A stretch of DNA of 41,124 nucleotides. It comes from Bacteroidota bacterium. Its GTDB lineage: Bacteria; Bacteroidota; Bacteroidia; Flavobacteriales_D; JABDKJ01. The position numbers were made by a program, and so were the translations under genes. Below the pieces are notes generated by a model that did no database searches, was not told the origin of the DNA, and was given only the letters and a program-made list of their open reading frames with translations. Shown here piece by piece: positions 1 through 41,124 of the stretch; position 1 is the stretch's first letter, and every line of letters begins with the position of its first letter. The stretch is from the NCBI GenBank assembly GCA_024279715.1, contig JAJRRH010000154.1:1-41124 (forward strand), written 5' to 3'.

Positions 1-1689
1 AATAAACGAGAGATATCCCGAAAAAGTCCCTTCTCCTTGAATGGGCTTAAATCATCAAAACACACAAACTTAGGGCCTTTCTGTGTTTTTGAAAAAACCA
101 TCTACTACACCGTATCCACTAAGAATTTTAAAGGACACAATAATCTAAAGATAATAAAGGCTACTATTGATGATAATGGCAAAATCACAGATGAGCAAGA
201 ACTAGAAGTGTGCAAAAAAAGCTTCTCAGCGGCACATCCTACTATAAGCGAAGATGGAAAAAAACTATTCTTCTCCTCAGACATGCCTGGCGGTTTTGGT
301 GGTATGGATCTATATGTTTCCTATCTTACTGTTAGTGGCTGGGGTGTTCCAATTAACCTTGGCAATTGGGTGAACACCGTAGGCAATGAAGTTTTTCCTC
401 ATTATCACAATAACAAGATATACTTTTCTTCTGATGGGCTTGACAGTTATGGCGGTCTTGACATATATAGTGTAGATGATGATTACACCTTAGAAAATGT
501 AATCAACTTGAAGTATCCAATAAATACACCATTTGATGATTTTGGAATAAGTCTAATAGATGAAAACTCAGGCTACTTCAGTTCAAATAGACCAACGAGC
601 AAAAAGGGAGACAACCTATACTCATTCAAACTAAGAAAGATAGAAACAGAAAGCGCGAAAATAACAGGCATAATGAAACAAGAAGGCATTCCCATTGCCA
701 ATGCGGAAGTTCAACTACTAGATATGGATGGGAATGTCCTGGAAACAACCATGACGGATGCTAACGGTAATTTCGTTTTTAATCGCCAACCCGACCCCGG
801 TCGTTATGGTATTCAGCTAGCCAATACCACAGATAATTCAAAACACATATCGTTAAGTCTAACGGATGAAGTCGGCAATGTCATTAGTGAGTTACAAGTT
901 AATTCTAAGGGAGTTTTCGTCTTCGAGATGTTTGCGCTGGACGAAGTGGATGAACTCAGTCTTTTCACTCTAAATGACACTGATCCGTATATGTTAGATC
1001 TACGTGGTATCGTTTATCGAGACGTACCCGGCGACGTAAAAGCAATCTACAATATTGAGATTCAAGACAAGGATTACTTAGAGTTAGCGTATGTCAAAAC
1101 CGATGAAAATGCTCTATTTATCGCGGAAGACCTACCTTATGATGCCCGCTATATAATACAGGTGGAGACAGGAGAGCAAAACCTAAAAGTAGCAATTGTA
1201 GACCAAGATAATAATATTATCCAAGAACTGTTTACTCCAGGAAACAATCTATTTGCATACCAACACATCGGTGATCCAACAGAGCTTACATCTATTCTGG
1301 ATAATAACCAATCGACGGAGATAGTCATGAAAAACGAGTCTATAAAGATATCAAACATCTACTATGGATACGACTCTGCAAAACTAAACGCTGAAGCAAA
1401 AAAAAGTCTTAGCAAATTAGCGGAAACATTAAAAAACAATAAACGATTAACAATAGAGCTAATATCACACACAGACTCTAGAGGGACATTAAGATCTAAC
1501 GAAGACCTTTCACAGCGAAGAGCCCAATCTGCTAGGAAATACCTTATACGAAAGGGAGTGAAATCAAATCGCATAATCGCTAAAGGTTTCGGATGGAGCG
1601 AGCCTCTCATAGACTGTTTTAATCATGAATGCACCGAGGAGGATCACGCCAAGAATAGGCGTACCGAATTCAGGATCATTTCCAACTAA
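1..1689 (+). CDS. OmpA-family peptidoglycan-binding protein with PD40/WD40-like propeller and carboxypeptidase-regulatory-like repeats (PorE-like architecture), 5'-truncated by the window
   Basis: Frame 1 is open from base 1, so the real start lies upstream. PD40 motifs HPTISEDGKKLFFSSDMPGGFGGMDLY and YFSSDG...GGLDIY. C-terminal OmpA domain with IYYGYDS, SHTDSRG..N..LSQRRA and NRRTEF. Confidence 0.85.
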   Translation, partial: NKREISRKSPFSLNGLKSSKHTNLGPFCVFEKTIYYTVSTKNFKGHNNLKIIKATIDDNGKITDEQELEVCKKSFSAAHPTISEDGKKLFFSSDMPGGFGGMDLYVSYLTVSGWGVPINLGNWVNTVGNEVFPHYHNNKIYFSSDGLDSYGGLDIYSVDDDYTLENVINLKYPINTPFDDFGISLIDENSGYFSSNRPTSKKGDNLYSFKLRKIETESAKITGIMKQEGIPIANAEVQLLDMDGNVLETTMTDANGNFVFNRQPDPGRYGIQLANTTDNSKHISLSLTDEVGNVISELQVNSKGVFVFEMFALDEVDELSLFTLNDTDPYMLDLRGIVYRDVPGDVKAIYNIEIQDKDYLELAYVKTDENALFIAEDLPYDARYIIQVETGEQNLKVAIVDQDNNIIQELFTPGNNLFAYQHIGDPTELTSILDNNQSTEIVMKNESIKISNIYYGYDSAKLNAEAKKSLSKLAETLKNNKRLTIELISHTDSRGTLRSNEDLSQRRAQSARKYLIRKGVKSNRIIAKGFGWSEPLIDCFNHECTEEDHAKNRRTEFRIISN

Positions 1690-1756
1690 GCGCTTTTGTT
1701 GAAAATCATTTTTTGTAATTAAGCTCAAAGGACTTTTCTTTGAGCAAAAATTATTC

Positions 1757-3040
1757 ATGAACGTTCTAATTATTGGATCTGGCGGAAGAGAACATGCTAT
1801 TGCATGGAAACTATCCCAAAGCAAAAAATTATCACAACTATTTATCACACCAGGGAATCCCGGCACTGAACAATACGGTACAAACGTCAACCTAAATATC
1901 GATGACATTGACAAACTCTGTTCCTTTATAGAAGACCATAAGATAGAAGTCGTTGTCGTTGGGCCAGAAATTCCGTTAGTGGATGGCATTCATGACAAAA
2001 TCATCAATAGTTCTTTGATCAACAAGCCAGTGGTCATTGGTCCGAAATCCAAGGGAGCTGCCTTGGAAGGAAGCAAGAAACATGCAAAAGAATTTATGAT
2101 TAGACATAACATTCCTACCGCTCGCTATCAATCCTTTGACAAGAATAATATTGCTAGAGCCCGAGCTTTTTTAGACGAACTAGAACCTCCCTATGTTCTT
2201 AAGGCGGATGGATTGGCAGCAGGAAAAGGAGTGCTAATCATAGAAGACAAAGAAGAAGCGCTTCAATCATTAAAAAATATGATTGAAGACCAACAATTCG
2301 GTTCTGCTGGCGACCAAGTAGTCATAGAAGAATTTCTAATAGGGATCGAGCTGTCTGTGTTTGTCCTGACGGATGGCAGTGATTATGTCATATTACCTAC
2401 CGCCAAAGATTATAAACGTATCGGAGAAGGAGATACAGGTTTGAACACTGGCGGCATGGGTGCTATTTCACCAGCACCCTCAGCTAGCAGAGAATTCCTC
2501 AATAAGGTAGAAGAAACGATAATAAAACCTACCATACAAGGATTGATTAACGATAATACGGACTACCAAGGCTTCATTTTTATAGGATTAATGGATGTAA
2601 ATGGCGAACCCAAAGTGATAGAATATAATGTTCGCCTCGGCGATCCCGAAACAGAGGCCATCCTTCCGAGGATTGAAAATGATCTGTTGGAATTATTCGA
2701 AGCCGTTCAAAACAAAACATTGGCTAATATTGACATAACTATAAATCCGCTGCCTTCGTGCACCGTAGTAATGGCATCAGGTGGTTATCCAGAGAGTTAT
2801 GTCAAAGGGTATCCTATTCTAGGACTTGACCAAAATGAAGATTCATTAGTATTTCATGCGGGCACAAAGTTTCATGACAAGAGCCTAGTAACCAACGGAG
2901 GACGGGTGCTTGCAATAACTTCTATTGGTGAAAAACTACCAGAAGCAATCGTTAAATGTTATCATACCATTGACAACATCACATTTGAAAAAAAATATTT
3001 TAGAAAAGATATTGGATATGAAATCCAAGAAGAAAATTAA
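1757..3040 (+). CDS. purD: Phosphoribosylamine--glycine ligase
   Basis: N-terminal IIGSGGREHA, VVGPE, LEGSK, KADGLAAGKGV, GLNTGGMGA, EYNVRLGDPE and TNGGRVL motifs. Confidence 0.98.
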   Translation: MNVLIIGSGGREHAIAWKLSQSKKLSQLFITPGNPGTEQYGTNVNLNIDDIDKLCSFIEDHKIEVVVVGPEIPLVDGIHDKIINSSLINKPVVIGPKSKGAALEGSKKHAKEFMIRHNIPTARYQSFDKNNIARARAFLDELEPPYVLKADGLAAGKGVLIIEDKEEALQSLKNMIEDQQFGSAGDQVVIEEFLIGIELSVFVLTDGSDYVILPTAKDYKRIGEGDTGLNTGGMGAISPAPSASREFLNKVEETIIKPTIQGLINDNTDYQGFIFIGLMDVNGEPKVIEYNVRLGDPETEAILPRIENDLLELFEAVQNKTLANIDITINPLPSCTVVMASGGYPESYVKGYPILGLDQNEDSLVFHAGTKFHDKSLVTNGGRVLAITSIGEKLPEAIVKCYHTIDNITFEKKYFRKDIGYEIQEEN

Positions 3041-3219
3041 ATGATACCCCCTTCTTCTCTAGCTTTTTTGGCGTAATTCTTCATAGTAACCATCCAATAC
3101 CCTAAGGCTGCAAAACCTACCCCAATAAAGATGTAATTTGGAATATTTCCTAGTGGCTCTATCGTATAGATGAAGATTGTTTCAAAGATATCTCCTAAAC
3201 TGTAAATAAAATCTGTCAT
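3037..3219 (-). CDS. Small single-pass membrane protein (DUF6341-like)
   Basis: 60 aa with a hydrophobic segment NYIFIGVGFAALGYWM. It has its own TACTTTTG -7 promoter (3239-3246, minus strand). The position next to purD matches recalled Flavobacteriia synteny. Confidence 0.65.
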   Translation of the reverse strand: MTDFIYSLGDIFETIFIYTIEPLGNIPNYIFIGVGFAALGYWMVTMKNYAKKAREEGGII

Positions 3220-3287
3220 AGTATCGTGATTTTCGATACAAAAGTAAGTATTATTGTCAATAATATTACAACAATTTTTAGGTATTT

Positions 3288-4289
3288 ATGATCCATAAGA
3301 TAGTAACATCAAACAAAATAGGGACTACGTTCCTTTTTCCATTAGTTTTATTGATTATTTTCATTCCGTTTTTTATAATAAACGTTGTCTCTAGCAACAA
3401 CTTATCTGTCTTTCAATCCTTCTTTATCAATGGAGAATCGAATTATCCTATCCTAATGAAGATATTGTTACTCGTAGTAATAATGATTTCGGCTTTTATA
3501 CTTCAAAAATCAATCCTCGGGCTAGAATTACAAAGAGACAGGGGCAATCATTCATTATATTGGTATGGTTTTTTCAATTGCTTGTTTCTCACTTCCGAAT
3601 TAGACCTCAGTATACCCATCTCTAATCTTTTACTTATTGCGGCATTGCTTCGAGTATTTTCGGTGTATCGAAATCAAAATGCTAATAAAGAGGCATTTGA
3701 CAGTGGACTATTGTTAGGAATGGCATCGCTATTCAATCCCTTTTACTCAATACTTATATTATTTATTCTGATCGCCCTTACAACCTTAAAGACACTCAAT
3801 TTCAGAGAAATAACACTATCATTTGTTGGTTTATTCACCCCCATCTTCTTCACCTATTTTAGCGCATATTTTTTTGACCTTGACATACAGGCTTATTACA
3901 CCCAGCTCAGTTGGAATCCAAAAGACATGCTATCCCTAATAAACAACAAGGTGGACAAGGCAACCTCCTTAGAGATATTTGGCAGCATAATGACATTATT
4001 GGTCATCGTCTATGGTGTTTTCAAATTGATTCAAATAGCAAATAGCGAAAACACAAGGAGAAGTAAGATTTTCCAGCTGCTGTTTATCCTTACTTTGTTC
4101 ATGGTGACCATACAGTTACTGAGCAGGCTCAATGGAATGAATTCTGCCTCGATAATCATATTATCCGTACCTATAAGTGCTATGATGATTCATTTCTTTT
4201 CAGGCAACAGACTTAAATGGATTCCATTAAGCCTCTTTTATCTTTGGTTTGTAACAGCACTAATAAACATATCGATACTTGCGTTCTAA
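3288..4289 (+). CDS. Polytopic membrane protein (DUF6427-like)
   Basis: About 9-10 hydrophobic segments and the motif FDSGLLLGMASLF. The family is recalled as a purD neighbour in Bacteroidota. Confidence 0.7.
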   Translation: MIHKIVTSNKIGTTFLFPLVLLIIFIPFFIINVVSSNNLSVFQSFFINGESNYPILMKILLLVVIMISAFILQKSILGLELQRDRGNHSLYWYGFFNCLFLTSELDLSIPISNLLLIAALLRVFSVYRNQNANKEAFDSGLLLGMASLFNPFYSILILFILIALTTLKTLNFREITLSFVGLFTPIFFTYFSAYFFDLDIQAYYTQLSWNPKDMLSLINNKVDKATSLEIFGSIMTLLVIVYGVFKLIQIANSENTRRSKIFQLLFILTLFMVTIQLLSRLNGMNSASIIILSVPISAMMIHFFSGNRLKWIPLSLFYLWFVTALINISILAF

Positions 4290-4351
4290 GATTGTTTAAA
4301 ATATGTGCTGAATCTTTGAAAACTCTACCATTATAAATATCAATGAAGTCG

Positions 4352-4359
4352 TACCTTTG
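4352..4359 (+). promoter_or_regulatory. Bacteroidota -7 promoter element for purQ-udk
   Basis: TACCTTTG matches TAnnTTTG and lies 21 nt before the ATG. Confidence 0.7.
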
Positions 4360-4380
4360 TAAAAACAAATATTAAACAAA

Positions 4381-5073
4381 ATGAAATTTGGTGTTGTTAC
4401 TTTCCTTGGGTCAAACTGCGACGAAGACATTAACCATGCACTATCTCAACATTTGGGTGCTGAAGTTGTGAGTTTATGGCATAAAGACACAGATCTTCAA
4501 GACTGTGATTTCATTATACTTCCAGGTGGATTTTCATACGGAGACTACTTACGATCTGGCGCTATCGCAAGATTTTCTCCCATCATGAATGAAGTTGTAA
4601 ATCATGCCAACAAAGGCGGTTATGTATTTGGAGTATGTAATGGCTTTCAGATATTATGTGAAGCCAAACTTCTACCGGGCACGTTATTGCACAACGTGGA
4701 TCATAAATTCATTTGCAAAAACACATACATCGTACCCCAATCAAACTCTGCTATGATTTGTGATGGATTAGATCATAACACAGCACTTAAAATTCCAATT
4801 GCCCATGGCGAAGGAAGATATTATGACAGCGCTGAGAATATAAAACGACTTAACGAAAACGATCAAGTTACTTTTAGATATTGTAATGAAAATGGTATCG
4901 TTACTGCAGACGCTAACCCTAATGGGTCTTTAGAAAACATTGCTGGAATATGCAACAGTACTAAGAATGTATTTGGAATGATGCCTCACCCTGAAAGAGC
5001 GGTAGATCCAATATTGGGTAATGAGGATGGGCGAAAAATTCTTGCCAACATGATATCAAATGTGATCGCCTAG
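4381..5073 (+). CDS. purQ: Phosphoribosylformylglycinamidine synthase glutaminase subunit
   Basis: GSNCD, PGGFSYGDYLR, nucleophile GVCNGFQIL, IAHGEG, NPNGS and MMPHPER. Confidence 0.98.
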   Translation: MKFGVVTFLGSNCDEDINHALSQHLGAEVVSLWHKDTDLQDCDFIILPGGFSYGDYLRSGAIARFSPIMNEVVNHANKGGYVFGVCNGFQILCEAKLLPGTLLHNVDHKFICKNTYIVPQSNSAMICDGLDHNTALKIPIAHGEGRYYDSAENIKRLNENDQVTFRYCNENGIVTADANPNGSLENIAGICNSTKNVFGMMPHPERAVDPILGNEDGRKILANMISNVIA

Positions 5074-5076
5074 ATC

Positions 5077-5700
5077 ATGGTTAAACCAAAAATCATAGTT
5101 GGAATATCAGGTGGTAGTGGCTCAGGAAAGACTAGCTTGCTAAATAGCCTCCTTGATGTATACTCCAAAGATGAAATATGTATCGTATCACAAGATAATT
5201 ACTATCGACCTCTTAAAGAACAATTTGTAGATGAGAACGGCGAAGTTAATTTTGATTTACCAGAGTCCATTGATATAGAAAAATTCGTAGAAGATCTCAA
5301 CCTTCTCTCCTCTGGGAAACAAATTGAAAAAACGGAATACACATTCAATAATAACGCCAAAGAAGCTCAGACAATTGTCGTCAACCCAGCTAAAATTCTA
5401 GTCATCGAAGGACTTTTTATTTTTCATTTCAAAATGATAATGGAAAAAATTAATCTAGCTGTTTTTGTGCATACAGATCGAAATCTTCGACTTGAAAGAC
5501 GCATAAAAAGAGATGGTAAAGAAAGGGGATACCCTGAAGCCACTGTAATATATCAGTGGGAAAACCACGTAGAACCTGCCTTTAAAAGTTACCTAGAACC
5601 GTATAAAAAAGACTGTCATTTAACGATCAACAATAATGAATCCTATCAATTAGGACTTATGGAATTAAAGCGAATACTTGATAATAAGCTAAGAAAATAG
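5077..5700 (+). CDS. udk: Uridine kinase
   Basis: P-loop GISGGSGSGKT, QDNYY, NFDLPESID, IEGLF and RRIKRD..ERG. Confidence 0.88.
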   Translation: MVKPKIIVGISGGSGSGKTSLLNSLLDVYSKDEICIVSQDNYYRPLKEQFVDENGEVNFDLPESIDIEKFVEDLNLLSSGKQIEKTEYTFNNNAKEAQTIVVNPAKILVIEGLFIFHFKMIMEKINLAVFVHTDRNLRLERRIKRDGKERGYPEATVIYQWENHVEPAFKSYLEPYKKDCHLTINNNESYQLGLMELKRILDNKLRK

Positions 5701-5708
5701 AGGGTATT

Positions 5709-5739
5709 AAAAAGCCCAATGTTGAACACTGGGCTTTTT
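5709..5739. terminator. Bidirectional intrinsic terminator
   Basis: AAAAAGCCCA-ATGTTGAACAC-TGGGCTTTTT, an inverted repeat with A and T tracts on both sides, between convergent transcription units. Confidence 0.85.
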
Positions 5740-5798
5740 AGAGAATGATATTCGATTGTTAATGATAATCTTCCGATCACCTAAGTGACCAATTCTTT
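5709..5798 (-). ncRNA. Candidate small RNA (~90 nt)
   Basis: Minus-strand TATATTTG -7 box at 5804-5811 with a TTG about 20 nt upstream. It is followed by the hairpin GGTCAC-TTAG-GTGATC and ends at the 5709-5739 terminator. No ATG-initiated ORF lies inside. Confidence 0.45.
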
Positions 5799-5872
5799 TT
5801 TGGCAAATATACAATGTTAAACTCCACTTGTCAATGACAATTGCATGTTTGTCGATAAATATCTAGCGTTCA

Positions 5873-7504
5873 TCACATTTCGTTATGCAAACTATCCGTT
5901 GATTCACCAATTTCCTCTAATTCTTGACGATTTAGCCAATCTTTAGCATCCATCAATCCGTCTTTATCCATCACCCAGTAATGATTCTTTAAGTATTTTC
6001 TAGACCTTCGGGACACACCTTCAATCTTATCGATGATCAAATATATCTTATCCTCAAGATAAATACATTTCCCTTCAGGTACGGAGAGTTCGAATTTCAC
6101 TTGTTGCCCTCGTAGCTTATCATCCAATGGAAAAGAATATGTCGGATCAATTGACAATACGCCATCACTAATATCATAATCAAGCTCAATATTGTTAATT
6201 CTATCCTCCACATCACCATAATCGGATCCCCTTGCAGATTTTAGAACTCTCAATGATGCAGACTCACCGTCCTCACCCAGAACGATATCTAGACTTACAT
6301 TGCCCATTCGAACATTTCCATCATTAATATTTAAGCTGTTAATCTTCCAATCGTTAACCTTCCAATTATCTCCAGCCATTGGCGTTGATGATAATTTAAG
6401 ATTTAAAGTGTCAGAATTCATATGAATGTTGATATCACTACTTATGTCATCCTCATATTTGTATTCTCTCCCCAAATTAATGGAAGCAAATATGGTGACG
6501 AAAACTCCAACAATCCATGCCGTGACTAATGATGCACCTACCCCTCGATATGGCCATTCAAAACGGAACAACATTTTTAATCCTACTAGAAATATAGACA
6601 AAAGAGGAATACCTATAAGAAGGCATATTCCTAAAATAAACATTCCGCTATGAAGTGAAGAATCGAATATACCCATCATTAGTTCGTCAAGAGAAATTGG
6701 TGACATCGAGGTATTAATTTTGGCAAACGGCAGATTAAAGACCAGTCCGATTAAACCTAATAACAATCCTAGTCCCAAGAAAATAAACAATCCGCCTATT
6801 AAATACCCAACAAACTTAAAACCTAATCGTAGGAAGTCAGAAATGAAATCTATGACTTTAGAAACACCATTTTTTACCCCTCCTGTTCTCTTCCCAATAT
6901 TCTCAGCTTCAAATTTCACCTTTTCTATTCCTTCGTTGACTTTTTTTTTTATAGAGTCAATATCCACTGAATCGCCATGCATCCTTATCTTATCCGAAGT
7001 CGTTTTGGCTTCAGGAATAATAATAGCCATAATTATATAAGGTAGTATTCCTATTCCAAAGAAAAATACTGAGATAACTAATATCAATCTAATCCATACA
7101 GAATCGACCTGGAAGTAAGCCCCTAATCCAGCACACACCCCGCTCACAATTCCATTCTCTTTGTCTCTAAATAGCTTCTTGCCGGTAGCATTATACGACT
7201 GAGAGTTTGAACCACTACTTTGACTAGCTGTTTCTTCCTCTTCGTCGATATAAACTTCGGGTTCTCCCATTATTTCTATGACTTCCAAGACGTCTTTTTC
7301 TGTCACTACTTGTTTAGATGTATTTATTCTCTCTTCAAATAACTCTGCTATTCGCAGTTCAATGTCATCCAAAATTTCATCCCGACTTTCGTTGTTACTA
7401 AAATACCCTTTAATGGTGGACAAATACTTTCTAAGTCTGTCATAAGCGTCTTCTTCAATATTAAAAATGATCCCGCTTATATTTACTGATATAGTTTTTT
7501 TCAT
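5873..7504 (-). CDS. pspC: PspC domain-containing membrane protein (envelope stress response)
   Basis: N-terminus MKKTISVNISGIIFNIEEDAY..L..YL (PadR-partner type). PspC domain LFRD...VSGVCAGLGAYF...IRL...YII...IIPEA, several TM helices and a C-terminal periplasmic beta-rich domain. Confidence 0.88.
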   Translation of the reverse strand: MKKTISVNISGIIFNIEEDAYDRLRKYLSTIKGYFSNNESRDEILDDIELRIAELFEERINTSKQVVTEKDVLEVIEIMGEPEVYIDEEEETASQSSGSNSQSYNATGKKLFRDKENGIVSGVCAGLGAYFQVDSVWIRLILVISVFFFGIGILPYIIMAIIIPEAKTTSDKIRMHGDSVDIDSIKKKVNEGIEKVKFEAENIGKRTGGVKNGVSKVIDFISDFLRLGFKFVGYLIGGLFIFLGLGLLLGLIGLVFNLPFAKINTSMSPISLDELMMGIFDSSLHSGMFILGICLLIGIPLLSIFLVGLKMLFRFEWPYRGVGASLVTAWIVGVFVTIFASINLGREYKYEDDISSDINIHMNSDTLNLKLSSTPMAGDNWKVNDWKINSLNINDGNVRMGNVSLDIVLGEDGESASLRVLKSARGSDYGDVEDRINNIELDYDISDGVLSIDPTYSFPLDDKLRGQQVKFELSVPEGKCIYLEDKIYLIIDKIEGVSRRSRKYLKNHYWVMDKDGLMDAKDWLNRQELEEIGESTDSLHNEM

Positions 7505-7525
7505 GATGTATTGTTTATCTTGTGG

Positions 7526-7873
7526 TTAGTCGATTGTTTTTTTACTTGCTTGATTTACGGATTTCACTAATTCTTGCCATGTGCTATCCAGTTCTATCAA
7601 TGTTCGCTCTCCGAGTTCGGTCAGTCGGTAGTATTTCCTAGGAGGACCTGAAGTAGACTCCTCCCACTGGTATGCTAGCAGTCCGCCATTCTTCAGCCTG
7701 GTAAGCAATGGATACAACGTACCCTCAACTACTATCAGCTTAGCATCTTTCATCTCATGAATTATATCCGAAGGATATGCTTCCTTTTTTCTCTTTAATG
7801 TCCCAAGGATGCAATACTCTAGTATTCCTTTTCTCATTTGAGACTTTGTATTATCTATTTTAAACTCTGCCAT
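7526..7873 (-). CDS. PadR-family transcriptional regulator
   Basis: QMRKGILEYCIL, EGTLYPLLTRL and GPPRKYYRLT..G. Confidence 0.95.
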   Translation of the reverse strand: MAEFKIDNTKSQMRKGILEYCILGTLKRKKEAYPSDIIHEMKDAKLIVVEGTLYPLLTRLKNGGLLAYQWEESTSGPPRKYYRLTELGERTLIELDSTWQELVKSVNQASKKTID

Positions 7874-7913
7874 TCTTTACAGTACTTGTTGATGCAAATA
7901 TATATGTTTTATC

Positions 7914-7938
7914 TAGTACTATGCTATGCATTGTACTA
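7914..7938. promoter_or_regulatory. Putative PadR operator
   Basis: TAGTACTATGC-TAT-GCATTGTACTA, an 11-bp inverted repeat with 1 mismatch. It lies upstream of the minus-strand -7 box TATATTTG (7895-7902), over the expected -33 region. Confidence 0.6.
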
Positions 7939-8135
7939 TAATTATTTGCACCACCACCTTATCTAACTGTACTAAAGCGTTTTAATGAATATTATTAATT
8001 ACTTAAAATAATTTTTACGTAACAAAACAGTGTTTCGAGGGTAATTTCAGAGTGCTTTTATCGCTTAAAAAACACGTTGGACGTCATTTTTTAGTCTGAT
8101 TCTGAAAAAACAAGAAGAATGATTGATAATATGAA

Positions 8136-8726
8136 TTAGAATCTATTGCTGAAATTTAGCAATTCTATTTTTCTATTTTTCCACTTCCGATTCATCAATT
8201 CGAGCAATACGAAATCGATCATAGCATGTGCTATTGCGGCGGACCATATACCGTATTCATCGGTCATGAAGCCAAGAAAGGCAATCAAAAGAGTCATACT
8301 CAGACCATAAATACTGATCCGCCAGTCACGAGGGTCGATATATCCATGAATAATCACAAAGAAAAAAGCAGTAGTCCATATTCCTAGAAAGGGTTGTATT
8401 GCTCCTCGAAATAATAATTCCTCTCCTATTCCTGCACACAGAGAAATAATAATGATATCCAAATGACTTAGATTCAATTGACCAATTAGACCAAGGTACT
8501 TGCTAGATTTTGGACTCACCCATTTAGATTCAGAAATATACCATGCTAGCAATCCGGCTATGATTCCTACCATCAATCCTATTACCAATTGCTCCCATAT
8601 CGGGATATAACTCCTAAAAACGATTTGAAAATTATGGTCATTGAAAAAATACAACGCGACTATCCCTACCAAAGGAAAAACAATAAGCGTGATTAACGCC
8701 ATCAACAACAACTTAGACTTACTCAA
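8136..8726 (-). CDS. CPBP (CAAX/Abi) family intramembrane metalloprotease
   Basis: GIGEELLFRG (EExxxR), FFVIIH and AHAMID motifs with multiple TM helices. TTG start. Confidence 0.9.
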   Translation of the reverse strand: MSKSKLLLMALITLIVFPLVGIVALYFFNDHNFQIVFRSYIPIWEQLVIGLMVGIIAGLLAWYISESKWVSPKSSKYLGLIGQLNLSHLDIIIISLCAGIGEELLFRGAIQPFLGIWTTAFFFVIIHGYIDPRDWRISIYGLSMTLLIAFLGFMTDEYGIWSAAIAHAMIDFVLLELMNRKWKNRKIELLNFSNRF

Positions 8727-8736
8727 TATATGTAGG

Positions 8737-9498
8737 TTATATCATGAATGAACCATTATTGATGTCGATAGATTGACCCGTCATAGAGGTTTGTCCACCA
8801 GAAAAAAGATAGGCTACGAAATTTGCAATTTCATCAGGCTGAGACATTTTTCCTAATGGCACGAAACCCATCTGCTCTTCAAAAGCTTGTTCATAAGGTT
8901 TGTTAGTAGCATCCGCAATGGCCTGAATACCTGCCTTAGCCATTTCTGTCTCTACCCATCCTGGCAATATGGCATTAACCAATATTTTACTTGAAGCAAA
9001 ATCTATAGCCAAGGCTTTGACTAGCCCATTGACTCCAGTCTTGGCAGTAATATATGCTGGGTAATTTGGCACAGCAAATCGTGATAAACAAGACCCTGTA
9101 ATCAATATATGCTTATACTCCTGTTTGGAGGATTTTAGAAATGGTAAGCATTCCATAATGGTATAGTATGGCCCTGATATATTGGTTTGAATTATCTCTT
9201 CCCACCGATCGTTATCACCATATACATTTGCACCACCGATACCCGCATTTGCAAATACCCCCACAAGATTATCTTCGTTATTAATATTATTTTGAAAAGC
9301 ATGTTGCAATTGCCTTTTGTTTCCAACATCCACACTTATGACTTTATGACCACTACCAGAAAGTAGCTCTTTGGTCTCCTCTAAGCTTTCTATTGTTCTC
9401 CCGACTAAAAAAACTTGATACCCTTCTTCCGCCAGCTTCACGGCTGCTGCTCTACCTATACCAGACCCAGCACCTGTTATTAATATGGATTTTTTCAT
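8737..9498 (-). CDS. Short-chain dehydrogenase/reductase
   Basis: TGAGSGIG, ANAG, catalytic YITAK (YxxxK), NAILPGWVETEM and TGQSIDINNG. Start reassigned to ATG 9498 (MKKSILITG) because the longer ORF overlaps the divergent gene. Confidence 0.92.
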   Translation of the reverse strand: MKKSILITGAGSGIGRAAAVKLAEEGYQVFLVGRTIESLEETKELLSGSGHKVISVDVGNKRQLQHAFQNNINNEDNLVGVFANAGIGGANVYGDNDRWEEIIQTNISGPYYTIMECLPFLKSSKQEYKHILITGSCLSRFAVPNYPAYITAKTGVNGLVKALAIDFASSKILVNAILPGWVETEMAKAGIQAIADATNKPYEQAFEEQMGFVPLGKMSQPDEIANFVAYLFSGGQTSMTGQSIDINNGSFMI

Positions 9499-9586
9499 CA
9501 ATACTTTTTTACAAATGTATTGAACTTTTAGCATCCTTACCCCATCCGATTCACACAAAATGAACTTATCTTTGCAAAAAATAATT

Positions 9587-10144
9587 ATGGCATTAACCCC
9601 TACGACACAAATTGAACTTGGCTTTGTAGCCCCTTCTTTTTCATTACTAAACGTTGTAACAAACACATCTCAATCGTATGACTCGTTAAAGGGTAAAAAA
9701 GGCACGCTAGTGATGTTCATCTGCAATCATTGTCCATATGTCATTCATGTGCGACCAGAGTTGATACGATTAGCGAACGATTATATTCCCCAAGGCATTG
9801 GATTTATAGCCATTTCCTCCAATGACATAGAGGCTGTACCACAAGACTCTCCTGAAATGATGAGTAAACTTGCTAAGGATGAGCAATTTTCTTTTCCTTA
9901 CCTATATGATGAGAGACAATCTGTCGCCAAATCTTATGATGCTGCTTGCACACCTGACTTTGCATTATTTGATGCTTCAGATATTTGTGTGTATAGAGGA
10001 AGACTAGATGATTCTAGGCCAGGAAATGACATTGCCTTAAGTGGTAAAGATATGAGGCAAGCTTTGGATAATATAATTCACCAAAACCCGCAAGAAAAAA
10101 TACAATACCCAAGTCTTGGGTGCAATATAAAATGGAAAAAATGA
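9587..10144 (+). CDS. Thioredoxin-family (AhpC/TSA, PRX-like) protein
   Basis: FICNHCPYV, AISSND, YDAACTPDF, YRGRLDD and GCNIKWK. Start set at ATG 9587, downstream of the TATCTTTG promoter (9567-9574). Confidence 0.92.
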   Translation: MALTPTTQIELGFVAPSFSLLNVVTNTSQSYDSLKGKKGTLVMFICNHCPYVIHVRPELIRLANDYIPQGIGFIAISSNDIEAVPQDSPEMMSKLAKDEQFSFPYLYDERQSVAKSYDAACTPDFALFDASDICVYRGRLDDSRPGNDIALSGKDMRQALDNIIHQNPQEKIQYPSLGCNIKWKK

Positions 10145-10725
10145 GACACAATTTAAGTGAAATCAACAATATAATAAAAGACCGTAGAACAGTATATCCT
10201 GAGCAGTTTTCAGACAGGCAAGTTCACAAAGAAATTATCACTAATATCATTCAAAATGCGACATGGGCTCCTACTCATGGCATGACACAACCCTGGCAAT
10301 TTAAGGTATTCGTGAATGAAGGACTTCAAAAATTGGCTGATTTTCTTGGCAGCTTTTACAAAGCCAACGTGCCATCTGATATCTACAAGGAGATGAAATT
10401 TAAAAAATTATCTACACGACCTTTGCTTGCGCCTGCTGTCATCGCAGTAGGAATGAAGAGAGACCCAAAAAAAAGCATCCCCGAAATAGAAGAAATAGAG
10501 GCTGTGGCTTGTGCGATACAGAACATGTACCTTACAGCAACTGCATATGGCATAGGAGCGTTTTGGGCAAGCCCAAAAATAATCTACAACCCGAAGATTA
10601 ATGATTTCTTTGGTCTTGGAGAGAAAGATAAATTAATAGGACTCATCTTTTTGGGATACCCAAAGGATGAATGGCCTAAAGGACAAAGAAAACCAATCGA
10701 TCAATGTACTGAATGGGTTGGGTAA
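10141..10725 (+). CDS. Nitroreductase family protein
   Basis: IKDRRT, WAPTHG.TQPW.F, CAIQNMYL.ATAYGIG..W and LGYP. The ATGA overlap with the upstream stop implies translational coupling. Confidence 0.9.
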   Translation: MRHNLSEINNIIKDRRTVYPEQFSDRQVHKEIITNIIQNATWAPTHGMTQPWQFKVFVNEGLQKLADFLGSFYKANVPSDIYKEMKFKKLSTRPLLAPAVIAVGMKRDPKKSIPEIEEIEAVACAIQNMYLTATAYGIGAFWASPKIIYNPKINDFFGLGEKDKLIGLIFLGYPKDEWPKGQRKPIDQCTEWVG

Positions 10726-10737
10726 TACAAAATATGT

Positions 10738-11097
10738 ATGAATAACGACCCGATGTATGAAGCGCTACTCAACTTTAATAATTATGAGGCGCACCCATCT
10801 GAAAATAGTTATACTGTGTTTCATTTTGCAAAAAAAGAAGCGGCTCTATATTTTGAAAACCTCTTGATTGAAAATGATGTTTTTTTTGAAAAAGATGAAA
10901 CAGGCAACCATCGAAAGAAATATCTCTTTGGTGTAAAAACCAGAGATTTTGAGAAGGTTAAACCATTGAATAACTTGACGAAAGGATTGTATCGAGAAAG
11001 AACGATTAAGAATAAATTTGCAGGAGTTTTCATCCTTGTTGTTACGGCAATCTTGATCATTCTAGCAATCATCGGTTTTATCATTTCCAATCTATAA
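10738..11097 (+). CDS. Hypothetical protein with C-terminal membrane anchor
   Basis: 119-aa ORF in operon context with a single C-terminal hydrophobic helix. Confidence 0.65.
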   Translation: MNNDPMYEALLNFNNYEAHPSENSYTVFHFAKKEAALYFENLLIENDVFFEKDETGNHRKKYLFGVKTRDFEKVKPLNNLTKGLYRERTIKNKFAGVFILVVTAILIILAIIGFIISNL

Positions 11098-11117
11098 AAC
11101 AGTATAGCATCAATACT

Positions 11118-11142
11118 GAAACAATTTCAATACTTTTTCGTT
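11118..11142 (+). promoter_or_regulatory. Putative ECF-sigma promoter
   Basis: GAAAC-N16-CGTT, 26 nt before the M23 peptidase start. Confidence 0.45.
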
Positions 11143-11168
11143 AGACTAAATGGAAAATTTATTGAAAT

Positions 11169-12323
11169 ATGCAACTCTTCACACTCTATAGTAGAAATGC
11201 TATACTGGCTATTATTGCCTTCACAACTATCTTTACCTCGAACATAGCGAAGGCAACAGATCCGCCTACCAATCCTCCAACCTATACTGGATCAAAGGAC
11301 ACCACCACTGCCCTAGTGGTCTATGGAAGCATTATACAAAACTCGAATAGCTCTATAAGCAATGAAATGTACACCTACTTAGATTCTATTCTAGACTTAG
11401 AGTATGTTACCAATGAAACTATCGAAGAAATTGCTTTCTGCAAATCACTCTTCGAAAAAGACGAAAAGGAATTATCCGAAATATCTGATTCTCTTTTTCA
11501 ACTTGACAAGATTCCATTTGCAATGATCAACGAAGTAAATTACCAGTTGTCTAAAAGGGACGAGGACATACCAATGGCATTTACAATTCCTTATGATGAT
11601 TCTCCATATCCGGCAAACAGCATTTACCAGAGTTGGAATACCACTCGTGCGCATCCTTATTCACTGGATCTGTCCAAAAATGATTCTATTATTTCACTTC
11701 AACTGACAGATGAAAACAATTTTTGCGACTATCAATTTCCGTTAAGAGGAAGAAACATAGTAACTTCTAAATTCGGTTGGAGACAAGGGCGAAACCATAA
11801 TGGATACGATATTGACCTTGAAGTTTGGGATCCAGTCAGATCTTCATTTGCAGGTGTTGTACGGGTTTCTTCCACAGTGGGTCATTACGGACGACTAGTA
11901 GTAGTACGCCACTATAACGGACTTGAGACGTACTATGCACACCTTCACAGATTCAAAGTGAAGACCGGTGATGTAGTTGAAGCTGGTGACATCATCGGCT
12001 TGGGAGGTAGCTCCGGAAGATCTACCGGAAGTCACCTTCATTATGAAATAAGACACAAAGGAATACCGTTAGATCCAGGGCAGATTGTTGATTTCAAAGA
12101 AGAAAAACTAATTTCTGATAATATTGTTCTTAGCAAGACAAAATGGAGTTATGGAATTATCCAAAAAAGTGTTACCTTTCACCTCGTTAAAAGAGGAGAA
12201 TATTTACAAAAAATAGCCGATAAATATGGGCAGTCAATCGATACATTATGCGATTTAAATGGGATAAAAAGAAATTCAGTATTAAAGGTCGGACAGAAAC
12301 TACAAGTACTTCCTTCTCAATAA
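11169..12323 (+). CDS. M23 family peptidoglycan endopeptidase with C-terminal LysM domain
   Basis: Signal peptide, HNGYD (HxxxD), YAHL and STGSHLHYE (HxH). LysM segment HLVKRGEYLQKIADKYG...LNGI...LKVGQKL. Confidence 0.92.
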   Translation: MQLFTLYSRNAILAIIAFTTIFTSNIAKATDPPTNPPTYTGSKDTTTALVVYGSIIQNSNSSISNEMYTYLDSILDLEYVTNETIEEIAFCKSLFEKDEKELSEISDSLFQLDKIPFAMINEVNYQLSKRDEDIPMAFTIPYDDSPYPANSIYQSWNTTRAHPYSLDLSKNDSIISLQLTDENNFCDYQFPLRGRNIVTSKFGWRQGRNHNGYDIDLEVWDPVRSSFAGVVRVSSTVGHYGRLVVVRHYNGLETYYAHLHRFKVKTGDVVEAGDIIGLGGSSGRSTGSHLHYEIRHKGIPLDPGQIVDFKEEKLISDNIVLSKTKWSYGIIQKSVTFHLVKRGEYLQKIADKYGQSIDTLCDLNGIKRNSVLKVGQKLQVLPSQ

Positions 12324-13018
12324 GAACCCTGCTTGTTATAGTTTTCTTTAGTGCTGTCCAAAGTTCTTTTTCGCAAGACCTAGTCACTACGGTAGGCATT
12401 CAATATAAACCTATATTTTCAACAGATTACACTGGTGGAGGACTACAAACCACCATTGAAGACAATCTAAAAATGACCTTGGAATTACAAAGAGGTAGTT
12501 CCTTTGGGTTGATTATCCGCAAAGGAATGACGAAATCCATAAGTGTAGAAACAGGTATTAATTCTGTAACAAGAAGATTTGAATTAAATGTAGATGTTTT
12601 GGATACCAATTTTTCTAAAACTCTAAACTACAAACTGACCAATTACGAGATCCCTCTTCAAGGATTAGTATTCATTCAATTGGGCGAAAGATCATGGATA
12701 AATTCGTCCGTAGGCGTATCTCTTAGTTTTTTTCCAGGAGACCTTCTCACCACCAAACCATACTTCGCTGTACAAACCGCCCGATATCGCAGAATGCAGT
12801 TTGCCCTAATTGCGAATGTCGGTTACGAGTATAGAACAGAAAAAAGTGGCTATTGGTATATTGGCACTTCCTTCTACAATCCTTTTAGAGCTATCGCTCA
12901 ATCAGAAGGTCTATACAGCCCCTTTGGCAATGTCGAACAAAGAGCGAATATTGATATCAATGGCAACTATATCACTTTAGACTTCCGATACTTTTTTCAT
13001 GAAAAACCTGAGAAATAA
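12248..13018 (+). CDS. Putative outer-membrane beta-barrel protein (start uncertain)
   Basis: Signal-like LLVIVFFSAVQSSFS-Q, alternating amphipathic strands, YEIPL motif and C-terminal YITLDFRYFF. Confidence 0.6.
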   Translation: MRFKWDKKKFSIKGRTETTSTSFSIRTLLVIVFFSAVQSSFSQDLVTTVGIQYKPIFSTDYTGGGLQTTIEDNLKMTLELQRGSSFGLIIRKGMTKSISVETGINSVTRRFELNVDVLDTNFSKTLNYKLTNYEIPLQGLVFIQLGERSWINSSVGVSLSFFPGDLLTTKPYFAVQTARYRRMQFALIANVGYEYRTEKSGYWYIGTSFYNPFRAIAQSEGLYSPFGNVEQRANIDINGNYITLDFRYFFHEKPEK

Positions 13019-13124
13019 TCAATTTCTGAGTTCATATTAATTTGTTCATTACTCTTTTTATTAGGCACATCTAAGCACGAGATTGGATTAAATTTGTAAT
13101 TCAAAACAAACACTCCTAATTACA

Positions 13125-15584
13125 ATGAGATTACTTTCAATTATTTTAGTATTCATAAGTATTAACTTCGCTTTATTCTCACAAGGTGAGACTTGCAATG
13201 AAGCTATGGAAATAACCATCAATAATACATATACAGCGGATGGACCTGCAACTGGTAACGGATGCTTCACTTGTGCGGGTACGGCAACCAATGCGGATTG
13301 GTATCAATTCACCCCCACGGCAGATGCAAGCATATCCATATCAAGTTGCATTAGTGGTCAAGATACACACTTCTATGTGTACACGGGAGATTGCGGCACT
13401 TTGACAGAGGTAGCTTCAAATGATGATAATGGATGTGGCGTAGGTACTAATTTTGCATCTTATGCAGAGCTGAACATAATAGCCGGCACCACATACTATA
13501 TCGAATGGACAGACCAATGGGCCAATGGATCCTTTGATTTTGTGATTGAAGAAATAGTGTGTCCTGCACCATCCAACCTTAGCTTCAGTAACATTACTGA
13601 CCAGTCGGTAGAAATAGACTGGACCTCAGCCAATATAGGCACTGACTTTGCACTCGAATATGGCGAGTTTGGATTCACCCAAGGTACAGGCACGATAATA
13701 ACAGGTGTACTTGGTACAGATGGTCCTTCCGTTCTGATTGAGGGACTTACGCCTGCCACAAGTTACGAATGTTATCTAACCGAAAACTGTGCTGGCGGTG
13801 CCGTCACTACCCAATCCATCAATTTTGAGACTTTTGTTGAACTGGCATCCAATGATCTTTGTGAAAATGCTATTGAGCTAACCTGCGGATTGAGCATTAC
13901 TAGTTCAAACATCAATGCCACGCTAGACACCAATGCGCCACAATGCGGACAGGTAGAAGTCGATGCAAATGGAATTTGGTATCACTTTACAGGAGAGGAA
14001 AGTTTTATCACCATCACGACATGTGCCCCAGTTGGATTTGATTCGCGATTGTCTGTTTATACCTCTGGAGATTCTTGCAACGACTTAGTGTGTGTCGTGG
14101 CGAATGACGATGACATAGATTGTACTAATTTTTCTTCTACTGTACATTTTACCGGGCAAACAGGTGTTGATTATTACGTATTGGTACATGGATTTGAAGG
14201 TTCTACAGGAGAGTTTACTATCAATTTAACATGTGAAGAACTCTGTTCACCTGTTCCGTCGAATGGAATGTGCGCCAATGCAACCCCAATTGACATTAGC
14301 GCAGATTGTGAGATGATTCCGGCTACGAATCAATGCGCTAGTTTTAATCTTATGAATCCAGAGTGTTCTCCTTTTCAAGAAACTCAGGATGTGTGGTACA
14401 CCTTCAACTCAGGGGATTCAGAAAGCGTAGGTATTACTGCCAATACTATTGATGCATCAGAGTTAGGGTTTTCAGTATATAGTGACTGTGGGGGTGAATC
14501 TATTATTTGCATTGAATCTTATGATGTCTTTACCGCATTTAGTGTTGAACCAAACACGGACTACTACATTCAGTTCTGGTCTCAATATGATGATGCAGGT
14601 AGTTTTGAATTCTGCCTTACTGACAATGTTTGTTCAGGTGCTTCCGATGTATCCGCATCAGTATCCGATACAGATGTTGTGATATCATGGACTTCAGCAA
14701 ATCCTGACCAAGCATTTATTGTAGAGTATGGAGAGGCTGGATTCATTCAAGGGAATGGATTCACAGTAACCGGTGTTTCTGGTACAGACGGACCTCCTGT
14801 CACTATCCCAGGATTGATGGATGACACACAATATGAATATTATATTACGGAAGCGTGTGAGTTTGGAGAATTTATTTCTGGCCCTCATACTTTTACTATT
14901 GGCAGTGTGCCTCCGATTAATGACGAGTGCGTTAATGCCACTGATATTCCTGATTGTATTTTCACAATTGATGGGACTACAATCAACGCCTCTGTTGCGC
15001 AAGTCCCTGAATGTAGCAGTGTCGCCTCCACCGCTCCTGGAGTATGGTATCATATTCCCCAAGCATTTGATCTTCTTACATATTCTGCCAGCACTTGTGA
15101 TAACGCAAGTTTTGACACAAAAATAAGTGTTTTTACTGGCTCTTGCGACAATCTAGTTTGCCTGGATGCCAATGACAATAGTGCTGCGTGTATAAATACG
15201 TCCTCATCTCAAATAATCTATAATACTTCAGAACCTGAAGTATGGATTCTTGTTCATGGCAATGCCTCTGAAACGGGAGATTTCACGCTTACTATGGATT
15301 GTACTGACGGAATTAATGAAATAGCAAACAGCCAAGAACTTGTTATTTCACCTAATCCAACATCAGGTAGTATTCGTATTGCATTTGATAATTCGAAATT
15401 CAATTCGGATATTACTGTTAAGATATTCAATACACTCGGACAAGAAGTATATAGTCAAAGTAAAATCAATCCTATGAATGGGTTAATTGATAATATCGAT
15501 CTGAATTTATTATCTAGCGGTCAATATTTCATAGCGCTTGGAGATAATAAAAACACAGTTCATGCTAAAATCACCATTGAATAG
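13125..15584 (+). CDS. T9SS type A CTD secreted protein with FN3 and Cys-rich beta-sandwich repeats
   Basis: Signal peptide ending ALFS-Q. Repeated ND.C..A...WY.F...C...FD...VY.G.C..L.C...ND modules and two FN3-like WTSAN...EYG..GF.QG.G units. CTD ISPNPTSG...IFNTLGQ...LSSGQYFI...KITIE. Promoter TAAATTTG at 13089-13096. Confidence 0.9.
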   Translation: MRLLSIILVFISINFALFSQGETCNEAMEITINNTYTADGPATGNGCFTCAGTATNADWYQFTPTADASISISSCISGQDTHFYVYTGDCGTLTEVASNDDNGCGVGTNFASYAELNIIAGTTYYIEWTDQWANGSFDFVIEEIVCPAPSNLSFSNITDQSVEIDWTSANIGTDFALEYGEFGFTQGTGTIITGVLGTDGPSVLIEGLTPATSYECYLTENCAGGAVTTQSINFETFVELASNDLCENAIELTCGLSITSSNINATLDTNAPQCGQVEVDANGIWYHFTGEESFITITTCAPVGFDSRLSVYTSGDSCNDLVCVVANDDDIDCTNFSSTVHFTGQTGVDYYVLVHGFEGSTGEFTINLTCEELCSPVPSNGMCANATPIDISADCEMIPATNQCASFNLMNPECSPFQETQDVWYTFNSGDSESVGITANTIDASELGFSVYSDCGGESIICIESYDVFTAFSVEPNTDYYIQFWSQYDDAGSFEFCLTDNVCSGASDVSASVSDTDVVISWTSANPDQAFIVEYGEAGFIQGNGFTVTGVSGTDGPPVTIPGLMDDTQYEYYITEACEFGEFISGPHTFTIGSVPPINDECVNATDIPDCIFTIDGTTINASVAQVPECSSVASTAPGVWYHIPQAFDLLTYSASTCDNASFDTKISVFTGSCDNLVCLDANDNSAACINTSSSQIIYNTSEPEVWILVHGNASETGDFTLTMDCTDGINEIANSQELVISPNPTSGSIRIAFDNSKFNSDITVKIFNTLGQEVYSQSKINPMNGLIDNIDLNLLSSGQYFIALGDNKNTVHAKITIE

Positions 15585-15610
15585 ATCCTTTTTATTCTAG
15601 CAAGAAATCC

Positions 15611-15644
15611 ATAGCCGTATCCATTTTTGGTGCGGCTATTTTTT
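15611..15644 (+). terminator. Intrinsic terminator
   Basis: ATAGCCGTATCCA-TTTT-TGGTGCGGCTAT hairpin followed by a T tract. Confidence 0.8.
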
Positions 15645-15736
15645 GTTTATAAATTTAACTGGATGCAATAACTGTTCTAAAACAAAATTGGTTAATTTTG
15701 CACTCAATAATTTTAGTTACAAAAACATTCTACACT

Positions 15737-16102
15737 ATGTATTCAATTAATGGAAAAATAAAAGTTTTGGGCGAAGTTGCTCAAATCACTGATACATTCA
15801 AAAAGAGAGAAGTGGTACTTACTCTAGACTCTGGTCAATACCCACAACATATTTCATTTCAAATGGTTCAAGACAATTGCAACCTCGTAGATGGCATGGC
15901 TGTAGGAGAAGAAGTGAAATTTCATTTTGATATCAGAGGTAGAGAATGGACATCACCATCTGGAGAAGTAAAATACTTCAACTCTTTAAATGTTTGGAGA
16001 GCGGAGAAAGTTACTGCTGCTGCACCTGCACCTAGTGCGCCTGCTCCAGCGACCAGTGATGCTCCTCCATTGCCAGTGGAAGAAGACGATTTACCATTCT
16101 AG
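15737..16102 (+). CDS. DUF3127 family protein (SSB-like OB fold with acidic DDLPF tail)
   Basis: FKKRE.V, YPQ.I.F, F.IRGREW and YFNSL..WR motifs, an Ala/Pro linker and a C-terminal EEDDLPF. Start set at ATG 15737 because the TTG at 15698 lies inside the TAATTTTG promoter. Confidence 0.88.
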   Translation: MYSINGKIKVLGEVAQITDTFKKREVVLTLDSGQYPQHISFQMVQDNCNLVDGMAVGEEVKFHFDIRGREWTSPSGEVKYFNSLNVWRAEKVTAAAPAPSAPAPATSDAPPLPVEEDDLPF

Positions 16103-17280
16103 TCAACCGTACGCACATCATATATATCTCTCAATCGATTGCCGATAAGCATGAAGGAGAGAACCATAACCATGATACATAGACCAGGGATCACCGCTAA
16201 ATACGCTAGGTCTGTGGTGATAAATGGATAGTGGTCTTTGATCATCATGCCCCATGAAGGCATTGGTATCTGTGTGCCTATACCTAAGAAGCTAAGGCCT
16301 GCCTCAATGAGAATAGCAGAAGCGAAATTTGCTGCTGAAATGACTATTACTGGTCCAATAATATTGGGGAGAATATGTTTGGATATTATTCTATACTCCG
16401 AGTAACCGAGGGCTTTACCAGCCTCTACATAATCTAATTCTCGTGTGCTAATCACCTGTCCACGTACTACCCGTGCTACCTCTACCCACATAGTCAGTCC
16501 TACAGCAATAAACACTTGTACAAACCCTTTTCCCATCACAAGAGTAATAGCTATGACCATCAACAATGTCGGAATTGACCAAATCACATTTACAAACCAC
16601 ATTATCACATTGTCTATCCACCCTCGATAATACCCAGCAACTGCCCCCAAAGTAACTCCTATTACCAAGGATATCAATACAGAGATAAATCCAACAGACA
16701 ATGAAAATATTACCCCTCCCATCAATCGACTCAAAAGATCTCTTCCAAAAGTGTCTGTCCCTAAATAATAGGTTCTTCGTTCGATATTACGAAGCACATC
16801 ATTGTTAATTTCCGCAGAAGACATTCTAACGTCAGTTCCATCAATCGATACAAAACTTGCTGCATCATTAATGAATTGATAAGTGCTATCCACCATTGGG
16901 TACAAAACATCTGCGACCAACAAATTCTTTTCTTCGACTTCATCTAATGGCAAGAAAAACAATCTATCGCCTTCGATTCTATAATTCTGAATAGCAATTT
17001 CTCTGTACTCTCCCTCAGTCCCTCCAAAGAAAAGTCCCCCCAAAAGAGTACTGCTTTCTAATTTTTGGTTCTTCCGTACTTTTAGAATAGATACAGAATA
17101 CCCTGGTTTTTTCTTAGCCAAGACCAAGTTTTGCTTATTGGCATTTCTTGTGCCATCTGGTCGAATATATCCGCCCAAGACAGAAATCACTAATGCCATC
17201 ATTAGAATCACTAATCCAATGCGGGATCGGCTATCTTTCCATAATCGCGAGAAAAAACTTTTTTGTTCTGTCGTACTCAT
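16099..17280 (-). CDS. ABC transporter permease (OppC/DppC type) with large periplasmic insert
   Basis: LGTDTFGRDLLSRL, EAA-loop YVEAGKALG, HILPN, EAGLSFLG and PSWG.MI. Confidence 0.92.
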   Translation of the reverse strand: MSTTEQKSFFSRLWKDSRSRIGLVILMMALVISVLGGYIRPDGTRNANKQNLVLAKKKPGYSVSILKVRKNQKLESSTLLGGLFFGGTEGEYREIAIQNYRIEGDRLFFLPLDEVEEKNLLVADVLYPMVDSTYQFINDAASFVSIDGTDVRMSSAEINNDVLRNIERRTYYLGTDTFGRDLLSRLMGGVIFSLSVGFISVLISLVIGVTLGAVAGYYRGWIDNVIMWFVNVIWSIPTLLMVIAITLVMGKGFVQVFIAVGLTMWVEVARVVRGQVISTRELDYVEAGKALGYSEYRIISKHILPNIIGPVIVISAANFASAILIEAGLSFLGIGTQIPMPSWGMMIKDHYPFITTDLAYLAVIPGLCIMVMVLSFMLIGNRLRDIYDVRTVD

Positions 17281-18401
17281 TTTTTATATCTCCGTCCCTT
17301 CCAATTAAAATGTCCGAGTTGCGACTTAATGAAAACCATTGGGACAAATAGAAGTTGGATAAATATACTTAAAGGGTAAAACCAAAGAGCAGTAATTTTT
17401 TTAAACTTATAAGCAACCACTATTAAATAAAAGAAGTCTATCAAAACCTTTATACTAAAGACATACAGGAACAATTCTAATGCTTTAGATTCGAAAAAAC
17501 AAGCGACTCCAAGTCCCCAAATCATTATATACGTGAGGAGCACTGTCCACGCGACAACGGAAGTTGTGCGATCATTGTAGTGCATAGACTTTGAGGTCCA
17601 CCTCGCTCTTTGGTTTAGTAGGTCACTGAAGTTGTTAAAAGCAGAAGTCCTTGCGATTACAAATTCGTTCCATAACACACCTACGCCTTTAGGATACTTA
17701 GACTTAACTTGATGCATAAAAAACACATCATCCCCAGAGGCAATATGCTTATCCTTGGCATCGCTTCTGAATTCGTTGAAGACAGATTTTTTGAAAACAA
17801 AATTTGCACCATTACATATAATTGGGTTGTCAATTACTGCCCAAGCGGACGTAGTTCCAGCGAGTGCAAGTACATCCAAAGACTCAAACCAGCCTGCAAT
17901 GGATTTCTCGTTCTCAATTAGAACTGGTAGTATTAACATCTTCTTAGTGTCATCACTAAATACTGTTCGCACTTCATTCAACCACTCAGAGTGTAGGTGA
18001 ACATCAGCATCTAAAGTGGCTATTAAATCGAAACTTGCTTGCGCTATTCCAGAAGCAATAGCTCCTTTTTTCCCTGTTTCCGTTGAATTAATAATTTTAT
18101 AATCCCTGCTAAAACTTTCAAAAATGTACTCCTCTGTTTTATCATTACTCTGGTCGTCCACAAATATGATTTCAACCGAATGATTTTTAAAATTCATTTT
18201 ATCCAATGAACTAATGACTTTGACAATACGTTCTCTTTCATTTCTGAAGGGTATGATGATCGAGATTGGTATTAAACTATCCCTTTGGGTCTTTTTTACT
18301 TGATGAAACAATAAGATGACACATTGATACATTACCAACGCCGAGTATAGCACTATGAGAAAGAGTGACAGAAATCCTAAAACGGAAAAAAGATCAGTCA
18401 T
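17277..18401 (-). CDS. Glycosyltransferase family 2 (membrane-bound, processive-type motifs)
   Basis: SIIIPFRNE, VDDQSND, DAD, CNGAN, SGDD and QRARW, with N- and C-terminal TM helices. Confidence 0.92.
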   Translation of the reverse strand: MTDLFSVLGFLSLFLIVLYSALVMYQCVILLFHQVKKTQRDSLIPISIIIPFRNERERIVKVISSLDKMNFKNHSVEIIFVDDQSNDKTEEYIFESFSRDYKIINSTETGKKGAIASGIAQASFDLIATLDADVHLHSEWLNEVRTVFSDDTKKMLILPVLIENEKSIAGWFESLDVLALAGTTSAWAVIDNPIICNGANFVFKKSVFNEFRSDAKDKHIASGDDVFFMHQVKSKYPKGVGVLWNEFVIARTSAFNNFSDLLNQRARWTSKSMHYNDRTTSVVAWTVLLTYIMIWGLGVACFFESKALELFLYVFSIKVLIDFFYLIVVAYKFKKITALWFYPLSIFIQLLFVPMVFIKSQLGHFNWKGRRYKK

Positions 18402-19393
18402 TTATTGTTGTTCCTTGAGAGTGATTTTGGTGCAAAAATAAAGAACACGGCGCCAATTATCGACGGCAACATCATATTTATCAACCAGAGTATCAATGAA
18501 GCTACTACAATATATGCATCATTACCGATAATCGGGCCTAAAATAACCAATGCCGAGGTCTCTCTTAATCCAATACCAAAGAACATAGAAGGTAGCACAC
18601 TAATGACAAAAAAGCTTAAAGCCAACGGCATAAATAATGAGAAGAGACTCACAGAAGGGACAAAAATTAGTAATAACATAAAATATTGCAATAAGAAAAC
18701 TAAGTACCTAGCCGCACTCAATCCAAGAACAGACCATTTAATATGAATCGAATATTGCATTAACACTTTGAAGGAATCGCTTAACTTAAGTGAAGGTAAA
18801 AATCTATCCAAAGAATATATAATCTTGGTTGGAAAGAAATAAACGTAAGAAACGACTATTAGTAAGACAAAAGAAAACATAAATATATAGTCCGACTGCA
18901 AGAAGGCAACTTTGGATACTACAATTGCCGATAGCCCAACAATAACAGTGACGAACAGTTGGGCAAGACCACCAAAAACAGAAGCTATTACTGCTTCTCC
19001 TCTTACCTCCTTTGGAAAAAACCAAACCCTTCCAATAAAAGACCCTACTCTAAATGGGGTCAACATGGTGAATGCAAGCCCTGTAAGTACTGACCTATAA
19101 GCCTGTGAAATAGTTAATCTATGCGTATCTCTAAGTAAAAACCTCCACTTATAAGCCTCTATACCCCAATTGACGTAAGTTAAGGTTAAAACTGCCAATA
19201 ATAATATAACACCAGGCAAATGTGTTAATTTAATCAGCACATCATCCATTGAAATTGACAATTCAGGACTGCTAGAAAGTCGATTATAAACATACCATAC
19301 ACTCAGTACTAATACGCCAATAACCAATACTATTCGTAAATATGGTAATCTTCTACGTTGTCCGATTTGACTTAGTACTGCCGTTATGTCCAT
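18398..19393 (-). CDS. Lysylphosphatidylglycerol-synthase TM domain / flippase-like membrane protein
   Basis: NWGIEAYKWRFL, TPFRVG.F.GR, GIGLRE and LWLIN..LP...G. Polytopic. Confidence 0.82.
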   Translation of the reverse strand: MDITAVLSQIGQRRRLPYLRIVLVIGVLVLSVWYVYNRLSSSPELSISMDDVLIKLTHLPGVILLLAVLTLTYVNWGIEAYKWRFLLRDTHRLTISQAYRSVLTGLAFTMLTPFRVGSFIGRVWFFPKEVRGEAVIASVFGGLAQLFVTVIVGLSAIVVSKVAFLQSDYIFMFSFVLLIVVSYVYFFPTKIIYSLDRFLPSLKLSDSFKVLMQYSIHIKWSVLGLSAARYLVFLLQYFMLLLIFVPSVSLFSLFMPLALSFFVISVLPSMFFGIGLRETSALVILGPIIGNDAYIVVASLILWLINMMLPSIIGAVFFIFAPKSLSRNNNK

Positions 19394-19560
19394 CCCACTA
19401 TATTTGTCACCGCGCTTTTTTTGTCTTTCCCGTATTGGTTATACAAACCTACGTAAAATAATGGCTTCCCGCTAGTTTCAAATGTATCTCAATGATTATA
19501 GACTCACTTTATCTATATCTATATAATTACTATAAAATAATTACCTTCGTCCAAGACAAC

Positions 19561-20136
19561 ATGTCAAAAACAAAAATCATAAAAGAACGGATTATTCTTG
19601 GAGTAGATCCGGGTACTGTAGCTATGGGTTATGGCATCATAAAAGTTGTGGGTAATAATACGGAACTACTCACTATGGGAGTAATTCTTCTTTCTAAATA
19701 CGATGACCATGCGATTCGTTTAAGGCATATCTTTAAAAGGATCATCTCTTTGATAGATGAATTTCATCCAGATGAATTGGCTATAGAGGCACCCTTCTAC
19801 GGGAAAAATGTACAGAGTATGTTGAAACTGGGGCGTGCTCAAGGGGTGGCCATTGCGGCATGTCTTAGCAGAGAATTGCCTTATGTAGAATATGCCCCTA
19901 AAAAGATAAAACAATCGGTTACAGGCAGTGGTAATGCTTCAAAGCAACAGGTCGCAGGGATGATTAAGAGTATTCTTGAACTTGAAAGCCTTCCATCTAA
20001 CTTTGATGCGACAGATGCTGTTGCTACTGCACTTTGCCATTTTTATCAATCTAAAAATGGGCTTAGTACAGGAAAGAAATATTCAGGTTGGAAATCATTT
20101 GTAGATCAGAATCCGAAACTAAATGCTAAAAATTAA
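19561..20136 (+). CDS. ruvC: Holliday junction resolvase
   Basis: [39 protein letters not shown] and DATDA.A.ALCH. Start at ATG 19561 after the TACCTTCG promoter-like box. Confidence 0.97.
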
Positions 20137-20525
20137 TTTGCATTACGAATTTTCTCAGCGATGATAAACAATTCATCATTGGTAAGCTTTAGTTTTTCTT
20201 TTGAAAAATTCATCTCCTCTACACTATTCATTGGCAAAAGGTGAATATGGGCATGGGCTACTTCCAAGCCGATGACCGTAACTCCTATACGACGACATGA
20301 TATCCCCTTCTTTATTTTTATTGCCACTTGTTTGGCAAAAATCATAAATTCTGACAACTCATCGTCTTCAATATCAAATATATAGTCTGTTTCCTTTTTT
20401 GGAATAACCAATACATGGCCTTCCACTAAGGGATTGATATCCAAAAATGCTAAGAATTGATTATCCTCTGCAACGATATGAGCAGGTATTTCTTTACTTA
20501 CAATTTTAGAAAAAATAGATGACAT
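20133..20525 (-). CDS. HIT family nucleotide hydrolase
   Basis: SIFSKIV..EIP, AFLDINP...GHVLVIPK and histidine triad HAHIH. Confidence 0.95.
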
Positions 20526-20998
20526 TAACGAGTGATTTTCACTATTTCAAACTCTATAGTACCACCTGGAGTTTCTACTTCAGCAATCTCACCGACTGCT
20601 TTGCCTAACAATCCTTTTCCTAATGGAGATTCTATTGACACTTTTTTTAATTTTACATCGGCTTCATTTTCAGCAACCAAAGTATAGGTCATTTCGGCAT
20701 TGGATTTCACATTCTTAATCGTTACGGTAGAAAGTATGAATACCTTAGAGTTATCCATTTGAGATTCATCAATTAATCTAGCTTTGGCAAGACTCTCCTT
20801 AAGTTTTGATATTTTCATCTCCAACATACCTTGTGCCTCCTTTGCAGCATCATATTCGGCGTTTTCACTTAAATCGCCCTTATCCCGTGCATCAGCAATT
20901 TGATTGGAGATTGCTGGTCTATCTACAGACTCGTATTGTTTTAGCTCTTGTTTTAGTCTTGCTAATCCTTCTTCCGTATAGTATGATATATTACTCAT
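20525..20998 (-). CDS. greA: Transcription elongation factor GreA
   Basis: ARDKGDLSENAEYDAAKE and S..SPLGKGLLGK.VG. Confidence 0.97.
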   Translation of the reverse strand: MSNISYYTEEGLARLKQELKQYESVDRPAISNQIADARDKGDLSENAEYDAAKEAQGMLEMKISKLKESLAKARLIDESQMDNSKVFILSTVTIKNVKSNAEMTYTLVAENEADVKLKKVSIESPLGKGLLGKAVGEIAEVETPGGTIEFEIVKITR

Positions 20999-21021
20999 AA
21001 TCCTAAGATTGTGTATTAATT

Positions 21022-21051
21022 AAAAAAAAGAAAACCCTTTAGGAGTTTTCT
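21022..21051 (-). terminator. Terminator-like hairpin in the greA 5' leader
   Basis: Minus strand AGAAAACTC-CTAAA-GGGTTTTCT followed by T7, immediately downstream of the -7 box TATCTTTG (21058-21065). Confidence 0.55.
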
Positions 21052-21093
21052 ATAATGCAAAGATAATAAAAAAATAGTATTGCTAGGGCCACT

Positions 21094-21130
21094 AAAAAAA
21101 AGAGCACCTTTCGACAAGAAAGATGCTCTT
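21094..21130 (-). terminator. Intrinsic terminator of the receptor-cargo-porV operon
   Basis: Minus strand AAGAGCATCTTTC-TTGTC-GAAAGGTGCTCTT followed by a T tract, 19 nt after the porV-like stop. Confidence 0.8.
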
Positions 21131-21149
21131 AAAAATTTCATCCTTGATA

Positions 21150-22196
21150 TTACATATCTATTCTAATCCCAATTCTATGATTTCCATCAAACTGGTTTGT
21201 ATCTTGATAAGAATAATCAAATCCTAAAACTCCTCCTTCATCATTGATAGGCACTTGAAGTGAAAGACCCGCACCGATACCGGTAAGAGAATTAGCAGTA
21301 TTAACTGTACCTATATTGGTTTCGTACATATAACCACCTCTTAAAGCGAAAGATTTACCAAGTCTATATTCTATACCAAATCTATACTGATCGTAAGTAA
21401 AAGAATTTGAGGTAAAGCTCCCAGAAGCAGTAATTTCATTTTTCTCATTCAGTAAGAAGTCGTAACCAACTCCCATTGAAATTAAAGAAGGTAATTCATA
21501 GTTCTCAGCTCTTTGATCGAGAGTCGTTACATAATCATTCAGGTTATCTTCCTGGATAATAGTAGAAGTGCTAAGCCCATCGCCTTCGTATTTCATGGTA
21601 GCTCCAACGTTCTTAAGATTTATACCAATTTTTATTTGATCTTTCTCACCAGTCACATACTGGATACCTGCATCAAATGCAACGCCGCCAGCTTTAAGAT
21701 TGTGTATAGATTCTGAAATCAACTTTACACTAACTCCTCCATATATACTGTTTGAGAATTCTTTAGCGTATGACAATCCAAGTATTGATTTTTTCACACT
21801 AAAAACAGATCCATTTCCATCAGGAACTAATGTAGTAGAATTGTTAAAATCTCCAAAATCAATAAAAGAATATGATATTCCTATAGTTGAAGACTCTCCT
21901 GCTTTTACACCAAGTGCTAATCCATATACTCCAACATCAGATCCTACCATATACCGAGTATTGGTGATTGCTACCTCCATTTTATTGACAAATGCCAATC
22001 CAGCAACATTCATAAAGGATCCTTCAATACCACGTACCGTAGCAATGTTGGAACTCATCAGTCCGGTACTTCGTGCCCACGGGTTTAGCAACAACTGCGT
22101 TGCACCAGCAGAACCTATTCTATCTTCATTTCCAGCATACGTATTTGTTGAACCAAATAACGCCATTGCGGTTAATATTAATATAATTTTCTTCAT
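21150..22196 (-). CDS. PorV/PorQ family outer-membrane beta-barrel
   Basis: Signal peptide, GSAGATQLLLNPWARSTG (the PorV FL.I...AR..G-type motif), N.AGLA, G.S.K.ISE, AFDAGIQY, G..LKNVG, LP.....G.GY and GIEY......LRGGY. Confidence 0.85.
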   Translation of the reverse strand: MKKIILILTAMALFGSTNTYAGNEDRIGSAGATQLLLNPWARSTGLMSSNIATVRGIEGSFMNVAGLAFVNKMEVAITNTRYMVGSDVGVYGLALGVKAGESSTIGISYSFIDFGDFNNSTTLVPDGNGSVFSVKKSILGLSYAKEFSNSIYGGVSVKLISESIHNLKAGGVAFDAGIQYVTGEKDQIKIGINLKNVGATMKYEGDGLSTSTIIQEDNLNDYVTTLDQRAENYELPSLISMGVGYDFLLNEKNEITASGSFTSNSFTYDQYRFGIEYRLGKSFALRGGYMYETNIGTVNTANSLTGIGAGLSLQVPINDEGGVLGFDYSYQDTNQFDGNHRIGIRIDM

Positions 22197-22225
22197 AGTT
22201 TGCTTAATTATAATATTGTTTGATT

Positions 22226-25200
22226 TTAGAAGTCGTTGAGATCAAGTTTCCTAGTCACTCCAAACCATTTCACTACTTTATTCCCAATTCCTGGGGCATC
22301 GATATAGAATATATAAGCACCACCTGAAATAGGAATACTGTATTCATTCTTTAGATCCCATTCTAAGTATGTAAGATCATTATCTTTTGCTAAAGATCTC
22401 ACAAGAGTTCCAGATGTATTGAATATTTTAATCGTACACTCAGGAGGAAGATTGATGATTTTCACTCTATTATCCAACCTGCTATTTTCATAGTATGAGA
22501 ATGCATAATAAGGATTAGGTACCACATTGATTAAATCTAATGCACTTTCTGCAGTTGGTAAATCATTTATCACCGTTGTTGCTCCTTTAGTGCTAAACTT
22601 GTATAGAGGGAACCAATCATTCTCAGATAACGCTGCCATGTCATCGTCATATAAATCCACATCATCATAATCAAACAATCCATCAGGAGCAAGGTAAGGC
22701 GCCTCAAAATGTTTCGCAATGGTTGGATATCTCTGATAAGGTTTTTTAACCCTTAGTTTAATTGACACCTCATTTGGTATCAATCCATCCTGTACAGACT
22801 TCAACTCAAAACCTTCCTTAAGTAAAGGAAGCATTACCCAACTTATGGATGTCATTGCCGACTTTCTTAGTCCCACTGGTTTTGCATACGCATATTTGAA
22901 GAAACGTTTTGCTCCATCATAACTACCAACTCGGTCATTGTCACCTTTTCTTCGAGCCTCATTTCTGAATACGTAAATATAATGCATTCCACCAAATTTT
23001 GCATTTGCAGCACTTTCAGTTTCAAGGAAAGGATTCCACATTTGAGAGGTAGGATTCCAGATCATATCATCTCCATTTTCAGTTCCGAGGTAGCTATTTT
23101 CACCAAATGCCATATTCAATCTCTCACCTGTTTCAACATCTATTGCATATCCTGGGAACCATCCATAGCCAAAACTTTTTCCGATAAGATCTTCGTCTGG
23201 ATGATTGTTCCAATCACCTCCCCAGACTAATTTCTTCCATGATTCTTTCACATCATCATTAAAACTTTGACCACTACTGCCAGGCCACATATCATCATCA
23301 AGAAATGACTGGGTGATATTTTGTGCGCCAAAGTAAGATATCTCATCGGCATTACCGCCTTCCAATATATTCTTACCGTTCTTATCCACAGACAAAGCAA
23401 CTCTTGGGTAGAGTTTAAATGCCATACCTCCATCCGTATTCACTGGGAATTTTTGAATTTCTAGCACCGGTACTCTCGACCATTTAGATTTGTCATCTGT
23501 AAGTATGATGTCCACATTATTGATTTCTTCAAACCTTGTGGAAGTTGAGTTATTATTATTAGCTATATCCACAGGACCATTCCAGTTATGACCAGCCGTA
23601 ATCCACGGACTAACTGTACCACCAAGCACTCCAGCGTATTCAGAATTAGGATCTGGCACTCCTGAATTAACGGCGTTATAGTAACATTCATCATTGACAT
23701 CCGCATCTTCTTGATCAACTCCTTCCGGACAATCCCCTTGAGCAGTTCCAGAGCGTATCCAATTTTGCTCAGAGAAAACATCAACATCATTAACGCCAGT
23801 CAACCATTCGTTCGAAGGGTCATCAAATGTCATTGTAGCCCCAATAAATTCTGGTCTTCCACCTTGAATCGTCGTGAAATCGGTCACTTCTTTCTGCACA
23901 AGCTCTATCGATATTCCATAATCAAGCAATAAATATTCTTCTTGTACGCTTAGGGTTTTTGATGATTCTCCGATAACAGTTCCACTGCCATCAATTATCT
24001 CCCACTTTGTTTCTGTCGCATCAATTTCTGCTCCCTCACTTGGGTTGCCATCTTCTGAATGGAAGAATCGAATTTTGAAATCACCATCTTTTACATTCAA
24101 TGGATCGATTACTTTAATAGCTACCGGAGAACCTCCAGCTTTATATTCAAGTTCATCCACAATCCATGGAGATCCATCCATGATTTCATCAATACTTTTT
24201 TGGCTTAGCTCTAAGAAATTGTCACCTGTTCCAACACCTTCAACTCTGGTTAGAGGTAATAAATCTCCATAAGAAGCTGATATGATGGAGCCATTAGTTT
24301 CTGATTCTGTTTTATGAGGTATACCTTTTATTGCCGTAATCTCAGAGTTATTATAAGATAAACGCCCTTCTAAATATGGTGTTGCTTGCCCTTCCCCAGT
24401 ACCATCTTGAGCTATTGAAAATGGTGCCCATTCATTATAGGCATAAGCAATAACCATAAAGTAGTAAGGTTTATGATTGATCAGTGCTCCTCCTGAGAAT
24501 TTATCAGTTACCACTCTAAATGAATGTTTAATACCATCATCCGTACCTTGTACTTCTTCAACATAGTTGAATCCTCCAGATCCTGCTACTGCCGTCACAT
24601 TAAATATATCGTCCACACCATTATCAATATCCACTTGTGTGATTAGTCTTGCACGTTCTGCATCTTCAAGATCGGCAGCCTTCACTGTTCCGTCAAACAA
24701 CTGGTACACTTTATATCCTTCAAATCTGTAGTTTTTATCTTCTCCATCAGGAATACTAGCATCACTTTCTACATAAGATTCTGTTGCATCCGTTTGACTA
24801 AGATATAGAATTATCTCTTGGTCTAATTCTTGAATTGCTAACCCTGGGGCACCAGGCCCGTCCAAAATTTGGAAACAGTTATCAAACAATGCTTGCGCTT
24901 TATCATCCGCAATAAACAATGCATCTCTTAATGCATCAATTCCACCAGGTGCTTGTGCCCAAACCACACCTACCGTGATATTGTTAAACTCCCCAGGATC
25001 CAGCGTAAATGGTCCAGCAGACTGTAAGAATCTTCTATCTCCTTTCTCATTTCCATCAGTCTCTTCAGACCAAGGTTCTTGGACAAGACCGTTTGTACCG
25101 TAACCAAGTGGATCTGAATCACCAGGCACCACATAGTCACAAATCACATCGCCGCCTAAACCATCTCCACCATACGTGAAAGGCGCGCCATTTTGCCATC

Positions 25201-26569
25201 TACCAGTTAAATAATTATAGAATTCGACTGCATTTCCTGGATCAGTTTGAGGATTTGTACGCTGTCTATCATAATAAACGAATTTACTCATTCCTAGTCG
25301 TTCGTTATCCACAATAGTATCTGGCTCGTCCACATTTGGGTCATAAAATCCAAGACCAATACCTGGATAAGGTATAGCATTTTCGGATTCCCATAAGTTA
25401 GGATTGGGATCAATTAAGTTGTTGATACCATCTGCATCCATATAAGGCCCTTCAAAGAAATCAATTCCGACTGCAGGAGGGTCATCTCCATATCCTGGTG
25501 TACCCGAAACGGATTCGTCAAATTCATCCCCATTGTATGTGTATCCTAATCCTCTTTGCACGTCACAACCCACATAATCATCTTCACTGAAACCAACATC
25601 GGCATCAGCATATTGACCAAAATAAGTGTTTTGCAGTGTCTGAACCCCTCTATTAATCATTACGTAATTATAAAAGGTCATATTGTTAATCTCATCTGTT
25701 GTACCGTACACGAAAGCTTGGGCTTGTATTTCCATTCCAATTGGCTCACCATCCGTAGAACCAGTATGAATACCTCCATTATCATTGAACACCCACCACA
25801 GATTTTCATCTCCAAATAACGGGATTAAATCTTGCGGCCCTCTTGATCTACAATCCACATCACCAGCAATATCATATCCTGGGAAATCACCTTCTGCAGG
25901 ATTGTAGATGCCGTTTTCGCCTTCTGTTCCTACTCGTTCGCCGAAAGGTGCTAATCTAAATGCAAACCCCTCTGTTGGATTATTCCCAGGCCACTCATCA
26001 AAATATGCAGGATATGAATACCCATTTTCAAATGGAGGCTCGTTAATTGCTTCTGGTGGACACTCTCCAGCCGCAATACATTCTAAGGTACTCCAATATA
26101 AATTATGCAGTTGAACATCAGCCAAGCGGGTATGATAATGTCTATCATACTTTTGACATAACACATTCAACGCTGTAGCGCTTCCATCCACAGACAATGG
26201 CCCATTCCAATAATCGGTAGCACCACCTTGTCTATAAAGTACCGCTGCAAGTTTTAATTGTTGATCAGGTGTACGACCACCCATCCACAGTCCACCAGCG
26301 AAAAGGGCATTTACTCCTTGCCCACTAGGCACTTCATAAAGTGGGTTACTTTGATCATACCAAAGCAAACCGCTCGATTCAATACCAAACTCAACGTTAT
26401 TCAAGTTCAATGTAACATAAGCCGTTGGTGGAAAACAGGACTCTGATTTCTCCATTAATTTTTCGGAAGAATTGTTCACAGGTTGTACTCCCGGCAATTC
26501 TTTGTTTTTTGCATCAAGTCCAAAAGTCGTTAGACTGATTAATGCTATTAATAATATACTTTTTTTCAT
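22226..26569 (-). CDS. 1447-aa secreted protein of unknown function with T9SS-like C-terminal sorting domain
   Basis: Signal peptide and an Asp/Gly/Asn-rich body. C-terminus INVVPNPYY...VKIINLP..CTIKIFNTSGTLVR...WDLKNE...ISGGAYIFYID......VVKW. Confidence 0.8.
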   Translation of the reverse strand: MKKSILLIALISLTTFGLDAKNKELPGVQPVNNSSEKLMEKSESCFPPTAYVTLNLNNVEFGIESSGLLWYDQSNPLYEVPSGQGVNALFAGGLWMGGRTPDQQLKLAAVLYRQGGATDYWNGPLSVDGSATALNVLCQKYDRHYHTRLADVQLHNLYWSTLECIAAGECPPEAINEPPFENGYSYPAYFDEWPGNNPTEGFAFRLAPFGERVGTEGENGIYNPAEGDFPGYDIAGDVDCRSRGPQDLIPLFGDENLWWVFNDNGGIHTGSTDGEPIGMEIQAQAFVYGTTDEINNMTFYNYVMINRGVQTLQNTYFGQYADADVGFSEDDYVGCDVQRGLGYTYNGDEFDESVSGTPGYGDDPPAVGIDFFEGPYMDADGINNLIDPNPNLWESENAIPYPGIGLGFYDPNVDEPDTIVDNERLGMSKFVYYDRQRTNPQTDPGNAVEFYNYLTGRWQNGAPFTYGGDGLGGDVICDYVVPGDSDPLGYGTNGLVQEPWSEETDGNEKGDRRFLQSAGPFTLDPGEFNNITVGVVWAQAPGGIDALRDALFIADDKAQALFDNCFQILDGPGAPGLAIQELDQEIILYLSQTDATESYVESDASIPDGEDKNYRFEGYKVYQLFDGTVKAADLEDAERARLITQVDIDNGVDDIFNVTAVAGSGGFNYVEEVQGTDDGIKHSFRVVTDKFSGGALINHKPYYFMVIAYAYNEWAPFSIAQDGTGEGQATPYLEGRLSYNNSEITAIKGIPHKTESETNGSIISASYGDLLPLTRVEGVGTGDNFLELSQKSIDEIMDGSPWIVDELEYKAGGSPVAIKVIDPLNVKDGDFKIRFFHSEDGNPSEGAEIDATETKWEIIDGSGTVIGESSKTLSVQEEYLLLDYGISIELVQKEVTDFTTIQGGRPEFIGATMTFDDPSNEWLTGVNDVDVFSEQNWIRSGTAQGDCPEGVDQEDADVNDECYYNAVNSGVPDPNSEYAGVLGGTVSPWITAGHNWNGPVDIANNNNSTSTRFEEINNVDIILTDDKSKWSRVPVLEIQKFPVNTDGGMAFKLYPRVALSVDKNGKNILEGGNADEISYFGAQNITQSFLDDDMWPGSSGQSFNDDVKESWKKLVWGGDWNNHPDEDLIGKSFGYGWFPGYAIDVETGERLNMAFGENSYLGTENGDDMIWNPTSQMWNPFLETESAANAKFGGMHYIYVFRNEARRKGDNDRVGSYDGAKRFFKYAYAKPVGLRKSAMTSISWVMLPLLKEGFELKSVQDGLIPNEVSIKLRVKKPYQRYPTIAKHFEAPYLAPDGLFDYDDVDLYDDDMAALSENDWFPLYKFSTKGATTVINDLPTAESALDLINVVPNPYYAFSYYENSRLDNRVKIINLPPECTIKIFNTSGTLVRSLAKDNDLTYLEWDLKNEYSIPISGGAYIFYIDAPGIGNKVVKWFGVTRKLDLNDF

Positions 26570-26632
26570 ATTATGGATGTAATTATATTACGGGTGAATT
26601 TCACCCAAAAATCAATTGTCTTTTCTCTGTGT

Positions 26633-29600
26633 TTAAAAATCCATTCGTACACCTATCTGGATCGTACGAGCCATTCCGTAGTTGTAAGGGTTTTCAAGTC
26701 TTAAGTTATAATAATTTGTGAAAGCAGCAGAATCTTCAGCACCATCAATTTCTTGCTGACCAATACCTGAAGTTAGGTAGCCATCATTACTTGGTGAACC
26801 CGTGTAGGAATATACATTACGTACAATCTTTGTGTTCAATAAATTGTTAACTAACAGATACACATTCATGTTGCTAGTCTTCGCTTTGTCTTTTTCATCA
26901 TCTTTTCCAAATTTTAACGTGATATCACGATCAATTTGAAGATTCAACTGTGCTGATCCAGGCATATTCGCACCATTTATTGATCCATTTAGCCCTCTTG
27001 CACCGTCTAATAAACTACCTGCTATTTTTCTAGAATTGTATGGTGTTCCTGATCCTATATCCGCTATCAGGTTAGCCCCCATATTCTGGAATACTTTCTT
27101 ACCAAACCATACTGGCCCATTATAATCACTCCCTGAACCATATCTATAATCCATAACAATGTTTATAGCGTGTCTTCTATCATAATCCACAGGATTGATA
27201 ACTCTTAAGTTTGGCTCACCATTTCTTGCCAAGGTCTGACCCGAAGCAGAGTTTGAACCAGTACTATTTGCGAATTGCAAAGTGTAATTTGCGAGAAGTC
27301 TTACATTACCTGTACGACGTAGATCAAACGCGAAAGTCATTCCTTTTACCGTACCAAAATCAATATTTTCATACGTTAGATAATTGTTTGGCCATGCATT
27401 CGCTAAAAACCTAACATTCAATTGATCACTCATATCACGATAAAACCCTGAAATCTTTAAGGAAGAGCTCTTTGTTAACACTTGCTGAAACCCTAGTTCA
27501 TAGTCTACTGTTCTGGAAGGACGAAGATTTGGATTGTTTGTCACAGAATTACTTCTTGTCTCAATAAAGTCATAATGAACAAGATTTAATCTGTTTTGAC
27601 CAGCACCTGGTCTTTGTGTCAGTACGTCATAATGGGCGAAAAATACCGCCTCATCAGATATTGGAAATGAGAATGCTAAACGAGGCATCACGTTTATTAC
27701 CGGCTGATAATCAACAAAAGCTTGAGGGTCTAGGAATTGTGAACCATCGGCAGCAACAGTCTCCGGTGTCAAGTATGGCACTACAGTAGAGCTTTGAATT
27801 AAATCTGGACTACTTACAAACACACCGTCTGCAGTATACCAGTCATTTCCATCTCTATACCCAACAACATTTACGGTACTCGCTTCATAGTCCTCTACAT
27901 ATACCACATAATCATCACCAATATTGGAAGGTGCTTGAAGATTATCAATTGGATTGTTACCCACTGTATAGTAGTCACCTACTATATAATTATCCTTTAA
28001 CACTTTTTGATTTGCATCATATCTATCTACTCTGACACCAACATTGAAGATAATATCATCAAAGGAGAATTTATCCATCAAGAAGAATGCATTGTAAATT
28101 GGTCTAAAAGCACCCAACTGTTTCGTTTTATATCCTTTATCATCTACCGCATTGAAATAGTCATCAAAACTTGGATCAGAAGTAAGTTTATTACCCTTGT
28201 GATCAAAACCATAATAACTTACTAGTGACGATCCATTAGCCAAAAGATCATCTGCACTAAACATGTCTATGCTCAACTGCTCAGGACTTACAGCATCAAT
28301 ATTTGCTTGTTCGATATCATTTAAGCCCATTGACTCTCTAAAGTTCAGGTTAAATAGTGTTGGGTCATCTGTAGCTGCCAACGCCCAATCATATTGAAAA
28401 AATCCATCCACTGGCACATCACTTTGAACGGAACCAACCACTTCCGTTTGTCCACCTAACAGTTGACGACCACGAGTCCATAGTCCAACAGGAGCGAGAT
28501 CATATCCTCTATCAACTCTTTGTTCATATTCGACCCCAAGTGTAATGGCATGGTCACCAACATCCGCAGAACCAGATGCTACTAATCGCATTTGGCTATT
28601 ATCTCTTTTTCGGTATAAGTTATTTGCTAATCCAGGAGCATTCCATAATCTATAAATACTCCTTGGCACATCTCCGTTTCTTAATACACCTGCAGCAGAA
28701 ATATTCTCTAGACTCATCGTTGCATTAGGATCATCAATTGAATTGAAATATTGACTGGTAATTCCTGCCAAATCTGGATTCACTGAAGATGGCGTAAAAA
28801 CAACTAAAGTATCTTGCACACCACTTTGGTGCATAGCTCCATTTTCAAATTCATACGTTTTTGTTTGGAAAATATCGAACTTTCCAACATGCCCATATCC
28901 AAAGAAGTTCTCTCCATGCTGTTTATCTTCTATCACTCTGTTGAATTTAGAGTAATCTGCACTAATTGTGTAAAAAGCATTCTTGATTTTAGCCTTACTA
29001 TCTGCACTATCATCAGACTTAAATCGCTGAGTAAACCTCACATACGTTCTCCAAGAAAGATCTTTTCTGTTTTCATTATTTTTATAGTTCAACAATGAGT
29101 TAGAACGTCCTTGTCCACCGGGGAATCCATTAGTTCCTGTATATCCTCTAAAAAGAAATTCATTTGTATTCAGATAATCACCAGATGCTCCCACAGAAAG
29201 TGTCACATCCGGACTAACATTATAATCTATTTTACCAGAGACAGATGCACCTGTTCTACCTGCATTTCTACTAGCAGCTCTGTGCTCGAAGTCACCGGCC
29301 TGTAATAAATTTGCTCTAGAAGAGGTACTATAGGAAGTAGATCCATCGTCGTTTAAAACTTCAGAAATAGCAGAAGGGTTCGCCTCTATATCTGCCAATA
29401 CATCATCTTTTACATACCAGTTACCAATAGCGGATGGACGTGAATCTTCAAACTGACGCACATTACCTGACAAGAAGAATCCTAGTATTGGAGAGGTCTT
29501 AGTGCCTGCTGAATCTTTTCTAAAAACCAAAGGTCCGGCGAAGAATCCCTCCAATTGAGTTCTTCCAAAAGCATCTAACCCGACATTCTTATCTCCTGAT

Positions 29601-30331
29601 CTAAATCCAGATGTTAAAAAATCAAAACCGCCAAAGAAAGTGCTTTGCGCACCCCGAGTAGTAATATTAATCACTCCCCCAACAGCATCACCAATATTAG
29701 CAGGTAATCCACCTGTAATTACTGACACTTCTTGAATTGCTGCTTTAGGAAGATTCGCACTTCCTCTAACTTTAATACCATCGATATATACAAAAGTATC
29801 ACTACTTCTTGCTCCCCTCACAGAAACTTCCCCTTCGGCCGTACCTGAAGAAGACACCCCACCAACAGTACTTGCTACGGATGTAGCAGAACGGGCAGAC
29901 ATTTTGGATATATCCTCCCTAGAAACTGACCCCCCAGAAGAACCTCCATCTTTTTCAATCAAAGGTTTTTTATACTGAACAATAATCACTTCATCAAGAT
30001 TAACTCCTGATTCCATTAAGAAATCTTGGTACTTTATTTTACCACCTGCAACAACAACACCTGAGACCACACGAGGATTATAACCAACAAAATCACATCT
30101 AACATTATATGTGCCAACAGGAATTGGCTTTATAGTGAATTTTCCATCAAAGTCCGTAGCACCTGCTGCAACTTGAGTCCCTCCATTTAACACAACAACT
30201 GTTGCAAATGGCAAAACCTCACCTGTGGTCTTATCTTTGACTATTCCTTTAAGTGTACCTGAAGTCGATTGAGCTACTGCACCTGCAGTAATTAATAGAC
30301 ATAAAAACAATGAGTATAGATTTCTTAACAT
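26633..30331 (-). CDS. TonB-dependent receptor with N-terminal carboxypeptidase-regulatory-like domain
   Basis: GTLKGIVKD..TGE.LPFATV, TDFDGKF.I, plug motifs VRGAR....VYIDG and VITGG.PA..G...GGVINI.T, PRLAFSFP, YELGFQQ and terminal ARTIQIGVRMDF. Confidence 0.9.
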   Translation of the reverse strand: MLRNLYSLFLCLLITAGAVAQSTSGTLKGIVKDKTTGEVLPFATVVVLNGGTQVAAGATDFDGKFTIKPIPVGTYNVRCDFVGYNPRVVSGVVVAGGKIKYQDFLMESGVNLDEVIIVQYKKPLIEKDGGSSGGSVSREDISKMSARSATSVASTVGGVSSSGTAEGEVSVRGARSSDTFVYIDGIKVRGSANLPKAAIQEVSVITGGLPANIGDAVGGVINITTRGAQSTFFGGFDFLTSGFRSGDKNVGLDAFGRTQLEGFFAGPLVFRKDSAGTKTSPILGFFLSGNVRQFEDSRPSAIGNWYVKDDVLADIEANPSAISEVLNDDGSTSYSTSSRANLLQAGDFEHRAASRNAGRTGASVSGKIDYNVSPDVTLSVGASGDYLNTNEFLFRGYTGTNGFPGGQGRSNSLLNYKNNENRKDLSWRTYVRFTQRFKSDDSADSKAKIKNAFYTISADYSKFNRVIEDKQHGENFFGYGHVGKFDIFQTKTYEFENGAMHQSGVQDTLVVFTPSSVNPDLAGITSQYFNSIDDPNATMSLENISAAGVLRNGDVPRSIYRLWNAPGLANNLYRKRDNSQMRLVASGSADVGDHAITLGVEYEQRVDRGYDLAPVGLWTRGRQLLGGQTEVVGSVQSDVPVDGFFQYDWALAATDDPTLFNLNFRESMGLNDIEQANIDAVSPEQLSIDMFSADDLLANGSSLVSYYGFDHKGNKLTSDPSFDDYFNAVDDKGYKTKQLGAFRPIYNAFFLMDKFSFDDIIFNVGVRVDRYDANQKVLKDNYIVGDYYTVGNNPIDNLQAPSNIGDDYVVYVEDYEASTVNVVGYRDGNDWYTADGVFVSSPDLIQSSTVVPYLTPETVAADGSQFLDPQAFVDYQPVINVMPRLAFSFPISDEAVFFAHYDVLTQRPGAGQNRLNLVHYDFIETRSNSVTNNPNLRPSRTVDYELGFQQVLTKSSSLKISGFYRDMSDQLNVRFLANAWPNNYLTYENIDFGTVKGMTFAFDLRRTGNVRLLANYTLQFANSTGSNSASGQTLARNGEPNLRVINPVDYDRRHAINIVMDYRYGSGSDYNGPVWFGKKVFQNMGANLIADIGSGTPYNSRKIAGSLLDGARGLNGSINGANMPGSAQLNLQIDRDITLKFGKDDEKDKAKTSNMNVYLLVNNLLNTKIVRNVYSYTGSPSNDGYLTSGIGQQEIDGAEDSAAFTNYYNLRLENPYNYGMARTIQIGVRMDF

Positions 30332-30569
30332 ACAATTTGGTTTGTTGAATTTGTTTCTTCAATTAAATAATCGAAGGACGTAAAGATATATATTTAATTA
30401 TCTATTTTACAAATAAAAAATACATTATGATATTGCAACCAATATCTTCTTTGAATAACCCTTTGAAAACTAATTCTTTTAATAATTCATGGGACAAATC
30501 TAATATAAGAAATTAATATCTCCCTATAATTACACCAAAGTATTTCAAAAATATTACAGTTCTATGGCT

Positions 30570-30899
30570 TTATCTACGTATTTTCTTACGTCTGAACAGT
30601 CTTTTAAAGAATGGGGCTCTTTTCCCCTGATCATACCTCCTCGCTTGTTTTCTTGATTGTTTCATCCTTTTACGGACAGCCCTTTCTTGAAGCTTAAGGT
30701 GTCTTTTTTTTCCTTTCTCCTCCGCACGTTCGGTATCTTTTTCTCGTTGATCTTGCTTTTTCATCGCCTCCTTCTGCGGATTCTTTTTACTGCCACGCTT
30801 TCGTTTTTGTGCTTCCGCTGTATTTACAAACGATACACTCACAATTATCACGAGTAATACTCCCTTTACTAAAGTTGAAGTTTTGGATGCTCTATTCAT
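30570..30899 (-). CDS. Hypothetical exported, highly basic protein
   Basis: Signal peptide ending TAEA-Q. The mature part is Lys/Arg-rich and predicted helical. Confidence 0.65.
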   Translation of the reverse strand: MNRASKTSTLVKGVLLVIIVSVSFVNTAEAQKRKRGSKKNPQKEAMKKQDQREKDTERAEEKGKKRHLKLQERAVRKRMKQSRKQARRYDQGKRAPFFKRLFRRKKIRR

Positions 30900-31027
30900 A
30901 TAGATTAAAAAAGGTTTTATACATATTATATATGGTAACGATAATATTTAATAAAATAATGTACTTTTGAATACGTTTTTTATATCGCATTCAGTTATTA
31001 ATGATATTAACCTCAAATATAGTTTCC

Positions 31028-31456
31028 ATGAATAGAACAATACTTGTTCTTTCCATTTTGTTATCCATAACAGCATGTAAGGATAAACCCAACAGTCAAA
31101 ATATACCGGAAGTATTTGTAGACATCTCCCTTTCACTGAGCTTACCTGCCTATTCACCCCTTATCATACCTGGAAATTCAATTTATATCACAGGAGGCTC
31201 TAATGGTATAGTCGTATATGCTTTATCAAACGAAGAGTATATTGCGATAGACAGACATTGCTCCTACGATATTGATGGCTTTCATCGTGTAGTCGTAGAC
31301 CCTCTAAATAACACGACATTAGTGGACAGTGTGAATTGCACATCTGTGTTTTCCATTTTTAATGGGGATGTCATTCAAGGACCGTCCAGTATTCCCCTCA
31401 AGAGGTACAACACAGAGTATTTCTCTGGAAGCAATGTCTTACGAATTTATAATTAA
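31028..31456 (+). CDS. Lipoprotein with degenerate Rieske-like domain
   Basis: Lipobox SITA-C. A.DRHCSY and C.S.F....G.VIQGP...PLKRY resemble the Rieske ferredoxin scaffold. Confidence 0.7.
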   Translation: MNRTILVLSILLSITACKDKPNSQNIPEVFVDISLSLSLPAYSPLIIPGNSIYITGGSNGIVVYALSNEEYIAIDRHCSYDIDGFHRVVVDPLNNTTLVDSVNCTSVFSIFNGDVIQGPSSIPLKRYNTEYFSGSNVLRIYN

Positions 31457-31480
31457 TCTTTTTCTTCAATTCTCTGAAAT

Positions 31481-31512
31481 AAAAAAAGCCCTTCACTTTG
31501 AAAGGGCTTTTT
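31481..31512. terminator. Bidirectional intrinsic terminator
   Basis: AAAAAAAGCCCTT-CACTTTGA-AAGGGCTTTTT between convergent genes. Confidence 0.88.
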
Positions 31513-31531
31513 ATACAACGTTTTTAAATTT

Positions 31532-32845
31532 CTAGTATCTATATAAATCAGGTTTGAAGGGCCCCTCTTTTGGCACATTGATATATTCACTTTGCTCATC
31601 TGTCAGCACTTCAAGCTCTACGCCTATTTTAGCTAGATGCAGCATTGCTACTTTTTCATCCAAGTGTTTTGGCAGAGTATATACCTTATTCTCATACTTG
31701 TCTGTATTTTCCCAAAGCTCTAATTGTGCCAACACTTGATTTGTGAATGAATTAGACATTACGAAAGATGGGTGACCTGTCGCACAACCAAGATTTACCA
31801 ATCGCCCTTCTGCAAGAATGATGATATCGCTACCATTAATAGTATATTTATCGACTTGAGGCTTTATCTCAATTTTTGAAGATCCATGGTTTCCATTTAG
31901 CCAAGCCATGTCGATTTCATTATCAAAGTGGCCGATATTACAAACGATGGCTTTGTCTTTCATTAATGGAAAATGATCCTTATTGATTACATTCTTGTTA
32001 CCAGTTGCAGTCACTATAATGTCTGCCTCAGGTACAGCATTAATCATTTTCTTGACTTCATACCCGTCCATTGCGGCTTGTAGCGCACATATAGGATCTA
32101 TCTCAGTAACGATTACACGAGCGCCTGCCCCAGATAGGGATGCTGCAGAACCTTTTCCAACGTCTCCATATCCACCAACCACAGCTACTTTACCAGCCAA
32201 CATTACATCAGTAGCTCTACGAATGGCATCTACAAGAGATTCTTTACAACCGTATTTATTATCGAATTTAGACTTGGTAACAGAATTATTGATGTCGATG
32301 GCAGGAAGTATTAATGTTCCTTTCTCTTCACGCTCTACTAATCTATGCACTCCTGTAGTCGTTTCTTCGGAGATACCTTTAATACCTGCAGCCAATTCAG
32401 GATATTGATCTAATACCATATTGGTTAAATCACCACCATCATCCAAGATCATATTTAGTGGTTTGCCTCCTTCAAACATTAAAGTTTGCTCAATACACCA
32501 ATTGAATTCCTCTTCCGTTTCTCCCTTCCAAGCAAAAATAGGAATTCCAGCTGCTGCCATGGCTGCTGCTGCTTGGTCTTGGGTAGAAAAAATATTGCAT
32601 GAAGACCAACGCACTTCAGCTCCCAACTCAACCAAGGTTTCCATTAGTACTGCGGTCTGTATTGTCATATGAAGACAACCTGCGATTCTTGCTCCTTTTA
32701 ATGGTTTTGAGCCTCCAAATTCCTTTCTTAGCGACATTAACCCTGGCATTTCTGCTTCTGCTAATTCTACTTCTTTTCTCCCCCAATCCGCTAGGTTGAT
32801 GTCTTTTACTTTATACTTTAATACTTCTGCTTTTAACAAGTCCAT
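31532..32845 (-). CDS. ahcY: Adenosylhomocysteinase
   Basis: [52 protein letters not shown] and [18 protein letters not shown]. Confidence 0.99.
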
Positions 32846-33097
32846 TTACTATAGTTTTTTCCTTATTTGTAATATTGTACAAAAGTAGGGTTTTTCTTTT
32901 TATTAGCTACTGTCGAATGGTTTAATGATTTAACTTAAGAAATGATTTCAAACGATAGTATTAAATATATAGTTAATGTGATTAGTTTTATCCGAGTATT
33001 AGAAGTTTACATTATCTATCTTTGACTTGCCAATAGGACTACATACAGTATGTATTATTGGCTATATTTACTACCGAATTTTAAAACAAAATCATAT

Positions 33098-33733
33098 ATG
33101 GCATTGATTATTAACGAGATATTGGATGGTCAGGATCATTTAGCGGTCTGGCATATTACTGAGTCTTTGGTAGATATGGAAAAAGATTTTTTCGCTTCGG
33201 ATAGATCTACCAAGGATTTTTCGAAGTATAATGCCATCAAACTTGATAAATTAAAAAAGCAATGGTTAGCAACGCGGCTGGCTCTTCGTGTTATTAAGAA
33301 AATGGATCCTACAATAGACTATGATGAGCATGGCGCCCCTTGGCTGCAGATTGATGGATGGGAAATTTCTATCAGTCACTCCGGAGATTGGGTAGCTATT
33401 TTGCTTTCTCACCGATCTATGTTGGGGGTCGATATCCAGGTTTTTAATGAGAAAATAAAAAATATTGCCACTAAGTTTTCTAGCCCCTCAGAACTTTATA
33501 AGTGGCAGAAAAACAACAGCATGGACTATTTACATGCTCTATGGACAGTAAAAGAAAGTGTCTATAAAGCTTTTAAACATAGTCAGGCCTTTAAACAGAT
33601 TATAGTCGCAAATGATTTTCCTTTTGACCAGCAATTGCTTCGATGTGAGGTAGAACGGGGGAATAAACGTTATGATTTTTTGGTGGATCATCGAAAGATG
33701 GATGGTTTTTATTTGTCTTTTGTTCGATTATAG
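33098..33733 (+). CDS. 4'-phosphopantetheinyl transferase (Sfp-like)
   Basis: G.P, ISISHSG, GVDIQ and WTVKESVYKA motifs. Start set at ATG 33098. Confidence 0.88.
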   Translation: MALIINEILDGQDHLAVWHITESLVDMEKDFFASDRSTKDFSKYNAIKLDKLKKQWLATRLALRVIKKMDPTIDYDEHGAPWLQIDGWEISISHSGDWVAILLSHRSMLGVDIQVFNEKIKNIATKFSSPSELYKWQKNNSMDYLHALWTVKESVYKAFKHSQAFKQIIVANDFPFDQQLLRCEVERGNKRYDFLVDHRKMDGFYLSFVRL

Positions 33734-34039
33734 GGCGGATGTTTATTGGATGTTTGTAACAATGCTACAATATGACAAGGCTCCAGCACTATGTACTCGC
33801 TCAGTTACAGCGCCTTGCGACAACTCGAGCGAGGGGCTTTAAATATACTCGAAATTATATGTTGTGAGAAGCCCTTCCTACAAACAAAAGGTTGTCTCTT
33901 CTCCAAGACTTACTTAAAAAACGAGCCTCAGAAGTCCCGTTCAAGACTGTTTTACATCGCTCTCATTCCTAAGCACTCACCCTCAAAACTGTTTTGGTTC
34001 ATTATAAATACCTATTTTTGACAAAAAAACATCAGAACG

Positions 34040-34774
34040 TTGAATATTTTTAATCAGATACAACTTAGCGCACTTGAGAAAAAGAAGCTGCTTGCTGTCT
34101 TGCTTGATCCAGATAAGATTGATAATGGCAATATAGCACAGACGCTAGGTTTCTACTCCAAGATAGGTGTGGATTTCCTATTCATAGGTGGTAGTCTTTT
34201 GATTTCTTCAAATTTTGCTGAAGTGGTGAAAAAGGTAAAGTCGTTATGTGACATTCCTATTGTACTCTTTCCAGGCAGTGTGATGCAAGTAAGTGATGCG
34301 GCGGATGCTATTTTGTTTTTGTCGCTCATATCGGGGCGTAATGCTGATTTACTGATAGGACAACATGTGTTAGCTGCTCCTACTTTGAAAAAATCTAGTC
34401 TTGAGATTATTCCAACAGGATATATGCTTGTGGATGGGGGGAAGAGTACCACGGCACATTACGTAAGTCAATCGCTGCCAATACCAAAGGATAAACCTGA
34501 AATTGCTGCTTGTACTGCTATGGCTGGTGAAATGCTTGGTCTAAAATTGATGTACCTTGACGCTGGCAGTGGTGCTGACTTGCCTGTGAGTGCTGAAATG
34601 ATAGAAGCTGTAAAGAATAGTACGAACGCACCTCTTATTGTAGGTGGTGGAATACGCACAAAGGAAGGCGTGAATCAAGCTTTTGATGCGGGAGCTGATG
34701 TTGTGGTTATTGGTAATTCACTTGAAAAGAATCCTGCATTGCTGGAAGAAATGATGGGCTTTGGCGTGATTTAA
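34040..34774 (+). CDS. Geranylgeranylglyceryl phosphate synthase (GGGPS/PcrB family, group II-like)
   Basis: LLDPDK, IGGS, LFPG, ADAILFLSLISGRN, YLDAGSGA, IVGGGIR and AGAD.VVIGN. TTG start downstream of TATTTTTG (34013-34020). Confidence 0.93.
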   Translation: MNIFNQIQLSALEKKKLLAVLLDPDKIDNGNIAQTLGFYSKIGVDFLFIGGSLLISSNFAEVVKKVKSLCDIPIVLFPGSVMQVSDAADAILFLSLISGRNADLLIGQHVLAAPTLKKSSLEIIPTGYMLVDGGKSTTAHYVSQSLPIPKDKPEIAACTAMAGEMLGLKLMYLDAGSGADLPVSAEMIEAVKNSTNAPLIVGGGIRTKEGVNQAFDAGADVVVIGNSLEKNPALLEEMMGFGVI

Positions 34775-34795
34775 ACATGTACAAACAACCAATAT

Positions 34796-35176
34796 ATGTT
34801 TTGTTCTAGACGCATTTTTTTACCATTTCTTTTTTTAATAATTTTCATCTCTTCTTGTGACATAGAGAAGAACTGGTATTACAATATTCAAAACAACTCA
34901 TCTGACACTCTATGGATCTACACTACAAATATTATAAAGAGCGATAGTATTTCCATTGCTCCAAATGAAATTGAGTTACTGAATACCGATAGTGAGTGTT
35001 GCGGAGGCCATAAAATATATGAAAACATTGAGAACAATAATCTTGAAGAGGTACTTATTTCGAATCTTGATACTACGATAGAAATAATGGACTTGGAGTG
35101 GGAGTGGGAGTATGTTAAAACGGGTAAGTATACGGCCGAATACAATCTAATCCTAACAGACGAAAGATTTAACTAA
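34796..35176 (+). CDS. Hypothetical lipoprotein
   Basis: Lipobox FISS-C after a hydrophobic stretch. Acidic mature domain beginning Y.IQNNS.DTL.I. Confidence 0.65.
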   Translation: MFCSRRIFLPFLFLIIFISSCDIEKNWYYNIQNNSSDTLWIYTTNIIKSDSISIAPNEIELLNTDSECCGGHKIYENIENNNLEEVLISNLDTTIEIMDLEWEWEYVKTGKYTAEYNLILTDERFN

Positions 35177-35296
35177 TCTTCTCGTTAAATAATAAATTAC
35201 TCATTACGATTTCGAATAACACCATGAAAGAAAAGGAATCTTTCAATTGTTAACCCGAAAAATTCATCAATTTTTCAGCGATTAAGTAACACCGCA

Positions 35297-35400
35297 AGTT
35301 TGGGGTTTTTCAAACACCCAAATTTGGGTGTTTCTAAATCGGGGTTTCACGCTTTGCTTCACACAACCCATCTCGCAGTTCTGCTGAGCTTGTCGAAGTA
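35297..35400. repeat. Palindrome/REP-like repeat cluster
   Basis: Perfect 22-bp palindrome AAACACCCAAATTTGGGTGTTT (35312-35333), flanked by imperfect copies of its right arm. CTGAGCTTGTCGAAG (about 35384-35398) is a motif recalled from Bacteroidota REP-like elements. Confidence 0.55.
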
Positions 35401-35518
35401 TCCATACAATAAACTTCGTTTTTGTATGAATAAAGCGGGTTAATGCATCCAATAATCTACTCTTCTGCTCTCAACAACCCAAGTTATTCGAAGCACCGGT
35501 CATGGTCTCCATATCTAA

Positions 35519-37834
35519 CTAAAATTTGAAACTTACACCTCCCAACAAATTAAACCCTGCTTGTGGGTAATACCCAACATATCCCGGCCCCCAATATCCA
35601 TTGGATTCATATTCTGCATCTAAGATATTATTAAGCAGTAGTGAAAGATTGATGGACTTAAAAGTGGTTTTTGGTTTGATCGTATAATTAATACTAACAT
35701 CATTGACAAGGTATGAATCCAACTTTGATAACGGTGCTTCAATATTACCCATAAATTGTTCGCCTACATATTTAGTTAGGAGGGTTATCCAAAGAGAATT
35801 TACTGGATTGTAAGCCAATCTATTTCCAGCGATTATCCCTGGAGAGAAACTAATTTTTGTATTTCCTAACTCTTCTAAGCCATTTTCGTTGGACGTGAAA
35901 AAATTTATATTCTCGTTTTTGCTTAATGTGATATTTGGAATAAAATGTAGTCTCTCATGCAATACAAAATTCGCATCGAACTCCAATCCGGCGCGGTATG
36001 ACTCTCCTATGTTCGTCTTGACAGGAGCTCCCGTATCATCTAATGCACCAGTTAGCACCAATTGATTTTTATAATTCATAAAGTAGGTGTTGACATTGAT
36101 TGCTGATTTGCCTATTTTAACTCTATACCCCAATTCAAGATCGCTCAATTCTTCCTGTTTAGGGTTTCCATTTTCATAGTCATTTCGACTAGGCTCTTTG
36201 TTTGCCAAAGCATAGGATATGTATGCTAGACCTGATTTAGTTTTGTACGAAAGACCGACTTTTGGATTGAAAAAACTGAAAACATCTTCTATTTCATTTT
36301 CGGCTACACCACTTGCATTATAGCGTACGTTTCTCAATTGAACATCAGTAAATAATTGTAACTGATTACTAAAGCTATAAGTGTTTTTCCAGTAAATGTT
36401 TTTCTCCGTTTTGTTTCCAAAAAAATCATAATAACGTTCTCTTATATCCGCTCCGAAAGTTATTTCTGCCCATATAATTTCGCCAAAATGGTCGCCATTA
36501 TATTGATTAAATGAAAACCCTAAGATTGATTCTACTTTTTCAGAATGATAGGTTACGGAAGTAATTGCTCCATAGAAGTTATTATTTAGCCATTTTCTCC
36601 GGATTAAGTCTGTCATTCCAAACTCACCTACAGGAGCATTGATATAGTCAGTAATATTCTCATCTTGTTTATACTGCTCATAATACCCCCTACCCCAAGT
36701 ATAATGTCCTGTCAAATTGAAGTTGAAGTTGTCATTTATTTTTTGGTTAAGTAACAACTGATAGTGATCCTGGCTGTAGTGATCGACCTGATTGTCATAA
36801 TATAGAACGTTGCCATCATCATCATAATGCTCTCCAGCGAAGTTATGTGTACGATCACTCGCCAAGGTCTCAGGATCTACGCCATACCATGCTTGATACG
36901 TTTCCTCCAATCCACCAAAAGCGAGGGCCTTTATCATTGTATTTCCTTTATTGTAGGATAGCTGGGTGAAATATGAACTCAAATCGGAAGATGCTCTATC
37001 GATATAACCATCTGATTTTATTCTTGATAATCGTCCGATGAAATTAACACTGTTATTGAGTAATCCTGAATCAAATTTTAGACTTGCTTTTCGTGTGTTA
37101 AATGACCCTGCTGAAGAGGATATTTCCACGCTTGACTCGTTCGATATTCCATCCGTCAATAGGCTTAGATTGGCGCCAAAAGCGCCTGACCCATTAGTGG
37201 ATGACCCAACACCTCTTACCAACTGTACGTTTTCAACGGAAGAAGTGAAGTCTGGCAGATCGACCCAATAAGTGGTTTGACTTTCCGAATCATTGTATGG
37301 CACACCATTGATGGTGACATTGACACGAGTAGCATCACTGCCTCGCACACGCATACCTGTATATCCAACACCCGCTCCCGCATCAGAAGTAGTGACTACA
37401 GAAGGTAGGTAATTTAGAAGAATCGGCAGATCTTGCCCTAGGTTTCTCTCAGATAATTCACTTTTACTTAGTTCTGAAAAAGACATAGGACTTGTCTCTT
37501 TTTCTCGGATGGCAGAGATTAAAACTTCATCCATGACGTTCACACTAAAGATTAGTTTTATGTCTTGTTCAGTATCTTTTTCTATTTGGATAGTGATAGA
37601 ATAGTCATCATATCCAATACGTGTTGCATGAAGAGTATGACTGCCTTGGCTTACTTCAATCCTGTATTCACCGTTGGCGTTCGTTAAGAGGTAGAATGAC
37701 TGATCATCTAGGTTAATTGTAACATCTTCTAATGGGTCGTTTTGGGCATCGGTGACAGTTCCATAGATCGTGAATTGCGCTTGTGAAACAAAGGTCACAA
37801 ACAATAAGAGTAGGGTAATAAAAAGACTACGCAT
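35519..37834 (-). CDS. TonB-dependent receptor, probable thiamine (precursor) uptake
   Basis: NLGQDLP.LL..LPSVV.TSDAGAGVGYTG.RVRGSD..R.NVTING.P.ND.ES plug and terminal YYPQAG.N..GGVSFKF. It lies directly downstream of a TPP-class riboswitch. Start set at ATG 37834 (MRSLFITLLL). Confidence 0.9.
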   Translation of the reverse strand: MRSLFITLLLLFVTFVSQAQFTIYGTVTDAQNDPLEDVTINLDDQSFYLLTNANGEYRIEVSQGSHTLHATRIGYDDYSITIQIEKDTEQDIKLIFSVNVMDEVLISAIREKETSPMSFSELSKSELSERNLGQDLPILLNYLPSVVTTSDAGAGVGYTGMRVRGSDATRVNVTINGVPYNDSESQTTYWVDLPDFTSSVENVQLVRGVGSSTNGSGAFGANLSLLTDGISNESSVEISSSAGSFNTRKASLKFDSGLLNNSVNFIGRLSRIKSDGYIDRASSDLSSYFTQLSYNKGNTMIKALAFGGLEETYQAWYGVDPETLASDRTHNFAGEHYDDDGNVLYYDNQVDHYSQDHYQLLLNQKINDNFNFNLTGHYTWGRGYYEQYKQDENITDYINAPVGEFGMTDLIRRKWLNNNFYGAITSVTYHSEKVESILGFSFNQYNGDHFGEIIWAEITFGADIRERYYDFFGNKTEKNIYWKNTYSFSNQLQLFTDVQLRNVRYNASGVAENEIEDVFSFFNPKVGLSYKTKSGLAYISYALANKEPSRNDYENGNPKQEELSDLELGYRVKIGKSAINVNTYFMNYKNQLVLTGALDDTGAPVKTNIGESYRAGLEFDANFVLHERLHFIPNITLSKNENINFFTSNENGLEELGNTKISFSPGIIAGNRLAYNPVNSLWITLLTKYVGEQFMGNIEAPLSKLDSYLVNDVSINYTIKPKTTFKSINLSLLLNNILDAEYESNGYWGPGYVGYYPQAGFNLLGGVSFKF

Positions 37835-37866
37835 TGTTAGAAAAAAGTATGTAGGAGTACATTCAT

Positions 37867-37946
37867 CAAAATCCCTTTCAAGCATTATCTCGACAGGTTC
37901 AATGGGTATAATCTCAGCCCTTGTATTGAAGGCACCCCTGGGTTTA
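37867..37946 (-). ncRNA. TPP-class riboswitch (variant)
   Basis: Minus strand GGGGTG-CCTT-CAATAC-AAGG-GCTGAGA-TTA-TACCC-ATTGAA-CCTG-TCGAG-ATAATG-CTTGA-AAGGGA. Promoter-like TACCTTCG at 37955-37962. Confidence 0.9.
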
Positions 37947-38105
37947 TGTAGCGGCGAAGGTAAGGTTTTTTTGTTTGAGAATTTTTTTTCCGAATAGTCG
38001 AACTTAAGGAATCTCTTTTTGCGCTTCGCATTCTTTCCTTCTAGGGTTAATTAAATGGGGGTTCGACGGTTCTATCTTAAAAATTTGCGGCAAAAGAACG
38101 ACGGC

Positions 38106-39029
38106 TTATATAATGTTCAATGTCTGATTTTTATCCCGATGAAGCTGAACAACCAAATCTTCAATCGAGTCAAACTTCCTTTCATCACGTAGCTTCTTGA
38201 TGATACAAACAGAGACTGTCCTTCCATAAATCTCTTTTGAAAAGTCAAACAAGTGAACTTCAACCGTTTTCTCTGTAGGATCATCGTTCATGGTGGGCTT
38301 ATATCCAATATTGAGCATACCCAGATGCCTTTCACCATCCACAGATGCATGGACTGCAAAGACCCCAGTATCAGGAAGTATCTTATCCTTATTCACATGT
38401 AAATTGGCCGTAGGAAAACCAATTTTACGACCTCTTTTATTGCCGTGCTCTACCTCTCCTTTAAAAATATAGTCATGACCTAAGTACAATGAAGCTTTTA
38501 CCATATCTCCATTATAAATGGCTTTTCGGATTTTGGTGGAACTTACATTGATATCTTCGATTGCTTTTGCTGAAATTTCTTCTACCTCATATTGATATGT
38601 TGATGACAAATCCTGAATCAAAGCAAAATCCCCTTCCCTATTTCTGCCATAACGATGATCGTATCCAACTACTACAGTATGGGCACTGACACCATTCACC
38701 AATAGATCTCTTATGTATAACTCGGGTTTCATCCGAGCGAAATCCTCCGTGAATGGGTGGATGATAAGATGTTGTAATCCTGCTTTTTTGAGTAACTCAA
38801 TCTTTTCGTTCATCGTAGTTATCATTTCCAATGATCGATATGGTGATAGTACTTTTCTAGGATGCGGATCGAAAGTTAGCAATACAGACTGACCTCCAAT
38901 CTCCTGCGCTATTTCATTGATACGACCTATTATTTTTTGATGTCCAATATGCACACCATCAAATGTTCCGATGGTTAGTACAGGTTTTACAATGTTCCGA
39001 AACTCGGACAGTCCTTGGTAAACTTTCAA
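38106..39029 (-). CDS. ribF: Bifunctional riboflavin kinase/FAD synthetase
   Basis: TIGTFDGVHIGH, TFDPHP, VGYDHRYG, SSTKIR, GRKIGFPTAN, EVHLFDF and LRDE.KF. Start set at TTG 39029 because the TTG at 39053 lies inside the TAGTTTTG promoter. Confidence 0.97.
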   Translation of the reverse strand: MKVYQGLSEFRNIVKPVLTIGTFDGVHIGHQKIIGRINEIAQEIGGQSVLLTFDPHPRKVLSPYRSLEMITTMNEKIELLKKAGLQHLIIHPFTEDFARMKPELYIRDLLVNGVSAHTVVVGYDHRYGRNREGDFALIQDLSSTYQYEVEEISAKAIEDINVSSTKIRKAIYNGDMVKASLYLGHDYIFKGEVEHGNKRGRKIGFPTANLHVNKDKILPDTGVFAVHASVDGERHLGMLNIGYKPTMNDDPTEKTVEVHLFDFSKEIYGRTVSVCIIKKLRDERKFDSIEDLVVQLHRDKNQTLNII

Positions 39030-39102
39030 ATGTGCAGCTATTAAGTTTGGCAAAACTAGTTAAATTATCCCAAATATACCCGCCTAAGTTCAATCAAAAA
39101 AG

Positions 39103-39124
39103 TATTTTAGCATTTGCTAAAGTA
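39103..39124. promoter_or_regulatory. Putative ArsR/SmtB operator
   Basis: TATTTTAGCA-TT-TGCTAAAGTA, an inverted repeat with a 2-nt spacer over the -33 region of the TACTTTTG (39137-39144) promoter. Confidence 0.7.
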
Positions 39125-39148
39125 TGATAATAATACTACTTTTGTTGT

Positions 39149-39523
39149 ATGAAAAAAGTGACTTGCGTACGATTAGAAGCTAACGAGAAACAAATTCAAC
39201 GATGCCATGAGTCTATTCGCCTTGTTGAAGTCCATATTATTGAATTGGCAAACGTTCTGAATCTTGTTGGAAATGCTGTTCGACTCAAAATAGTGTATTT
39301 ACTGCATGCTGAAAAAGAATTATGTGTATGCGATATAAGCGATGTGCTACAGATGAACGTTTCGGCCATCAGCCAACACTTAAGAAAATTAAAAGATGGC
39401 GACCTTGTCACAGCCAAGAAGGAGGGGCAAACAATTTATTATTCGATAAAAGAGGATTATAGAAAGACGCTTTCTCCGATTTTTAGGCAGATAAATTCAC
39501 TGAAAAAAATGGAATTGGTATGA
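39149..39523 (+). CDS. ArsR/SmtB family metal-sensing repressor
   Basis: RLKI..LL, ELCVCDI, SAISQHLRKLK..LV...K.GQTIYYS, plus N-terminal Cys residues (TCVR...QRC). Confidence 0.93.
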   Translation: MKKVTCVRLEANEKQIQRCHESIRLVEVHIIELANVLNLVGNAVRLKIVYLLHAEKELCVCDISDVLQMNVSAISQHLRKLKDGDLVTAKKEGQTIYYSIKEDYRKTLSPIFRQINSLKKMELV

Positions 39524-40104
39524 AAAAGGAAAATGCGGTTTTAGGCTCGGGTGTTATAGCAGCGTTAGCAGCATCTTCTTGTTGTATCCCACCTGTGGTT
39601 GCAGCCATAGCGGGAATTGGAGGTGTCTCTTCAGGGCTTTCCTGGATGGAACCCTTGCGCCCCTATATGATTGGTCTGGCTGTAGTTTCTATCGGCTACG
39701 CTTGGTATGACCACCTTAAACCCAAAAAAGAGACGGATTGTTGCCCCTTAGAAAAACCAAAATTTTATCAAAGTCGAAGTTTTCTCATTGGTATCACACT
39801 TTTTTCTCTAATCTCGATTGGGTTTCCATACTTTACAAAGGATTATTTTCCAGAGAAACTAACCAACGACACCATCGTTACGACGGAAGAAAATATGGAG
39901 GAAAAGCGAATTGAAATAGAAGGAATGACATGTGTAAGTTGTGAGCATCACATGAATACTGCACTAATGAATTCAGACGGTGTAATAGAAGCTTCCTCAT
40001 CTTTTGAAGAAGGATATACAAACGTACGATATGACAAAACCAAGACTGACTTAGAAACACTTAAAAAGCAAATCGAGAACGAAACTGGCTATAAAACAAA
40101 ATAA
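39520..40104 (+). CDS. merTP: Mercuric transport protein, MerT-MerP fusion
   Basis: MerT part AASSCCIPP...EPLRPY...DCC with 3 TM helices, fused to an HMA domain GMTCVSC. Confidence 0.88.
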   Translation: MKKENAVLGSGVIAALAASSCCIPPVVAAIAGIGGVSSGLSWMEPLRPYMIGLAVVSIGYAWYDHLKPKKETDCCPLEKPKFYQSRSFLIGITLFSLISIGFPYFTKDYFPEKLTNDTIVTTEENMEEKRIEIEGMTCVSCEHHMNTALMNSDGVIEASSSFEEGYTNVRYDKTKTDLETLKKQIENETGYKTK

Positions 40105-40113
40105 ACCAACAAT

Positions 40114-40344
40114 ATGAATAAAAATATCATTCTACAATCCACGCTTACCTGTCCGTTTTGCCATCATCAGAAGGAGGAAACAATGCCAACTGATTCGTGT
40201 CAGTTTTTTTACCAATGTGAAAAATGCGACAAGGTGATGAAAGCCAAAGAAGGAGACTGCTGCGTTTATTGCTCTTATGGGACGGTAGCATGTCCACCGA
40301 TACAAGAGGACGTCAGTTGTGAGGATAATAACTGTTGCAGTTAA
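40114..40344 (+). CDS. GDCCVxC domain-containing Cys-rich protein
   Basis: TCPFC..MPTDSCQFFY.C..C......GDCCVYCSYG...CPP. 12 Cys in 76 aa. Confidence 0.88.
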   Translation: MNKNIILQSTLTCPFCHHQKEETMPTDSCQFFYQCEKCDKVMKAKEGDCCVYCSYGTVACPPIQEDVSCEDNNCCS

Positions 40345-40363
40345 TACTTATTCTTTATACATC

Positions 40364-41119
40364 ATGAAAAGAGTACTTTTTATTTTTTTGAACATGATTG
40401 CAGCAACTGCCTATTGCCAAGGGCCACCTATCAGTTGTGAAACCCCAGTTATGCTTGGACTTGAAGGAAATGGCATACGCACTTTTGGTAAGTTTATAAA
40501 AAAAGAACATAGTAACGTTTATATTCAACCCATTGGCATTCCTTACAATGTTACGACCAAGTTTCAAATAGGCAGCATCATACCATACAAGAGAGTTCGC
40601 CTAGCAGAAGAAGTAACAAATTCAGGTATTGCTGACGTGACTATTTTTGCTAAATATCAACTATTCAAAAAGGATATGACTGCGAAGACATTTAGAGTTT
40701 TAGTGAAAGTAAAACAGACCTTGCCTACTGGAACGCAAGTAAGTTCGAATCGATACAACACGTACTTCGGTCTAGTAATTGGTAGGGTTGCTTCGACTAT
40801 CGGAACATATGGAGACGTTGGCTTCATCTACAATTCGGAACAGGCTAGCGATAAAATAGCATACAACTTTTCTCTTGGCATTCCCTTATTAAAACCTCAA
40901 TATCCACAAAAACAAATCAATGTGTTTCTAGAATTTAATGGCAACTATTTAATAGACAATAAAGCCAATACTTTATTCTTCAGTCCAGGATTTCAATTTA
41001 TTCCAGGCAGACGAGTCTTGTTTGAAACAAGCTTTCAAAAACCAATAGTAGAAGATGAATCATCTTTGAATAAAACGAAATACAGAATGATTGTTGGTAC
41101 TCGTTTTTTAATAAATTAA
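40364..41119 (+). CDS. Putative outer-membrane beta-barrel / transporter
   Basis: Signal peptide ending AYC-Q, G.AD...FAKY, LPTG, LFFSPGFQF and terminal VGTRFL. Start set at ATG 40364. Confidence 0.6.
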   Translation: MKRVLFIFLNMIAATAYCQGPPISCETPVMLGLEGNGIRTFGKFIKKEHSNVYIQPIGIPYNVTTKFQIGSIIPYKRVRLAEEVTNSGIADVTIFAKYQLFKKDMTAKTFRVLVKVKQTLPTGTQVSSNRYNTYFGLVIGRVASTIGTYGDVGFIYNSEQASDKIAYNFSLGIPLLKPQYPQKQINVFLEFNGNYLIDNKANTLFFSPGFQFIPGRRVLFETSFQKPIVEDESSLNKTKYRMIVGTRFLIN

Positions 41120-41124
41120 ACTAA

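Follow-up and report, generated by a model that had tools for sequence, protein, structure and literature searches.

Three neighbouring genes that encode a TonB-dependent transporter (TBDT), a giant secreted protein and a barrel of the PorV/PorQ family keep the same order from genome to genome, the barrels form a group apart within their family, and the giant has a core and a tail of recognisable fold. The best explanation, to which we give even weight for and against, is that the three products build one outer-membrane module, an uptake complex that does not depend on SusD. With somewhat less than even confidence, we further suggest that the triad arose long ago as a second means of surface capture for TonB-dependent import and is spread across Bacteroidota classes. 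A giant supersandwich protein delivered by the T9SS would be held by its uncleaved, specialised tail in a fourth PorV-family lineage docked on the transporter, and this lipoprotein-free "utilisome" would parallel or maybe predate SusC/SusD, one copy of it having become a near-universal core gene set of the order.

In the window, the whole 41,124-nt stretch of DNA that was analysed, the three genes are separated by gaps of 63 nt (TBDT/giant) and 29 nt (giant/barrel) and closed by a single terminator-like hairpin (Table 1); the ORF coordinates and a hairpin scan thus reproduced the genes, sizes, spacing and one terminator read from the letters in the earlier note. The terminator-like stem (21130-21100; 13 pairs, 5 of them G-C, followed by TTTTTTTAGTG) is the longest of the whole scan, and terminator-like sites as such were not enriched in the window (8 versus 5.5 +/- 2.2 in shuffles). 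Two matches to TAnnTTTG, which we take to be the Bacteroidota -7 element, sit in the AT-rich 238 nt that precede the transporter gene and weakly suggest a promoter there. The motif is absent on the minus strand from both intergenic gaps and not enriched in the window (53 versus 48 +/- 6 expected), and a sigma-70 promoter scan of the window was uninformative (48 sites versus 39.4 +/- 5.3 expected). When 33 further ORFs of the window were scanned with Pfam, no SusD family member, no Peptidase_C25 (porU) and no degradative CAZyme came to light, the sole CAZyme-type match being a GT2 glycosyltransferase at 17277-18401; the lack of SusD, CAZymes and porU that had been claimed for the neighbourhood therefore holds, for CAZymes of the degradative kind. 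No regulator or inner-membrane sugar transporter was found near the locus, which adjoins greA.

Table 1. Features of the three-gene locus, in window coordinates.
Feature	Position	Strand	Evidence
TBDT gene, 1232 aa, signal peptide	26633..30331	(-)	ORF
Carboxypeptidase-regulatory-like N-terminal extension of the TBDT, residues 26-106	30014..30256	(-)	PF13620 CarboxypepD_reg, 56.4 bits
TonB-box-like DEVIIVQY, residues 113-120, between N-terminal extension and plug	29972..29995	(-)	read by eye
Plug domain, residues 135-220	29672..29929	(-)	PF07715, 34.6 bits versus cut-off 23.9
Giant secreted protein gene, 1447 aa, signal peptide, not a lipoprotein	22226..26569	(-)	ORF
Predicted beta-supersandwich core, residues 45-569, the part conserved phylum-wide	24863..26437	(-)	AF2 model and VIA-align
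Predicted CTD-like beta-sandwich tail, residues 1337-1439	22253..22561	(-)	AF2 model and fold search
PorV/PorQ-family barrel gene, TBDT-linked group, 348 aa, signal peptide	21150..22196	(-)	ORF
Intrinsic-terminator-like hairpin and T run, 3' end of triad	21090..21130	(-)	hairpin scan
Two TAnnTTTG matches, possible promoter (weak)	30495-30502 and 30546-30553	(-)	motif scan

The giant occurs in 198/201 genomes of the order and in all 166 of the high-quality ones, counts in which related genomes are non-independent observations. At 29 non-self loci, a TBDT gene lies upstream in 28 and a PorV-like gene downstream in 27; every miss is a contig or locus end, and the gene order is constant given enough flank. 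Beyond the order, 15 of the 19 larger loci examined in other orders and classes had all three genes, so that the neighbourhood search bears out the conservation of the triad proposed earlier. A locus search with a narrower alignment yielded mainly genomes of uncultured organisms, and none of its 80 best matches belonged to a model organism. The genome of the window itself carries a second, distantly related triad on contig C62, whose three parts are homologous to those of the window pair by pair.

The transporter carries a stretch, DEVIIVQY, that resembles a TonB box. No Pfam barrel model matched the window transporter alone. Its C-terminal 377 residues align with the transporter of the C62 triad, itself a PF00593 match, and among 20 members of the transporter family Pfam found CarboxypepD_reg in 20/20, Plug in 18/20, TonB_dep_Rec_b-barrel (PF00593) in 10/20 and OMP_b-brl_4 (PF25183), which we take to cover Oar-type barrels, in 5/20. 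A profile of the 20 matched the solved TBDTs colicin I receptor (4e-25), a SusC homolog (1.2e-23) and PhuR in its barrel region (8.8e-21). Judged by these comparisons, the protein probably ends in a beta-barrel of the TBDT type. TIGR04056 (SusC/RagA) did not match the window transporter at E <= 0.1, and its relatives scored 84.1 (an orthologue) and 30.7 bits against a cut-off of 368.25; these scores, together with the SusD-free window ORFs, rule out membership in the SusC/RagA subfamily with a SusD partner.

The triad nevertheless resembles SusC/SusD (RagA/RagB) in the order of the transporter parts (carboxypeptidase-regulatory-like extension, TonB-box-like stretch, plug, barrel), in a next gene that encodes a surface partner, and in the location of paralogous triads among CAZyme genes. 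It differs (i) in the partner, a non-lipoprotein of 1000-1800 aa outside the SusD family, built on a supersandwich core and ending in a CTD-like tail; (ii) in the third gene, for a PorV-family barrel; and (iii) in a transporter family far under the SusC/RagA cut-off.

What is the giant? It has no Pfam family, and its only NCBIfam match, by residues 1334-1423 to the C-terminus of PorZ, is weak (E 0.0077); since neither database assigns it an enzyme family, we rejected it as a recognisable enzyme. Compared with solved structures, its sequence gave nothing meaningful (best E 0.29). A protein-atlas search with the whole giant returned only unnamed clusters, the nearest named one, Por_Secre_tail at 0.91, being merely a lead, and residues 900-1325 had no usable atlas match and were assigned no fold or family. 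Relatives are numerous, with 3710 at E <= 0.001 among 7998 candidates scored.

An AF2 model of residues 30-900 (pLDDT 85.2, pTM 0.82) contains a beta-supersandwich, which VIA-align matched to dextran dextrinase residues 157-466 (Z 18.7, 254 aligned residues at rmsd 3.2), at Z 17.8 to the N-terminal domains of glucodextranase and glucoamylase, and at Z 16-18 to GH94, GH116 and GH65. The matched ranges lie near the chain N-terminus (35-275 of bacterial glucoamylase 1lf6_A, 19-262 of glucodextranase 1ulv_A). As to an (alpha/alpha)6 catalytic domain, most of the top matches stop by about model residue 540, and the later model is mostly beta. In the model, the supersandwich is thus like the non-catalytic, sugar-binding N-terminal domains of GH15, GH94 and GH65 enzymes; no catalytic or binding site was identified in the giant, and the supersandwich fold by itself shows no function.

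At the extreme C-terminus, the AF2 model of residues 880-1447 (pLDDT 81.6) predicts an Ig-like beta-sandwich fold like that of a type A sorting domain. This tail contains VVPNPYY (1349-1355), and the protein terminates ...KLDLNDF. For this part (model residues 458-560), the top fold match was the PorZ tail (5m11_A 684-776; Z 10.1, rmsd 2.4, 88 aligned, 24% identity) and the second PorU (6za2, Z 7.9), with Foldseek E-values of 1.5e-5 and 8.2e-4, respectively; weaker matches were mirolase (Z 6.9) and the tails of RemA, RemZ and NucA (6.4-6.7). The same tail lies below the cut-off of every T9SS tail sequence model: Por_Secre_tail PF18962, TIGR04183 and the type B model CHU_C PF13585 (14.3 bits versus 27). 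Likewise, none of 29 non-orphan tails reached 27 bits with PF18962 or TIGR04183, and 9 gave sub-threshold matches. The "CTD-like end" of the earlier note therefore stands as a fold, closest to the PorZ and PorU tails, but not as a match to a T9SS sorting-domain sequence model. The failure on Por_Secre_tail, CHU_C and TIGR04183 counts against T9SS export of the giant, which we put forward as presumed.

The window barrel matches the PorV/PorQ family model NF033709 over its full length (136 bits versus a cut-off of 90) and fails the equivalog models of both PorV (NF033710, 55.4 bits versus 250) and PorQ (NF033711, 72.8 bits versus 220). PorV2 (NF052325) gave no match at E <= 0.1, and the PorP/SprF model TIGR03519 gave 18.7 bits against a cut-off of 90.55. 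The PorV of this genome (474 bits) adjoins a Peptidase_C25 gene (porU) on contig C98, its PorQ is on contig C2 (342.6 bits), and PorV2 (485 bits) and PorU2 (697.5 bits) are on contig C139. The separate porU-porV pair led us to reject the window barrel as the housekeeping porV, and this pair and the failure on the equivalog models support the earlier suggestion of a private PorV paralogue.

In five other genomes, 12 of the 27 genes of the PorV family match no model narrower than that of the whole family, and the family is expanded to 14-15 genes in some genomes. When 52 barrels were placed in a tree, 34 TBDT-linked rows fell on one side of a branch with an SH-aLRT of 89, a value from a quick method and not strong support, separate from PorV (99), PorQ (100) and PorV2 (96); one row inside this group, L080, has no recognised adjacent TBDT. 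The TBDT-linked barrels thus appear, from their sequences, to form a fourth PorV-family group, new here.

Does the giant tail bind this barrel? A complex model of the two scored 0.86 versus 0.01 for the best of 3 controls, a pass that may reflect likeness instead of specific binding, as PorV-tail complexes are already solved (8gl6, 8gl8, 8glk). In the benchmark, a score of 0.86 was reached by 58/80 solved complexes and 2/110 mismatched pairs. At least 92% of contacts recur between runs, and partner pLDDT is at least 79. The model supports binding of the giant tail to the barrel and so supplies a predicted interaction for the complex first imagined from the letters. According to an excerpt of PMC10202324, PorZ and PorU are the two T9SS proteins whose tails are reportedly retained, that of PorZ on PorQ and that of PorU on PorV. 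The triad resembles PorQ-PorZ and PorV-PorU in pairing a PorV-family barrel with a protein that ends in a CTD-fold tail, and in the modelled tail-barrel binding, but its barrel falls in a separate group and is encoded with a TBDT rather than a sortase. It is also reminiscent of PorP/SprF and type B proteins such as SprB, where a cargo gene is followed by the gene of a cognate barrel, its proposed anchor (excerpt of PMC10202324); there too, the triad barrel is of another family and the giant is no CHU_C protein by the scores given above.

How could the three products work together? Although it starts with a signal peptide, the giant lacks any Cys in its first 40 residues, hence a lipobox Cys, and it would therefore need to be anchored by other means. 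We propose that it is exported by Sec and then, presumably, by the T9SS, and that its non-canonical CTD stays uncleaved and bound to the dedicated PorV-like barrel, as happens to the tail of PorZ at PorQ and to that of PorU at PorV. This hold would tether the giant, a non-lipoprotein, at the cell surface. The barrel would sit beside the TBDT, a contact suggested by synteny and parallel trees; the supersandwich and Ig-like domains would bind a substrate, in all likelihood a glycan, which the giant would then pass on to the transporter to be imported with TonB power. The giant may thus do for the TBDT what the lipoprotein SusD does for SusC.

Alternatively, the triad may serve surface display only: the barrel would anchor or shuttle the giant and nothing else, and the TBDT would be merely co-regulated, without complex or hand-over. 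We consider this improbable, although the tail-barrel contact is the sole interaction with model support, PorZ-PorQ, PorU-PorV and the PorP/SprF barrels of type B tails are known cases of cognate barrels (in the same excerpt of PMC10202324), and four orphan giants (L087, L088, L217 and L219) have no adjacent TBDT or barrel gene. Contrary to what display alone would suggest, a TBDT gene lies beside 12/12 group barrels in the five genomes, and in 2/12 of these paralogous loci it is the direct neighbour of the barrel gene, with the giant-like gene elsewhere. The TBDT tree shows the same main split (98) and agrees with the barrel tree down to the small pairs, although linked genes share their history anyway, and parallel trees and synteny are thus no proof of a complex. 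Finally, the one orphan tail that was scanned, that of L087, is a canonical Por_Secre_tail (49.3 bits), in contrast to 0/29 other tails, which fits a special tail used where barrel and TBDT are present.

The loci of other classes speak for an uptake complex. The neighbours of paralogous triads there include GH16 with malectin, CBM9, a sodium:solute symporter, GHL10, a glucoamylase-like protein, GH28 with a Pel9A-like lyase, CBM4_9 and a sugar-binding protein. The printed gene order of the Rhodothermus marinus alginate locus, described below, points the same way. A gene for a GWxTD-domain protein follows the barrel gene in 5/19 distant loci and in the C62 triad. With this fourth gene and the triads within CAZyme loci, "self-contained", the earlier description of the complex, is too strong. 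As a whole, the uptake-complex reading is partly supported: it withstood the three refuting conditions set in the earlier note, on conservation, the separate barrel and a predicted interaction, and lost in its self-containment and in the T9SS tail sequence match. The window copy is greA-adjacent and near-universal in the order and has no degradative-enzyme neighbours that would point to its substrate.

These same features lend some credit to a housekeeping envelope function, in which the greA-linked triad would serve outer-membrane or surface biogenesis or maintenance in a BAM-like manner, and not nutrient uptake. Both in the window and at seven other loci (L090, L092, L093, L216, L218, L220 and L221), the triad has a fixed place by a HIT gene and greA, and the near-universality of the giant in the order is as compatible with housekeeping as with nutrition. 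A precedent exists in BamA-BamG-BamH (excerpts of PMC12578637 and PMC12611786): BamG is a 14-stranded FadL-like barrel attached to the large barrel BamA, and its outer loops hold the surface protein BamH (PMC12578637), the same architecture as proposed for the triad. BamG differs in belonging to the FadL/Toluene_X family, and the large barrel of the triad is a plugged TBDT, with TBDT profile matches and no BamA features. Moreover, close paralogous modules are located in CAZyme loci, and the F. johnsoniae BAM preparation is reported to be without T9SS components in an excerpt of PMC12611786, on which we rejected the triad as part of BAM. A housekeeping function thus seems distinctly improbable to us.

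Could the TBDT work in the opposite direction? Oar of Myxococcus, a large TBDT with an N-terminal carboxypeptidase-regulatory-like domain, is a precedent for a TBDT handling a protein, but the triad shows no sign of export, and its partner families are T9SS-related. That the TBDT secretes the giant outwards, as Oar does for PopC, with the PorV-like barrel receiving it independently of the T9SS, is very improbable: the failure of the giant tail on all T9SS tail sequence models, the PF25183 matches and a TBDT required for protein secretion cited in an excerpt of PMC9127263 are in its favour, but by fold the tail comes nearest to those of PorZ and PorU, both T9SS proteins, the partner barrel is a member of the T9SS PorV family, the ordinary TBDT barrel model matched half of the 20 transporters, the neighbours at paralogous loci are importers and degradative enzymes, and SprA is present in every giant-bearing family of the phylum sample, a nearly powerless test since the SprA-lacking part comprises one family (0/63) and one other genome. 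With the query used, 90 SprA-positive genomes were without the giant.

Explanations of nutrient uptake in Bacteroidota rely almost entirely on SusC/SusD, and the prediction of PULs depends on that pair. If the triad is indeed a SusD-free uptake module, it would reveal uptake loci missed by present PUL finders, give the expanded PorV family a function and tie protein secretion physically to nutrient import. That its products have no characterised relative, with the giant in every high-quality genome searched in the order, marks a large gap in a well-studied group. The triad is a widely conserved and uncharacterised module, probably ancient, and maybe an alternative to SusC/SusD.

Our searches of main texts found no functional study of the triad, and the term "GWxTD" was not found in the literature searched. 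This agrees with the earlier note, which knew of no functional characterisation, but the triad has already been printed as annotation: in an excerpt of PMC9530828, the alginate locus tonB-hypA-hypB-hypC of Rhodothermus marinus is annotated as TonB-dependent receptor, T9SS sorting-domain protein, PorV/PorQ family protein and hypothetical protein, followed by alginate lyases. In the excerpts of PMC9530828 and PMC6987092, these genes are called hypothetical and are not the subject of study. By printed annotation only, both this locus and Rmar_1070-1072 of the xylan locus (PMC6987092) have the gene order of the triad. In the alginate locus, the gene of the hypothetical protein measures 1398 nt, the size of the GWxTD genes found here.

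The three genes listed in the table, coding for a TonB-dependent transporter (TBDT), a giant secreted protein and a PorV-like barrel, lie 63 and 29 nt apart, and all three products have signal-peptide-like N-termini. They stand among housekeeping genes, with greA and a HIT gene on the downstream side and ahcY upstream, and no SusD family protein, Peptidase_C25 or degradative CAZyme was found among the 33 other ORFs of the window. ORFs, gaps, hairpin and family matches bear out the three-gene cassette described in the earlier note. The small ORF in the table lies 238 nt upstream of the transporter gene; its product opens with a signal-peptide-like sequence, then turns very rich in Lys, Arg and Glu, and was assigned to no family.

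Features of the window and of loci (L-numbers) fetched from the same or other genomes
Feature	Location	Strand	Remark
TBDT gene, 1232 aa	26633-30331	minus	ORF
Giant gene, 1447 aa	22226-26569	minus	ORF
PorV-like barrel gene, 348 aa	21150-22196	minus	ORF
Hairpin, 13 pairs, then T run	21130-21100	minus	downstream of barrel gene
Small ORF, 109 aa	30570-30899	minus	
Second TonB-dependent receptor, 788 aa	35519-37885	minus	CarboxypepD_reg, Plug
T9SS cargo, 819 aa	13125-15584	plus	fn3, T9SS-associated galactose-binding-like domain, Por_Secre_tail
OmpA-family protein	1-1689	plus	start of window
ArsR-family and MerT-like genes	39149-40104	plus	overlapping
Second triad	L012:1135-13280		contig C62
PorV2-PorU2	L013:4452-10552		contig C139
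OmpA/PD40 protein	L014:2027-4042		contig C2
Three tandem giant genes	L083:8662-18099		1033-1048 aa
Cytochrome c-motif and TPR proteins	L077:11162-13330		directly downstream of triad
Cytochrome c-motif and TPR proteins	L080:7867-10092		directly downstream of triad

The same genome carries a second triad, on C62, composed of a 1094-aa TBDT, an 1802-aa giant and a 352-aa barrel, then a GWxTD-domain protein. By sequence, every part is a distant homologue of its window counterpart: the transporters are 25% identical over 377 residues (E 4e-18), the barrels 24% over 310 residues (E 1e-17), and the giants have the tail and a GDRRF...GPF stretch in common. A giant profile search found only these two copies in the genome. 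Next after the GWxTD gene on C62 come a gene for a lipid A acyltransferase and, oppositely oriented, one for a serine recombinase.

How widespread is the triad? Among 7998 candidates scored, 3710 were relatives of the giant at E <= 0.001; at source they are annotated as "hypothetical" or as "T9SS ... sorting/target domain-containing protein", and none of the best 120 had a Pfam domain. The giant was present in 198 of 201 genomes of the order, including all 166 high-quality ones, the three misses being 78-87% complete. In 29 non-self loci of the order, the transporter C-terminus lies upstream in 28 (the miss starts within the giant) and the barrel gene downstream in 27 (both misses end within the giant), with greA and a HIT-like gene next in several. 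Three of the order's six larger loci (L216, L220, L221) have a second full-length giant after the barrel gene and before greA, a TBDT, giant, barrel, giant layout. Across the phylum sample, 147 of 301 genomes had the giant, and the transporter was upstream in 24 of 29 short loci. With order-wide synteny and the full triad, in the same order, in 15 of 19 larger loci from other orders and classes, conservation of the cassette is confirmed. Of the four exceptions, L080 has giant and barrel but no recognised TBDT, L086 reaches a contig end, L087 is an orphan giant and L088, on a short contig, holds two giants in tandem. In 5 of the 19 (L075, L076, L083, L084, L085), the gene right after that of the barrel encodes a GWxTD-domain protein (PF20094 / TIGR04514; about 450-510 aa), and a lone further copy occurs on the short contig C91 of the window's genome; the searched literature held no mention of the term GWxTD. 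In L083, three more giant genes follow the triad and its GWxTD gene, and their tails stop early (...VVQSN), without the usual C-terminal extension. The proteins downstream of the triad in two distant genomes (L077, L080) carry multihaem cytochrome c motifs and TPR repeats.

The window barrel passed the PorV/PorQ family model (136 bits vs a cut-off of 90) and failed the equivalog models for PorV (55.4 vs 250) and PorQ (72.8 vs 220). In this genome (71.6% complete, 207 contigs), five genes exceeded the family cut-off: PorV (474 bits), adjoining a 1312-aa Peptidase_C25 protein on C98; PorQ (342.6 bits) on C2; PorV2 (485 bits), then a 1675-aa PorU2 (697.5 bits; Peptidase_C25, weak FlgD_ig tail) on C139; and two without equivalog fit, those of the window and C62. 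The separate porU-linked porV on C98 rules out the window barrel as the housekeeping porV, in agreement with the private paralogue proposed earlier. PorV2-PorU2 is a second sortase-like pair alongside the ordinary one. C2 carries, two genes from PorQ and after a 937-aa protein whose AsmA-like match is weak, an OmpA/PD40 protein similar to the one at the start of the window (PD40 repeats, carboxypeptidase-regulatory-like domain).

Five other genomes had 5-15 PorV-family matches each. Equivalog models assigned 10 of the 27 genes classified (5 PorV, 3 PorQ, 2 PorV2); of the remaining 17, three fell just below the cut-offs, two fit nothing and 12 matched only the broad family model. Ten of these 12 loci run TBDT, giant-type-tail protein, barrel (one with an extra intervening ORF, one with the barrel gene seen only in a separate retrieval); in the other two, the TBDT gene directly adjoins the barrel gene, with a giant-like gene a few genes off. 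In a 52-row tree, one branch (SH-aLRT 89 by a quick method) set 34 TBDT-linked barrels, counting L080 with no recognised adjoining TBDT, apart from the other rows, and PorV (99), PorQ (100) and PorV2 (96) formed separate clades. On this tree, TBDT-tied barrels are a fourth group of the PorV family. A 32-transporter tree repeated the main split (98) and the small pairs, among them L131+L133, L134+L135 and L128+L129. Because the trees match, whole modules have duplicated and diverged together, which is compatible with joint function; linked genes share history anyway.

The giant has no Pfam family, its sole NCBIfam match is a weak one to the PorZ C-terminus, and it is not a lipoprotein, since its first 40 residues lack cysteine. 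The AF2 model of residues 30-900 (pLDDT 85.2, pTM 0.82) contains a predicted beta-supersandwich (45-569) that matched dextran dextrinase (Z 18.7, rmsd 3.2, 254 aligned), the N-terminal domains of glucodextranase and bacterial glucoamylase (Z 17.8) and GH94, GH116 and GH65 enzymes (Z 16-18), with weak agreement from Foldseek (E 2e-4). The structure search with this model gave no match to a catalytic (alpha/alpha)6 domain. Supersandwich core and tail are the parts conserved phylum-wide.

The model of residues 880-1447 (pLDDT 81.6) has a terminal beta-sandwich (1337-1439), best matched by the PorZ tail (Z 10.1, rmsd 2.4, 88 aligned, 24% identity), then the PorU tail (Z 7.9) and ordinary cargo tails (Z 6.4-6.9). 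PorZ and PorU are the two T9SS proteins whose tails reportedly escape cleavage and remain attached to PorQ and PorV, respectively (PMC10202324). By sequence, the giant tail is non-canonical: of 30 tails scanned, only that of the orphan L087 (49.3 bits) reached the Por_Secre_tail cut-off, and none of the other 29 reached 27 bits for Por_Secre_tail, CHU_C or FlgD_ig (9 sub-threshold matches). The "CTD-like end" of the earlier note therefore holds by fold but not by T9SS tail sequence models. Most tails scanned share a PNPY(Y/F) motif, and most have a conserved C-terminal extension closing in an aromatic residue or Leu. In paralogous loci, flanking enzymes bear canonical Por_Secre_tail domains and the six scanned genes between TBDT and barrel genes had no Pfam match at E <= 1e-4; two tail classes thus occur in one locus.

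Modelled with giant residues 1325-1447, the barrel gave a complex score of 0.86 (runs 0.84, 0.86, 0.86) vs 0.01 for the best of three controls; 58 of 80 solved complexes attained the scoring mark, as did 2 of 110 mismatched pairs. The runs had at least 92% of contacts in common and partner pLDDT of at least 79, and the predicted interface takes in residues 1346-1360, with VVPNPYY at 1349-1355, and the final strands (1432-1442). The model favours the tail-barrel pairing proposed from sequence and supports binding. Because PorV-tail complexes have been solved (8gl6, 8gl8, 8glk), the pass may reflect likeness to these rather than specific binding.

The window TBDT has a carboxypeptidase-regulatory-like domain (residues 26-106), a Plug domain (135-220) and, at the position of the TonB box in SusC-type proteins, a DEVIIVQY stretch that may be a TonB box. 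Among 20 family members, all have the N-terminal extension, 18 Plug, 10 the standard barrel model and 5 OMP_b-brl_4. Their profile matched TBDTs of solved structure, namely the colicin I receptor (4e-25), SusC homologs (1.2e-23, 7.3e-21) and the barrel region of PhuR (8.8e-21); the family scores far below the SusC/RagA cut-off. The second, smaller receptor in the window has no adjoining partner genes.

What does the module do? Neighbours listed for the 12 paralogous modules include GH16 with malectin, CBM9 and a sodium:solute symporter (L127), GHL10 (L124), a glucoamylase-like protein (L130), GH28 and a Pel9A-like lyase (L133), CBM4_9 and a sugar-binding protein (L125), an M14 peptidase, RpiR regulator and DcuC (L126) and SurA-like isomerases (L128, L129), a context that points to uptake. 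In their printed annotation, two Rhodothermus marinus loci resemble the triad. In the alginate locus (PMC9530828), genes for a TonB-dependent receptor (2805 nt), a T9SS type A sorting-domain protein (2181 nt), a PorV/PorQ family protein (1056 nt) and a hypothetical protein (1398 nt) precede alginate lyases; the authors term these genes hypothetical. For the xylan locus, PMC6987092 gives Rmar_1070-1072 as a TonB-dependent receptor, a hypothetical protein bearing a Por sorting domain and another hypothetical protein.

We give an even chance to the best explanation, in which a lipoprotein-free module serves surface capture and import: the retained tail would hold the giant on a dedicated PorV-like barrel sitting at the transporter, and the tethered giant would capture substrate at the surface for import. 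Such a module would be a variation on known themes, uptake through a TBDT and the tethering of a protein to a barrel of the PorV family. The giant might instead be displayed on the surface without a transporter complex. An envelope-biogenesis role is a further alternative: because the window copy is near-universal, in fixed linkage to greA and without enzyme neighbours, it may serve a housekeeping function. An exporter resembling Oar, the Myxococcus TBDT needed for PopC secretion, is the last alternative, set beside paralogue contexts that point to uptake. The module appears in print as annotation only, and the searched literature held no functional study of it. SprA, used as T9SS marker, was found in 237 of the 301 phylum-sample genomes; the giant is absent from all 64 others, and every giant-bearing family has SprA. 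This co-occurrence is a weak test, since the 64 are essentially one lineage (one family, 0/63, and one other genome).

The 819-aa protein, encoded 5.5 kb away from the triad, is an ordinary cargo of the T9SS whose Por_Secre_tail is canonical (45.5 bits). Towards the other end of the window, an ArsR-family regulator gene overlaps the gene of a MerT-like transporter with a fused heavy-metal-associated domain.

Follow-up and report, generated by a model that had tools for sequence, protein, structure and literature searches.

The window, i.e. the whole 41,124-nucleotide stretch of Bacteroidota DNA analysed here, carries a TPP-type aptamer in which the canonical pyrophosphate pocket is replaced by a closed P4-P5 arm. 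Judged by its conservation and covariation, this closed arm is a conserved subclass of the TPP riboswitch fold that is common in Bacteroidota; the subclass is real and mostly unannotated. The aptamer occupies 37855..37949 of the minus strand. There the Rfam TPP model RF00059 matched over its full length (model positions 1-105) with 41.5 bits and an E-value of 6.5e-7 in a 401-base search; the genome-wide search gave 9e-7. The span 37867-37946, to which an earlier sequence-only reading had drawn attention, lies inside this match. Because 41.5 bits fall below the curated gathering score of RF00059, which is 54.3 bits, a default Rfam scan of the entire window at the gathering threshold returned no match. 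No Rfam family besides TPP matched the aptamer, neither at the gathering threshold nor at E<=10 around the element. It is the sole RF00059 match at E<=1 in its own genome, a 207-contig draft that is 71.6% complete.

The pyrimidine-sensor half (37904..37938, minus strand as all features below) was aligned to the Rfam model with high posterior probability. It had been described as intact, and sequence and alignment agreed: every letter conserved in RF00059 was present, i.e. the G-run, P3, the J3/2 CUGAGA and the ACCC strand. P2 pairs GGG (37938-37936) with CCC (37906-37904), the P3 hairpin spans 37933-37917 and the T-loop UGAGA lies at 37916-37912. In the remodelled arm (37874..37897), which was delimited by sequence, RF00059 alignment, covariation and identity within the genus, P4 has three base pairs, CCU (37897-37895) with AGG (37876-37874). 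Next follow a G.A mismatch (G 37894, A 37877) and a P5 of five pairs, UCGAG (37893-37889) with CUUGA (37882-37878), read as U-A, C-G, G.U, A-U and G-C. With P5 extended to five pairs, one G.A mismatch therefore remains between P4 and P5. The cap is a UAAU-type loop, L5, AUAAUG (37888-37883), as reported earlier and predicted to dock on P3; a trailing GA (37873-37872) follows P4. In the pyrimidine pocket (P2, P3 and T-loop) and in the docking loop L5 the aptamer follows the canonical form. P1 is poor. Four of its five pairs in the Rfam model were non-standard and the helix did not form in the alignment. A constrained fold gave a distant helix alone, probably upstream of the transcript start. 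By eye, an interrupted helix of 3+3 base pairs, 37948-37943 with 37871-37869 and 37866-37864, is a possible alternative. The poor P1 is a feature absent from the sequence-only reading.

The change in the arm is best seen against the thiM aptamer of E. coli. The thiM leader of strain K-12, which we read directly, has GAU and CGU flanking a P5 of four base pairs that is closed by the same AUAAUG loop; the canonical comparison made earlier was thus correct. In the Rfam consensus AU and CG are the conserved junction letters. In the alignment, J4/5 and J5/4 of the window's aptamer each carried a single deletion. An extra base pair and the G.A mismatch stand where thiM has its internal loop with A61, C77 and G78 (thiM numbering). 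The remnants of the junction, U 37893 and A 37878, pair with each other, G60 is retained, and a loop with A61, C77 and G78 was not found. The 3x3 junction is lost and the G.A mismatch adjoins the U-A pair of P4. According to the available text of the structural literature on thiM, the bases G60, C77 and G78 make contacts to the pyrophosphate-holding metal, and G78 is also in direct contact with the pyrophosphate itself (PMC3764141); C77 and G78 are described as hydrogen-bonded to pyrophosphate (PMC7824784). Mg2+-mediated binding of TPP is stated to require A61, C63, C77 and G78, and selected thiM mutants, with A61 alone or A61, C63 and G78 together changed, are reported to have lost the response to thiamine (bioRxiv 10.1101/2025.01.21.634073). 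Because these engineered mutants were unresponsive, as far as that preprint's available text goes, an RNA without these bases may bind TPP poorly.

How widespread the closed arm is was examined in two samples. RF00059 was searched in 41 genomes of one order, that of the window and those of 40 relatives. Forty of the 41 gave a match at E<=0.01; all 45 matches were retrieved and their arms read. Twenty-five arms were canonical, with two junction letters before P5 and CG-N after it, and 17 were closed. One was intermediate (L010; one letter before and CGU after P5), one odd (L027) and one spurious (L175, 27.8 bits). The tabulation of J4/5 and J5/4 among relatives that had been proposed from the sequence thus placed the window's arm in a group of 17 among 45. 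Within the window's family all eight real matches, from eight genomes, were closed. The closed form was present in six further family codes of the order, and in three of these the canonical form was represented as well. An exact-pattern scan of a species-representative genome collection was carried out with the features of the window's arm, i.e. CCUG, a P5 of five pairs, a six-nucleotide UAAU loop and an A before AGG; a closed arm was here also defined by the absence of the AU...CG junction letters. The scan produced at least 120 loci. Among those listed, 118 had the T-loop motif upstream, and 110 of these were from Bacteroidota: Flavobacteriales (59), Saprospirales (18), Marinilabiliales (9), Bacteroidales (8), Cytophagales and Chitinophagales (1 each) and 14 with the order not named. 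The others listed were four Betaproteobacteria of the Gallionella kind, one member each of Verrucomicrobiota, Actinomycetota and Acidobacteriota, and an unnamed one. The canonical AU...CG letters occurred in none of 147 parsed arms. A few arms are hard to classify: those of L043/L157, L178 and L066 (CGCAG/CUGCG, CGCGG/CCGCG) can be drawn closed or with a P5 of three pairs that keeps C77-G78, and L088, L089 and L193 (CA...CG) seem to be canonical arms whose P5 is short.

Covariation argues that the arm is a structure in its own right. The extra P5 pair was C-G in 19, G-C in 15, U-A in 9, A-U in 8, G-U in 5 and U-G in 2 of 63 distinct arms, and unpaired in 5. This bore out the proposal that P5 is extended at the expense of the junction. 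Over the entire arm, in an alignment (A1) with the window as its first row, 97.8% of cells were paired compared with 78.7% in shuffles, and 0 of 500 shuffles reached as high a value; only the ten P5 positions are unbiased in this set because the search pattern fixed the flanking letters. When the partner strand was slid, pairing dropped to 33-62% of cells. In the order sample, which was collected free of the pattern, 16 of the 17 closed arms had A opposite G60 and the remaining one had U, whereas canonical arms had A, C, G or U there. A covarying pair of free identity beside a fixed G.A indicates that the closed arm is a selected structure. Most closed aptamers have gone below the Rfam cut-off: 2 of the 33 scored reached the gathering score (L016 with 57.0 and L197 with 60.4 bits) and the remaining ones had 29.9 to 53.7 bits.

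The sequence-only reading had allowed for a sequencing error or a decayed element. Both were refuted by the identical arm in a second genome, by the covariation and by contigs of separate runs. An error of sequencing or assembly at the junction positions would be conceivable in a draft of 207 contigs, yet a genome of the same genus (locus L022) has the identical arm of 26 nucleotides with a different P1 region, P3 loop and leader. The same architecture was found in cultured isolates. Contigs from three runs of one study showed zero differences in 37855-37949, and two of the three differed from the window by 3 and 12 other letters in the flanks; the runs may include the source sample and therefore lend weak independent support. 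We consider the probability of an error practically negligible. That the element is the non-functional remnant of a TPP riboswitch is also very improbable, if slightly less so. The score under the gathering threshold and the P1 broken in the Rfam alignment are what decay would produce, and diatoms provide a precedent for predicted TPP aptamers without regulation on record (available text of PMC9544697). Against this, at least 118 loci share the form and the changes within its arm are compensatory, the aptamer is constant between strains whose flanks vary, and a complementary anti-aptamer segment is conserved within the genus.

The gene behind the aptamer encodes a TonB-dependent receptor of 771 amino acids (35519..37834, start codon 37834-37832) with CarboxypepD_reg (6.1e-13) and Plug (2.1e-12) Pfam domains. 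It sits 37 nucleotides downstream; ribF is located upstream. Homologues of the receptor were found behind TPP-type aptamers at 92 other loci. Of 74 open reading frames downstream of pattern loci, 66 coded for TonB-dependent receptors, a share that partly reflects a scan dominated by Flavobacteriaceae; six coded for ThiC, one for ThiE and one had no Pfam match. In the order sample a receptor followed 14 of 17 closed and 13 of 25 canonical aptamers. The thiC gene or thiS-thiC followed 3 of 17 and 6 of 25, respectively, thiD 0 and 2, a pnuT-type gene 0 and 1, and the downstream gene was not named in 0 and 3. A FastTree tree was calculated from 93 receptor N-termini, 76 behind closed aptamers and 17 behind aptamers labelled canonical; the latter include the ambiguous L066 and the intermediate L010, and the set is enriched in closed forms by its collection. 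The receptors formed one family with interleaved labels, which changed 9 times compared with 15.8 times in shuffles, and at least three of the nine changes were forced by well-supported branches. The suggestion that a shifted specificity would particularly suit an importer was therefore not borne out: closed aptamers also precede thiC and thiS, and the receptors are a single interleaved family. In the order sample, 13 homologous receptors stand behind canonical aptamers, so a place at an importer is no distinguishing mark of the closed form.

Genomes that possess both forms are informative in the opposite direction. Whole-genome RF00059 searches of 15 genomes with pattern loci revealed canonical and closed aptamers side by side in seven: Flavobacterium araucananum, Maribacter sp. 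X9, Aquimarina sp. SS2-1, Saccharicrinis aurantiacus, Mesonia aestuariivivens, Anaerophaga thermohalophila and the Bacteroidia MAG of L086. Each time the closed form was the one directly before the receptor. The canonical aptamers in these mixed genomes were located before thiC (3), thiM (3) or thi4 (1), or were the tandem partner of a closed one (2). In the two tandem leaders both forms stand in series before a single receptor gene. At L086 a closed aptamer (1152-1246, 48.1 bits) is followed by a canonical one (1437-1533, 63.4 bits); in Anaerophaga thermohalophila the canonical aptamer (67.8 bits) comes first and the closed one (60.4 bits) second. From the G-run to the start of P4 the two L086 copies differ at 1 of 45 positions, and at several in the arm. 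Such tandem leaders are what one would expect if the two forms differed in specificity or affinity. Besides its own, the order of genome G051 showed no tandem pair among 41 genomes, G051 included. Elsewhere the closed form serves alone. It was the only real TPP-type match in G031 (before thiC), in G003 and G005 (before thiS-thiC), in Ferrigenium (before thiC) and in G053 (L099/L194; before thiS, with thiE behind). Labilibacter has an ambiguous arm before thiC, a closed arm before a receptor and zero canonical matches. Free thiamine is no intermediate of de novo thiamine synthesis, so a feedback sensor on this pathway should read the phosphorylated end product.

The leader between aptamer and receptor gene contains the elements of a putative switch. 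A segment at 37853..37865 is complementary to the 5' strand of P2/P3 (37939-37927), pairs with it in folding calculations and is a putative anti-aptamer. The unconstrained fold of 37945-37835 (-24.6 kcal/mol) retained the P4-P5 hairpin and paired 37939-37932 and 37930-37927 with 37865-37862 and 37860-37853. The duplex of the nine-nucleotide P2 strand with the leader (37860-37853) had -11.6 kcal/mol and a z-score of -3.35 (100 shuffles). The corresponding duplex of the same-genus leader at L022 was stronger (-15.6 kcal/mol, z -4.37), and 80 leaders had a mean z of -1.3 with 41% under -1.5. Overlapping the segment is a weak terminator-like hairpin (37862-37849; AUGUA, loop CUCC, UACAU) of five pairs, one of them G-C, with six U at 37846-37841, together 37841..37862. 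The U run ends seven bases before the start codon. A scan for consensus terminators, which demands three G-C pairs and thus more than the window's hairpin has, found 0 sites; in the L022 leader the equivalent position is taken by a stronger hairpin and a U-rich tail. A possible promoter element lies at 37955..37962, where five of six specified letters agree with what we take to be the Bacteroidetes -7 motif; relatives have perfect matches at equal distance. A sigma-70 promoter scan, whose scope does not extend to Bacteroidetes promoters, found 0 sites. The minimum-energy fold of 37965-37815 was as stable as shuffled sequences (z 0.02), which is uninformative because the aptamer is tertiary-structured. 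Without ligand, 37939-37927 would pair with 37865-37853 and the leader would be read through. With ligand, the aptamer would retain the 5' strand of P2/P3 and the freed segment could fold into the short hairpin with its tail of six U. Lying close to the start codon, this structure would stop transcription or hinder initiation. We infer that the leader may act as an OFF switch via attenuation or hindered initiation.

What the host can do with thiamine was surveyed within its family: five genomes with the receptor-linked form were covered, that of the window (71.6% complete) and four others (93-100%). ThiC, ThiE over the cut-off and the catalytic domain of TPK were each found in 0 of the five. 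ThiL was present in all five and so was a PnuC/PnuT-type permease, the gene of which adjoins the riboswitch-receptor unit in three. Members of this family look like auxotrophs for the intact vitamin. This disfavours a pyrimidine precursor as cargo or signal, a ligand that had been among those suggested from the sequence and is unlikely in this host. A sensor of precursors or breakdown products would bind the aminopyrimidine part alone (HMP, HMP-P/PP, AmMP or FAMP) and the receptor would import such a compound. The intact pyrimidine pocket next to the vanished distal pocket is compatible with it, and the specificity of the receptor family 'omr1' is described as unclear in the available text of PMC12442306. 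Yet cells in whose family genomes ThiC and ThiE were not found could not use the pyrimidine, ThiL and the PnuT-type permease in all five genomes fit uptake of the whole vitamin, and a binder of pyrimidine only could do without the L5 loop and full P4-P5 arm that are conserved here. We regard such a sensor as distinctly improbable.

This leaves the question of which thiamine compound is read. Our preferred reading is a working thiamine-family riboswitch of the closed-arm subclass that turns down a TonB-dependent thiamine importer at vitamin sufficiency; on the features above we hold the chances of this to be even. That the closed form still reports the thiamine phosphate pool via a remodelled or relaxed phosphate site is, in our estimate, similarly balanced. 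The ligand would enter through its aminopyrimidine ring and bridge both arms, and its phosphate end would be read in another way, by the G.A site together with metal ions, or would barely be read. With the phosphate end read in this manner, the RNA most likely would still sense a TPP-dominated phosphate pool, and its answer to the intracellular thiamine phosphates would depend less on pyrophosphate than that of a canonical TPP riboswitch. The closed form as the sole aptamer at thiC and thiS and the interleaved receptors suggest that closed and canonical aptamers do the same job. The loss of pocket bases, the unresponsive thiM mutants of the preprint's available text, the mixed genomes, the poor P1 and the weak hairpin may weaken this preferred reading. 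The main alternative is a shifted specificity, as was suggested from the sequence. Closed aptamers would then form a ligand class of their own, one with a preference for unphosphorylated thiamine or TMP or with no sense of the phosphates, which rejects TPP or binds it weakly. The bases that contact pyrophosphate are gone, and because their replacement is conserved and covarying, it was selected and is not drifting. Where both forms coexist (7 of the 15 genomes), it is invariably the closed one that stands at the receptor; each of the two tandem leaders found combines a closed with a canonical aptamer, and receptors make up 66 of 74 downstream genes among the pattern loci listed. At an importer such an RNA could sense the transported substrate itself, and a canonical aptamer beside it or in tandem with it would amount to two-signal control. 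Such a class is difficult to reconcile with closed aptamers as sole thiamine riboswitches at thiC or thiS-thiC (L019, L021, L025 and Ferrigenium) and at thiS (G053), and with the 13 homologous receptors behind canonical aptamers in the order sample. In addition, the receptor bias stems partly from the Flavobacteriaceae-dominated scan and the order of G051 lacks a tandem pair other than G051's own. We consider a shifted specificity a tentative proposition, although one with some substance.

Compared with known systems, the element shares with RF00059 and E. coli thiM the three-way junction fold, the P2-P3 sensor, the UGAGA T-loop, P4 of CCU/AGG, G60, a UAAU-type L5, the trailing GA and the position before thiamine genes. 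It is unlike thiM in that J4/5 and J5/4 are each one base shorter and the A61, C77 and G78 letters have given way to a covarying pair and a conserved A opposite G60. In Bacteroidetes it is established that TPP riboswitches precede genes of outer-membrane receptors and PnuT, and OMthi (BT2390) and PnuT of Bacteroides thetaiotaomicron are reported to participate in thiamine uptake; by the available text of the same source the transporter transcripts change little with thiamine (PMC5613172). Similarly, the window has a TonB-dependent receptor behind a TPP-type aptamer, and relatives have a PnuT-type gene adjacent. In contrast to B. thetaiotaomicron, where pnuT is paired with a pyrophosphokinase, the TPK catalytic domain was not found in any of the five genomes of the window's family. 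Marine surveys have placed the receptor 'omr1' near TPP riboswitches in Flavobacteriales, with a specificity given as unclear in the available texts (PMC10881298; PMC12442306). The HMP-PP riboswitch (thiS motif), a second class in thiamine metabolism, reads a relative of TPP and not TPP itself, and its fold, as described in the available text, is an unrelated small aptamer embedded in a terminator (PMC6478431); its Rfam model had no match around the element at the gathering threshold or at E<=10. A further parallel is provided by variant riboswitch classes (2'-dG-II, FMN variants, and the xanthine and 8-oxoguanine variants of guanine riboswitches), in which the parent fold is kept and changed letters at ligand contacts are conserved (available text of PMC5473149). 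Those variant classes are rare with shifted gene associations, whereas the closed-arm form is common in its phylum and has the gene set of the parent. In the literature searched we found no description of a TPP aptamer with closed J4/5-J5/4; an earlier mention elsewhere is conceivable.

Among riboswitch classes that of TPP has the widest distribution, and it is also a drug target. To our knowledge, the pyrophosphate pocket is taken to be a nearly universal feature of the class. A common form without this pocket would be either a second structural route to TPP or a new specificity in vitamin B1 metabolism. Since only 2 of 33 closed aptamers pass the gathering score, surveys of B1 uptake based on RF00059 miss closed-arm loci; the available text of one survey of this type reports Bacteroidota populations without known systems for B1 transport or synthesis (PMC10881298). 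The mixed tandem leaders of L086 and Anaerophaga thermohalophila are matched aptamer pairs ready for comparison. It is rather doubtful, though conceivable, that the closed arm marks a distinct phylum-wide class which reads the thiamine moiety without pyrophosphate, i.e. free thiamine or all vitamers alike. If so, importers of Bacteroidota would sense the transported vitamin itself beside canonical TPP sensors, some leaders would be natural two-aptamer gates, and unphosphorylated thiamine would have its first natural riboswitch, hidden by sub-threshold Rfam scores.

Closed-arm aptamers, TPP-type elements (RF00059) in which the J4/5-J5/4 loop is replaced by an extra P5 pair and a G.A, were found in tandem with canonical aptamers carrying an E. 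coli thiM-like arm. Two such leaders each preceded one TonB-dependent receptor gene, the first at locus L086 (1152-1533, plus strand) and the second in Anaerophaga thermohalophila (L149 / L190, G051:C22:75848-76159, minus strand). The order of closed-arm and canonical aptamer was reversed between these two leaders. In the L086 tandem the copies were nearly identical outside of the P4-P5 arm.

In many receptor-linked aptamers (e.g. L158, L159, L177 and L008) the segment AUCUCAAA was conserved directly 5' of the G-run of P2. Because AUCUCAAA is complementary to the T-loop UGAGAU, it could, as judged from base pairing, keep the pyrimidine pocket closed as long as ligand is absent. The aptamer of the window (37855-37949, minus strand) lacked AUCUCAAA at the position just 5' of its G-run. 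Receptor leaders from Flavobacteriaceae (e.g. L060, L073, L098 and L036) shared an element located between aptamer and start codon, about 30 nt ahead of the latter. There, an A/U-rich stretch is followed by GCCCCUUUU and a hairpin (UUCGUAA ... UUACGAA), the 3' strand of which continues into the AUG. The C-run of the element is complementary to the G-run of the aptamer. The element thus resembles an expression platform that acts on translation and has been conserved.

The TPP-type match L027 (44.6 bits), from a genome of about 1.5 Mb (G022), had an arm which was neither closed nor canonical; CCUG was missing from the start of its P4, and its junction read GAA and GA. The 504-aa ORF downstream of it had no Pfam match at 1e-5. 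In Labilibacter marinus a SAM-II riboswitch match (L178, 3022-3081, minus strand; 67.6 bits, gathering score 44) lay upstream of the thiC leader, at a distance of about 1.4 kb.

Record 2 of sequencing run X1 is a separate low-depth contig of 329 nt. It matched window positions 37902-37939, i.e. only the P2-P3-T-loop part, and differed from the window on both flanks. Probably, it carries the aptamer of a different organism that was present in this sample. Elsewhere in the window (39149-40104, plus strand), a gene for an ArsR-type HTH regulator is followed by one which fuses MerT to a heavy-metal-associated domain; the two genes form a small pair for handling mercury or metals.

Lastly, thiamine genes were surveyed in five genomes of the window's family (G000, G001, G002, G004 and G006). 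ThiC, ThiE above cut-off and the catalytic domain of thiamine pyrophosphokinase were not found in any of the five; ThiL and a PnuT-type permease were present in all of them.
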